DNA of 64,000 nucleotides. Source: Lepidodermella squamata (lineage: Eukaryota > Animalia > Gastrotricha). This document shows, piece by piece, positions 1-64,000 of the stretch. The notes below the pieces were generated by a model. The model had not been told where the DNA came from, made no database searches, and saw only the letters and a list, made by a program, of their open reading frames with translations. Location: contig JBLDXI010000023.1 in NCBI GenBank assembly GCA_047495785.1, forward strand, positions 186,001-250,000, read 5' to 3'. Position numbers and translations under genes: made by a program. Positions within the stretch are counted from its first letter, which is position 1; the number at the start of each line of letters is the position of its first letter.

Positions 1-3
1 CAC

Positions 4-156
4 AAATCTATTAGCTATGATCATACCTAAAATCGTAGGTTAACGATCTTTCGCGAAGGTCTGTGCTTAATTGCTTGTTGTTTTTCAGATTTCTGTTAAT
101 GAAGCGGTGCCCCAGCGTCCAGGCAGTGTAACACTGAACCCTACTAGGAGAAACAC
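4..156. repeat. Non-coding repeat, copy A (copy B at 5318-5481)
   Basis: CATACCTAAAATCGTAGGTT..TTTCGCGAAGGTCTGTGC..TTCTGTTAA..AAGCGG..AGCGTCCAG is shared with 5336-5439, and TAGGAGAAA is also shared. It may extend beyond the left edge of the window. Confidence 0.85.
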
Positions 157-1383
157 TTTTTTGATACCTTAATATTCAAAACAGAGGACGGTGTTGTCAG
201 GACTGAGCCCCTGAAGCGTATGGAAAATGGAAATACTTTTTTAAATTCATAACATCAATCAATGAGTCACTGTGATCAAAATGAGACATGACATGCCACT
301 CATGACCATCACTATGGAATAAAGTGTTGAATTCTTCAGGGTACAGCGAACCTCGGCGGTTAAAACTTGACGGTGATGAAGTAGCGTTGACGAGCTATTG
401 AACATTTTTCCTCGATTGCCATGTTGCTCGCATTGAACCAGAGCGGGTAACTCGCCGAGCACGCGTTATTGGAACGTGACCCGAGGGTTAGAACCGGCTT
501 AGGGGCTGGTGGCTCAACTGTGTTGGAACAAATAGCGGGGAAAAAACTTGTGTGCGCATGGTGCCTTGTCATTAGTGAGAAAATGTTGTTGATTGGACCG
601 AATTCTCCAAAACGCGTGCTGCTTGGCGGTTTTGGCAGGGTGTACAGACGTTTGCGTTTATTCCTCAGAACACATGTTTGTTCTTTTTACTCGTCTTTAT
701 ACGTTACTCTTATTGTTCATTCAACAATTCTCCGCTTTTGAATTTTGAACCCTTCAGTACTAGTCGTGGCATTGCTGGATTTTGCAGCAAAGAGCTTATT
801 TATCGCAATTTATAACATTTGCGATAAGTATAACGAGATTCGGTAGTCGCAGGAAGTAGGCTATGGGGGAGATGATTTACCGAACATAAATGAGCAACTA
901 TGAACATATTATTGGAATGGTGAAGATCTTTCCGGCAACCCGATGAAAAACAGGATGGTCTCCACTGTAATCGTAGGAGTTTGATCATTTTGTCTCATAT
1001 TAAAGCTCCACACCTACATGCTAATCGAATTTCGAAATGTTACGCGAGTCTCCAAATGAGCTCAGCTCTATATCGTAATTCCGCAGTTTTTGCTGCCCGA
1101 TCGATTATCTTTCAAATGCTCATGTCAATCATAGTTTCTCAGAGGGAAAGCTCAACCCCATGTTGACTACTGAAACAGGTGACACTGTCAGAATTGTTCA
1201 CCAAGTGTCAACATTCTTTGCGAAGCAGTGAATTGAGAAGCGGAAAATAACGTTTAGGTATGCTTAGTAATTCCGAAAGGTGAAAATCTTTGGCAATAGA
1301 TCAGTGAGGATGAGTCGCTGTATTCCCAAGTATTCTTAATATTCCTATTGCATTGAAATATCATATCAGCCAAAATTCAAGAA

Positions 1384-4300
1384 ATGCTGCTCCAGTCGAT
1401 TGAAATTCTCTGTCTAGCCTCGAGCCTTAACATTTGCCTTGGTGAAAAGGTTTATGCTAACGCCAGCCTTCAAGGTCGAGTGCGATCCCGAGCAGTTACC
1501 GGGCAATCGGCGAATGCTTCAGCTGGGCGTGCTACGCTGAGCATCCTCGCTCATCTCAACTACGGCGGCTCCAGCTTCCCAGTCGGTCCGTTATGCACAA
1601 AAGCCATGGAAGTCGCTTTGGATCAGTTCGATTCGAACCGGGCCGCAAAACCGTGGCTTGACGGCTACGACCTCGAAATTCAAGTTATAGACGACCTTGT
1701 AAGTTGTGAAGAGCCGAAATCTATTAGAATTATTTTCAATACTTAGTGTGACGACGCTGCGGCAATTGACAGAACGATGCGTGAACTGTTGAACGGCGAG
1801 CAAGTTGACCGCGTGCCCCTCGTGATCACTGGTTGGTGCGCAACGGTCGGCCAGTCGGTCATCGCACAGGCTCTGAAGCAACTCAACATGACCGCAGTGA
1901 CAGTTTACATGCAGAATGAAGCTGCACTGTCACAGCCGAGCCGCTTCGACGCGGTCTACCAGCTGTTCTACGCGCCCATCGTGCAGTACGACGCACTTGC
2001 CTACTTGATGCTGCACTACGGCTGGAACCGGCTCGCCATTTTCTCCGAAGATCTGCCCTATTTCAATGACGTACGTGCAGTTTATCAACTAATCTTGAAT
2101 GTTATTACTCTTTCAAGCTCCGGCCCCTAAGATTTTCGCTTACCTATTTGCAATTAGCTTAAGACTAGCTTTTTCGAATTTAATCACTTATTATTATTCG
2201 TTTCGAAGCGATATGCTCGCAATTGACTACAGCAGACAAAAATAGAATTTCAGAACAATGTTTGAGTGCTTAAAATTTTCTAGAAGTTATTCCGCCTCGA
2301 CTTGAATCATGCCCTGATTAAGATAGTCGTGCAGCGTATCTTTTAGTTTTAAGATTTAAGACAGATTACTAGTACAATATCAGACAAGCATTGTAACGTT
2401 CGAGAAGTACCATCGTGGACAGTTAATAATTCTTTGATTAGATTATAACGCGTTTCAACCTTCAGGAATTGTTTCTCCGTTTCTCAGGGGTATCATATCT
2501 ACATGTAAGCCATTTTTTAATCCATAGGCTGAAAAGTACACGCTTCCCATGCTTGAACGCTTGAATATCAGCGTGGTGTGGCTGGGCAAGGTGACGTTCC
2601 TTTCGCAGGACTCCGCCGAAATGTCATCGGCAATGCGTGCCATGCGTTTCACCGAGCCACGAATCATCCTCTCAAACACAAATGCACCGATCAGCGTGGC
2701 TTGCTGGCTTCATCGATACGGCATGTACGGACCGAGTTACGTCATCCTGGCCAGCGATTGGAGCATCTTTGACCCGGCGACGGCTAAAATTCCCGACTAC
2801 GTCAAATCGTGGTGCACGAGAGCGATGCTGAAAGAAGTTGTTGAGAGTTGGCTATTCGTTTCTTACGCGCGGCAAAGCGACATTTACGGGCCGAGTTACC
2901 GCGACAATCTCGGCGTCAACGCAGCAGATTTTGCAGCGGCTATGGAAGCTAAGGTGTACGATGCGAAACAAGCCCCAGGCTACGCGGTGTGGCCGGGCGA
3001 TTGCTACGAAGTGGCTCAATTTGTTGGATTCGCCGTCGACCGCTTTGAACAGCTACTCAGGCAGCGATACAACTCAACACTCGCTGACTGGACTATGAAA
3101 TCTTCGAATTTCGTTGAGATGGGCCAGATTTTCCAGGGTCTCATGAAAGACGCAGTGAGTTCGCTTCGAGTTAATGGCAGCAAGGGCGCTTTCGCATTCG
3201 ATCGACAGACGTCGCGTAATACGCTCGGCTACAGCATGGCTTTCTCGCAGATGCGCTACGTCGATGGCAGTCTGACAAAGATAGTGATCGCATACTTTCG
3301 CTCGTCTGATACAACCGTGGCGTCTCTGAATGGAGGGCCTGTGTGGCGAGGCCGTCCAGCAGGTTACCTACCGCTTGATAGCGTCCGAATTGAACGAGTG
3401 GCCTTGCGCTACATCAACCATGTCGCGAGTTCTATTATGATTGGTGAGCTTTTTTCATCTTTAAAACACTTGGTTCGCTAACTCAACATAACTCTCCTAG
3501 GAATCTCTGTTCTACTTTTGCTGCTGAATTTGTTGATTGTGCGTTCAAGTTGGCGATACAAGGAATGCGATCCGAAACGATTCGACTGCGCACTTGAGGA
3601 TGGTTTCATTCGGTTTGCCGCCGCTCTGATGATGTGCTACGCTCCTGTGGCTTTCAGCTTCAGCGAGCAGTCCTCTGTGAGTGTTAACTGCCACAATATG
3701 GCCGCCGCCTTCCTTCTGAGTGTTGGCCTGAGCGCAAGTCTTTCGGGATGCTTCGTAAAGTTCCTTCGAGCTGGCCGTTGGCTGGAGTCGCGTTCTGCTC
3801 AGCGGCCGTTGCCGAGCCTGCTCATTGCCGTTCCATGGATTGCGTTGCAGATCGGGCTAAACGGCGCCTTACTTAGATACTCGTCCTTCGTAAGCGGAGG
3901 TGGGAGGCTCGAGATGCCGAGGCACTACTCGCAAGACCAGGGTGTCGCCTACCTTCCCTACATGCATGTGACTCGCTTAGATTGGGACCATCTGGTCACG
4001 CTTGGACTCGTAGCTGCAATAATTGTATCGCAGGCTTTTTCTTGGCTTCTACTTTGCTTCAAAATCTACGACGTTCATCTTGTAAGTCTTCCATGCCTTC
4101 AAGTTTCGCAACTGTTGTAGAGTTTTGAAGACTATGCATCAATTTTCTTTTATCAGAAGTGTAAACATGCCCGGCCTCGCCGTTTGTTCCGAAGAATCGT
4201 CAGGGATCTTCAGCCGGCAATTCGATGCGCTCAGCTGCAGGTGGTCACCATATTAGGCGGGCTGCTCATCGGCGTTTTGGTTGCCGGCAGCGATATGGCT

Positions 4301-4483
4301 CTTCAGCTGAGTATCTCATGCATAGCATTGAGTTACTGCGCTCTGCACTTGGCTCTAGTTGATGGCAAATGGCTGCGGCGACTTTTTCTGAAGACGAAAC
4401 CACATCAACAACCTTCAACTAGTCTTAGGCCGCACGTTTTCATCTGTAATTCGAAGGAAGCGAGGCGAGAAGTCACTAAGTGA
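1384..4483 (+). CDS. Orphan class C (GABA-B-like) GPCR, paralog 1: signal peptide, Venus-flytrap/ANF-receptor domain, TM domain; 5 exons
   Basis: Exons 1384-1698, 1747-2070, 2528-3443, 3501-4081 and 4157-4483 join in frame across GT-AG introns. It is colinear with paralog 2 (AHLNY..VGPLCTK..ALDQ; GWCxxxGQ..IAQA.KQL; AMRxxEPRI; FDPATAKIPD). There is no cysteine-rich domain, as in GABA-B type receptors. Confidence 0.8.
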
Positions 4484-5317
4484 AAGAACAGGAGTTTTCG
4501 CTTTGTTGCGTAATTTCTCCTTCGCACGAAAGGCTTGCCAATAGCCAAAGTCAATCAGGGCGATTTGATGATTTTTTGAGTGAGACGAACTCAGGCATAG
4601 TACAACTTCAGCTGACTTTCGAAGAAGTTTTACAATATACAATGTACAATCGCCCACCTTCGTGTTTAATCATCAGCGCAGATACATTTTCGCGTTGACC
4701 CAGCAAGAAGCAGAGAGGGTGTTTCGTATCACGCGTGCATATAGCAGGCTCCTCTCCCCTATGTGAGTTACTGAAGGAAACTCGACACTTGAATGACTGA
4801 GGCAAGATTTTGATTAAGCCATTAAGAAAAGGAGCGCTATTTGTGTTGAGATACCCAGCATTCAAATAGAGCTAACTATCGGCCTACTAGCGCAGGCGAA
4901 ATGATAGCTGGATAGTTCGAGGAAGAAATGCGATACTTACAACCTCTTACAAGCTAGAAGCGGTATTTTCATGAATTTTCAACAGCAATTCGAATATCCC
5001 CAGTTATCTACCATATATTTCGCACACTTTACAGATTTCCGTCGAATATGGTGCCAAGCGATCTATCTCCATGATTGCATTGATATAAATTATATATTCC
5101 AGGTCTCGCGATTGTTTAAGAATAGCAAAGGTTCAGAGGCAGCATTTTCAGTTGCGAAGTCGCCTTCTTTAACCGGAAGCTTGACCAATTAGGAGCATCC
5201 GATTTATTTATGAATATTTCATTAAAATAAATGAAGTCAAGGAGACGTGCTACAGGCTAATAACGATGCAGCTGTTCACGTGTCAATCGCTATTATTTGT
5301 GCCCTCTTCGCGCATAT

Positions 5318-5481
5318 AAATCTCTTCGCAACTGCCATACCTAAAATCGTAGGTTGACAATTTTTCGCGAAGGTCTGTGCATAATAGTTAATTATTTCAA
5401 ATTTTCTGTTAACAAAGCGGCGCTCTAGCGTCCAGACAGCACGCATCGTGCAGCACAGGACGCTATTAATAGGAGAAAAAC
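5318..5481. repeat. Non-coding repeat, copy B
   Basis: Direct-orientation similarity to 4-156. Confidence 0.85.
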
Positions 5482-6243
5482 ATGTTCAATAGTATCCTGA
5501 CTTCAACAAAGTTTGAAATGGATTAGATTGACATTCAAGAAAAGGAAACCGCACATTAACAATTAACTGCTGTTCTTAATCAATTTTTGATTTCTCCATC
5601 AATGTAAAACAAGTTCAGATTGCTCCACAGAACATCAGTCAAACCTTAGATCTAAAACCATTCGACAGATTTTGGGAAACCCCAAATTATGATCTAGAGT
5701 AAGAGTGAGTGAAGAGTGAGATAAATGAAGAGAGAAGGATAAAAGCGATGGGGCAATCATTCCGGAAATTCAAGATAATTGGCCTAATCTTTTCTTGATA
5801 TATAAGTATGATTCTTTGGAAATTGAATTAGGGTGTTTCCTCCATGGCAGTGGAACTCGGGCTAAAATATGCGATAGATAGCAGTTTTACTTGGATTGAT
5901 CAAGTCTCTTGTTCGATACTGTTCGGGCTTGGATTGGACAATGTGTCTAGTTCTTCCACTGAGCGCTTTCGGACATTTTATATATTTATGGCCTAAAAAC
6001 AATCGTCCAAAGTCCTTCCAGCCGCAGACGCCGTTTCAAATATCGATATAGCAAATGTCTCTGGAGCCCCCTCTCGTGTCTGACCTAGAGACGTGCTTAA
6101 TTGACAGCTCGTGTGTTGTTGGCAAGCAACACCGACAGAACGTGAGATTTACAAGCTGTGGTTTCCGGTTACACATACAGCGGCGCCGCAAAGATAACTC
6201 GATAAACAACACTCATTTAATTAAATTCACCTCTTCTAAAGAA

Positions 6244-8917
6244 ATGATCATCACAATTTTCTTAATACAGTTCGCCTTCTCCATGAAGGCCGAGTCGCAA
6301 CGATTTTTCCCGAATGCTTCACTGGAACCGACTGTGAAAACAAGTTTGAAGCTGCCCCAGCCGATGAAGGTGCTGAAAATGGTGGCGCATCTCAATTACA
6401 AAAATGCGATCAACTCTGTGGGGCCATTGTGCACGAAATCCATCGAGCTAGCGCTAGACCAGCTTCACTCCATTAAAAATTGGCTGCCGGGTTACGAGCT
6501 TCAGGTCGATATCATAGAAGACGAATGCGTCGATGGCATCGCTATTCAACGAACTGTGAAAGAGCTCGTCTGGCCTAGTGCGGACCGAACCCCCGTCGTC
6601 TTCCTAGGCTGGTGCGTGCCGATTGGCCAGGTGCGAATCGCTCAGGCTATGAAGCAACTCGACTTCTTCGGCTTCACCCACTATCTCTCTGTTGGAGATG
6701 CATTGACGAACAGACCGAGGTACAACGCAGTGTACCCTCTCACGAAAACCTCGCTGGGCCCGCAGGAAGGTATGGCCGGGTTCGCCGCCAAAATGGGCTG
6801 GTCTAAAATCGCGGTAATTACGGAGGATATCGCGTTTTTCAACGAAGCCGAGAACGAGATTCTGAGCTACTTCGCTGCGAGGGATATCAAAGTAATTTGG
6901 TATGGCAAGGTGAGCACAAACTTCAAAAATGACGAAATGTTGACGGCATTTCGAGCTATGCGAACACATGAGCCAAGAATTGTTCTGGTGAACGCGAATA
7001 ACGGTATCATGCTGTCGTGCTGGTTCCATCGCTTCGGCATGTTCGGGCCTAGTTTCGCGTTCTTTGCAACAGGTTGGGCAGCATTCGACCCTGCAACAGC
7101 TAAAATCCCTGACTCAGTCGCGGATTGGTGTACCCGTGAAAAATTAGCTGAAGTAGTTGAAAATTGGCTCATTGTTGGCTTTGGAACTATGCTCGACATT
7201 TTCGGACCGAGTTTTGAAGACTCGAGCGGGCTAAATGGGACGGAATATACTCGGAAAATGGAGGCCAAAGTTGTTGATGCGACAAAAATACCTGGTCTGA
7301 CAAGTTTCGGCCCTATTTGCTACGACATCGCCCTGTTTTCCGGCTACGTCCTTCATGAGGCTGAAATGGTGCTGCGTCGCAGCTACAACTCAACGCTATC
7401 TGAATGGACTGTTTTGTCCGATAATTTTCGAACGAACAGCAAAACCTTCTCGCAGATTTTCAAACAAGCCGTCTACAACACTGCAGTCAACGGGTCGAAA
7501 TCATTCTATTTCTTCGAGGAATCAACTACTCAGAATACGAAAGGCTACAACCCGGTTGTATTTCGGAAGGCGATGTATCCAACCGAAGCGAAAGTAAATC
7601 TTCAAAGGCCGATTGTGGCGTACTATCAGGCCAGTGATTCTTCGGTTTTCAACATGAATGGAGGTCCAAGGTGGAAGACAGCTAATAATCGCCCTCCCGG
7701 AGATACAGTCCGATTGCTCGCTATTCCTTCGGATGCTTTGTCCCAACTGAGCTTTTGGATTCTGTTCGGTATTGCTTTAGCTGGTGCATTTGTAGCCATA
7801 GTTGTTGCTATAATCAATCTAACAGCCTATGGCAGGAAATCTTCAAAAATCAAAGTTGTCCTGAATGACCTGTTTCTGCTGGAAAACTGTGTGATTTTTC
7901 TTGGCAATGCCGTTATGATATGTTATGCTGTGATTGCGGTGCCATCGGATCGAACTTCGAAAGTTCTCGTGACTCAGCACTGCTCGTCGGGAGGATTCTT
8001 GCTAGCAATCGGCTACACTCTGGTTTCAGTCGGTTTCTACTCGAAACTTGAACGTGGCAAGCGCTACATCAGCGCAAACACCGAATCGACAGCAGCTCCC
8101 CTGCCTAGCCGTTTAACTTCGATTTTCAAATATATAGGCCCATGGCTAGTGATTCACATTGGTCTCATGGTTGGGCTGATAGTGTCAGGAGGGCTTGAGG
8201 CCCAGTTTCTAGAGGAGACAAGGCGCTACTCGGCAGATGCGAGTATCGCTTACGTTCCTTTTCGTTACGTTTGCCGATTGAACATGTCAAACGAAGCTGC
8301 ATTGGGCATTTTGTTCTGCATGGGGATACTTCATGTCCTTGCGATTTTGGTCATGTGTTTCCAAGCCTATCAAACCAAAGTGGTAAGTTTTGATTCAAAT
8401 GAGTTGTTGAAATAATCCAAGTTGGTTCGTTTCAGAAATGTAAAATTGCCGCTGCTCCTCCTAAAGCAAAAGTCTCGATATCTCAGACTCAGCCGGTCTG
8501 GCGGCGGAAGAGTAGGACGTCCTCCGTGGTCATCGATGCTCGAGGAACACGAGCTACCAGCATCGGATCTCGTCAACAGCTCAACAAAGCCCCGCGTGAA
8601 AGCGTCGAAGAGTCTACGGCGATATCTCCAGAGGTCCGAGTCGCTCTTTTAGCAGCTTCTGACGAGCTGAAATCCGCCGTTAACTGCATCTACTACGAAA
8701 CCCTCATCATAGTCGCTGCGATTCTGATCGCGATGATGCAGATCGGCAGTGATGAAGCTCTTCATATTTCAGTTTCTTCCATGACGATTGCGTTTGTTTT
8801 TACGAATATGTTGGCAACTTTCATCCCAAAATTCGTGAGTTTACAATCAAATATCCACATTCTGGGTTAATAATTTTTCCGTAACAGATGTCATCGAAAT
8901 CGGCAGTTTCTCACTAA
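6244..8917 (+). CDS. Orphan class C (GABA-B-like) GPCR, paralog 2; 3 exons
   Basis: Exons 6244-8382, 8436-8834 and 8888-8917. Signal peptide MIITIFLIQFAFSMKA; flytrap motifs (LPGYELQV..DEC, GWSKIAVI); seven hydrophobic segments, with TM5 ending AYQTK and TM7 ending FIPKF (class C F-x-P-K motif). Confidence 0.85.
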
Positions 8918-8942
8918 AAATACATTTTATTATCATCAACCT

Positions 8943-10148
8943 TTAAGAATAAACCTTGAGATAAGACTTGGATAAACCCTCTCCTGGGAAGTTGTGCAAG
9001 CCAAAATCTGTGACCCAAAGTAAGAAAATGGCGCAAATAAGCGAAAATTGAACGTAGAATCTTGAGGTAAAAATGACGTGATAACCAAAGAAAATAACCA
9101 AGCTGGATAAGACTACGGTTTCAACGATAAAAGTGGCTAAGGTTAACTTGATCTCGGCGATACTTCTGTAATTATTCGCTGGAGGTAAGAAAGTTGCCGC
9201 TGAACAAGAATGCCATAGAAAACAAGCGGCTAAAAGCCCGTTTTCAAAAGTGTTGGCCAAGTCAGGATGAAGATTTATCTTACCCAACTTTCCATACAGA
9301 GCATGGAAAGAAACACTAGCTGTTAAAATACATGCTAACGCTGAGAAGAGGACATTTAGAGATTTCATCGCTATGGAGAAGCCGTAGCCCTGAGCACAAT
9401 ACGGTTTGTAAACGAAAAGATTCGCAGTTTCGTCGATAACTGCTATAGGACAGATGACTTTGCGTAGATTCATCGATTGAATTAAATGAGCGATGAGGCC
9501 GAAACACACTGCGGACAGACCGAGGACAAAGATGAAAGGGATAGCTAAACTAGGAATTCCACAATGTTGAATGAAGCCTAAATTAACTTCATGATGCGAA
9601 ACGGTCAAATATATCATAGAAGCTAAGGATCCTACTTCAAGAATTCCGTCTATAAAGAAGATGGACGCGACTAAGTAGAACTCGGCTCTTCTGGCAAAAG
9701 TTACTTTACCAATGAATCCTAGAGTGATGCAGATGTGAATTATACTTATGATCAGAGGGAAACGAATCGGGATTATGTCATTGAAGCAGCTGGAGCGGCA
9801 GTCTTCTTTCAAAGATGTAATGATGTCCTTCCCAGTACCATTGTCGATGATTCGACTCCCCTGTACTCCGAGAGCTTTGATCAGGACTAATTCGATTTTC
9901 TGCAAATTTTTCTCCGGCTCCTTCTTCTCTGTTTTCAGCTTGTTGTAAGCATCCCAAGAAGGATTTGCTAGGGCTGGATCGAACTCATCGTTGCAGCGAT
10001 TCGGGCACGTTGACAAGTTGATGTAGCCGAAAGCTGCCCACCATATGAAGATGACCTGCAGAATGGCGAACAAGCATTTGAAGCATTTGCAAGTAATTGC
10101 AAGTTTCTCATTTCGATACACAGCGTTCGGAAAAACGATCGGTGCCAT
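8943..10148 (-). CDS. Uncharacterised intronless multi-pass membrane protein (401 aa, roughly 9-10 hydrophobic segments)
   Basis: Long ATG-initiated ORF with repeated hydrophobic stretches and a Cys-containing loop after the first one (TCPNRC...EDCRSSC). Family not recognised. Confidence 0.65.
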   Translation of the reverse strand: MAPIVFPNAVYRNEKLAITCKCFKCLFAILQVIFIWWAAFGYINLSTCPNRCNDEFDPALANPSWDAYNKLKTEKKEPEKNLQKIELVLIKALGVQGSRIIDNGTGKDIITSLKEDCRSSCFNDIIPIRFPLIISIIHICITLGFIGKVTFARRAEFYLVASIFFIDGILEVGSLASMIYLTVSHHEVNLGFIQHCGIPSLAIPFIFVLGLSAVCFGLIAHLIQSMNLRKVICPIAVIDETANLFVYKPYCAQGYGFSIAMKSLNVLFSALACILTASVSFHALYGKLGKINLHPDLANTFENGLLAACFLWHSCSAATFLPPANNYRSIAEIKLTLATFIVETVVLSSLVIFFGYHVIFTSRFYVQFSLICAIFLLWVTDFGLHNFPGEGLSKSYLKVYS

Positions 10149-10927
10149 TTATTCAAAAAAAGAACCGAGTCTACGATAGAAACAGCCATAATATACTACT
10201 ACAAAGAACTGATCATCAAACAAACATTACAAACGGATGGGAATGCCTTTTTCCGCTTTTTGATACAAATCAGCTTGGGTTTTTCCTGGATTTTCCTAGT
10301 ATTTTTGAATACACTTGTTCCTATGAAGCCAATTTGGAAATTATTGTGGAGTTCCCCAAATAATTTGGAATATTTTTCTGGCTCCTATTGGAGTTCCTAC
10401 TGTTTAATTTCACGACTTGGGGCGAAAATCTGGGATAGATCGGGAGCAAATGTGATATCCGAGAGTTGCTGACAGTCTGTTATGTTGAATTTTGACCAAA
10501 TGAATTTTCAGAAAAAAAAATTGGCTTCAGCGATATTCATCAATCAAGACTTTGTAGCAAAACTGTTAAGTATCTGTTGTAGTAACGAGTTCGTTCGACT
10601 CTGTTAAAAGCATATCCTTCCATGTGTCTTAAAACAGTATTTCCGTTACACCATTAGCGAGTTCTTATTCACTCGTCAAAGAGCGAGCAAGGTGAGAGTC
10701 TAAATACCATTAAGGTGTTTCGTTACAACAAACCATCGGGGCATTGCATAAATCTCATCAAAGACGAGTGTATAAGAAACGGCGCAGTCTGCGAGCCGCT
10801 GATGCGCCGAATCCAAACAAATCCTAGTCAGAGCGGAGAAAAAACCAGCTTAAGATAAACGATTGTATTAATGCATTTATTATGGTCTGTTGTAAGTGAT
10901 TGTTTATAATGCATTCGGTTGCAATAA

Positions 10928-11383
10928 TCACGAGCCGCCGTACTTTTTCAACACCTCAAGAGTTGCCAGTCTATTATTATCCGTAGAATTGCCAATTTTC
11001 GGCGCCTCGACGTTCTCGAAAGCTAACCGGTACGGCGTGAAACCGTTCTCGTCGCGTTCATTCACCTTCGCGCCTCGTTTCAGTAACAATTCGCACGTTT
11101 TGTAGCGATGCAAACTTGCAGCCTCCAACAAAGCAGTTTTATGCGGCCAGCCGAGGCTTGTCTCCTCAAGGCTTGCTCTACCTTCGTCAATCAGAAGCCT
11201 AACAATGTCCAAATGGCCAGCGCTGGCTGCTTTTATCAGGGCAGTGTCGCCGTAATGCTCGCAGTAGCCATCTACGCTGATGAGCTCGTTCAATTCGTCA
11301 GATGAAAGGATCCGCCGCACTGTTTCGACGTCTCCGGACCCAGCAGCTTCGACAAATTCTGCCTGCAGTTTTTGTCGGTGCAT
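10928..11383 (-). CDS. Small ankyrin-repeat protein
   Basis: Ankyrin motifs EAAGSGDVETVRRIL, GDTALIKAASAGHLDIVRLLI, TALLEAA..TCELLLKRGAKVN and GFTPYRLA. The first in-frame ATG is at 11383; an upstream exon is not excluded. Confidence 0.85.
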   Translation of the reverse strand: MHRQKLQAEFVEAAGSGDVETVRRILSSDELNELISVDGYCEHYGDTALIKAASAGHLDIVRLLIDEGRASLEETSLGWPHKTALLEAASLHRYKTCELLLKRGAKVNERDENGFTPYRLAFENVEAPKIGNSTDNNRLATLEVLKKYGGS

Positions 11384-12477
11384 GTTGTTAACATTTGCTT
11401 TTCGTAACAGCAAATTCAAGCTAGTTTTAATCCAGCTGATGTCCTTTTTCAAATCTGATATTGTTTTCTGGTCTAATGAGGACCCGTATGCTGTTGACAG
11501 CGAAGAATGAGAGTTGAACGCAGATCGGTCCGACGAGAGCTGTAAATGAGATGTGATAAAAAAGCCTGAACAGCTAGAGGTGCAAACAAAGTGAAATTCA
11601 AGATGCAGAGAAAACCTTAGATTGGGAATGCTGAGAGGTTTATGTGTTTTTGTTCAATAACGCCTTCAAAGACTCACAACTGTTAGTTCAGAGTTGGGAC
11701 TCCTTTGCTGCCTCCATGCTGCAACTGCTCGGTGCAGGCCCAAATAGTTGCCGAACAGCTTATGAACTTCCTCATCCGAAATGGCGGCAAGATCGTCGGA
11801 ATTCAGAAAGTGGGCTGATGAACCGAAATTGGCATTTAATTACATATGATTCAAACGCATGTTTTACCGTCTAAAATTGCTTTGATCGCCGCGTTTTTGT
11901 TTGCATCGCTCGAGTAAATGGCAGCCACTGACATGGCTCGTCAAGCGTCAGATTCTCTTTAAATAAGTAAGATCTTATCTGACGAGCCGACAAGTATACG
12001 CAGGTATGACGAAGACTTTCTTCAATTGAAATTGCGTGATGAATGAACGTGAAAAAATAGACTTGACTTTAGAATACCTTCATATGCAGTAGCTCACATC
12101 ATTGTACTATGGGTCAAGTGTTGAGATGAATGAATAGATAAAAAAACGATTCTGAGATGAAAATAAATAAGCCAATATTTTTTATTAGCGAAGGTAACTA
12201 AATGGGTGAGCTTGAAACACTCACGTAAGTGCCCCGATATTAGCAAAGAAAATAAACATTTAATCCGCAGTAGTTAAAGCTCAGTTGTCTAAAAAACAAG
12301 CATTACAGTCGAAGTCATTAAACATTTGCACGATATCGACATTTAATTAGCATTAATAAGTAACCAAAATTAAGATTATGAAGTTGTAACATTAAAACAT
12401 CAAATAAAGGAGGCATGTTTTTAACGTCAGATGACCTGTAACAATAAGTATTGAAACGTCACAATTTGGCTAGTTAC

Positions 12478-15035
12478 TTAGCGTCGGAATCGCGAGACTG
12501 AGGAAACGGTACTTGCAGATTCTAGCGCATCGTTGTACACATACATATCAGCCTCGTCTCCCCAAGTTATCCAAAATGAATCCCGTAAATCGTCCTCAAT
12601 AGCTGGACTAACATCGAACTGCAGAAATAGCAGGATTAATCGTGATGAAACAAAGATTTAACGTACAAAGTTTTCAGTATTGAGGCTGCCACGGAGGGTA
12701 AAGTCCAACTCGCCAGTCCGGTCGAACAGTCGTCGGTGAATAGTGCAGGAGGCTAAGATGTTCATTGCTTCAAAAACAACAGGAACCATTTTTATCATAA
12801 AAAACATGTCGGTTCATATCTTACGTAAGCTATTCGAATGGATGATAGCCGCGGTTTGGAGAATATCTCCCGAAATAACCATTCTAGGCACTTGTAGGAA
12901 GCAGAGCTTAGCATGGCAAGGTGACGCGTGAATTCCTATGCGCACAGCAATGTACGGCTTGAAATCTTCAACTGCCTCCTTTGAAGTTGTCTTTTCCAGG
13001 AAGGTTTCTTTCCTGCTTTCAGTGATTAGATTTTCAGCAATGTCACGAAGTTCAAGGGCGACTACGACCATTTCATAGACATGGTCAACGCCATGGTATT
13101 CGCCGAAGCCTGTCGCTATCGTGAAACCGTCGCCAGTAACATCGATTTTGAAGCAGTTGTGCTTTGCCAAGCAGTCTTCAACAGACTGGTAGAAGCCTTC
13201 GAGAAGATCCGTCACCCCAGAGACTGTTAATACGTTTGAAATTTCAATGACATTTTCACTGGGCAGGGGGGAATATTACTTTCGAGGTTTTTCATAAGAT
13301 ACTCCATGTTGACAATATCCATAACCAGGACACAAACGTCGTCAAATTCTTCGACTGACGTAACGGAGCCCAATTTAGCTTGCCCCACAAAGTTTGACGG
13401 CAAATAGTCGTAGAGTAAGGAGAGACACTTCTCGAGGCTCTCCAACTTTTTCTGGTATACAACTATCTGCTTTTGAAGGATCAATACTGAGAAAACATGT
13501 AGAACTGCAGCGAGAACTGCCACGGCCCCAGCAACTCCGATCAAGCAAGCGGCTATATATCGTCAAAATAGTAGTAAAAATATTCAAATTACTGCTCTAC
13601 TGGTAAACTCACATATTAAGTCTATTTCAGGAAGAACATCGACTTTCTCGAGCAGCGCCTTGTTGACCCGTTCTCGGAGAGTATTCAGCACCCAATGCAT
13701 GTTAGCGTCGTGTTTCTTCACGACATCCGAAAAATCAGCAGGGTCGATTTGGTTGAATTCGCGAGAAGTCGCCTGAATCGTGAACTGGTCGAATTCTTTC
13801 CCGATATCTTGTTGAGTCATGTTAACAATCTGCTCGCGCATAAATTGTGAAGAAAGTCCGGCATTCGTTTGGTAGTTCTGATAACGCGAGATGCTATCAA
13901 TCAAAATTTGGAAAATTTCGTCTGGAAAAAACGAGTAAATTCTTTCTCATTCTGTTTTTTTTAGCGGCTTACCGGTTATCGAAACCATTCGCTCTGAGGA
14001 AAATGATTAGTTCGGTATTTGAGCTATAAGAAAAAAACTTACTTTCCTTCGCCAATTTACCAGTTATCATCGCGAATTTCCGGAAATTGGTCCACTAAGT
14101 TAATATGATGCTATTGTTTTGTTTTCAATGGTTCGAGATGTCTTACAACAGAGAAAGTTGGTGTTATGGCAAGGAAATCGCCCGCTCCTTTGAACGCCGG
14201 CGTGTTGACTGCAACACTTCGAGCCAAATCAGCGAGAGCCGTGATAAATCTCTCGTAAAATCGAACGATCTCAGCTTCTGAAGACTGATTGTGGTTTCGA
14301 CGCTGGTCGCGGTAGGTTCTAAGGGTGTTTCTCAGGGCAGCGGGTGTTTCAAGTTGCTCTCGCAAGTCTGGGCTCAACGTTTGCATATAAACTGTTGGCC
14401 AATATTCATTGTATAGCAGTTCCTGAGTATTGCAACAATGAGAAAAAGCCTGAGAAATCAACTGAATCGCTTACGGTGTCGACTTTTTTGTTGGCAACTT
14501 GGCTTTTATCGATGTACTCGTCGTAAGGGCTGTTACTGAACTCGAAGGCTACATCACGCTCGTCGACCAACAAGAGGACCAAGTCGTATAATTCTTTGAT
14601 GACCCGATCAGAAAACTATTGGAAAAATGTCAGCATTATTTTGATCGCAGTGAAACTTTTACGTAAATCTCGTTGGCTGTTGATGATCGCTTGTTAGCTT
14701 GGTTCACATCCGTCATCACTTGTACCCCGATTCCAGCTACCAATATCATAGAAGCGAGTGTTACCTTGCAAAGGCAGGCGAAGGTCTTCGAAAATCCCGG
14801 AAATTCGAGAAAAATTTACCCAAATTATTTGGACGACGCGGCCACTCGTGCTTCTAGCCTGAGGGTTGAAAATCGTGGTTATGATTTTCCATAAAAGTTC
14901 CGCGATATTTTCCGTCCGACATGACAGCAAAGCATCGAAGGTGCTTCGAAGGCTGACTACAGAGCGAACAACGGAACGGCTGTGGTGAATTGTGCTGCTT
15001 TTGTCATCGTCGACAAATCCCCGAGTTCCAGGCAT
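12478..15035 (-). CDS. Membrane guanylyl-cyclase-like protein with TM-NIT-like-TM-cyclase layout (NIT-GC-like); catalytic site degenerate; about 11 exons
   Basis: The spliced product has TM1 (IIWVTLASMILVAGIGV), NIT-like motifs (LYDLVLLLVDERD, EYWP, EIVRFYERFI), TM2 (LIGVAGAVAVLAAVLHVFSVLIL) and class III cyclase motifs FDDVCVLVMDIV, FKIDVTGDG, VRIGIH, PRMVISGD and SFWI. Stop at 12478-12480. Confidence 0.75.
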
Positions 15036-16369
15036 AGCGCCTGATTTTCGCAACAAATTATGGACAAGCTATATGGCAGTTTGATGAAAGCAAGGTACAC
15101 AAGCAAAGAGTAAACAAGACAATAAAGTTAAGCAAATCTTCGAGATGATTAAATATTAAAGTCTTTCAGCGGATTTTCGTTTTCGATAATTCTCAGATTA
15201 TCTCATTGCAAATTGTAAACATTGGATCGATTAGGTATTTTTGCAAAATTTCGATCAATTGTGTACTTCTGCAATAAACAAGTTGCTGCAGCAGCATGAA
15301 ATGAGGTTGTGATCGAAGGAGAAGCGTAAATTTGCAAATAGTGCTACGCAGCAATGAACGAAACGCTAAATTTTAGATGGCGTTGGCCGTACCTAAGTTG
15401 GCCCGCCAGGATCATCCATTTCATTATTTTTAAGACTCAAAGCTTGCACTTTTCTTTCAGTCACAGCCCTGCTCGGTGAAAATAAATCATCCTCTAGTCA
15501 ACCATAAGTACGACCTGGATTGATTCAATTGAGAAATGTGACAGGAAGATTTTTAACTCTTCTGGGATTGCAGCAATAATATATATCTCGCAAAAATGAT
15601 CCTTCTGAAATCATTCAAAACCATCCAGGTGAGAGCCATTCATGTAATTCCTCATTAAAATATCACTAATCCAGACATTAATTGAATCTTAATAGCTAAT
15701 TTCGAACGGATTTTTCTCCGTGTGCGAACAGCGCCTTGTTTTTACCATGCGATTTTCTATCCTTGTGCAAGTTTATAGCATTTCTATGCATGTAAATATA
15801 GCAGGGAACTCCGCGAGGAAGGAGAAACTTCTGATGATTACAGAGGGAAACAAAAATATGGAATTGACATGCGTAAAGCGTAAACTGAAACCAAGTCATT
15901 CGCGGGAATGCGCAGCAATTGAACGCCGGAAGAACTTATGCAGCTGAATTTTTCGCATCAATGATCATTTCAAAGTGTGATGCAGCGAGCAATTGTGATT
16001 CATTCTTTCTGGTTATACGTTAAGTTTTGTGAATGGTCACGCAAAAAAATTCACCAGTCAAGTTATTTGTTTTATTGCTCTTTTATCACTGTAAACAATA
16101 CAATTTGTTAGTGTGTGTTGTGTAAAATGGGGCCCTCTTCAGATAACATTGTGGCTAATTGTATTTTATTCAAGCAAAAAGTCGCAATGGCCATGTTTGG
16201 TTTTATTTATCTCACTTGTTCCTTACCTGGATTCTCGCTTTTCACGCTTTTCGCTCCGAGTGGATTCCAGCGCCAATTTCATTAATACTTAGGTAGCAGT
16301 TTTGCAACCCCCTGAAAATAAATTGTGGCTCGGCAGTCTGATATTCATTTTAGGCTTTTTGAACAACTT

Positions 16370-17112
16370 ATGCCTCTCGCTGTCTGTAACCGCGATGAAG
16401 CTCTGCATCGCCAAAAGAGCCTCTTCAAGGACGTTGGCCGCAGTCCGTTTAACAAAACTCGCATTATTCAGCAGCCTGAAACGGAAGCTTCCCTCTTGCC
16501 CGTAATCGAAATCAGCCGCGAGAATCTCGTTTCTTTAAGCGATGTCGCAAAATTGCAGGAGACTGTCGTAAAGGAGACGGTGCAACTAGGCCAGTCTTTC
16601 ATTTTGAAGAACAAATTCCTGCTATGCCGGTCGATCGCTCCGATGGGTAGAACGCCGGTGGGGGTCGGAAGTATTGCCATAGACGACCCTGAAGGCAAAC
16701 TCGGCACGCAGATCCGTCTGCAAAATTTCGGCGTGACATTGCCGGCTGGTTCGAATTTTCCGATTTCCTCAAGTCTCGACACAGTGCCTATTGGATCTGT
16801 TTCAGCCCTGATGCATCCAACTTTACGCTGCATGAGTGTCGAAATCGGAGTTTCGTCACTTCACTGCCAGAATCCAGCCCATTTCGTCATCTTGGGCCCG
16901 GAACATGCCTTGGTGAAGGAGACGAAATTCAAAGCTGATCTTCCTTATCCAAGCGAAGTTCCTGATTATTCGCACCTTGATTTGAACAAAGCCGGAGTTC
17001 AATATCATCTGAACAAGAATTTCACAATGGCAGGTGAATGTTTCAGTCAAGCCATTGAAAAGCAACTGGGAGATACTAGGATAGCACTCGAAAATTGATC
17101 GGCTGCTTATTT
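16370..17112 (+). pseudogene. 5' partial duplicate of the TPR-SET gene at 29225-31237, with a nonsense codon and truncation
   Basis: Near-identical to 29225-29967. CGA>TGA stop at 17096-17098, and homology ends at 17112. The upstream flank 16025-16369 is also homologous to 28891-29224. Confidence 0.9.
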
Positions 17113-18190
17113 CGTAAGACGTAGCTAGGACCCCGCAGCTGGGTTGTTTACGAGAAAAAAAGTGTTGGCAAAAATCATTTGGGTCAAAAATCACTTTTTG
17201 AAAATAATGAATCACCTCATTGAATTTTCGCGCTCTTTTTATCGTAGTTTCTGTTGTTAAAATGAGGTTAAAGTTGCCTTGATTCGGGCGCGAGCATAGC
17301 ATATCATTATCTTTATTTCATCTTTTCCTTCGCATATTATTATTCAACAATATTCAACAACTATTAACAAAGGTTATTGTACAAAGGAAAATGAGAAGGA
17401 AAAATGATAAAATAAAAATCACTCCGGTGTACCCAGTTCGCCGGGCGTGATGGTAATTAAATTCACGCCAAGCGTACCGAGTGTCGGAGGAGGACCGGTA
17501 GCAAGCTACCTATCCTGATCACCCACCTCAAAAAACGTGTTCTAATGATTAGAATCTCATCCAATATTTCAATTTCCCCAAAATAACTATGAATTTTTTG
17601 TCGCCAAGTAGTTCTATCCTGGGCCAGGGCGTCGGCCTCCTCAAAATTTGTAATCCCTATTTTGTTCAGATGTTTTTTTAATACAATCGACCCACCTTAA
17701 TTTCGGTCGCCCATGAGGTCTACTCCAAGTATCATCCGGCGGCTGCCAGTACCGCATCTGGCTCGCCAGCCTTACGGGGTCCATGCGAGCGACGTGCCCG
17801 TACCAGCGAAGTTGCCGCCTAGCAATTTTGAATGTAAATTAGTCCGTGCCACACATATTTCTAACAGCCTCATTACGAATCCTGTCCCTAAGTGTTACGC
17901 CGCATATTTTCCGCAAATAACGCATATAACCTACGTAGAGTCGCCTTGCATCCTCAGAAGTTACAGTCCAACTTTCGCTGCCATGCATGATAGTCGCATC
18001 CACAACGCCCTTCAAACATTCGTCTAATTACTCTTGCAGCAGGAATAATCGTATGCGATACGCGTAACGAGCTTTGGAATTTATCTTCCAAAGCGGATTT
18101 ACTGAGGTAAAAAAGTTGCTTCAACCTGAGAGCGAAGTAGGACAGCAGCTGGCTAAGATGTTGAAAATCATTGGTCTTCGACTTTGCGAT

Positions 18191-18245
18191 CCGATTGAAC
18201 TGGCAGGGATCACTCCTACCATCCCTGGTGGTACTTCGCTCTCTG
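18191..18245. repeat. About 55-bp dispersed repeat; inverted copy at 21232-21286
   Basis: CCGATTGAACTGGCAGGGATCACTCCTACCATCCCTGGTGGTACTTCGCTCTCTG versus the reverse complement CCGATGGAACTGGTAGGGATGATCCCTACCATTCCTAGCGGAACTTCGCTTTCTG. Confidence 0.75.
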
Positions 18246-19249
18246 CTGAAACTGCTGGAGTCCTATTTCCGCCCTATTTCTATTCCCCACGGGTCACAAC
18301 TTGGATTCACGTTTTTCTTCTTATTTTCTCATTAGCCAATAATTAGAAAAAATTGCTCAAGCATTTCACATTAGACTCCAGCTAAATTCATAGCGTGAGT
18401 TCAACTACATCAGTGAGCGAAGCGAGCTTTGGCTAACGGTATTTTACCGTAATTTTGGCTGAAAATATCCTAAAATATGCTGATTCTCGCGCCATGACCC
18501 TGAATCCCTCCCCGCGGGGCAGACTTTGAGTACTACTGCCTTAGCAGGTACGACTCGACTATCCAGCACCCAACCTGCCGGAGATGCGTCCTAACTCTCA
18601 CTGTCCTTGCGTCCTTAACATTGATACTTTTAGCGCTAGAGATCAAACTGGTTAGGGAGTCAGAGCAAGCGAATAGGAAGCGATCCACGAACGACAGCAG
18701 AAGCCTACTTTATTTATCCTTTATGTGACCGCAATCCTTATTTGTCCACGATTGTGGTCCAACAAAGACTGACCGGAACAGTCAAGCCTGGAAGCTCTAG
18801 AAGCTACCTCTCTGTCATCTTTTATAGACAAGAAGAAAATCGCGGCAATGAGTTTTTGATAAAAGTATATGGTCGTTCCTTGAGGATAATTCATATATTT
18901 TTTTCTCGCTTGCGCACTATGATTACATACGCTTAGAAATTCTTATGCGCGCATCTTTCATTCATATGGAATGGTGAGAGTATAATCTTCAGTATTGAAG
19001 AAAACGCAAGAAAAAACGTCTTTTTGGTCCCTTCATTTTTTGCTTCTCTTGTATTCAGAGCAGTACGTTCCTCTCTGACAGTGGATTCTTTGAGCGGCCT
19101 TGCAGTGCTCAGTTTGCCTGCCTCTGTCTTTCTCACAGTCATATTATTATTATATCACGATCAATGAATAAAGCAAGATTATTGATTTTTCCCTTGCTAT
19201 GTAATGTACTATGCTATATATTTATATTGCCTTGACTTTACGGACTCCC

Positions 19250-19562
19250 TGTCTTCCCGGTCTCCCGGTCTTCGAGCGCTTTCCACACTTGCTCGCGGTC
19301 GACAAAATCGTAAGCCTTTTCCAGGTCCATAAAAGTTATAAAAATGCTCCTGTTAAATTCAATAATTTTCTCCATGATTTGCCTTGATATGAAAGTGCAG
19401 TCACCCGTGCCTTTGTTTTGCATAAAACCATGTTGAAATTCTTCCAGTTTTATATTTATTTCATCCCGAAGCCGCTTTTCAAGAATTCGCGCGTAGCATT
19501 TTGCAACGATACTAATTAGACTTATGCCGCGGTAATTATTGCACTTATTCGAATCTCCCTTT
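19250..19562 (-). mobile_element. Non-LTR retrotransposon (RTE-like) reverse transcriptase fragment
   Basis: Translates as KGDSNKCNNYRGISLISIVAKCYARIL..QHGF..RQIMEK..FMDLEKAYDFVDR..WKAL, matching the LINE RT motifs NYRGISL, QxGF and FxDxxKAYD. Confidence 0.9.
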
Positions 19563-20085
19563 GATTACCAGGCCATTTCCAGTAATAAATGATCATTGTA
19601 AGGCAAATTTGACGTGGACATACGACAATTCGTGAACGAACTTTTTACGTAACTGGTATTTAGACGAGAACAGAAGGCTGACGCGGGTTGTAGCGATCTT
19701 TTCGAGTTATTTCAAAGAGAAACACAATTATAAAATACCAAGATTTCACCGTAGAAATTCTGCTTTTTTGCCGGTTTTTCTTCCTGCGGCATAGCAAAAA
19801 TAGCATGGAGAATACAAAATCGACAACGGCAGTACTTTTCTTTAATTATCTCTGCATGCTAATATAATGCACATCTCGTACGGATTTCATGAAACACCCT
19901 GTAGTCTATATTCAGCGGATATATCAGCTGCTACATTAAAAACTGTCTACATATTCGGCGACAGTTAATTACGTTGGCTGCTGCACAATCGTTTCATTGT
20001 AAACACATACGGCGGTATGTTTATTTCCTGTGAGAAATTGTCTAGGATGCTGTTGACAAGTCACGGCGATACAGTGGTACAATAT

Positions 20086-20111
20086 CACACACACATACAC
20101 ACACACAACAC
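20086..20111. repeat. Imperfect (CA)n microsatellite
   Basis: cacacacacatacacacacacaacac. Confidence 0.8.
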
Positions 20112-20569
20112 ATTCTAATAACCAGTAACTTCAGGATTCAGGCTACAGGTAAAGAATAGTTAACAGAATTGACAGAAAATAAAAGCTGCATCTGGCATCT
20201 GAACACTTGCCGAGTTTTTTAGACATGTTTCGCAGTCAAGAAAGTGATCAATCTTTCACTTGGATAATAGTAACATGAATAATAATAATCCCAATATTTT
20301 TTATGTGTTATCGTCCAAGCTCGTTGTATATCGTTTGAGCTCAAAGCCCGGCGTAGCAGGTGTTCGGTGCATCGTATGGTTTGGAGGAGGGTAGGACAGC
20401 CTGCAAGGCAGAAGCAAAAGCAACTGATCGTCAAATGTCAAACTACAGGGACAGAATGTACTTGATCTACAGACTACAGATGATATTCCCTATTCCTATC
20501 ATCCTATCATAATTGTTGTCACCGACTTATCTTATGAAAACTGATCATATTCTTGAGCACATTTATTTT

Positions 20570-23500
20570 CATACCGGAGTTTCGCAGTTTTCGGAGGTTG
20601 ATAGGTTCGTGCTACTTTCTAGACCACTGCGGGTCGTATGACTACCAATGATGACAACAAAAATGATGAAAATTGCTTCTGTAGAAAAGTTTCTGCCTGG
20701 CCTTGTATGTTTATGAACCCACCTCTCCAGCTCGACAGCCATAGCCTGGAGCATTGCGACGACAATCGACGAATTGACCGCCTCGAGTGCACCTGACGTA
20801 GGTCTAGGATAATGAAAACATTCTTCAGGATATAAACATCTAAACATTTATAGGAAAGCTCACGTAGCCCGGCTTGTGTTGGCAAAAGAGCCAGTTTCTG
20901 TTGAAGTACTTGTAACCATTGAACGTTTCAACCTGCCGAACAATATTTGTGGAAATTTCAGAGAATAGGCTAAGAATCACTGCTATACTCTGCGTCGTAG
21001 GTCATTGAAAATGACTGTGAAATAACGTCGAAATTTTGGATTAGAGCCAAAAATCAGACCCAAGAATTGGATCTAATTATTAGACCCAGATTATGGCGCA
21101 ACAATCGAAATTTCTCTATTATTGCAAGTTGATTTCTGTGCGTTCCTTGAAGTCTTTGGCCCCAAATTTGGTGTCAAAAGAACCGCCGGGTCATGGCCTA
21201 CACTTTGCCGTCAGGCATTTTGCCCTACGACCAGAAAGCGAAGTTCCGCTAGGAATGGTAGGGATCATCCCTACCAGTTCCATCGGTCCGTCCGGTGAGC
21301 TCATCCATAGACCAAAGGGGGAACCAACCTCATGCCGATTTTTGTGATCCCAACCAGTTCCACGGTCCTACTTCACTCTATGCCTACGACGCATCATTGA
21401 TCCGAAAAAAGGACTTTCGACAGACTCAGGATTTAGATCCAAATATCGATCTCGCAGTGTAATTTTGGCAGTTAAAGTGTTAACTAGATGATATTTTGGT
21501 GCAGGAACCTTAAGTATCTAACTATCGATAAAAAAAATTCTGAGAAATCATTGCAACGGATTTGAGCAATCATAGCTTGGGGTCTGCTTTTAAAAAATTG
21601 GGCAGAAGGCAGAAATTGAGCTCGCCCTGATGACTTACGACTTCTTCGCCGCCAGTGCACTGGTTCTTCATATCGCCAGCAATGCATCGAAAGACATTTG
21701 GGTTAGCCTTGAGTGCACACTTGAGTACATTCTAGAGAAAGCATACGTTGGGAAAATGAATTGAAATGTGGCGATCGTATTGTTTATTGCTCTACCGAAT
21801 CGAATCGAAACTCACCCCACGGTTGCACATTGTTCTGTCAAGGTTGTTAGAACCAACAAGACCGAATTCGCCAGCCAGACAATTCATGCGACAGTCCATA
21901 AATTCCTTGCTAGAATTAGAAATGCACCGATAGAAGCGATCTACTTTGGGTGGGCATGGAACTGAAATGTATCACTTTCATATCAAATGAATAACGATAC
22001 AAGTATTCCTAACCGTTAACGCATTTAGGCGGGCTAGGGCATGCCACCAGAGTGTTGAAATTTCCATTCGTGTAACAGCTGAGACCAGCGCCCGAGTTCA
22101 GATTGCGGCAGGCGTTCTTCGACAGGTTGGTGCGCCCATACGGGAAGCTGAAGCCCGTGTACGTCTGCTGGTCGGTCCAAGCAGCACACGTCGCGTTATC
22201 TGCTGCGCTTGTCGCAATCGCCGTGCCTTCGTAGTCGTAGTGAGTCGGCGTGAATGTGCATTCTTTGTCGAAGGTGCTTGCTTTTATTCCTGGGCAAGTT
22301 GCGAAGACAGTTAACTTGAATCCATCGCCAGCGACGTTTTTCAATGATTCAAAGTGCACAAGGGCTTGGTTTTTGTCTGTTACAAACACACGACCACTAC
22401 TGACACCGCAAGAACAAAACCTTGAGATTGAACACTACAACATTAGACTTTCATCTTGATATGGATGACTCACTTGAAACCCGGGTATCCTTCTGGGCCA
22501 AGGTCTCGGATCCAGACGCCATCTCCGCAGATCAGGTTACCAGGCGCGAATGGGCTGCTGTCTTCACATTGCATGCCAGGTTTTGCTTCGAAACTAAATA
22601 TTAAGCTGCTCGTATTAGCCTGGAATAAAATTGATTTTACACTTTAATTATAAAGGATCAGAAGCAGCATACTGTTGAAACAAGCCACGAACAAGTATCA
22701 CCGGCCGCGTACTGGCCCGGAAATCCGGGGGATGTGATCGTAGCCGTTTGTTGAGGTGCTACATAGATAGAGCCTCCGCACCGATTCGGTGTAGGCTTTG
22801 CTGGCGCGAACGTTTCGCAGGCTGGACCACCGAAGCCGCGAGGACAACGGCATTCCGTGCACTGTTTGGTTGGATCGGGAAATCCGCCGTTATTACACAC
22901 GGTTTGATTGCAAGCCGTATATTGCTCTACATGGGTGCAACAAAATAACATTGTAAACGAAAATAATAAAATTGAATAGGGCTGTCACCGAAACAATCGT
23001 AGAACTGGTTCAACTTGAAAATGTCCAAGTGTGACCAGTACATCTGCTGACCGAGCGACATTGCGTATCGCCAGTCGAGTGGCTCGTAGAGTCGCTGACC
23101 AGTTGGACTGAACGGAGCCATGGACGTAAGTGCGTCGTAATCGTATGGGCCTGTGTTGTAAATCATAGGAGGGACTCTGAGCGATTCCTGACTGAATTTG
23201 GATATAGAGATCTAATTAGCAATAGTTAATAGCAGAACATTAGGCAACGTACTACATTGCGTAGCTCGTATCAAGCATTTTAACGAACAGATCCCGATCT
23301 GGCCGAACTATTTCGTATCTTAAACCAACCGCATAAAGCATGAATTCCAGGAATTTCCATTTCTGAAAATGATAGCAAAGAAGAGGTTAAAATCACACAG
23401 ATTCCATCTTCGTTATGACGCAACTGATGACATAATTGGTGGCGTCAAAAGAATCCCCAAGAAAAGGCATTCAAGTAGATTTTCCTGCGCGCTTCATACC

Positions 23501-25496
23501 TCCGCTGAAGCTCACCTCCCCAATCCCTCTTAATCTTGGTTTATGCAGATTTATGGCACCCTGAAACGATTTTAAATTTTTGCCTTTTTTGACTTTCAGC
23601 AACGGTGGCTCCCTAACGGTGAGGAATTGATGAGATTTTGTGACCTTACTGAAATGGGTTCTGACTGTTTATGGTCAACATTTTAGCCCATAGAATCTCA
23701 TGGTTATGGAATGCCAGGCGTTCGAAAAAAGTGGAAATTTTTTATGCAGAATTAGGTTACCTTACCCTAGTTTTCTTGAGAGCTTGAGCAACTTGTCGAG
23801 GAAGCTTTAATGATGTTCATTTAACCGTTAATGAAAAACGAACCGTCAAGCGGGGGTCTTCGGCAGCGTCGACTGAGTATGTCCAAGGAGCACCTGATGC
23901 ACCTGATCCAAAACCGACGGATGCGATCGATGGCTCTTTTGCGAAGTTTGAAGTACTTTTCGGGAAAAAAAACAAAAAAGCTTTTTAATCTGTCATTCCT
24001 TTGCAACATTGGCGCATAGTTGTAAAAGCAGAATACAGGTGGGCGAGGATCATTCTTCGCCTGCCTTCGCCCTATTTAAAACCGGAAACGGTATACGATG
24101 TTGAGTCCCGAAGAGGAAAAATAAAAGCATTATTATATTCACCCCGTCGATAGAGGATATAGCTATGGTTGTTACTATCTACACACTTTAGCCTACTTGA
24201 TCTACCATAATTATGCCCGATTTTCGTAAAATTCCACATTCAGGTTACAGAATATAGAAAATTATTCGTATCCTACGAATATAGTCGACCATTTTCGCCT
24301 GATGGATGCACATAGGGTCGCGTAAAAATTCGTTATTAGTAACAAAATCGATCTTAAAGGAATCGATCCATATATATTTCAATCATAAAAACAAAAATAA
24401 TATTTTACAGCGTGTCCCATAAGTAACGCTAGCAAAGAAAATATAAAATAAAAAAGGTTCAGAAACTCTAAAATGAGAGGCGAAGTCCAGAAAACTGTTA
24501 GAAAAATTCAAAAAATCACGAGATTAGTAATCAAGTATGTCACTGGTCAATGGGATTAAAAAATCCGGAGAAATTTGGTCCAACCGGGTAAAATACCGAA
24601 AATTACCGAACCAGTTACCATCGGGGTTTTCCGGGTTTTCTCCGGTAACTTTTTTGTTTCTTCGGTTAAATCGCGGATGAAAGATGGAATTTTCTTCCAA
24701 AAAGTTTTATTTAAATAATTAGTCGAATTTTTCTAAAAAAGTTGCAAAATTAACAAATAGTTGCGCAACTTCTGGGACACGCTGTATAATCATAAGGCAA
24801 CCTGATTGTTAAATTAGGCAGTCCATATTTTTTTATAAATGTTTATCTCTCAGTGTGAATACGGCTTCCACATTGATTCGAGTGATTTTTTCCCATCTAA
24901 ATCCATCGACATCACACAGCAAAAACCAGCTAGTTTTTCGCAGTGGCTGATGGTGTCGAGAGTTTTAGTACGCAAGAAAAACACATCACATGCATCAATA
25001 TCCAGCCATATTCTTCACTTTGTGCCTACCAAAAAAGTATACCGCGCAAGCAAATGAAAAATCTCCACGCACTTATTGTTAAACTTACAAAGAAGCACCA
25101 AAAACGACAAGTCCAGGTTGGCCATACGGGACAAATCCGTAAGTCGATCTCAAACAGGTAACGCTTTCTAACATTCCTAGCGTGACATTGAATAATTCAA
25201 TAGCTATTGGGCCTGAAAGGAAAACATTAAATATATCAACCAGAATTATCAAGAATTAGCCAACCTGGAAGATATACGTAGGGTTTCGCAAATACCCATG
25301 CTTGACTGAAGTCGCCAATCCAAACATTGAATGGATTTGGCAGCGGTTTCGACTCCACCATTTGTAGGGTTGGCTCAGCATCCGGGTCATCATCAACCAC
25401 CGGCGCCGAGGAGTTATTTAAAGTCTGGTACGTCAATTGCCCAGTTAGGCATCTCGCTGCCATCAGAACAGCCAATAAACTTGGCAGGTGACGCAT
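20570..25496 (-). CDS. Secreted astacin-like pseudo-metalloprotease with EGF, CUB, kringle-like and Cys-rich C-terminal modules; more than 10 exons, 3' end uncertain
   Basis: Exons 25265-25496 (signal peptide), 25089-25212 (LESVTCLR), 23844-23955 (SIASVG), 23516-23560, about 23252-23362 (YAVGLRYEIVRPDRDLFV) and about 22988-23191 (PYDYD..LGQQ..DIFKLNQFYDC) splice in frame. These are followed by EGF (CNNGGFPDP..CRCPRGFGGPAC), CUB (CGG..ITSPGFP..CSWLV) and kringle (YEG..CAAW..NACRN..CYT) modules. Confidence 0.8.
24136..24266. repeat. About 130-bp dispersed repeat; direct copy at 28341-28476
   Basis: TATTCACCCCG..GATAGAGG..GCTATGGTTG..CTACACACT.TAGCCTA..TTTTCGTAAAA..CAGGTTACAGAATATAGAAAATTATT is present in both copies. 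Confidence 0.85.
24408..24784. mobile_element. Tc1/mariner-type MITE in an astacin intron
   Basis: TIRs CAGCGTGTCCCATAAGT and ACTTCTGGGACACGCTG (16 of 17 positions match), flanked by TA on both sides; non-coding interior. Confidence 0.85.
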
Positions 25497-26635
25497 AACA
25501 CTGTTGTTAATATCGAACTCTATACGCAGAAAACAGCAGAAAACGCAGAAAAGCTATTATTAGATAGGAGAGGCAGGATTGGTCAATAAGCATTTATCTC
25601 ACCTATCACCCGTACACCCGAACGAGAGCCGGCAAAATCAGAGGCATATGATCGCAATAATCAGAGCTTAGCAGTCAAAGTACATATTTCTATGCTATAC
25701 TTATTATGAGTAAAGAGTTCAGATATAAACGATTTACGAATGCTATGCCGTAAAATATCGAAAAATCGAATAAAATATCTATATTTATCTATATATAGAT
25801 CTATATTTAGTAAAGTACGAATATCAAAAAGCGCGTACTTGCCGTACTGCCCGAAAATTTAATTAGCCTCGTTTAAAAGTCGGCCTGAAATACCGTATTT
25901 CTCGAAAATATCCCACACCCCCATAAAACTTACCGTTTGATCATAAATATACCGCACCTCGAAATTCTACCTCATGTTATTTAAAAAATCAGAGCGCAGT
26001 ATCAATTTACTATGATAACAAAATAAGCACCTCATCAGGCTGTTGCTTGGGCTATCGGCTATAAGACTATCGGCCGTAACTCTATTTTTAGGCATGAAGG
26101 GCGAAGTGCTGGGAGAGGATCATTTTGAATGTTACAGTCGATTCTTAACGAAATTATTCAATGTTACTGATTTCGTGGCTGATATCGTGTTCCGATCGTT
26201 TAGAACTAAAACCAACCGATAAAACTTCAAGTTTATTTTGGTGGCGTGAATCATAATTATTGCAGATGACGCCGTGATTCATCAGGCGATTTTTTGCACA
26301 AAGCTAGAAAAAGCAATAATAATCACTGCGCGGAAACGTGCTTCTTTCAGAATTTTTCTACCAAAAACCATTCCCTGGCCGGAAATTCCGGCTTGACAAG
26401 CATTGAGTTGAAGGTGAGATCTACATGTCCTATTTTTTTCGAGAAAATCGAAGGGGTGTGTTTTGAAATAAATTGAGCTGAAGTAGCCACCCACAGTCAC
26501 TTGTCACTTGCGTTGATTATGCCGTATTTTTTATAGTGAGGTTGACAAGTGATTTTCAGGTCACGCGACCAGAAAGCAAAAACTCTTGATGAATCATTTC
26601 GGCACACATAAATGTACTAGCGTGTCAGATCTATG

Positions 26636-26873
26636 CTTGTTGACGTGAATGATGGCCATTATTTTTTGCGTCTTCTTCGTCGTCGTATTCCACTTCTTTG
26701 GTAATGATAGTAATGAATGGATTTTATTGCTTTTGGCGTTGATCAGTAGCAAAAAATACTTTTATTGATCAGCCAAAAGCAATAAAATCCATTCATTACT
26801 ATCATTACCAAAGAAGTGGAATACGACGACGAAGAAGACGCAAAAAATAATGGCCATCATTCACGTCAACAAG
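26636..26873. repeat. Perfect foldback: 102-bp arms, 34-nt spacer
   Basis: 26636-26737 is the reverse complement of 26772-26873. The spacer can partly pair (TGATCAGTA/TATTGATCA). Confidence 0.95.
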
Positions 26874-27256
26874 TTCATGCTAAAATAGATTGGCAAACGC
26901 CAATGGTGCCGTGGCAAATTGCTTCGGGGAAAGGTGCAAATTGTGAAATGGCTAAAATAAATTCTAATTCTACTTCTTCGTCATCATCATATCTTACTTG
27001 GCTTGAAAAAGGGGTTTTTTTATAACAGAAAATTCGCTATGTATTGAGTCGAGAAGGGTTCGAAATACTATATGTCAGGTCTAACATTAACGCCGGTCCA
27101 AAATATTAGACGGGGTTTTGACTTGGTTTGAAAAAAATAAAGGACAGGACCTACAATTCGGGCAGTATGGTATTTAAGTTTGCATATAACGACCCATTAT
27201 TAAATTGCCACCTAAGGGCTACAGATTGATTTATCGAATTGAAAATTCAATAAATA

Positions 27257-27640
27257 CCGTTATAAGCAAATACTGGCCCACGCTCATTTAGTAACCCGGG
27301 TTAAAGCTTAAGGGTTACGCCGCACAGTGCTATATCGACTCCGAGGCCGCACTAAAGTGCGGGTGTGGAGCTAAACAAATACGTTATTTGTCGTAAAAAT
27401 CCGTACACGAAGACGTCACATTGAGCCTTTCCGTCGCTTGCGCTCGAAGTTGCAAAGCATTTTTGATGAAAATTTTGGTGATTTGATGGGTTGACAAGCA
27501 AAGTCATTGGAAATTTCAGAAGCTCTAGTTGTATAACCCCACCCCAAATAGAAGCCCACCCTCGAATAGAAGCCTAGTTTTGGGTGATTTTCGGCCTTCC
27601 AACTTTGCATAAGCCCGGGTTAGTATTTGCAGCAGTACGG
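27257..27640. mobile_element. Degenerate TA-flanked TIR element (pogo/Tc1-like MITE)
   Basis: Ends TA|CCGT..GCAAATACT and AGTATTTGC..ACGG|TA, with internal AAGCCC/AATAGAAGCC subterminal repeats. Confidence 0.55.
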
Positions 27641-28120
27641 TATTCATGTTTTGATGAGAAGAAAATTTCTGGTGTTTTCATCGCATTGAATGTTTAACGC
27701 GTGGGGTCCGTTTTTATGTTACGAAACGGACCACGAGCCGTTTCGCACGTGACAAAATCCGAGGCGCAATGTTTTCACGTCAATTTCCAGTCCACGTGTT
27801 CACCCATTATATTGAAATTGCGTGTGAAAATAATTGTCTGCTATCAATACTAGTTGAAGCCGGGCCGTTTGGGGTTAGCTCGATCAGAAAGTGTGGAGTT
27901 AGTAGTCCGGCTAGACAACTTTCACTGTAAGGGTTGCACACCGGCGTGTTATGTTAAAATTTTAAAACGCTTTGTAACGCTTTGGCATTAAGCATTGAAA
28001 TAATGAATGTCGTCATGTAACGTAGATGTTGACGGACGCAAGACTACCCCGATGTTTTGCCTGAAAACATCGTCAAAAAGATGATGAGCCAAACACATTT
28101 TTCACAAATCGCAAATTTTT

Positions 28121-28200
28121 GTGCGAGCAGTGAGGGTTGAACCAGCGACCTTTCGATCAGCATTGGCAAAGCTTAACTAATAAGCTAAGCCGCCGCTCAC
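28121..28200 (-). other. Degenerate tRNA-derived (SINE-head-like) sequence
   Basis: The minus strand reads TTAGCTTATTAGTTAAGC (A-box-like)...AAGGTCGCTGGTTCAACCC (B-box-like); it does not form a clean cloverleaf. Confidence 0.45.
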
Positions 28201-29224
28201 AATTTATGTTAATAAAAAGTTGTTTTTATGTATGATTTTTACAAAAAGCAATCAATAAATTGGTGGCAGCATATGCAAACAAGTCGATAGGATGAAAAGC
28301 TAGTGATAAATGAGAGTAGGCAATTTTTTTCGCGAACCAATATTCACCCCGATAGAGGCTATGGTTGCTGTCGTTAATAACTACACACTATAGCCTAGCT
28401 GGTATACCATAAGACGTAATTATGCCCAATTTTCGTAAAAATACCACGTTCAGGTTACAGAATATAGAAAATTATTTTGAACAATTTTGTAGGTATTGAT
28501 CGAACCGCGGGGCTTCCAGGCCTAAATCAGGTGTCAAAATGATCGTTTCTACCCGGCGAACAAAATGGCTTCAAAAGGTTGCTAGATGCAATGGTGGGCC
28601 GCCTCACTAGGGCAAGGTCGAAAGTGGACGTTGACTTCTAGGTCGCCTATCGACCACTTCTAAAAATGCTAATGGGACAAATTTGGTATCGAAAAAGCCA
28701 GACCCAGGAACCAGCAATTTGTGAGTTCGATCGTTTTGAAATTATTGCAGTTTTGTACTCCAGGACAATGCGTTAATCCCATGCAATGTGGCGCCCATGG
28801 CGTTGTATGGTTTTGGTCAACGTGTGAGTGATCAGTGATCACTCAATTATCTTCAAGTATTGGTGTATTTACTTGCTTTTGCACGCTGCTTTTTATGAAT
28901 GGTTACGCAAAAAAAACCATCATTTTGTTGTTTTTGTTTTTATTGCTCTTTCATCGCCGTAAACAATATAGTGCCATTCGTTGGTTTGTTTTGTGCAAAA
29001 TAAGGCCCTATTCCGGATAACGCTGTCTAATAATACTATATTCAAACGAAAAGTCACGATGGTCATGATAGATTCCTTTATCTCACTTACCTTACCTGAG
29101 ATTGTGCTTTACGCCTAGCGGCTTGGGGTTTTAATTTCACAAATACTTGGCATTTTTGCAACCATCTGAAAATAAATTGTGGCTAGGTAGTCTGATAATA
29201 ATTATAGTTTTTTTTAAACGACGT

Positions 29225-31237
29225 ATGCCTCTCGCAGTCTGTAACCGTGATGAAGCTCTGCATCGTCAAAAGAGCCTCTACAAAGACGTTGGCCGCAGTC
29301 AGTTCAACAAAACTCGCATTATTCAACAACCTGAAACCGAAGCTTCCCTCCTGCCAGTAATCGAACTCAGCCGCGAGAATCTCGTTTCTTTAAGCGATGT
29401 CGCGAATCTGCAAGAAACTGTTGTAAAGGAGACGGTGCAACTAGGCCAGTCTTTCATTTTGAAGAACAAATTCCTGCTATGCCGGTCGATCGCTCCGATG
29501 GGCAGGACGCCAGTGGGAGTCGGAAGTATTGCCATAGACGACCCTGAAGGCAAACTAGGCACGCAGATTCGTCTGCAAAATTTCGGCGTGACATTGCCGG
29601 CTGGTTCGAATTTTCCGATTTCATCAAGTCTCGACGCAGTGCCCATCGGATCTGTTATAGCCCTGATGCATCCAACTTTACGCTGCATGAGTGTCGAAAT
29701 CGGAGTTTCGTCACTTCACTGCCAGAATCCAGCCCATTTCGTCATCTTGGGCCCGGAACATGCCTTGGTGAAGGAGACGAAATTCAAAGCTGATCTTCCT
29801 TATCCAAGCGAAGTTCCTGATTATTCGCACCTTGATTTGAACAAAGCCGGAGTTCAATATCATCTGAACAAAAATTTCACAATGGCTGTCGAATGTTTTA
29901 GTCAAGCCATTGATAAGCAACTTGGAGACACAAGGATTGCACTCGGAAATCGATCGGCTGCTTATTTGGCCATGGGTCGGCCTGATATGTCGCTGAGAGA
30001 CGCCGAGCGAGGTCTTGAGATCGATCCGAATTCATCTAAAATGCTGCTACGAAAGGCCAAGGCGCTGTTTCATCTGAAGAAATACGACGAATGCTCGGCG
30101 TTTATCGAAGAACATCCGATCACGGAAAATCTGCCGGATTACGATTTGCTGAGAACGACTGTTAAAGCAGGGATTGAAGAAACGAAAGGCAGCTACGACT
30201 TCGCGAATTTGCGGAAGGAAGTCCGACTCGGCGCAGTTTACCTCGAGAATCACGCCGAATTTGCCGCGGAAAGTTTGCTGGAACATCGTGATTTACAAAT
30301 TTTTGCGAAGAAAGACATCGAACCGGGTCAACTTTTGGCAGCCTATCATGCTCTTGCCTTCTACCCTTCAGCCCAACGGGACCAAAGTGGTCATGAGCTG
30401 TGCACGATGATCTGCGCTCAGGCTTCGCAAAACCCCGAGCAAGTCAAATCGGAATTGCTGAAACTAGGTGGTTTAGTCGATCTGGTCCCAAAATGTGATG
30501 GAAGCAGCTCTGATGTCAAGAATTTGCTCCAGCTGATTCGGTCGAATTTGTTCGTTGTAACCAGGGGTGAAGCTGGTCATGAAACTGAACCGATTGGCTC
30601 AGCTGTCTGGCCAGCGACTTCTTTGATTGGAAATTCGTGCGTCGACGCGAATTGCTCGCTGTCTCGAATCGGTTCTGTCTGCTTTGTCCGAGCGTGCCGT
30701 GAGATCAAGGCAGGGGACCAATTGACAACATGCCGCTTCCCGCCAAGCATTGCGTCGTTCGATCAACGACAGGAGCATTTCAAACAGCAAAATTCGTCAT
30801 GCAAATGCCGTTTGTGTGAGCTTGAAAAGAACGATACAGATGAGATGAAGGCTAAAATCAAAGAGCTAGCGCAAACGTTTCTTCAAAGCGATTTGACCTC
30901 GCGATCTGATATCGAGCAAGTTATCAAAGTCGAGCTTCCTGCTGCGATTTCTGAGGCTGAAAATCTGCGTGGTGAAGAAAATTCTAATCTTTGCATGATT
31001 GCTTATCAATTGAAACTGATTCTGGCGCGTTTGAAAGGCCGAGCCGGGCAGCTTGCCGAAGCTGCTGAGATTCTGGAACAACTGGCTGCTGGTTATCAGA
31101 ATCTGGGTTTGTTGGGCGAAGAGTACATGTGTTGCGAATGGCTTCAACCGATTTGGCTCGAAGTTGGCGAAAAAGTCAAATCGGAAACATGGGCAGATCG
31201 CCAGAAAGAACTCGATAAACTCATCAATAATGCTTAA
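29225..31237 (+). CDS. Intronless TPR + SET-domain (SMYD-like) protein with degenerate SET motifs
   Basis: TPR motifs (AVECFSQAI, NRSAAYLAMG..LRDAERGLEIDP, KAKALFHLKKYDE); SET start IFAKKDIEPGQLL; SAVWPATSLIGNSCVDANC; VRACREIKAGDQL; post-SET CKCRLC. AATAAA lies just after the stop. Confidence 0.85.
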   Translation: MPLAVCNRDEALHRQKSLYKDVGRSQFNKTRIIQQPETEASLLPVIELSRENLVSLSDVANLQETVVKETVQLGQSFILKNKFLLCRSIAPMGRTPVGVGSIAIDDPEGKLGTQIRLQNFGVTLPAGSNFPISSSLDAVPIGSVIALMHPTLRCMSVEIGVSSLHCQNPAHFVILGPEHALVKETKFKADLPYPSEVPDYSHLDLNKAGVQYHLNKNFTMAVECFSQAIDKQLGDTRIALGNRSAAYLAMGRPDMSLRDAERGLEIDPNSSKMLLRKAKALFHLKKYDECSAFIEEHPITENLPDYDLLRTTVKAGIEETKGSYDFANLRKEVRLGAVYLENHAEFAAESLLEHRDLQIFAKKDIEPGQLLAAYHALAFYPSAQRDQSGHELCTMICAQASQNPEQVKSELLKLGGLVDLVPKCDGSSSDVKNLLQLIRSNLFVVTRGEAGHETEPIGSAVWPATSLIGNSCVDANCSLSRIGSVCFVRACREIKAGDQLTTCRFPPSIASFDQRQEHFKQQNSSCKCRLCELEKNDTDEMKAKIKELAQTFLQSDLTSRSDIEQVIKVELPAAISEAENLRGEENSNLCMIAYQLKLILARLKGRAGQLAEAAEILEQLAAGYQNLGLLGEEYMCCEWLQPIWLEVGEKVKSETWADRQKELDKLINNA

Positions 31238-31569
31238 ATTGAATAAAACTGACCAATTCTGCTCAACCGATTTCTTTATTGCCAGAAGCAGGCCGTGTAA
31301 TTCATTTGCAAAATTATGTTCCTCACCGGCCAGTTGCCACGAGGCACACTTAGAGGTCGCAGTGTGCCAATGACAGAATTGAATAAATATATATTAACAT
31401 GAGATCACATTCATTATAAAGGCAAGGCCAGATATACGAGCTCATCATTATCGAATAATTGGTAAGTATTCGCAACCATATCAGAAGTTTCAAAGCCAAT
31501 ATTGCCAGATAAGACATCATTGCCAGAAAAATATGAGATCAGCATAAGAATGAATAGTAAAGCAAGTCA

Positions 31570-32956
31570 TTAGAAAGAAACAGGAGTGAATAAATAAAAT
31601 TGGATTCCAGTTGGCATCACAGTAAAAGTTATTGGATCGTTGACGCCTTTTATTCCAATACTCAGCTCGTCAAAAACTTCGATGCCGGCGAACTTCTTTG
31701 AATCAGGCTCAACAATGCCAAGGTCAGCTAAAGATTTGACCACAGTGAAAGACTTATCACATGCGGCTAGATTGACAGCCGCAACGGCATATTTACCATT
31801 CGAAAGTTTTCTCATCCAGACTGAAGAGTCACGATGCTGAAAAAATATCTGAAAATTCTGAGAATCTGATATTATCTGATATAACTCACTCTGTAAGCAG
31901 GAAACCCTGACAGGCCGAGCGGATCCTGATCGATTGAAATCAGCAGTTTGTTTTGCAGAATTTTCCTCGATTCTTCATCGAGCTGCCTCAAATCATTTGA
32001 CATGAAGAGAGGGGCGGCAAACATGGCCCACATGCCCATTTGCAAACGTTCCTGAACGTGATTCAGTCCATGATTGCCAATGACTAGTACGCCTGGGTGA
32101 TTGAAGCTGCCTGGGCCCGCAATTTGGAGAAAATGGTCATGATTTCGATAGTAATAAGTGACGATTGATTTTATGCTTTCGTAAGAATTTTCGACATCGT
32201 AGTAATTGCGAAGCAAATTGCAAGTAGCCGCAACTGCACTATAATTCCTCTATAACAAGAATAAGTAGAAACGAGATCATAAATTCTGCTCACAGCTTAC
32301 CGCCATATTAAACCAAAACTCTTCATACGGCCATTTGCAGGAATAAACAATAGGCCGTCCAGTTTTGTTCAAATATTGCCCAAACTCCGGGTATTTCAAC
32401 TTTTCAGGCTTGAGATCAGTGTTGCATGCCTCTAATTTAACCGAATCGACGCCCCATGAAGCAAAAGTTTGAGCGTCAATTTCAAGGTAACCACCTGATC
32501 CCGGATGCTCATGGCAAGAATTTGAGCCGATATTTGCATTAATACCGAGTTTGAGGCCCCTGATGTAGGGGAAAACGTTAATTGAGCTGGAATTACTATC
32601 TCCGATGCAAACCTTTCATGCAGGTAATCCGAGAGCCAATTTATTCCGTGGGGAAAGCGATTGCGATCAGCAACAAGTTGTTTAGTGATGTTATCGCGGC
32701 TCAATTCAGCCCAACAGTTATCAATATTCACAAGGTTGTACCCTAAATCTCGCCAGCCATCCGATACCATGCGATCGGCCATCGCTATGTAAAGTCGTTC
32801 GCTTATGCAGTTATCAGGGAAAATAGTGCAATCCGTGGTGCAGCCAAATCCGACTGAGTCCCATCCCATTGGAGGGGTTCTGGCAACTCCATTATCTAGG
32901 CTATAGACTGATGGCGGCAGGAAAAGTGAAAGATAAATGACCTTCCAGGTAATCAT
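31570..32956 (-). CDS. GH27 alpha-galactosidase/alpha-N-acetylgalactosaminidase-like protein with a divergent active site; 4 exons
   Basis: Exons 32613-32956, 32301-32559, 31890-32249 and 31570-31836. Signal peptide then LDNGVARTPPMGW; CISERLY..MAD; RFPHGI; DAQTFASWGVD; GRPIVYSC; QMGMWAMFAAPLFMSNDLR; IDQDPLG. Confidence 0.9.
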
Positions 32957-33700
32957 TCTTTCACTCTTCAAGTTCCTTCGTAGATGCAATCTTGACTATG
33001 AGCAACAGACGATAATAACAAATATTACGTTACGTAAGATGACGTAAGATGACTGCCCAGGTATGCAGGATGACTGCTACTGCGGGAAGTGAACTCTTTT
33101 AAACTCAACAGATTCTCGCTGAGTAGCTAAGACTGAGCGTCTATAGTAACAAAAAATTAGATTTCACGTATATAAACTATAGAAAATATGCATAAAATGC
33201 ATTTTTTTGATAAATTGTTTTTTCATCTGCAGTAGAATAGAAAATTCCTAAAATTATGTTTTATGAGGGGCGGCAATTTTACCGAGATTCTTGGGGGCTA
33301 AACCGCTCCACTTAACGCCTCTCGGCTTTCTCGGCGTATCTGAACCAGGTAATTCATGCTGAAAGTGCAATTGTAAACGGTGTGTTTATTCACATGCAAA
33401 AAATGCGCGCAGTTATGTGTCACACGGTGCCTGTGGTGGCTACATTTGGCTTCGCGCCCACTTTCCGAACTTTGTACTCAAGTTTGCTACTATTTTTACC
33501 ACTCACCTCTCTCATCGTTTTAATTGGCAGCCAATTGAGTCTAGCGTTCAAAAGTCTCTGCATATCTTTTGTCTGAAGTCAATCTTGCCAGTTCTCGCTG
33601 TGAACCCTTTGCAATTTGTTACTGATCACTTCCTCATTTTGTTTTACAGAGAATGTAGTGATTGCTTACAAGTAAAGTTGTTTTATTCATAATACTTATT

Positions 33701-36700
33701 ATGACGTCGAGTGAAAATAAGTCGGCAAAGGAGAGTATTGGCGTTGAGAAGCGCCTATTTCAAGACTTCTCGAGGTTCTGCAAACGCTCTCAATCGTTGA
33801 CCGAACATGAGCGACGACATCATGAACGTCCGACCGAAAGAAAGTTTCGTTCAGTGTCGTGTGATCCATCACATTGTCAGTGCCCTTCTGAGAAGAAGGA
33901 GGTCGAGAAACGGCGGAGTCGAACCTCCTTTATGGTGCTACAAGGGGATGAGACAACGTTGATTGGTGCAACCGAGCAAGATCGCGTCGAGGAGGACGAT
34001 GATGAAGGCGATAAGCCAGTTGCAACATCGCCGCAGGGTCGTTTCCTCAAATTTTCCACAGAAATCGGACGAGGTGCTTTTAAAACCGTATTCAAAGGCC
34101 TTGATACGGAAACCGGTGTGGCCGTTGCGTGGTGCGAGATTCAGGAGAAGAAATGGCGAAAATCCGAGACTCAGCGGTTTCATGAAGAAGCGGAGATTCT
34201 GAAAAGCCTTCATCACAACAACATCGTGAGATTTTACGATTACTTTATCGATCAAAAGAACAAGCTGATTGTTCTGGTCACTGAACTCATGACTTCGGGA
34301 ACTCTTCGAACATACATCAAGCGATTTAAGAAAATCAATCTCAAACTGATGAAGAACTGGTCGAGGCAGATTTTGAAGGGCTTGAATTACCTTCACAGCC
34401 AAACTCCGTCCGTAATTCATCGAGATTTGAAGTGTGATAACATTTTCATCACCGGGGCGAGTGGCCTTGTGAAAATCGGCGATTTAGGCCTGGCGACGTT
34501 GAAAAAGCGGTCTTTCGCGAAGTCTGTCATAGGAACTCCTGAATTCATGGCGCCTGAGATGTACGAAGAGAAGTACGATGAATCTGTCGATGTCTACGCG
34601 TTCGGAATGTGTCTACTCGAGATGGCGACGTCGGAATACCCGTACAAAGAATGCGCATCAGCCGCTGCAATCTACCGAAAAGTCATAAACGGCATAAAAC
34701 CAGAATCTTTCAAGCTCATTGAGCACCAAGAGTTACGAAACATCATCTCAGGCTGCATTCGGCCTGACACCACCGAAAGGTACACTGTGCAGCAGTTGTT
34801 GCGGCTCGACTTTTTCTCGGATGAAGTCGCCGTCAAGGTGGAGTTGGTTTCGAGTGACCAACAACCGGCGGACATGTCGGTTATCAAATTTCAACTGCGA
34901 GTCGTCGACGCGAAGAAACGGCGCACAAAATTGGGCGAAAACGAGGCGATTCAATTTGCCTTCCACTCGAAAACAGACAAACCCGAAGCGATAGTCAGTG
35001 AATTGGTAAGTTGGAATTTCTGGTCGATTTTTTTGCTAAAAATTGAAGAAAAAAATAATTTTTGTTTTAATTCAAAATAATTCATAAATTAAAAATTGAA
35101 TATCGATTTTTTGAATTTTCATTGAATTTCGTGAATAGAAAATTAAGTTTTCAAATTTATCGAGAAAGAAATTCCCCGTTAATTTATAATTTCAATTCTA
35201 AATTAAATTCATAAATTAAAAAATGAATAATATCGAATTTGTTTGAAATTTTTCAAAATTACGTGAATTACTTAAATTAGCAAATTTATTTTTGTCTTCT
35301 CGATGCTTTTCAATTTTTTTTTGAGAATTGCCTGCTGTTTATACTGGCATGCGTTACAATTTTTTCCAGATAGTAATTAACGCCTCTCTGGTTTTTTATA
35401 ACCTCCACGCTGTGTTTGTTTAAGATAAGAGTGTTAAAAATACACCAAATTTGTGTAGTTTTCTTTTCGGCCATTTTCACGCCTACCGTGACATGTTTTT
35501 TTTATCACGTGAAAATTTGGCTGCCGTTCTTGATTCGCAACAGGATTTTCGTAGAGTACAAACAATAGCCGTGATTGGCGAGTTCAACATCAGCGGGGTC
35601 AGACAGTGTTTTATTGCCTGCAGCATGGCCAATTTACGAATTGAATAGGCTGGGGATGAAAAAAATGAATGGAACCTGATATTATACAAGAAAAAATACT
35701 AGCCTGTTTTTATTATTATTATTGCGGTTATATTATAAAATTGCGTTCATCTATTGACATGAGTAATTGCGCGCATAATAATTTTTTCTAGGCACCAACC
35801 ATCGCTACATATATTTGCTCTGTGTTTTTTTGCTCGCTTGCCTGATGGCAGTTACACTCGTCGATGAAAGTTCGGAAGTGGATGCACCCGGTGTGTCTGT
35901 CTATATACACGTGTGTGCTTTGCCTTGCTGGAAACACGCCAGCTGCTTTTCTGGCAGTCGAAGAAGAAAACGGCATAGAGGCACCCCGCTAGGAATGGCA
36001 AAAATTGGGTCGTGTTGTTATAATTTTTAAATATTTTTGATATAAATTGCTTAGACCTCGAAACAATGATTTGACGAGTGGTTATTTTTAGAACGAGCCG
36101 AGGCTCGGTTTCATGTTGCATGTACATGGTGCATACGTAGTATGTGCGTGGCTACCGATGGGCAGGTAAACACTCGGCTGTATTATACTAGGCAGTCGCC
36201 ACGGTTACACGAGTTGGCTGACGCAAGTAACGCCGTCACGGCCCAGCAGTGACGCACCAACCAAGTAATGAGGACGAAAAAAACGCATGAATGGATGATG
36301 GATTGATGGATGGGTCAAGAATACAATGAAGGACGGAAATATTATAAGACACATTTTTCAATAAGTAAAGGGCCAATTAACAAAAATAACTGGGTCATTT
36401 TTTGGAAAAAAAAAATTAAAATAGCTTTTTTGCCAATTTCCGGGCTCTAGATCGCTTATAGTCAATATGAAATTATTTTTGTTTTGAGGTTAAAATGAGT
36501 AGTCGTACAATTTAGAGAATTTATTTTTCCATAATTCGAGCAATGACATTCGCATATTTTACGGCGGGCATAGCAGCCATGTGCTACTCAGAAATGGGCT
36601 AATTTATGATATCGTGTCCATAGCGATAAAGCATAATAACCTGAAAAATTGGCAACTGATAACCTGCGTGAACCAATTTTTTGCTCACATTTTTTTGCGC

Positions 36701-39700
36701 TATCAAAATATAAAAAGGACATCGTTTTGCAGCTGTTCAGGAATATTTTTTTTGGATGTCCACCTGGCTGAAAAACTCGTCTGTCTGTGCGAGTACACGT
36801 GTAGAATCGCAGATGATGTAGCGCCGAGGATTATCGCCACTGTGAATGGCGCGAAAAGAGTATTCAAGAACGCCAAAAACATGAATGAAAGCAACAGATT
36901 GGCTGAAATGAGGATGAAAGACAAAGTCTGTAAAAAAATCCGAAATCTGCGTTACGTGAAAAATATTTCCAACTCTATCCAATAATATCGGAAATTGACG
37001 TCAAATATTTGTCGAAAAAATTCGATAATGCGTTTTATATCAAGACTATCCTTTTTACTATAAAAATTGGGTCTTACTTTTAGCTGAGCCAAATTTACAA
37101 TTTTCAATGGGCCTAAACCCACTTTTCGAAACTGTCAAGAATTTCGCGATTGACTAGCGTAATTCAAAACGACAGCGTAAAATTCTGTTTCAGACTCATT
37201 CTTCATTGTATAATTCGTAGTAATATTCGAAAAGCGACATTTTGCTTATCTAGGTTCCGCAAGAAATAAATTTGGCTCCGATAATAGATGTTCTGAAAAA
37301 AATATTTGAGAATTTATTTTCTAAATATTTGTCATTGCCATTTAGGTGAGTTCGAAGCTGATCGATGAAGAGGATAAATTGTTGGTGACGAAGCGGATAG
37401 CGGACCTCGCGAAGAAGGAACTCATCCGGCGTGAAGAGGAGCGCAAAAAGAGCGAAGAGCAGGCGGCGAAACACGCCATCGAGCAGCAGCAGCAACAGGC
37501 GGCGGCTCTCGTGGCGCAACAGGCGCAGATTCACCAGCAACAGCAGGCGCAGGCGCAGCAACAAGCGGCGATGCAGCAGCAACAGGCGCAAATGCAGCAG
37601 CAGCAACAACAACAACAGTTGGCGATGCAGCAGCAGCAGAGCCAGCAAATTGCGCTACAGCACCAAATGTCGTACCAGCCGCAGCAGGGCCAGTTTCAGG
37701 ATGGCGATTCGATGATGGCGATGGGCGCCGAGGCGGCGAATCGCTCGCTCATGTACGCGCACGGCACGAGCCTCGTCGACCTGCCGTCGCAGCACCACGT
37801 GCCCTACTGGGCGCAACCCCAGCCCCAGCCCACCGCCGGCCACCCCCAGCTGCAGCAGCACCACACCCACCCGGACATGTCCACTCCCGCCTACCTGCCT
37901 CCGCCACCTCAGGTACAACTTTCATTTAACAAAAAAATCAGAGAATCTGAATCATCGAAAGTTATCAATTTCATCGGAAAATGAGTAGTTCTAGCGAATG
38001 AAAATCATATTGCATAGTATTAGCAGTGTTTTTTTAAGCAGTTTAACAGTTTAAATTTTAAACACCAAACGAGAAATTTTTAAACACCAAAATAAGCAAA
38101 ATTTGGCCGAAATCGCCAGAAAAACGGTCTTCACCCCCAAAATTACACTCCAAAACCTCAATTTTATACATCGAATCGATCCTTAAAAAACACGCTGGTA
38201 TTAAGTACTGTTTTAGAGTTTACAAAGTGGAATATTTTTCAAAATTTTCGAATTGAACGATTGGTTTTTTGAAAGATTTCATGGTTATGAGAACAATTTC
38301 GGAATTCTGACTTGGCAATTTCACAGTTCCGTCAATATGACAAATTTATCTGTCCCTGTTCCAGGAACTTTTGAAGCTTCTTCAATCCTAATTCTAAATT
38401 ATCGGATTACAATAAATTTCGAAATTTCTAACCGGTAGATATTCATATTTTGCAATCGAAAAATATCCGACTAGTTCCATCATTTGCTGAAATTCAAACA
38501 ACATTTTGGGTAACAATTCGATTTTTCAGAAAGGTTAATGAAAAGTTGGCCGTGTAATGGTTCAAATTGAAAATAAACCTCAAATGATACCCGGCTATCC
38601 CCGGCTAGTTTGTGTCAGATTCAAGTATTTCTGATAAATAATTGAATAAAATGAAAATATTTTTCTGGTAAACCCGACCGACAAAATGTATGAAGCGGTT
38701 TCGGTTGACTTTTTAATTTTTTTCGCTGACCACATTGTTTCAATTGGTCCGCATTCGCTCTAAATTAGCTGCGATTAAAGTTAATTTTGGGGTTTACTAT
38801 TCGAATATTCGAATGGATTGCAAGCGTTTGCTACATTAATAGTTTAACGTGTTACAATAGTTTAATGTTCATTTGAATTGTATTTTGTTTGCATGGCTCA
38901 GGTGGTATTTTTGCCATCGCCGTACTACCCGGCGCCGTCTTTCTACCCGTCGTTCTACCCAGCCCCAGCCATCTTCCACCACCCGATGTCGACGGCTTCT
39001 ACCCCCGCCGGCTCGCTGCTGAACCTGCACGCGGCGTCCGCGTACCCGGAGGACCGCCGGCTCAGCGCCCAGCCCATCGTGCACCTGCCGCCGCCCGGCC
39101 ACGAACTGCTCGCCGAGTCGTCGTCGTCGCACCATCACCACCACGAGGCGAAACCTGGCCTCACGCAGTCGGCGTCGAGCGCGTCGATCGCAACGGCCAG
39201 CCACCGCGTGTCTGGTCTGCCGCCGCGGCCCAGTCGCCGCATGTCCTCGCAGGCCGGTCTGTTGCCCACTCAACACCACCCGCCTGTTGGCTCTTCCGTA
39301 AGTCGTCTATTTTTCAATCATTTTTTAGGAAAATGTTCATCAAGTTGTTGATTTTTAATCAGCGATCGAATTCAGAATATCAGGCCTCAAGATTTTCAGC
39401 ATTATTTTAGGTCGATCGAATTAAAGAAAAAAGCGGGTCTTCTGTTCAAGATTGGAATCATGAGAAAAAATGTTGTTGAAACTTTATTTGGGGCATTTTT
39501 TGGGGAGTGAAAGTTTTTGATGTGAACTAATATTTTTGATTTATCTTCGTTCGCTGTACCTATATGCCAAATTTTTCTAAATCATTGTTGTTCGAGTATG
39601 ATAGCAAACATCGAATCCGGATATCAATTTTACAAATCAGTGATTTCTTAGATATCAGGATTCAGGGACGCCTAACCCTTACGAAATGCCTAGTCGACTG

Positions 39701-42700
39701 ATTTCCTATGAATAAATTGATCCTTTGGAAATCACAATGAATAGATAAAGATACTAGAAATTTCCAAATGATCTATCGGGATGTTTGGGCGAATTTTGTT
39801 TTTTTTTGAAAAAAGCTAAGAAAAATATTTAAATCATTGAAATTATTTTAGCGGCTATAATTGAGTAAAAACATCAAATTTCCATGTAAAATCGACTTTT
39901 TATATAAATTATTGTCAATTTCTCTATTGTGTTTGTGTTTTTAGGTGAGTTCGAAACTGCCGCAGCGGACGCCGTCGAGTTGTTCGATGCGGCCGGCCGG
40001 GTCGACGATGCCGACGTGCCCGGAGCGGTCGAATTCGTACGAAACATCGGTGAATGGCGGCGGCGGCGAGCAGCTGCATGAGTTGCTGCTGCAGCACCAA
40101 CACGTGGACGCGTACGAGGCGGACTCGGACTCGGAGTCCATGTCCGAGTACACGATGACCGAGCAGGAGATGGACGCGTTCAAGGCGCGCAGTAAGCTAC
40201 AACAGGCGAAGAACAACAACTCGTCGTCGTCGCTGCTATCGTCGGCGGCTAAAAACGGTGCGAATGGCCACCAATCTTCGTCGAACGGCCAATCGCTGAT
40301 GAACCAGTCCGGCAGCAGTAGTAGTGGCAGTGGGTTGCACCACCGGTCGAAGCGGCAAATGACGTCAGCTGCGGCTGCGGCGGTGGCGGCGGCTCAGCAA
40401 CTGCCGCTCGAGCTCGAGGTCGTGGAGACGGGCGACGAGTTCGTGACGTGCAAGCTCGTGCAGGAGGTGGACGCGTCGTCGGTGCGCAGCGTCACGCTCA
40501 AGGTGTACCCGGTGTCGGCGAACGCCGAGGAGATCGCCCGCGAGCTCATCAAGATGCGCTACCTGTCCAAAAACAGCCGCTTTCTCTTCTTGCAGAAGCT
40601 GACAGGCATCATCGAAAAGTAAGACACGACTCCTTTTTTATTAGATTTCAAAATCGCATTAATTCCTATCCTAAAACTAACTTGGCTGATTATCGAAAAT
40701 AGTGTGCATTTTTGTCATTTTACAGTTATTGAAATGAATTTTTAGTTTTAAAATGATAAGAAACCTGTTATCAAAGGTTTCAAAATCAGTTTTTGCCTGA
40801 AAAATTCGAAAATTCAAAAAAAATTGACATTCGTAATTTTCCTGTAACCCTTTTAAAATTTTCTCTTTCGAACCTGATTTTTATTAATATTTATTTTCAA
40901 TATTTTGAGTAAAATTAATGGGAATAAACATTGGTTTTTCAAATTCAAGAAAACAAAATAGACTTTATAACAAACCAACTTTCAACAATATTTGATTATG
41001 AGAATTGAGAATATAGTCCCAAATTGATTTCGGAAGTCCTTATCAGTTTTCAAAAATCCATCACCATGTTGATTTTCTTGTAAAACGCAGTATACATTTT
41101 TTGAATGTAAATTTTCGAGAATTGCGTTATTTTCCGCGTAAGGCCTCGTCGTAACTGCATAACCGTGACTCATCAATATTTTTCCAAAAAAGAATGTTGT
41201 TAAATTACGGATAGTTGAAACCTGAAAACATGGCGTCATATTGCATCGTAAAAGTTGACGAATTTCAAACTTGTTCTGTTTGTTCAGCGTCGAAACCAGG
41301 TAAAGAAAGACGAGACTCATTTCGACCGCATCACTCGTGCTTAGTTTTTACTCTAATAATATAGTAATATATCGATGTTTTGTTCTCCGGTCAATTTGTT
41401 ACTTTGAGTGACTGGCTTCTTGATCTCAGGAATTTACCCGTTTCATTCTGCAATGTTCATCTAACCTCCTACATACGTACATACTAGCTTCACCTGTCGT
41501 CATCATCATCATATTTCTGCGTCGATTTTATCTGCAAAATTCAACTGTTACCTAAACGAGATATCTAAAAAATGCCAGCTAACGCGACAGATTTTAATTT
41601 AAAAAATAGTATAGACTAAGAAGATTCTTATTTAAGCATGAAATTGCTAATTTTGAAAATTGAATTATTTTTAGTTGCCGATCCACAACTTGAGAAATTG
41701 TTTTTTAAATAGATGCAGGCGATTGACAGTTTAACCCCGTTTTAGAGATCGTTGCTAGATTTTTTTCAAATCAATTCGTGATTTTAATGCATTTTTCTGC
41801 AATTAGATTCCGTGCGTGCGACGTGTTGGCGGAACAGGACGACGACAGCGGGCAGAACGAGGACGGGTTCGCGACCGAGACCGCCTCCACCAACTCGACG
41901 ACGACCACGGTCGCCTCGCTGCCGCCCCCGCCCACCGACGCCCTAGCAACCACCACAGCGTCTGTGTCCTTCACAACCGGCGCCGACGCATCCGCCGATT
42001 CGGCGCAGACGGGCGGCGATGGGGGCGTGGACGCGGGCGGGGTGTCCGACTCGGGCTCGAGCACCTCCGCGCCCTCGATAACCATCCAGCCGACAGCGAC
42101 GACGACTGCGACATCGACGAGTCCGTTGTCAATCGCCACTTCGACTTCGACTTCGGCGGCGGGTAACAACAACTCGAACCAGCTGAGCAGCAGCTACCAC
42201 GGTGGCTACCACCAGTCGGCGTCCGAGTCGTCGCTGGTGCGCGCGACGCCGATGTCGCCGGGCGCGTCGTCGACGGGCTCGGGCTCGCGCGCCTCCATGT
42301 CGCGGCCGTCTTTCGAGCTGCTCGACATCGAGCAGCACCGCGCCAGCTCGGTCACGCGCGCCCATCACCAGATTCTCGCTGCTTCGAAATCGTCCCAATC
42401 TCAGGTTGGCACATTCACACGAATTACGAATACGAATTTTCATTTGAAAAATCGGGGAAATTCATAATCGGCAGCGGAAAATTTGAAATAAATCTGATTG
42501 AATACATGTTCGCGAAAATTGAAGAAAATCTTACAAAAAATGGTTACTGAAATTGCTAAAAAACAGAATTGCCATTTTCGAGTATATTTTTTTGAATTTT
42601 CCGAATTTAAAAAGACGCCTTGAACAGCGGGCGATTTTAAAATTATGTATTTTTATTTATTTCTGATTGCTGGTCAGAAACGGGTGGGAGCTCAAGCTGA

Positions 42701-45700
42701 TATTCGAAATTTGGTTCCGCCAAGAATGAGACTTAAAATTGATATTAAAATGTGAATAACCGCTTCGCAACCACATTCTTTCGGTCATGTTATTTTTCCA
42801 AATTTTTCATCGAAATCCTATAATTTATCCTGTCATCAGTCGGTGTCAAAGGTGTTCGCTGTAACAATGAATTGTCGTGTTAATCTGTAATTGATCGGGC
42901 TTTTGAATGTAGAGCCTGGGATTAAATCCCCTAAAACAAACTGGAAAGGACGAATATTCACAAAGAATTACTCACAGCCTGCGAAAATTAGCCGTAATTC
43001 TGAATCATAAGACTGACAATTTGAGCTGAAATTGAACAATTCTATCGATTTTATTTCAGACGTCGAGTTCGAGGCACACGCGGCCAGCGCCGGGCCCGAT
43101 AACCGCCATCCTGGAGAATGCGAAGAACTCGGAGAAGGCGCAGGCGAACACGGACTCGGGCTCGGACTCGGTGGACGCGGCGACGCAGACGCAGCCGTCG
43201 AACGGCCAGCTGCAGCAGCAGCAAGCCGCCGACGACCAGCCGCAATCGCAATCGCAACAGCAGGCCGAGGCGAAGAAGCAGCGGGCTCGCAGTCTAGTCG
43301 TTGAAGAAGCGCCGGTGATCGAACCAACAGCTCAGTCGCAGTCGCAGCATCAAAATCAACAGCAGCACGCTCAGTCGCAGCCGGCCTCGGTGAGCAACAC
43401 GCCGCACTCGTCGCAGCCGATGCCCATTTCAGGCAGCCAGCAGCAGCAGTACTCGACGTCATCGAGCCTAGCCGGCACGCCTGTGTCGAGTACGAGCCTG
43501 CTGCACGGCATGGCCGGCTACCCAACAGCGCCGGGTGTCTACCCTGGGTACCCGCCGCCGCAATTCGCCGCCCAGCCGTTCGCCCAGCCGCCCACCATCA
43601 TGAATCTCTACGGCCAGTGGTGCATGGTGTACCCGCTGCCGCAAATGCCGGCCGCGGCCTACGTCGGGCCGGACGGCAACCCGGTGATGCCAGGCTATGG
43701 CATGATGCAGCCGCAAATGATGGCTCAAATGCCGATGATGATTGGCAACGGCAACGGCAACATCAACGGCATGAACGGCTCAACTAATCAGGTTCGTTGT
43801 TAACTCGAAATAGTTTAACACAGTCAGTCAGGTGACGGTTATTAACAGAATTATTAAAACATTTTTACGTATTGATTCCCGCTTTTTATTTTATTTTTAA
43901 TAAACCCGCAATTTTAGTTGATTTAGCTCGAAATTTTCAATTTCGCTTAGTTTTCTTTCATTTTCATTTTCTTGAAAATTATTCCGAAAATATTTTCAAT
44001 TTTAGCCATAATTTTAAAATCTCTAGTTTTTTCGATCATAAATCAATGTAAATTATTTGAAAAAATATTAGGAATAAGTAAATAATAACAAGTATTATCC
44101 AGCAGGTGTTGGGTATTTATAATGAAAGAAGGTCGTACAATTTTAAATTTCCCCTGCTAATTGATTTGCTAATCGCTTCACCTTTCGGTGTATTTAATAT
44201 TATTCACTTCCCTTTTCAGTATAGCTTAACTTTGCTTAACGCTTGCTACTCTGCACGTGGCATTTTTCGATTTCTCGCAAAAAGTAGTATTAGATGTACT
44301 TATATCGAGGTGGAAACTCCGTCTTTTTTTCATATGATCATTGGGAATTTTTTCTTAAGTTTTTCGATGAATTATTCTCCTCAAAAAATGATGGGAAAAT
44401 TGGAAATTTCATCTGGATTAGATTTACATTGAAATCGTCAAGCGGAACCGATTTCTCGATTTTATACAATAGCGATACAATTTATTTCGTCCCGGTTGGG
44501 TTTTTTTTATTGGTCCGATGTCGGGGTTGTGCAAATTTAGTTGAATTTTTTGAATGGAATTGTTTTCATATTTTGGGATTTTTTGTATTCCAGTCTAGAA
44601 ATGAAATTGTAATTAAATCTAAAATTTGGCTCACTTTTTGTCACTTGTCGTCGTAATTTCACTGTGGCACAATATTTTCCCCGTAATTCACGTCGTGCAC
44701 GTTTCACTATTACCTAACGCTAATTAGTGTAAAAAATAGTATTAGTCCAATAATTAATGTTGTTTGTCGCTAATCGCACCTATTCGTGTATTTTTTCCTC
44801 CTCTCCATTGTTAAAAATGGGTAATCGAAACAGCAGCAGCAGCAGAATAGCAGCAATGGCTTCGAATCTGGCGCGTCGTCGATGGCGCCGTCGCCCGGGC
44901 TCGCGTCTCGCCAGTCGTCGCAGGAGTACCCGCCGCACACGACGTCGTCGAGCCACCACCACCACCACCGCCCGTCCCTGCCGGCGATAATCACGCTGGC
45001 GGGCGTGCAGCACAACTCGAACGCGATCGCATCGCAGTCGTCGAATGTCTCGACGTCGCAACAACTGCTGAGCGTCGCCATGCACAACAACGCGAGCCAA
45101 CAGTTGCAACAGTTGCATCAACAACAACAGCAGCAATTGCATATCCAGCAGCAACAGCATCAGAATATGCATCATTCGAGAACGGTACCTAACCTTGCTC
45201 AAATGCTTATAGCCCGGCCTCAACAGCCGTGTGTTAATAACCATAATATCCACAATCACCAACACCAACACCAACAGAATAACAACACTAGTGGTGGTGT
45301 CAGTAGTAGTAATAGGCCGCTGTACGCCGCCTACCAACACCCATCTCTAACGTACGGCCATTCGAAGAACGGCTGTTCAACAGCAGCCACGCCCGCGTCG
45401 TCGTCCAGTTCGATTAACACTTCGATTAACAACTCAACCGCAGCCGCAGCCGCTTCTTCTTCGATAAATTCGTCTTTTGTTGCGATTCCCGCTTCTTCTA
45501 ACGCTGTTTCAACAACCGCTACTACTGCTACTACCAGTACTACTACCAGTACTACTACCACGAATTCTACCTCGCAAGTGTGTGCTCGTCGCTTTTATGT
45601 TTTTTTCATTTTTTATCGATTTTTTTTGCGAAGTCAATCAGCTGATATATAGAGAATCGATAGGAAATAATCGAATTTTAACTGCACCTAGAAACAAATT

Positions 45701-48700
45701 GTTTACCCCCTCCTGCACATCAGCATATAACCACCAGTTTAATCCATATACTTAGCTTGCATGATTTTTGTTGGTTTTTCCCCTTCACCCTATTTTGTGT
45801 TTGTTGTTTTGTTGTGTTCACTCAAATTTTCTGAAAAAAAATTGGTAAAAATTCTCAAAAATTGGCAAATACAAAGAGTTGACTATAGGGTCATGGTGGT
45901 GGAAACTACACAGTCTGTGTTGCGTCTCTGAAAGTTGAAATTTACCCAGAATTTGAATTTTTGTCAAATACGGTTGGACCGAAAATCGATTCTTTTTCGA
46001 GCACCACTGAAATTGGGATTCCAGCACTGTTTGCGATTTCGGCTTTTCCATTTGTTTATCGATACTGATACTCTCCTGAAATGTAATATTTAGCTACATA
46101 GATTGTGTAGATTGATGATGGGTTCCGCATACGGTTGATATTGGAAAAATTACTGATTTGTAAAACCGATATCGGCTCTGACGGGTGATGAGGCATGATA
46201 AGAAACAATTGTACCAGTATCGATGAGGAGACGAAAAAGCCGATATCAATGATAATCGGAAAAATTAGTGCCCGGACGCTTCACTTCAGTGCTGGAATTT
46301 CATGTGAGAATTTTCTCAGGTCTGGAAATCTGGAAAATATTCACTTTTGAGACGAGCTAACATTTATTTGAATGAATTTTGGGAAGAAAATTGACTTGCT
46401 ACGAATTGCCGTGTAAAGCCGGGAAATAATTCGGGTTTTCAATAATTTTCAAAATTTCCGACTAAAACGCTGTTTAACGTTGATTTGAACGCAGTGTTGA
46501 GTGAAATAATTTGCTAGCCTTTCTATTATGAGTTGCTTAGCGCTTTTGAAGTGAACTACTCAGCTACTGATGTAACCTATCTAAGTGTGTCTATGACTTG
46601 CGCGGCCGGCTGTTCGCTACTGCTGTGGTTGGTTGGTTGGGTCCCAAATATACGAGAAAAAATGAGAAAAATTAGGGCCATTTTTTTGCGAACCATTGAT
46701 GAAATGATGTTTAATGTTGTTGTTGTTTGCGGGGCGTGTCTTGCAGAACTTGCCGCCGCAGACTCAGGTGTATAGCAGTGGCCAGCAGGCGCCAGTGACG
46801 GCCGCCCCAGCTCAACAATCGCAGCAGCCGGTCGTAATACCATCGTCCCAGCCGTCCTCCTCTTCCTCAACCGTTGTCAGCGTTGCGCCGGCGACTTCGA
46901 CTTCGATGGCCGCCCCACCCGTGGTTGTTGCTACAACCAGTGCAGCAGGCCCACCACTACCTGCAACATCGTCATCGGCAACGGCGGCGGCGGCGGCGGC
47001 TGTGGCACCGGCAGTTGTGGCGAGTGGCACTGCTGCCGCTTTGCACACTACGCCTGTGCAGCTCGTGAACACGCCGCCGACTGTCACCAGCACGCCACTT
47101 CAGCAGCAACAACAACAGGTCAGTTTTTTTTTGCTATATTCAGCCCTGTAAGAATGCTAAATAATATTTGGAAATTCTCAATTTTGATTGGACATGAAAT
47201 TTTGTAGCGGGCAAAGTCGTTGGAGTAAAGTAAAATTATATGGCAATTTTTGTAATTGTGCGTTTGGTCAGCAAATTAATAAAAATTTATATCGATTTGC
47301 ATGGTGTTCAAGAATTGAGAATTATTTCGAATTAATCGGGCATTGTAAATATGGCCGTGTTTTGTTTCGTTCAGCAGCAGCAGCAGCAACAGCACATGGT
47401 TACGGTGGCGAGCAGCAGCTCGATAGCGTCGAACAGCAGCAACACGAGCAGCACCACCGCGCCTGCGCCTGCGCCAACATCAGCCGCTGCCGTAGCAGTG
47501 CCTGTGCCGGTGCCTTCGACAGTCACCGCCGCAGTTGTTGCCCCGGCGCAGCCCATCAGTAGTAGCAGTAGTACGGGCACCACCACTGCTGTGAGTACCA
47601 CACCGGCACCGGTACCAGTAGCGGGCGCTGCACCGGTCGCACCTGTGCTGAAACAACCGAGTCAGACGCAGCTAGTCGCACCCCCTGCCCCTGTCCCTGC
47701 TGCTGGTGCTGTGGCTCAACAACAGCCAGTGGCGGCGGCGGCTTCGACACCGGCATCTCGCCAGGTGTCTAGTGCCGCCGCTGCGCCAGTCCCTCAACAG
47801 CCGCAGCAGCAGCCGTTGGCGGGCATGTCGAGCCAGCCGATTCAACCGGTTGTTGCTTCTTCTTCTGCTTCTGCGTCTACGGTACCGGTAGTATCCACTG
47901 CTACTTCTTCGTCTTCTCATCAGCCGCCAGCCTCTGCTGCACCTGCTCCTGCTTCTGCAGCCATCAATCGAACAGGTCAGTTTTTGCTATAAATACGTTG
48001 TAGAAATGTGGCACCGCATTTCGAATCACTTTGCGAGTTTACGAGAAGCTAATTTGTCACTCTTTTCAAAAAAGTTATTTGCCAACGACGAGATTCCAAT
48101 TATACAATTATAAACAACAAATTATAAACACAATGTTGTCTTTTTCGAAAATTAAAAAAAAATCGTCGAATTCGCCCCTTCAAAGTGATCTTTTGTAAAG
48201 GAGGTCCTGAATCCAAGTCCCAAATTACACTGTTAGCAATGCCTAATGTTATTTGTTCTGAAAATCTGCAAATAGTTGCAAAGCTACTCGTCTGCCAATT
48301 GTCTAAAAATGACCCTATAAATGTGATTGTGCTTTTCGCAGACGTGGCAACGGCGGTTGCACCCGGTGCGCACCAACCGACGTCGGCTCAGTCGTCGGCG
48401 CCCATCCTAGTCGCAACAACAGCAACCAACAACAACAACAGCAACAGCCACGAACCACAGCCGCAACCGAGTTCGAAAGTGTCCCGCGAGTCGAGTCCGA
48501 AAATGGCGCAGCAACTCGTCGTTGTTCAGCAGGCCCAACAAGAGCCATCGCAAGAGCCACAGCAACAGCTGCAGCCGAGTCACGGATCGCTCACCGACGA
48601 CATTGACAGTCTGGATAGGTTGGACCAGGCCTTGAAAGAGAAGCTGTTCCCAGGCGAGCCACGTGCGCCATCGCCGCCCCAGCAGCAGCAACAGCAGTTG

Positions 48701-50316
48701 ACAGCGCCTAACACTGCGCCGCGGACCAGCCACCCCGGCGGCTCGTCGTCGAACCTGCAACAAAACCACCCACCGCCGCCGCAGACCGCCCCGCCAGCCG
48801 CTCAGCATAGTCACAACAACAACAACAACAACGCCGAGTTGTTATCGACGCCTCTCTCGACGGCTGGCTCGATGCAGCAGATGGCGAGCAGCAGCAGCCA
48901 GCAGCAGTTGGCCGAACACGCGTCGACGCAGTCGAGTCTCGTCGCGTCGCCCATCGTCGCCGGCTCGTCGTCGATGCTGCTGCCATCGGCCAAGGTCATT
49001 TTCGAGGTTGGCTCGTCTCGACTCATCAGCAACAACGTCGACTCGCCTGATCACGTCGCCATAGCTGCTGCTGCTATTTCTGTTGCTGCTGCGGCTTCGA
49101 CGTTGGCTAACAATAACAACAACGGCGCCGAGTCTGATTCGTCGCAGAAGAGTTCGTCGAACAAAGCGGCCGGGGCAGCGGGTGGCGGCGGCGGGGCGAA
49201 GAAGGTGTTCCGCGTCAACCAGGTCAAGGACGACCCGCTGAAATCGGGCGCCGGCAATGGCAATGGCCAACCGGATGCTGCTCCAACAAGTGGCACTGGC
49301 AGTGCTTTGCCGAGTTGGCCAAACAGCAGTGCCGAATCAACGCCGGATACCCTAGGTAAACTTCACAAATTATTCACATTTTTTATCGAATTTTAAAGAT
49401 TTATCAAATTAATTTTGTGGAATAAGAAATTATTTAATGATATTATTGCTATTCTCTACAGACCGAAATCGCGATTCAGTCGCTATTTTTCAGGAGTTTT
49501 GCGAATTTTTTATTTCATCGGGATTTTTGGTCCAGACTTGAGGGTTGGGACTTTGTCATCCGACAACCAAAAATTCGATTTTTCTGTAATGCGAAACCTT
49601 TTTATGCACCCTATTTTGGCCCATGAACCGGCAGAATTTTATGGTGAAAGGTTTATGGCGATCTGAGTTGTCACTTTTTTTACTGTAATTTTTTGAAAAT
49701 CTGAGAAAGCAAGTCGGCAGGTTTTAGTCGCATTTTTTGGTTGTCGGATGAAATAAGACATTCTTCAAAATTCAGACTTCTGTTGATGGAATATTCAGAA
49801 AGTTAAGCTGAAATTTGTTGCAATTTATATGGAAAACTTGTAAAAGACATATTTTCTACTCAAGTTGTATCGATTCTTTACATCGATTCTTTATCGATTC
49901 CGTACGGAATTCCAGGAATGATATTAATTAGTGGTATCAGCTACTTGAAGCTTAAATTTCTTGTTCTTGAAGAATCGCCTCGTTGTTAACGAAGCAAGGC
50001 AAGTTTTGCGGTATGTCACGTGATTCTGGCCATATTCAGCAGAATTGCTCAATTCGCATCTCACTTGATTTGGTTTCGTCGCCTCGGCAACAATTTTCGA
50101 CATTATTTATCTTACTTAGACTTGATATTTTAGTAGAGAAAATTTTCGTATATTTCTATTTGTTTCTGATCTTTTTTGAATCGAATTTTTAATTTTTCTC
50201 ATTTTTAATCGATTTTTTTTCTACGAACAGGCGCTCGTCCTGACTATTCCGAGGCAGCTGTGAAAAACGCGAATAAGCAATTCACGCAGCCGCAACAGCA
50301 ACAGCAGCAGCAATAA
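33701..50316 (+). CDS. WNK: WNK (with-no-lysine) serine/threonine kinase with a long Q/S/P/A-rich tail; 11 exons
   Basis: Exons 33701-35005, 37346-37912, 38902-39297, 39945-40618, 41807-42404, 43060-43791, about 44834-45577, 46747-47118, 47375-47975, 48342-49355 and 50231-50316 are phase-compatible. WNK signatures: [56 protein letters not shown], and the autoinhibitory ENEAIQFAF. Confidence 0.93.
49556..49751. mobile_element. Small TIR element (MITE-like) in the last WNK intron
   Basis: TCATCCGACAACCAAAAA at the left end and TTTTTGGTTGTCGGATGA at the right end form an 18-bp perfect inverted repeat. Confidence 0.65.
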
Positions 50317-51964
50317 TCATCGTTTTTGTTTTCGACTCGTCCGTCGCTGAAACTTGCCTTGAGACTGATGTTTTCGACTCGGTTTTTCGCGTCTCCTCCT
50401 GCTACGTCGCAGTCGTAATTGTTCGCCGCTCGTCTGCTTTTCACCATGGTGTCTTAACACTTGATGTCTTTGCTTATCTTTTTTAAACTCGACGACTCGG
50501 CGTTTTTTCTCGATTTTTCTGCCTGCGTTGCCATAGAAATCGAGAATAATTCGTGTAAATATTAATTATGTTTTGAAAAGATGGAAAATATCGCATTCAG
50601 CTGCTTCCTCGACCGCCTTGATGATGATAAAATATTATTATTATTATTATAAACTAATACTATTGCGAGAAAATGCGATGATGAATTTATTGAAAATTTA
50701 CTATCTAAAATATTATTGTATAACGCGACTCGACGACAATGGGTGACTCGAGCCAAGAATAAAAAATACAACACCTGAACTGCGATATGAAACACAAACA
50801 AATCTTTTCATGCTGTAAATATCAATGATAATTATACGATTATATTAGCGACTGTAATGTATGTAAATATCAGCAGCATCATCATCATCATCATTTTTGA
50901 TACTACCTGCGCGAGTAAAGAATAAAACAACAACACGGCTTCAACTGCATAGTATTATATCGTGTCAGTTTTTTTGCGTCTTCGAAACACCCGTGAGAGT
51001 AAAATAAAAGCAGAAAGTTGCGCCAGTTTCGGGATGAACAGCCAACACTTGTTTTGTTTCCAGCTTTCACATCAAGAAAATAAACTGATTTTCTCGAAAA
51101 ATTCTCCCGAAATAATGCAAAAGTTTCTGCGATGTTCTTTACGTATATGTATGTTTCATCGTTAAATTTCTAGAATGATGTGCGTTTGTTAATATTATTA
51201 TAATTGATTGAATTAGCTATCAAACTGCGATATTATTGCTATAATGTGTATAATATGTGAAAATGATGCGGTGACGACGGTTCGTCCCGCGTTCGCAACA
51301 GGCGAAGAAAAAATTGACTAAAATTCGATGCATTGGACATCATGAATAAAAACGAAAAAAAGCTGGCCTCATCCTCGCTGTTTTGACTTTCACTGTTCAG
51401 GCCGTTCTGAAAGCATTGGTAACGGAATTCACTACATAAATCCGGAATCCGGCGTACATCATATAGAGCCTTGCTCGTGCTGGGCGTTAGAGCTCGTAAA
51501 ACGGATCAAAAGGATACGTTTCGGTCTGCTTCATGTCATTTCAGAGATGATCACTGGAAACTTCTTAGGCCTAGCGCGATCTCCAACTGGTCCCAACTTT
51601 TCTCGCCCGTCCACCAAGTCCCACAATAAAGTTTGAAAATTCAACAAAACGATTCATCAATAAATCCTAAATAATTCCAGCTACATTTGACCTTGAATAA
51701 AAAGTTGATTCTGCTAAACATCGAGAACTATTTAGGTATTTTCCAGCCTTCATCATTTACGTAGCAGCATCTGCACTGGTACATACCTTATACGGAAGAT
51801 GTTCCCATCAATATTTTATTGAAAAATTCGGGGTATGTGTCTTTCCTTTTTATTAATTACTGATCCTTCATTATCTCAGGGTGATCAGGCTTCTCTTATC
51901 AAGATGTACCCTTTTATCTCCACTCTTTTGCTCACTCAGGATGAGTTTCCCCACGTCTCACAGC

Positions 51965-52355
51965 TTAATCCAGAAACCCCTCGCTGGCCTGGGAATCTCC
52001 GGCGGCTCCACGCCTCCTCGCCTCATCCAGGGTTCCAGTGGCGAACACGGAATCTCCAACAAAACCTGCGCTGCGATCCCTTCTCGCTTCATCTAGGGTT
52101 CCAGTGCCGCCCTGGGCAACTATGATAAAAGCTTCGTTACCGTCCCTTCTCGCTTCATCTAGAGAGCCAGTGGCGTACACGGAATCTCCGATTGAAGCTG
52201 AGCTGCTATACCTTTTCGCCTCGTTCAAGGCCAGGGGCACACATTCGACAAGTGCCACCAAGACGGCCTGTTAAAAATCAAAGCTTACTCGATTTACAGT
52301 CATTGGTTTATTTTCATCTTACCATCAGACATAGGGCGTGGAAAAAGTCTGACAT
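51965..52355 (-). CDS. Secreted multi-peptide precursor (neuropeptide-prohormone-like), 111 aa, 2 exons
   Basis: Exon 52323-52355 (MSDFFHALCLM), a 55-nt GTAAG..TTTTAACAG intron, and exon 51965-52267 give signal peptide MSDFFHALCLMAVLVALVEC followed by KR/RR-delimited repeats. AATAAA is on the minus strand at 51849-51854. Confidence 0.8.
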
Positions 52356-52356
52356 A

Positions 52357-52529
52357 ATATCGTTCGTGGCGCGGAAGAACCCGCACTTCGATGATTTTTT
52401 GCCCTGACTGTACCCCGCGAGTACAGCATAACGCGCAGTATTGCATATAGTATCCAAGGCTGTACTCGCGGGGTACAGTCAGGGCAAAAAATCATCGAAG
52501 TGCGGGTTCTTCCGCGCCACGAACGATAT
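52357..52529. repeat. Perfect foldback: 71-bp arms, 31-nt spacer
   Basis: 52357-52427 is the reverse complement of 52459-52529. Confidence 0.95.
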
Positions 52530-54100
52530 GTTGGCTTGAATGTGAATAAATATATTTTGCTCGTAAAATTCAGTTTTCAAACACAAAGAATGATCGTATA
52601 GCTAAGGCATTCTCACCGAAAAATACTTTCCTGTTCTCGTGCCAGCTTAGCAAACACTCGCCGGGGTAGTGGGCCGCCAATTGAAAACCCTAGGTGACGC
52701 AATATTGCTGACGCAAGATACCAACGCCTGATTCAACAGCGAAATAAACTTCATCCCTAATTATATTAATATATTATATTAAGAAACGTTGAGAATTATG
52801 GAATGATTGAAATTACGTTCGATTTATGAGACGAATCGGGGGAATCAGTAGAAATTTTAAAGACCGGCGAGGACAATTAGCCGCAGGTGAAAAATAGCCC
52901 GCCGCAAAATTGAGGAGTCGCTTTAAAACAAATTCGAACCCACAGATCATACGAAAAACAGAACTGATGGTAAATTTCCCCCTTAAATTGGTTTATATAA
53001 ATCACGATAGCCGCCATTCAACTCCTGTCACTTGCGCCCGACAATTGAGCCGATTGACAATTGAGTGCTTGTCACTGTTTTTCCGTGACCGTTACCTTTG
53101 TTTTTACGAGGTAATTTTACATTGTAACTAGCCGGGCTAATTTCTTCCATTTTATCGCACTAGGCCCCAGCATACAATCATGAACCGGGGTGCAGGGTGT
53201 CGCACCGACTCCCTTAAACCGGCTGGGTTTCTGTTTACATCACCGACGGACAGGCGCCGCCGATCAGCACAATTTTAGCAACAACGCTCTTTTTCTCGGC
53301 TATAATTACGATGAATGTTAATGTTAGTGAAAATGTTGTGAAATTTTATAATATACCTAATAAAAGCAATCAATTCAGAATTCCAATCAGATCAATCCAC
53401 CTTTGATTTTGAATTTTGAAATATTTCTCTTAATTTTCTTTGATATTTTCGTAACTTTTATTCATTCGCCGAGAATAACTGCCGCCACAAAGACCGTGCA
53501 CGGCGGCTCGGGCGTACAATCATCGAGGTCTCGATCGAACTGACATTGATGCTGATACGCAACAATTTCGCGTTCATAGTTTTCAAATTCGGTAACCGCT
53601 CACGAATTCCTGAGAACTCACTTCCAACAATTAAGCAAGTCATCTCAAGATATACCTCGTCGTTACGTCACATGGCGGCGTGCTTGTCTCTGCAAGTTGC
53701 GCGACAAGCCGCGCTTCCGCAACGCGAGTCCGGCGAGAGCTGATTAATTACCGCACGCGCACGTCGCTTTTCGCGCACCGATCTCCGCAAATTGGGTCAT
53801 CGCGCAATTATTATTAGTACACCTGCGCGAGAGGCGCCGCTAATTGCGCGGCTTCTGTGCGCATCATTATTGCGATATGATGAGGTCATAAAAACGCACA
53901 CGCCGATTTCGGGTCACTTTCATTACTTTTCTTTCGCCATTTAGACCACAACATTATTAGTATTGCATCAGCTTTGTTTAACACGCGGTTTAGTTTTATT
54001 GCGGTGAACATTTGTATCAATTTTGTCACTGATTTCTTACTTTCTTTTTTAGTGATTTTTCTGTTATTTGATTGATTTTTCGAGCTAATTTGATTTACGA

Positions 54101-57100
54101 ATGCCGTCTTCCTACGATTTCCCACCTGGTAACAATATTTTCAGTGAAAAATAGTCTAGACTATAGATAGTCATCGCTTTTCTCAGGTACAGTATCGGCG
54201 AAGTTGCGCCATTTTCTGCCCGGCGATTTGAACCCGATGCAACGTGAAGTCGTCTCCAACGTAAGGCGAAATTTGTCATTTTTCCCATGCGATTTCAACA
54301 CGTTCTATTCCGTTATAATAGATGTTGTTCTCAGATAAAAATTTCGTTCTCGCGTCGCCGACCGGCAGTGGCAAAACTGCGGCCATGGAAATGGCCATCG
54401 TCCGTCTGCTCGAACGCCAGTCCCTCAACGCGCCCAAGCCGTGGATCGTCTACTGTAAGCAATTTACTTTTCCATTCAAGTATTTGCAAATGTTTAACCC
54501 AAGCTAACTCTGGCTTACTTACCCAGTTATCGTTTCCGGAAATTCGGCATTCAACAGATTTTTGAAAATTTTGAAAATTTGAAAATATTTTTTGCGATTT
54601 TTGAATTTTTTTGAATTTTAAAATGTTTCTTTTCAGCGTTTTACTGACTTTTTTGCAGAATTGTAAATATTTTCAAAATTCCTATTGCTCCTTTTTTACT
54701 GAGAAATTGTTAAGCCACGAAAGATTTCCGTTCAACATCGCCCTTTTGTCCCTCTTTTCAACCTCTTTGTTTGTATGATGGATTCAGTATTATTTCACAT
54801 TTTTTCGACCCGCAGTTGGTTCGATGAAATCGCTGTGTCAGGAGCGCATCTCCGACTGGGAGACTAAATTCGCGGCCGCGCAGCTTCGAGCCGTGAAACT
54901 GACTGGCGAAGATGGGACGAGCGCGTTCTACCAGCAGCCGCAACCGTTACCACCCGCTGTTGAAAACGACGACGAGGACGAAGGCGACGAAGAAGAAGAC
55001 GACGAAGCCGAGTTGGGCGAAGAAGACGTGCTGCAGTCGACGGCGGCTAGTGACGAGGCGAGTGTTCTGCAGTCGGCGCATTTAATCTGCACAACCCCGG
55101 AGAAATGGGATTTCCTGTTGAGGAAGTTCGGCTGGCTCTACTCGCGGGTGAAGCTGGTGCTCGTCGACGAGTGTCATTCGATCGGCGACAAGACACGCGG
55201 CGCATCTCTCGAGGCAATCGTCACTCGCATGCTCGTGTAAGCCATCAATTTGATTTTTGAAATTCTTGAAATCAAATTTTTAAAATTTGAATTTTTTTAA
55301 ATTTCATGTTTGCTTATAATTTTGTATTTTAAAATTTTATTTGCCAAATAATATTTTTAAATTTTAAATTTAAATTTTGAAGATTGGAAAAATTCAATGT
55401 TTGAATTTTTATAAAAAATATTGTAAAGTCCTGGGAAAAATTATCCGTCTTTTTTACAATTCTAAACAATTTGTTATCAAATTTTTTTTAATATTAGAAA
55501 ATGCCCGTCCTCGTCGTGTCGCTTCATTGCCGTCTCGGCGACGGCTCCGAACGCGGCTGATTTCGCGAGATGGCTGGAAGTCAACCCGCTCGACGGCAAT
55601 CACGCCAACCATGCGCAGATCTTCGGCAACGAGTACCGTCCGGTGCCGCTGGAAAACGTCGTTAAAACGTATTCGCCCAACTACCCGAAAATTCTCGACT
55701 TCGAAGTTCAAGTCCTCGATAGGGACCTGCCGAACGTTATCAACGTAAGTGCCAATTATTCTCGATTAAATATTCAAAAAAAATCAGAATTAAAAATTTG
55801 AATTTCTTTTATAATTTTTATAAATTTCTAAAAAGATGTTTGCATTTTCCCAGCGATACGCCGACAAGAAGCCGACGCTTGTATTTTGTGCTTTCAAGCG
55901 GTGCACTTCGGAATCGGCGGAGCGCATCGCCACCGCGGCCAACCGGCGCCGACTGGGCCTCACCGCTGAGTCGGCTGAGCTCAAGGCAGTCGCAGCGAAA
56001 TCGATCCAGGATCCGGTACTGCGTGGCGTTCTGCCGTATGGAATCGCCTTCCATCACGCGTCCCTGACCGACAAGGACAAGCGTACCGTCGAACAGCTGT
56101 TCAAGCAGCGCAAAATTTTCATCCTATGTAAGATCATTTTTCATTATTTAAATATTTTATTGGAATATTTAGTATAGCCATAAAAAAATCACTCATAATC
56201 AGAATCTTTGCAATTTTTATCGTAGAAGGGCAAAATTAAAAAAAATCCGAAAACATTATTCCGAAAGGTATTTTGAATTTTTCGATTTTTCTCCGCTTTG
56301 GTTCCGCAAAATGAGATTTTTTCAAATAATTTCACTTTACATTTTTTTTATAATTTTTTCTAAGTTGCAACTTCGACGCTTGCGGTCGGCGTGAATCTGC
56401 CCGCTCACCTGGTCATCATCAAGCCGCCGCGTCAATTCTCATCCGAGACGAAGAACGTCGAAGAACTCTCGCCAATCACAGTCGTTCAAATGATGGGCAG
56501 AGCCGGGCGGCCTGGCCTCGATGACACCGGTGTCGCCGTCATCATGACGAATTTAGAAACCAAGGCGCACTACGAAACCATCATGCGAAACGGCGCCCGA
56601 ATCGACTCGGCCCTGCATATCCGATTCACGGAGCGATTTCTGACCGAAATCGTCTCATCAAGCTTCGACTCAGCCGATTCCGCAAAATGCTGGATCGATC
56701 GCTCATTTCTATCGATCGGATTCCAGACAAATCGATCGTACTACAAATCGAATTTTCAGAAATTCGAAGATTTCGCCAATCACCTGATCGCGACGGCTAT
56801 CGATAAGCTGCTCGCGGCCGAAATGATTACGAAAATCGATGAGCATCGCTTCGTGCCGACGATTGCTGGCCAAATTATGGCTCGACTCAACATCGCCCTC
56901 GAGACAATGGTCGCTGTTGTTAAATTCCTTGAAAATCCGAAGAAAGATTTCAGTCTCGAATCGCTGATCGATTTCGCCTCGAAGCAGGTCGAAGTGACGA
57001 GCGGCGCCTACGTCAGCGGCGGCGATCAGCCAGACGAAATTCGCTACCTGGCGAGGCGATTAGGCATCGCGCTTCCCAGCTACTTCGCTGTCGCGGACAA

Positions 57101-59737
57101 AATCCGTGTGGTTACGCGGGCCGAGTTGGCTGAGATGGGCATGTCCGGCGAACTGGCGAGCAATGCCACGTACTACCGTCGCGGCATTGTCCGAGTAGTC
57201 GGTTAGTTTTTCAATTTTTTTCAAATTTTTAGCTGCACTAACATTTAAAAGGGCAAACATAGCGGTAATTTTTAATTAAATTTTGATTAATTGTGAATCA
57301 ATTTTTTGAAATTTTTTGAAATTTTGAAATTTAACTTTTAATTTAAATTTAAATTTTGCTTCAATTTTTCAATTTATTTTCATTTGGAGCCATGTGATCG
57401 AAAAGAGTGTTTTTATGAAATCTTATTCTCAGTAAATTTATTAAATTAATATTTTTCCGGGTGTGATCGAAAGGAAATTTGCCCCAATTTTTATTAAATT
57501 TATCTGATTTTGAGAAAACCTGAAAATTATTGCTGTTGCGTAACAAGTGAAAATATTGCGAAACACAGATGTAGGTGTCAGGTGTCATTCTTAATTTCAT
57601 TCTCAATATTGAAAAATGAAGGCGACTTCAAGTTCCTTGACGAAACTTGAATTTTTCAGCCTTCTTATTCAACATTTCGAAAATAAATTCAATTTCAAGG
57701 TTCTCCAAGTTATAGCCTTATTTCGTGCTCTAGAACTTGAAACTATAATCGTAGTCTCAATTTTCGCTTCGCGTTGATCGGTTGATCGGTTCGCGATGGG
57801 AAACAGAATGATAATAACGAGAAGAAGGGCAAGAGAGAAAGGGGCAAGAATTACACAAGAAATTAAAATTGTAATTCGATATCTTGGTATGAACCTCATG
57901 CGACTCCGGGAATCCATGTTTGGTGTCCCTCATAACGCATCTGAGTGATCCTTTGAGCGAAGTTCAGCGTCGATCCCAGGCCACGTTCGAATTGTCATCG
58001 AATGTCTTTTTGGTATACTCAAAGGTTGCTTCAGAGTCATTCGCGATGATGACAACAAATTTCGACTCCGCTACACATGTATTCTGTGTGCCCGTTGCGT
58101 GCTTCATAATATTGCAACATCGCGAAACGAGCGTGTTGATGAAAACTGGCTACCTCAAGAGAAAGAAGGCTCACATAGTTTTTCCCACTTATCTAGCGCT
58201 TAAGGGTAGTGCAGTAGGCTTTGCTCGTCGGGGTCAACTAGTCGAAATTTTCGATGAAATTTTGACGAAATTTATAAAAATCAAGCTCGACTTCAATAAA
58301 CTTGATATGAAGACGAACATCACAAGTGCCTGCTCAAACTTAGCGCGGCTCGAAGGAGAAAGTGTCTGGACAGGAATTGGCGATGTTTGTAGCCCTGTTG
58401 CGTAATCGATTTTGGGCAAAAATATATTAATTTTAAGGAATTTCGCCAAAAATCAAATAAAATCTATGTCCTGCAGGACATAGATTTTATTTGATTTTTG
58501 CCAGATTTTGTCGTTTTCAGCCAAATTTTATTAAAATTTGACAATAAATTGTCATAAATGAGGTCAAACAGGAAATTTAAATACATTTTGATAAATTTGA
58601 CGCCGATCTGGCTCAAAAATTATCGAATCTTAAATATTAAATAAAAATTTACCGAAAAACGGTAAAATTTAAATATTTTTTAGCTCAAAACGACAAAATA
58701 TATTTAATTTCAGCTTTTTATAAAAACATTTACTTCGATCACATGGCTGTTGTTCATTTAAATTTAAATTGTTCATTTTCTCAATTTATTCATATTGGTA
58801 ATTTGAAATTTAAATTTGAATTTTGTGAGGTTTCAAAATTTCAAAATAAAATTTTAAATTTCATTTTTAAGATTTTTTATTTAGTATGAATATTTTTTAA
58901 ATTTGAATGTCTTTAATTAGTTGTTCATATTTGTTTGATTTTTCGACAACAGGCTGTTTGATTGCGTTGGTCGAAGCGAAGGTCGACGAGAATCCGATCG
59001 ATTACTTGAATTACGTTAGGCTAATCACCGCTCAGCAGACCCTTCGCAGTGGCATCTCGCCGAATTCGCGACTCATCTCGAAACAGCTGTACGGCGTGGG
59101 CGCGGCTCGGTCTCAAAAACTAGCGGCTCAGGGCCTAACAACCTTCGATAGCATTGCGGCAAATGACGCCGTAACCATCGGCAGGATTTGCTCGGCCGGC
59201 ACCCGGATCGGCGCGCGTGTGCGAAAAGATGCGGCAGCGCAGCCGCGTTACCAATTGAACGTCGACGGGCCGATGATGGCGGGCTGCAGAGTAAACGTGG
59301 CCATTAAGCTGGTGAATGCGCCTCTGGTGGCGCGAAACGGCCGCGCCTTGCTACAGTCCTGTTACCTCTTAATTGGTTAGTTGCCGAATTAAAATGATTC
59401 AGAAAATAACTAGAATTTGCACGGTTAAACTTAAGGTTTCGACTAATGGTGCTTAATTAATATTGTTTCTTGTTATGTATCAGGCTGTGGCGAAGAATTG
59501 CTTGCCCGCAAAGTCATTCGCAACGCGGATTTTTTCCGAAACAATCGCCGGTGCGGGACATTGGGCGTTACCATTTCTACTCAGACTGGTGCCTCATGTC
59601 TTCGCATCAACCTGATCAACGTCGACGTAGTCGGCTGTGACACGGCTTTCACGCGAACCATTTCTCCTTGCAATTTTACTGATGCATCGTCCAGCGAATC
59701 ACCGACGAAAAGGATTAAACGGGAAAATCGTAACTAG
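54101..59737 (+). CDS. HFM1: Ski2-like DExH helicase, HFM1/MER3 (meiotic); 9 exons
   Basis: Exons 54101-54128, 54187-54260, 54322-54454, 54816-55236, 55498-55744, 55854-56127, 56365-57201, 58953-59375 and 59484-59737. Motifs: LNPMQ, SDKNFVLASPTGSGKTAAMEMAI, KSLCQERISDW, TTPEKWD, VDECH..RGASLEAIVTRM, RFIAVSAT, RPVPL, GIAFHHA, TSTLAVGVNLPAHLVIIK, QMMGRAGRP, and Sec63-like KQLYGVG. There is a single helicase cassette, unlike Brr2/ASCC3. Confidence 0.85.
57388..58748. mobile_element. Putative TIR-bounded insertion in HFM1 intron 7
   Basis: AGCCATGTGATCGAA..TGTTTTTAT at the left end and ATAAAAACA..TTCGATCACATGGCT at the right end. No clear target-site duplication and no recognisable transposase. 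Confidence 0.55.
58447..58500. repeat. Perfect spacerless 54-bp palindrome
   Basis: CAAAAATCAAATAAAATCTATGTCCTG|CAGGACATAGATTTTATTTGATTTTTG. Confidence 0.95.
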
Positions 59738-60076
59738 GATCAATTTCGTGACTCGCTGTCCGTACCTTCCGCACCGATATCAGATTGAAATCTTCGTGTG
59801 TCAAAAATCTTCATCCTTATGTTATCATTTATGTTATCTCAATAAATCGTGTGCATTCGAAAATTCAAACTCATCAATAAATCGAAGATCGATCGGAAAA
59901 TAATATTTGTGTAATCAATGATTGTTGTTCGCACTTCAGCGCTGTTGTACATTTTGTTATAAAGTTGATTTTGAAACAAATAAAATTCAGTTAACATTTT
60001 AAAATTTCATCAACGATTTTCTGAGTTACCTTCATCGTGTTTTCATCAGAGATGACGATCAACCAAGTCCGCACAA

Positions 60077-60158
60077 GTCGCTATGCCCGAGTGGTTAAGG
60101 GGTCTGACTAGAAATCAGATGCGGTCTCCGCGCGTAGGTTCAAATCCTACTGGCGACG
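60077..60158 (+). tRNA. tRNA-Ser(AGA)
   Basis: Cloverleaf with long variable arm; anticodon arm TCTGA-CTAGAAA-TCAGA; T-run downstream. Confidence 0.92.
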
Positions 60159-60233
60159 ACAGTTATTTTTGCATTATAACGACTGAAACTCAGTTCTGCA
60201 GTTAGCCTCCAGAACAGTCCTCGCTTTCATCAG

Positions 60234-60305
60234 GCGTCAGTGGTGTAACGGTCAGCATGGTTGCCTTCCAAGCAGCCGATCCGGGTTCGACTCCCGGCTG
60301 ACGCA
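60234..60305 (+). tRNA. tRNA-Gly(TCC)
   Basis: Acceptor GCGTCAG/CTGACGC, loop CTTCCAA, GGTTCGACT. Confidence 0.93.
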
Positions 60306-60395
60306 CACGTTTTTAGCTCACACGTTTGAGAGCAGCAAACGCATTGCTAGTGACGAGATTATGAAGCTGTCCTTTCCCAAAACCAGCGTTCGAGA

Positions 60396-60467
60396 GGTCC
60401 CATGGTGTAGCGGTTAGCACTCTGGACTCTGAATCCAGCGACTCGAGTTCGATTCTCGATGGGACCT
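60396..60467 (+). tRNA. tRNA-Gln(CTG)
   Basis: Acceptor GGTCCCA/TGGGACC; CTGGA-CTCTGAA-TCCAG. Confidence 0.93.
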
Positions 60468-60568
60468 TGGCATGTTTTTTCAAACAAAATTAGCTCACTC
60501 TCAACTGCTGGAAACTTGCGAGGATCATAATTTTTGTTACCATTCAAACCTTTTGTTTCACTAGCCTA

Positions 60569-60640
60569 GGGGGCATAGCTCAGTGGTAGAGCGTCTCATT
60601 CGCATTGTGAAGGTCTCGGGTTCAATCCCCGATGCCTCCA
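60569..60640 (+). tRNA. tRNA-Ala(CGC)
   Basis: G3:U70 pair, loop TTCGCAT; one T-T mismatch in the anticodon stem. Confidence 0.85.
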
Positions 60641-60679
60641 GTTGGCCACTTTTTTCGCGTGAACGTTTGAGAAGTAATA

Positions 60680-62549
60680 CAGTGCTCCCTCGATAAAAGC
60701 ACTGGGTCGGGAGCCAGACCCGGTCTTTTAACAAGGGAAAGCTATAACGAGGGCTGTAATTGAATGCAGAAGCTAAAAATAGACCGTTTCTACGCCTTAG
60801 GACAGTTGCCATGCCAACGCGCAGAAAGAGACGGACACGGATTACGTGTCATTACAATTTTCGCTCGCTGAAGGCTGTGAAACAATAACACTGAATCATA
60901 AGTTCGTCGCCAAGTTTTTATTCTTATTTGCCAGGGCGGTTTTGATTTGACTGGTTGGCCTTGTTTTTTTTACTCTGATTTTAAGTCCTGCCTGGAAACC
61001 TGTATTCTCATTATTTCAATTTACTTCAAAAATGCCCAGCTCGTCCGATTTCGCAAACAACTTTCATTTGAAATAACAGCTTAAAACATCAATCACCTTG
61101 GTCAAGATTGACCAGAATACTTCTGAATTAATCACCAGCAAATTCAGCCAAACATTCTCAAGAAAATTCAGTGTTCAATTCAGAACTCATGCTTGGCCTA
61201 AAATTCGTAGAATTATTTAAAAAGTAATATGAAATTTGAAACAATTAGGATGAAAAATGTATTTTCGATAATTTCTTCTCGGTTAACCTGAATTTTTCTT
61301 TTTTAAATTCATCGATTAATGGCATTGAACAATCACGGGCCAATTTCAAGGCATAAGACGTGTGGCTCCGTCAAGAGGGAACGATTCGATAGGTCGTTTG
61401 ATTGAATGGAATAAATTTGTATATTCTCAGGCGGGATCTGATTTTTATTCAACTGACCTATTAAGATCAGAGCAAGGTAAAAAATCGGGCAGAAGCTCCC
61501 GCCGCCCCTCCTCGGGATGTTGCGATTTTCAAAGTCAAAATCGAATGATTAACAGTTGTGAAAAAACGCGGAAAATTGCCAGGGCGTTGAGCAATGAAAT
61601 CGTTAAGTAGTGGCAGCCAGTTTCATGGTAGATCAGGCCTATAGACTATCGAAAATCGGCTAACAATTCCAATGACTCAGGACAACTCGAACGATGAAAT
61701 CGGTTTATTATGAGAATAAATCTATGTATCTAAATTCAATTAAATCTGAAAACAAGGACTTCGCTTGATTACGCAACACAGCTGGGAAATAGTTTTGAAA
61801 AAACTGGAAAAAATCATTAATTTTCGACCAGAAAAACCTGAATTTTACTAGTCATTTCCCACGGCTCACGGTTTATTCCAGCGGGGTTCTCCCAAAAATG
61901 GAGAAATAACTACCGAATCGTTAACAAATACCACGAAGTTTCAATTTTTTCTGACAAAAGTCACGATTTCTAATCCTACTTCGATCATGTTGATAATTTA
62001 AAAAGCTTTTCTGGCCGGGAAAGCTGCTAAAACATGATAAATCAGGGCAATTCGATGGGTGTTTAATTGATCAGCTATTGATCTCAGAAAAATCTGCAAA
62101 TCAAGAAGATTGAAGATAGACGGGCATTCTTAAAGATGATGAAACGAGTTACTAATTGTTTTCTTATGAATTATGAACTGGCTGAAGAATTTCTGATGGA
62201 GTTTCAACTAAAAAAGCAGGACGACTCGCAGCACGACTTGAGTGGCAGCTAATCCACACACTCTGTTGCATAATCAGTCATTTCAAAACCACAAGAACAG
62301 CTTAATGCACTGATGATCTTTCAACTCGTTTGAACTGAACTTGAAATAACTGGATCTCATGAAACCACGACAACACGCCGCTAGGTTTCTAGGAACGCAA
62401 ATTTTTCACACTTAATTTTTTAAATTTATCCAATAATTATTGTTTGTTTAATTAAAAATTTACAACTAATTTATTTAGCAGGGTCCAAAATTGCGGTCTA
62501 CAAACGAGGGAGTTCTTTTAACGAGGGTGCCACTAACGAGGGAGCACTG
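60680..62549. mobile_element. 1.87-kb TA-flanked pogo/Tigger-like TIR element, apparently non-autonomous
   Basis: TA|CAGTGCTCCCTCG...CGAGGGAGCACTG|TA; three AACGAGGG subterminal repeats at the right end; no long ORF. Confidence 0.8.
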
Positions 62550-62585
62550 TAGCTATAATACTGATGATAAGCATGCGAAAAATAG

Positions 62586-62669
62586 TGTCAGAAGTGGGGT
62601 TCGAACCCACGCCCTCTTTCGAGGACCAGATCTTGAGTCTGGCGCCTTAGACCGCTCGGCCATCCTGAC
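62586..62669 (-). tRNA. tRNA-Leu(CAA), intronless
   Basis: GTCAGGATGGCCGAGCGGTCTAAGGCG CCAGA-CTCAAGA-TCTGG, long variable arm. Confidence 0.93.
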
Positions 62670-62768
62670 TGCCTGATTGAACATTCAATTGGATTCAGAT
62701 GAATAACCAGCGGGTTCAGCTTCGAGCATTCACTAAACCTCAAATCTTGTTTAGGCTGTACTTTATGC

Positions 62769-62834
62769 GACAGGGGGCGAAATCGCGTCGGACTTCGGAT
62801 CCGAAGATTGTGGGTTCGAGTCCCATCAGCGTCG
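62769..62834 (+). pseudogene. tRNA-Arg(TCG)-like gene with an aberrant 5' third
   Basis: Intact anticodon arm TCGGA-CTTCGGA-TCCGA and T-arm, but the 5' acceptor strand pairs only 4 of 7 and there is no normal D-loop/A-box. Confidence 0.7.
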
Positions 62835-62950
62835 TCCGCTTTTGTATTTTTGTTAGTTTCAATAATTCGCTTCAAAGGCCATTGAATAGAATATTTCGCC
62901 AACTGCTTGCGTAAATTTAATCTGCCTGCAATCTACCACGCATTTCAAGG

Positions 62951-63023
62951 GCCTTCCTAGCTCAGTCGGTAGAGCATGTGACTTTTAATCACAGGGTCGG
63001 GGGTTCGAGTCCCCCGGAGGGCG
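62951..63023 (+). tRNA. tRNA-Lys(TTT)
   Basis: TAGCTCAGTCGGTAGAGC; TGTGA-CTTTTAA-TCACA. Confidence 0.93.
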
Positions 63024-63110
63024 CAAGCTTTTTCCTCAGTTGCTCGGTTTAGCTGCATTCGGCTGATTTCACCGCTTCGTCGAATCACTTGCCGTGGCGT
63101 TAACTACGAA

Positions 63111-63183
63111 GGGGGATTAGCTCAAATGGTAGAGCGCTCGCTTAGCATGCGAGAGGTAACGGGATCGACGCCCGTATCCTCCA
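63111..63183 (+). tRNA. tRNA-Ala(AGC)
   Basis: G3:U70 pair; CTCGC-TTAGCAT-GCGAG; A54-type T-loop GATCGA. Confidence 0.93.
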
Positions 63184-63258
63184 CAATTTTTTCTGCCTGT
63201 AGAAACGGTTTGTTCGCCGAAATGAGACGTCGTCCCTGAAATTCTAGCTGTCACCTTC

Positions 63259-63330
63259 GGCTCAGTAGCTTAGTGGTAGAGCGTCTGCCTAGTAAGCAGA
63301 AGATCGAGGGTTCGATCCCCCCCTGAGCCT
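63259..63330 (+). tRNA. tRNA-Thr(AGT)
   Basis: Acceptor GGCTCAG/CTGAGCC; TCTGC-CTAGTAA-GCAGA; one A-C mismatch in the T-stem. Confidence 0.85.
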
Positions 63331-63414
63331 GGTATTGGGTGAATTTTTTGAAAATAAAGCCACAAAACTTTGCCAGTCAGTTTTTATGTTGCAGGCGTGG
63401 AAATGATAAAAATG

Positions 63415-63486
63415 TTCCCTGACCGGGAATCGAACCCGGGCCGCCGCGGTGAAAGCGCGGAATCCTAACCACTAGACCATCAGGGA
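63415..63486 (-). tRNA. tRNA-Glu(TTC)
   Basis: TCCCTGATGGTCTAGTGGTTAGGAT; CCGCG-CTTTCAC-CGCGG. Confidence 0.93.
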
Positions 63487-63577
63487 GATGATATGATGAC
63501 AACAAGACCGCTGGGCGTTTTGTGTTCATCTGTCACTTAGCGCTTTTTGCGCAGGTCGTCAAAGGTAAAAATGCGGC

Positions 63578-63649
63578 GGGCCCGTTCGGGAATTGAACCC
63601 GAGACCTCTCGCACCCGAAGCGAGAATCATACCCCTAGACCAACGGGCC
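63578..63649 (-). tRNA. tRNA-Pro(CGG)
   Basis: GGCCCGTTGGTCTAGGGGTATGATT; CTCGC-TTCGGGT-GCGAG. Confidence 0.93.
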
Positions 63650-63727
63650 GGTGCTACGCTACCGCTAAGATGAAGGCTCTACCTAAGCGTTCGTAATGGC
63701 ACTTGGGCTTAGCAAAAACGTGGGGCA

Positions 63728-63800
63728 CGCCGAGACCCGGGATCGAACCAGGGACCTTTAGATCTTCAGTCTAACGCTCTCCCAACTGAGCTATCTCGGC
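63728..63800 (-). tRNA. tRNA-Phe(GAA)
   Basis: GCCGAGATAGCTCAGTTGGGAGAGCG; TTAGA-CTGAAGA-TCTAA. Confidence 0.93.
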
Positions 63801-63874
63801 TATTAAGTACAGCAGTGCTAGAGTTGATGCTTCGCTAGCTCATCGCAAGCTGTTATAGTTTGATCTAAAAATTG

Positions 63875-63891
63875 CGCTCCTGGGTGGGCTC

Positions 63892-63931
<40 letters not shown>

Positions 63932-63948
63932 AATTGCGCCACAGAAGC
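63875..63948 (-). tRNA. tRNA-Asn(GTT)
   Basis: GCTTCTGTGGCGCAATTGGTTAGCGCG; TTCGG-CTGTTAA-CCGAA. Confidence 0.93.
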
Positions 63949-64000
63949 TCACGGCAGGCAGAACTAGCAGGAGGCAAATGCCTGAACAACGATTGGCCAA

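Follow-up and report, generated by a model that had tools for sequence, protein, structure and literature searches.

Multi-copy proneuropeptides of invertebrates, such as those of the FMRFamide, pedal-peptide and myoinhibitory-peptide types, consist of a signal peptide and tandem peptides bounded by KR or RR (PMC8557429). Acidic residues can stand just ahead of the basic pair, and the supplement of PMC8557429 includes a nemertean FMRFamide precursor with the spacer DDLDEA-KR. Among the precursors printed there, pedal-peptide units start with NFDQIG, MLDSIS, PFDRIG or QLDDLG, so that the basic pair is followed, after one residue at most, by a motif x-(F/L)-D-x-(I/L/V)-(G/S), in units of 10-14 residues. 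According to reviews, the neuropeptides of gnathiferans and rotifers are hardly sampled (PMC8557429, PMC5818035). Pedal peptides and orcokinins are non-amidated, acidic and multi-copy. Fungal Kex2-processed repeat proteins, for example the yeast alpha-factor precursor, are also secreted, and each of their repeats has a variable core, a constant acidic surrounding and a terminal dibasic site.

Here we analyzed a candidate peptide precursor in Lepidodermella squamata, located in a stretch of 64,000 nucleotides (contig JBLDXI010000023.1 of assembly GCA_047495785.1, positions 186,001 to 250,000), which we call the window and to which all coordinates refer. An initial annotation, made from the letters of this DNA, had proposed a hidden two-exon gene for a secreted multi-peptide precursor. 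The predicted product resembles multi-copy proneuropeptides in its putative signal peptide, in tandem peptides bounded by basic pairs with acidic residues just ahead of them, in its small size and in the presence of convertase genes in the same genome. It differs from them in having no detected sequence relationship, no amidation signal and four copies only, and its conserved part is the C-terminal flank of each peptide instead of a C-terminal amide motif. With pedal peptides and orcokinins it shares non-amidated acidic multi-copy peptides and a short D-S-V/I-like element, as well as a G-F near the C-terminus in its last peptide only (EGFLD), but its D-S-V is internal, its 20-residue units end in LDEA and homology is not detectable. 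The Kex2-processed fungal proteins would follow the same logic, but as an analogy only, as there is no sequence similarity and the host is an animal.

Results

A two-exon gene model on the minus strand

Exon 1 of the candidate gene (52323..52355, minus strand, 33 nt) consists of an ATG and 10 further codons, encodes MSDFFHALCLM, the first portion of the predicted signal peptide, and has an A at position -3 of the ATG. A 55-nt GT-AG intron (52268..52322, minus strand, GTAAGA...TTTTTAACAG) separates it from exon 2 (51965..52267, minus strand, 303 nt), which holds the remaining coding sequence and ends in a TAA stop at 51967-51965. Joining 52355-52323 to 52267-51965 by script yielded a CDS of 336 nt and a product of 111 residues, and thereby rebuilt the 33-nt ATG exon, the canonical 55-nt intron and the product that had been proposed. 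The open-reading-frame lister found a sole ORF on the precursor, of 98 codons with a TTG start (51965-52261), and misses the true start, as the initial annotation had remarked; because this ORF has no internal Met, any translation requires an upstream exon. Two AATAAA hexamers read from the minus strand (51854-51849 and 51820-51815) are candidate polyadenylation signals, the first of them 111 nt past the stop, where about 110 nt had been announced, and the second 34 nt beyond the first.

The second portion of the predicted signal peptide, AVLVALVEC (52241..52267, minus strand), was located with a hydropathy script. The peak of hydrophobicity is the 13-mer CLMAVLVALVECV (mean KD 2.71), which straddles the splice junction just N-terminal of the first dibasic site, and 13-mers that hydrophobic make up 0.25% of the six-frame translation of the window. 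The n-region of the putative signal peptide has no positively charged residue. By the (-3,-1) rule, cleavage is likely after Cys20, before Val21, with Val at -3 and Cys at -1.

Behind the predicted signal peptide, the product reads as a series of peptides closed by basic residues. The N-terminal propeptide VPLALNEA is followed by KR (52211..52240, minus strand), and its LNEAKR resembles the repeat tail LDEARR. Repeat unit 1 (52145..52210, minus strand) has 22 codons for an acidic 20-residue peptide with the C-terminus TGSLDEA and for RR; unit 2 (52079..52144, minus strand) encodes a 20-residue peptide with the divergent core FIIVAQGG and the tail TGTLDEA, then RR; and unit 3 (52013..52078, minus strand) encodes the 20-residue peptide GDSVFATGTLDEA and RR, with a third R added at 52012-52010. 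The C-terminal peptide (51968..52009, minus strand) has 14 residues, ends in EGFLD and is immediately followed by the stop codon. The basic sites (KR 29-30, RR 51-52, RR 73-74 and RRR 95-97) are spaced by exactly 22 codons, and the basic pairs are kept in every repeat unit. The anticipated layout, a hydrophobic N-terminus followed by dibasic-flanked repeats, is thus present. After the basic sites, the predicted peptides would begin with YSSSAS, DGNEAF, DRSAGF and GAAGDS, and the predicted 20-mers have a net charge of -3 to -4. A single-sequence AlphaFold model had low confidence (pLDDT 42.5), with neither a confident fold nor a helical repeat; a propeptide would be expected to look like this, but the model does not argue for one.

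Tandem Repeats Finder described the array as period 66, 3.1 copies, 70% matches and 0% indels over 52013-52219, and it is the sole tandem array scoring at least 100 within the 64-kb window. The "exact 66-bp repeat" of the initial annotation is exact in its period, but the three full units are only 68-77% identical in pairwise comparison (23-32% divergence), with no indel in 207 bp. Four DNA units had been counted; three are full, and the one at about 52215 is a six-codon echo (LNEAKR) of the tail.

Substitution patterns and choice of strand

The nine-codon tail T-G-(S/T)-L-D-E-A-R-R is constrained among the units, with pS of 0.27-0.68 against pN of 0-0.05, whereas in the 13-codon cores pN equals or exceeds pS. 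Five of the six substitution events in the tail hit the third codon position, and the three substitutions between the tails of units 3 and 2 are all synonymous. The binomial estimate for this wobble bias is about 0.007 for the proposed frame and about 0.05 when three phases are allowed. At the DNA level, two comparisons involving unit 2 had differences at 3 of 27 positions in the tail and at 17-18 of 39 in the core (Fisher p 0.003-0.006). A constant tail combined with divergent cores would not be expected from neutral minisatellite decay. Across whole repeat units, there was no overall third-position excess.

No other of the six frames reached the codon-usage score of the spliced frame (0.041), and the 48 flank chunks scored 0.009 at most, but every chunk of four bona fide genes scored higher (minimum 0.085). 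Openness of the frame is nearly automatic when a stop-free unit of 22 codons is repeated three times. A plus-strand mirror frame, antisense to the precursor, is open over 101 codons (51969-52271), has coincident wobble positions and reads the repeat as LLASSR-V/E-PV, and another plus-strand frame is open across 100 codons. We rejected pN/pS as proof of the reading strand, as the mirror frame is equally open and gives identical values; because its wobble positions coincide, substitution tests that are blind to strand are uninformative at the precursor, and the strand was therefore chosen by other features. The canonical GT-AG intron is present on the minus strand only. There, the ATG mini-exon completes the hydrophobic segment, the basic pairs are evenly spaced, the codon score is the best, and the stop lies right behind the last peptide. 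Neither the mirror frame nor the near-automatic openness of a three-fold repeat had been mentioned in the initial annotation, and the same holds for the polymorphic MITE described below.

Coverage and polymorphism in two sequencing runs

In searches of public runs, few contained the gene and none was recorded as RNA; a second search yielded two further runs, which held 5% and about 0% of the words of the gene. Two runs were used for the analyses that follow. Run X1 is at least 99% identical to the reference, and its label as RNA is a guess. Run X2 resembles genomic DNA of another individual, with an even depth of about 72-86 and two haplotypes visible in places.

X1 reached a depth of 35-38 on 50503-51311, a single-copy stretch according to X2, and had no coverage on 51409-51913 and 52419-53500. 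This pattern probably reflects RNA, as it suits RNA better than whole-genome DNA. On the gene, X1 contig pieces covered 51955-51996, 52093-52229, 52231-52268 and 52323-52360 at a depth of 3-6.6, with a gap at 51997-52092 within exon 2 and zero depth on the intron (52269-52322); the listed pieces fully explain the bin depths. The 38-letter piece 52360-52323 stops exactly at the donor, and another runs one base past the acceptor, this base being identical to the last G of exon 1. Of the spliced transcript that had been suggested as a check, the exon limits are therefore visible, with contigs that end at the exon edges, but no contig or read with a 52323|52267 joint was reported. Of the four X1 contigs on the gene, three are chimeric and flip from one strand to the other (51955/52151, 52168/52268 and 52229/52360, with joins within 100-200 nt). 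In one chimeric contig, the 43 letters past exon 1 match neither the intron nor exon 2 and could be placed nowhere on the stretch. These flips look like foldback or hairpin artefacts of an amplified library, and they limit what X1 proves across the genome. As evidence of expression, the exon-limited coverage is suggestive but not decisive. It ends at 51955, short of both AATAAA hexamers.

In X2, six substitutions are packed into 52300-52310, all of them intronic, and one heterozygous nonsynonymous variant in the C-terminal 14-mer (52000 C>T on the plus strand) changes Gly to Arg. The second haplotype has 13 substitutions in 215 nt of the 3' flank (51571-51930) and is 6% divergent there; over 975 nt upstream of the gene, no differences were found. 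Diversity around the precursor locus is very uneven in this individual. The polymorphism was rejected as a sign of constraint on the CDS, because the 975 nt upstream are equally invariant and the signal is thus not a clean one.

A polymorphic MITE next to the start codon

In the reference, an element is inserted one base upstream of the ATG. It occupies 52357..52529 including the target-site duplication (element of 165 bp, 52361-52525), and it is a perfect palindrome of 173 nt, nearly all hairpin, with arms of 71 nt (counted with the duplication) and a loop of 31 nt. The element has no ORF and is flanked by the 4-bp target-site duplication ATAT. At least 16 near-identical copies are present in the 121-Mb genome (92-100% identity), and a comparison of flanks revealed that ten other copies share the same element ends and have 4-bp duplications of varied AT-rich sequence. 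In X2, one contig runs from 52356 straight to 52526, so that the 169 bases 52357-52525 are absent and the site is empty. By its inverted repeat, its copies and the empty site, 52357-52529 is a MITE, a non-autonomous DNA transposon, and because X2 carries the empty site, the insertion is recent and polymorphic.

A TATA-like motif, TATATTTAT (52546..52554, minus strand), would lie 25-30 nt before the ATG in the MITE-free allele; its role as a promoter element is putative, and with that allele, the X1 piece starting at 52360 would imply a very short leader. Two outcomes are left for the reference allele: the MITE is transcribed and forms a strong hairpin leader, or it severs the gene from its promoter. 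Because the recent insertion parts the ATG from the upstream region, the reference allele may be weakly expressed or silent.

Genomic context

The precursor gene is flanked on one side by a helicase gene of the plus strand and on the other by an ORF-poor stretch with expression in X1, and no further gene lies in between. The multi-exon helicase-like gene (54824-57206, plus strand; DECH box, ...ATSTLAVGVNLPAH...) starts about 2 kb upstream, in divergent orientation. From frame continuity, it would have an intron of 237 nt at 56128-56364 (GTAAGA...CTAAG), with the same GTAAGA donor as the precursor intron; introns here are therefore not all of about 55 nt. On the other side, 50503-51311 has no ORF longer than 79 codons and is covered by two long X1 contigs (1437 and 534 nt), at the depth given above; it may represent a long UTR or else a non-coding RNA.

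In the same window, a WNK-type kinase, an ANF-receptor domain protein and a TPR-SET protein are each encoded by a long single-exon ORF. The kinase ORF (33662-35080, plus strand) is uninterrupted over 472 codons and combines a WNK-type kinase domain with an OSR1_C motif; its best matches, in molluscs and annelids, have 65-69% identity (63-69% including mites), and none was closer in the searched length range. The kinase thus marks the host as a bilaterian, with molluscs and annelids nearest to it. A rotifer spliced-leader sequence had no match in the genome, from which we conclude nothing. An Rfam scan placed 13 tRNA genes, on both strands, within 4 kb at 60077-63948.

Searches for related sequences

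A protein search of the 121-Mb genome of the animal itself matched the precursor locus only, so that the gene is single copy, and the frameshifted genomic copies that, according to the initial annotation, would have spoken against a gene are absent. A periodic DEA-RR pattern likewise matched only this locus in 121 Mb, with 0 matches for the controls. Outside this genome, neither a word-indexed search against 5.8 billion proteins (E 1) nor a look-up of the exact product gave a match; a scan of metagenome contigs matched 436 pattern stretches, of which 0 were confirmed; and the ESM Atlas held no usable match for the precursor. Pfam gave nothing better than E 0.06, and no TPR family up to E 10. 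A text search of 8.4 million papers for the peptide motifs returned no relevant paper, and none among neuropeptide papers.

A full HMMER search of 1.84 billion representatives had seven matches, none of them a peptide precursor; all are long repeat proteins of unrelated families (CHAT with TPR_10/12, Kelch, bacterial Ig). The top match, the CHAT-TPR_10/12 protein P0121, reached E 2.4e-16 over 11 stretches, in an alignment of I-A-D-I-L-Y-A-R-G-E-L-D-E-A-L-R with I-G-D-S-V-Y-A-T-G-S-L-D-E-A-R-R (11 of 16 positions) that runs through Y-A-x-G-x-L-D-E-A-x-R, repeated eleven times. The E-value is low because 11 near-identical target repeats add up; one aligned stretch has about 35 bits, which is non-significant against 2.4e11 residues. 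We rejected the seven matches as relatives and regard them as repeat-on-repeat artefacts, given their unrelated families and about 35 bits per stretch. The C-terminus TG(S/T)LDEA, which had been matched to no recognised family, found no relatives in the protein, profile and genome searches either. Because no relatives were found in any collection, conservation across species cannot be demonstrated.

The machinery that such a precursor would need is encoded in the genome. P_proprotein (PF01483) had ten genomic matches above the curated cut-off, eight of them at E < 1e-17, and the genome thus encodes at least eight proprotein-convertase P domains.

Discussion

In our view, the minus strand of the locus probably holds a genuine two-exon gene, present in one copy and restricted to its lineage, for a secreted, convertase-processed multi-peptide precursor of 111 residues. 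A signal peptide of about 20 residues, assembled across the 55-nt intron, would route the product into the secretory pathway, where subtilisin-like proprotein convertases would cut after KR30, RR52, RR74 and RRR97, and a carboxypeptidase would then trim the basic residues. The predicted products are the propeptide VPLALNEA, three acidic 20-mers that share the C-terminal TG(S/T)LDEA, and one 14-mer ending in GFLD; none would be amidated, because no Gly precedes the basic pairs. We infer this secretion, cleavage and release from the sequence, as we do a neuron or a gland cell as the site of production. Every basic pair is preceded by a conserved L-(D/N)-E-A, which may belong to the active peptides themselves or to the context by which the cleavage site is recognized.

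One objection is that there is no protein-coding gene here, and that a diverged 66-bp minisatellite is open by chance, with a coincidental mini-exon, hydrophobic stretch and dibasic pattern; the X1 fragments would then be transcriptional noise, non-coding RNA or amplified DNA. We regard this as unlikely. In its favor, a three-fold repeat is nearly bound to be open, and in fact both mirror frames run for 101 codons without a stop, and another plus-strand frame does so for 100. Third-position excess is absent across whole units, the codon score is lower than that of true genes, no collection that was searched holds a relative, and the X1 contigs are chimeric and lack the spliced joint. On the other hand, neutral repeats would not be expected to conserve a tail beside divergent cores, to collect nearly all tail changes at wobble positions, or to stay free of indels over 207 bp despite 23-32% divergence. 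A signal-peptide-like segment stands exactly where it is required and is completed by a canonical intron, both exon edges are respected by X1 coverage, and no other strong tandem array exists in the window.

We hold it extremely improbable that the stretch is what decay has left of a TPR-type repeat protein, or that the coding frame is the mirror ORF of the plus strand. TPR_10/TPR_12 proteins (CHAT-TPR, NB-ARC-TPR) have Y-A-x-G-x-L-D-E-A-x-R in common with the precursor, two 22-residue units of which roughly equal one TPR unit of 41-42 residues, and P0121 was the best match in the library, with its motif agreement at 11 of 16 positions. However, a single P0121 stretch is non-significant, the other matches are Kelch, bacterial Ig and unrelated repeat proteins, no Pfam TPR model responds even at E 10, and no TPR gene of the animal's own genome matches the precursor. 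The 22-residue period does not agree with the 34 or 42 residues of TPR units, AlphaFold modelled no helical fold with confidence, and the precursor, unlike TPR proteins, has a predicted signal peptide and dibasic sites; we take the resemblance to be a chance match of repeat on repeat. The mirror ORF is open across the same 101 codons, but it has no ATG before codon 51 of 101 and no signal peptide, and the GT-AG intron whose edges X1 coverage follows is on the opposite strand.

If the precursor is real, its kind has to be considered, and a divergent member of the pedal-peptide/orcokinin family, to which the initial annotation had loosely linked it, is very unlikely. The peptides are multi-copy, non-amidated, acidic and dibasic-flanked, and their D-S-V-(Y/F)-x-T presumably recalls Aplysia pedal peptide. 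The last peptide has D-S...G-F near its end, like units printed in the supplement of PMC8557429. However, the family motif x-(F/L)-D-x-(I/L/V)-(G/S), which in the precursors printed there follows the basic pair directly or one residue later, in 10-14-residue units of many copies, is absent directly after the cleavage site from all four precursor peptides. The D-S-V stands eight residues in, the units have 20 residues, and three of the four peptides end in LDEA; many copies of about 10-15 residues with a C-terminal G-F-x would be typical of pedal peptides, and here there are four copies, including three 20-mers ending in LDEA. The HMMER search returned no peptide precursor, nor were the motif strings found by text search in the neuropeptide literature, and this link is not supported.

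Another reading keeps the secretion but not the signalling: the product might be an acidic repeat protein that stays unprocessed, or might serve in a gland, in defence or as a pheromone instead of in neurons; we judge it possible, if rather unlikely. Long, acidic, unmodified peptides with a constant flank and a variable core suit non-neuronal secreted peptides too, RR followed by Asp is a less canonical convertase site than KR, and no evidence here bears on cell type. Against the unprocessed form, the strict 22-codon spacing of the basic pairs, conserved while the cores vary, points to processing, and the gland, defence or pheromone variants overlap with the multi-peptide precursor that we favor, which leaves the cell type open.

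Within the precursor that we favor, we propose with much reserve a more specific identity, which we hold to be possible but improbable: the first member of a family of signalling peptides, as yet undescribed, that are acidic and non-amidated, share a conserved C-terminal TG(S/T)LDEA and are produced in neurons or neurosecretory cells, in a phylum with barely catalogued peptide signalling. If this identity is true, the MITE would supply a ready-made low-expression allele. Its position one base from the ATG lets alleles that carry the insertion be compared in nature with alleles that lack it. The constant-flank, variable-core design is potentially usable. We see the precursor as a useful annotation and a target for peptidomics rather than as a surprise; if real, it would enlarge by one orphan family the peptide repertoire, so far poorly known, of a small spiralian-like invertebrate.
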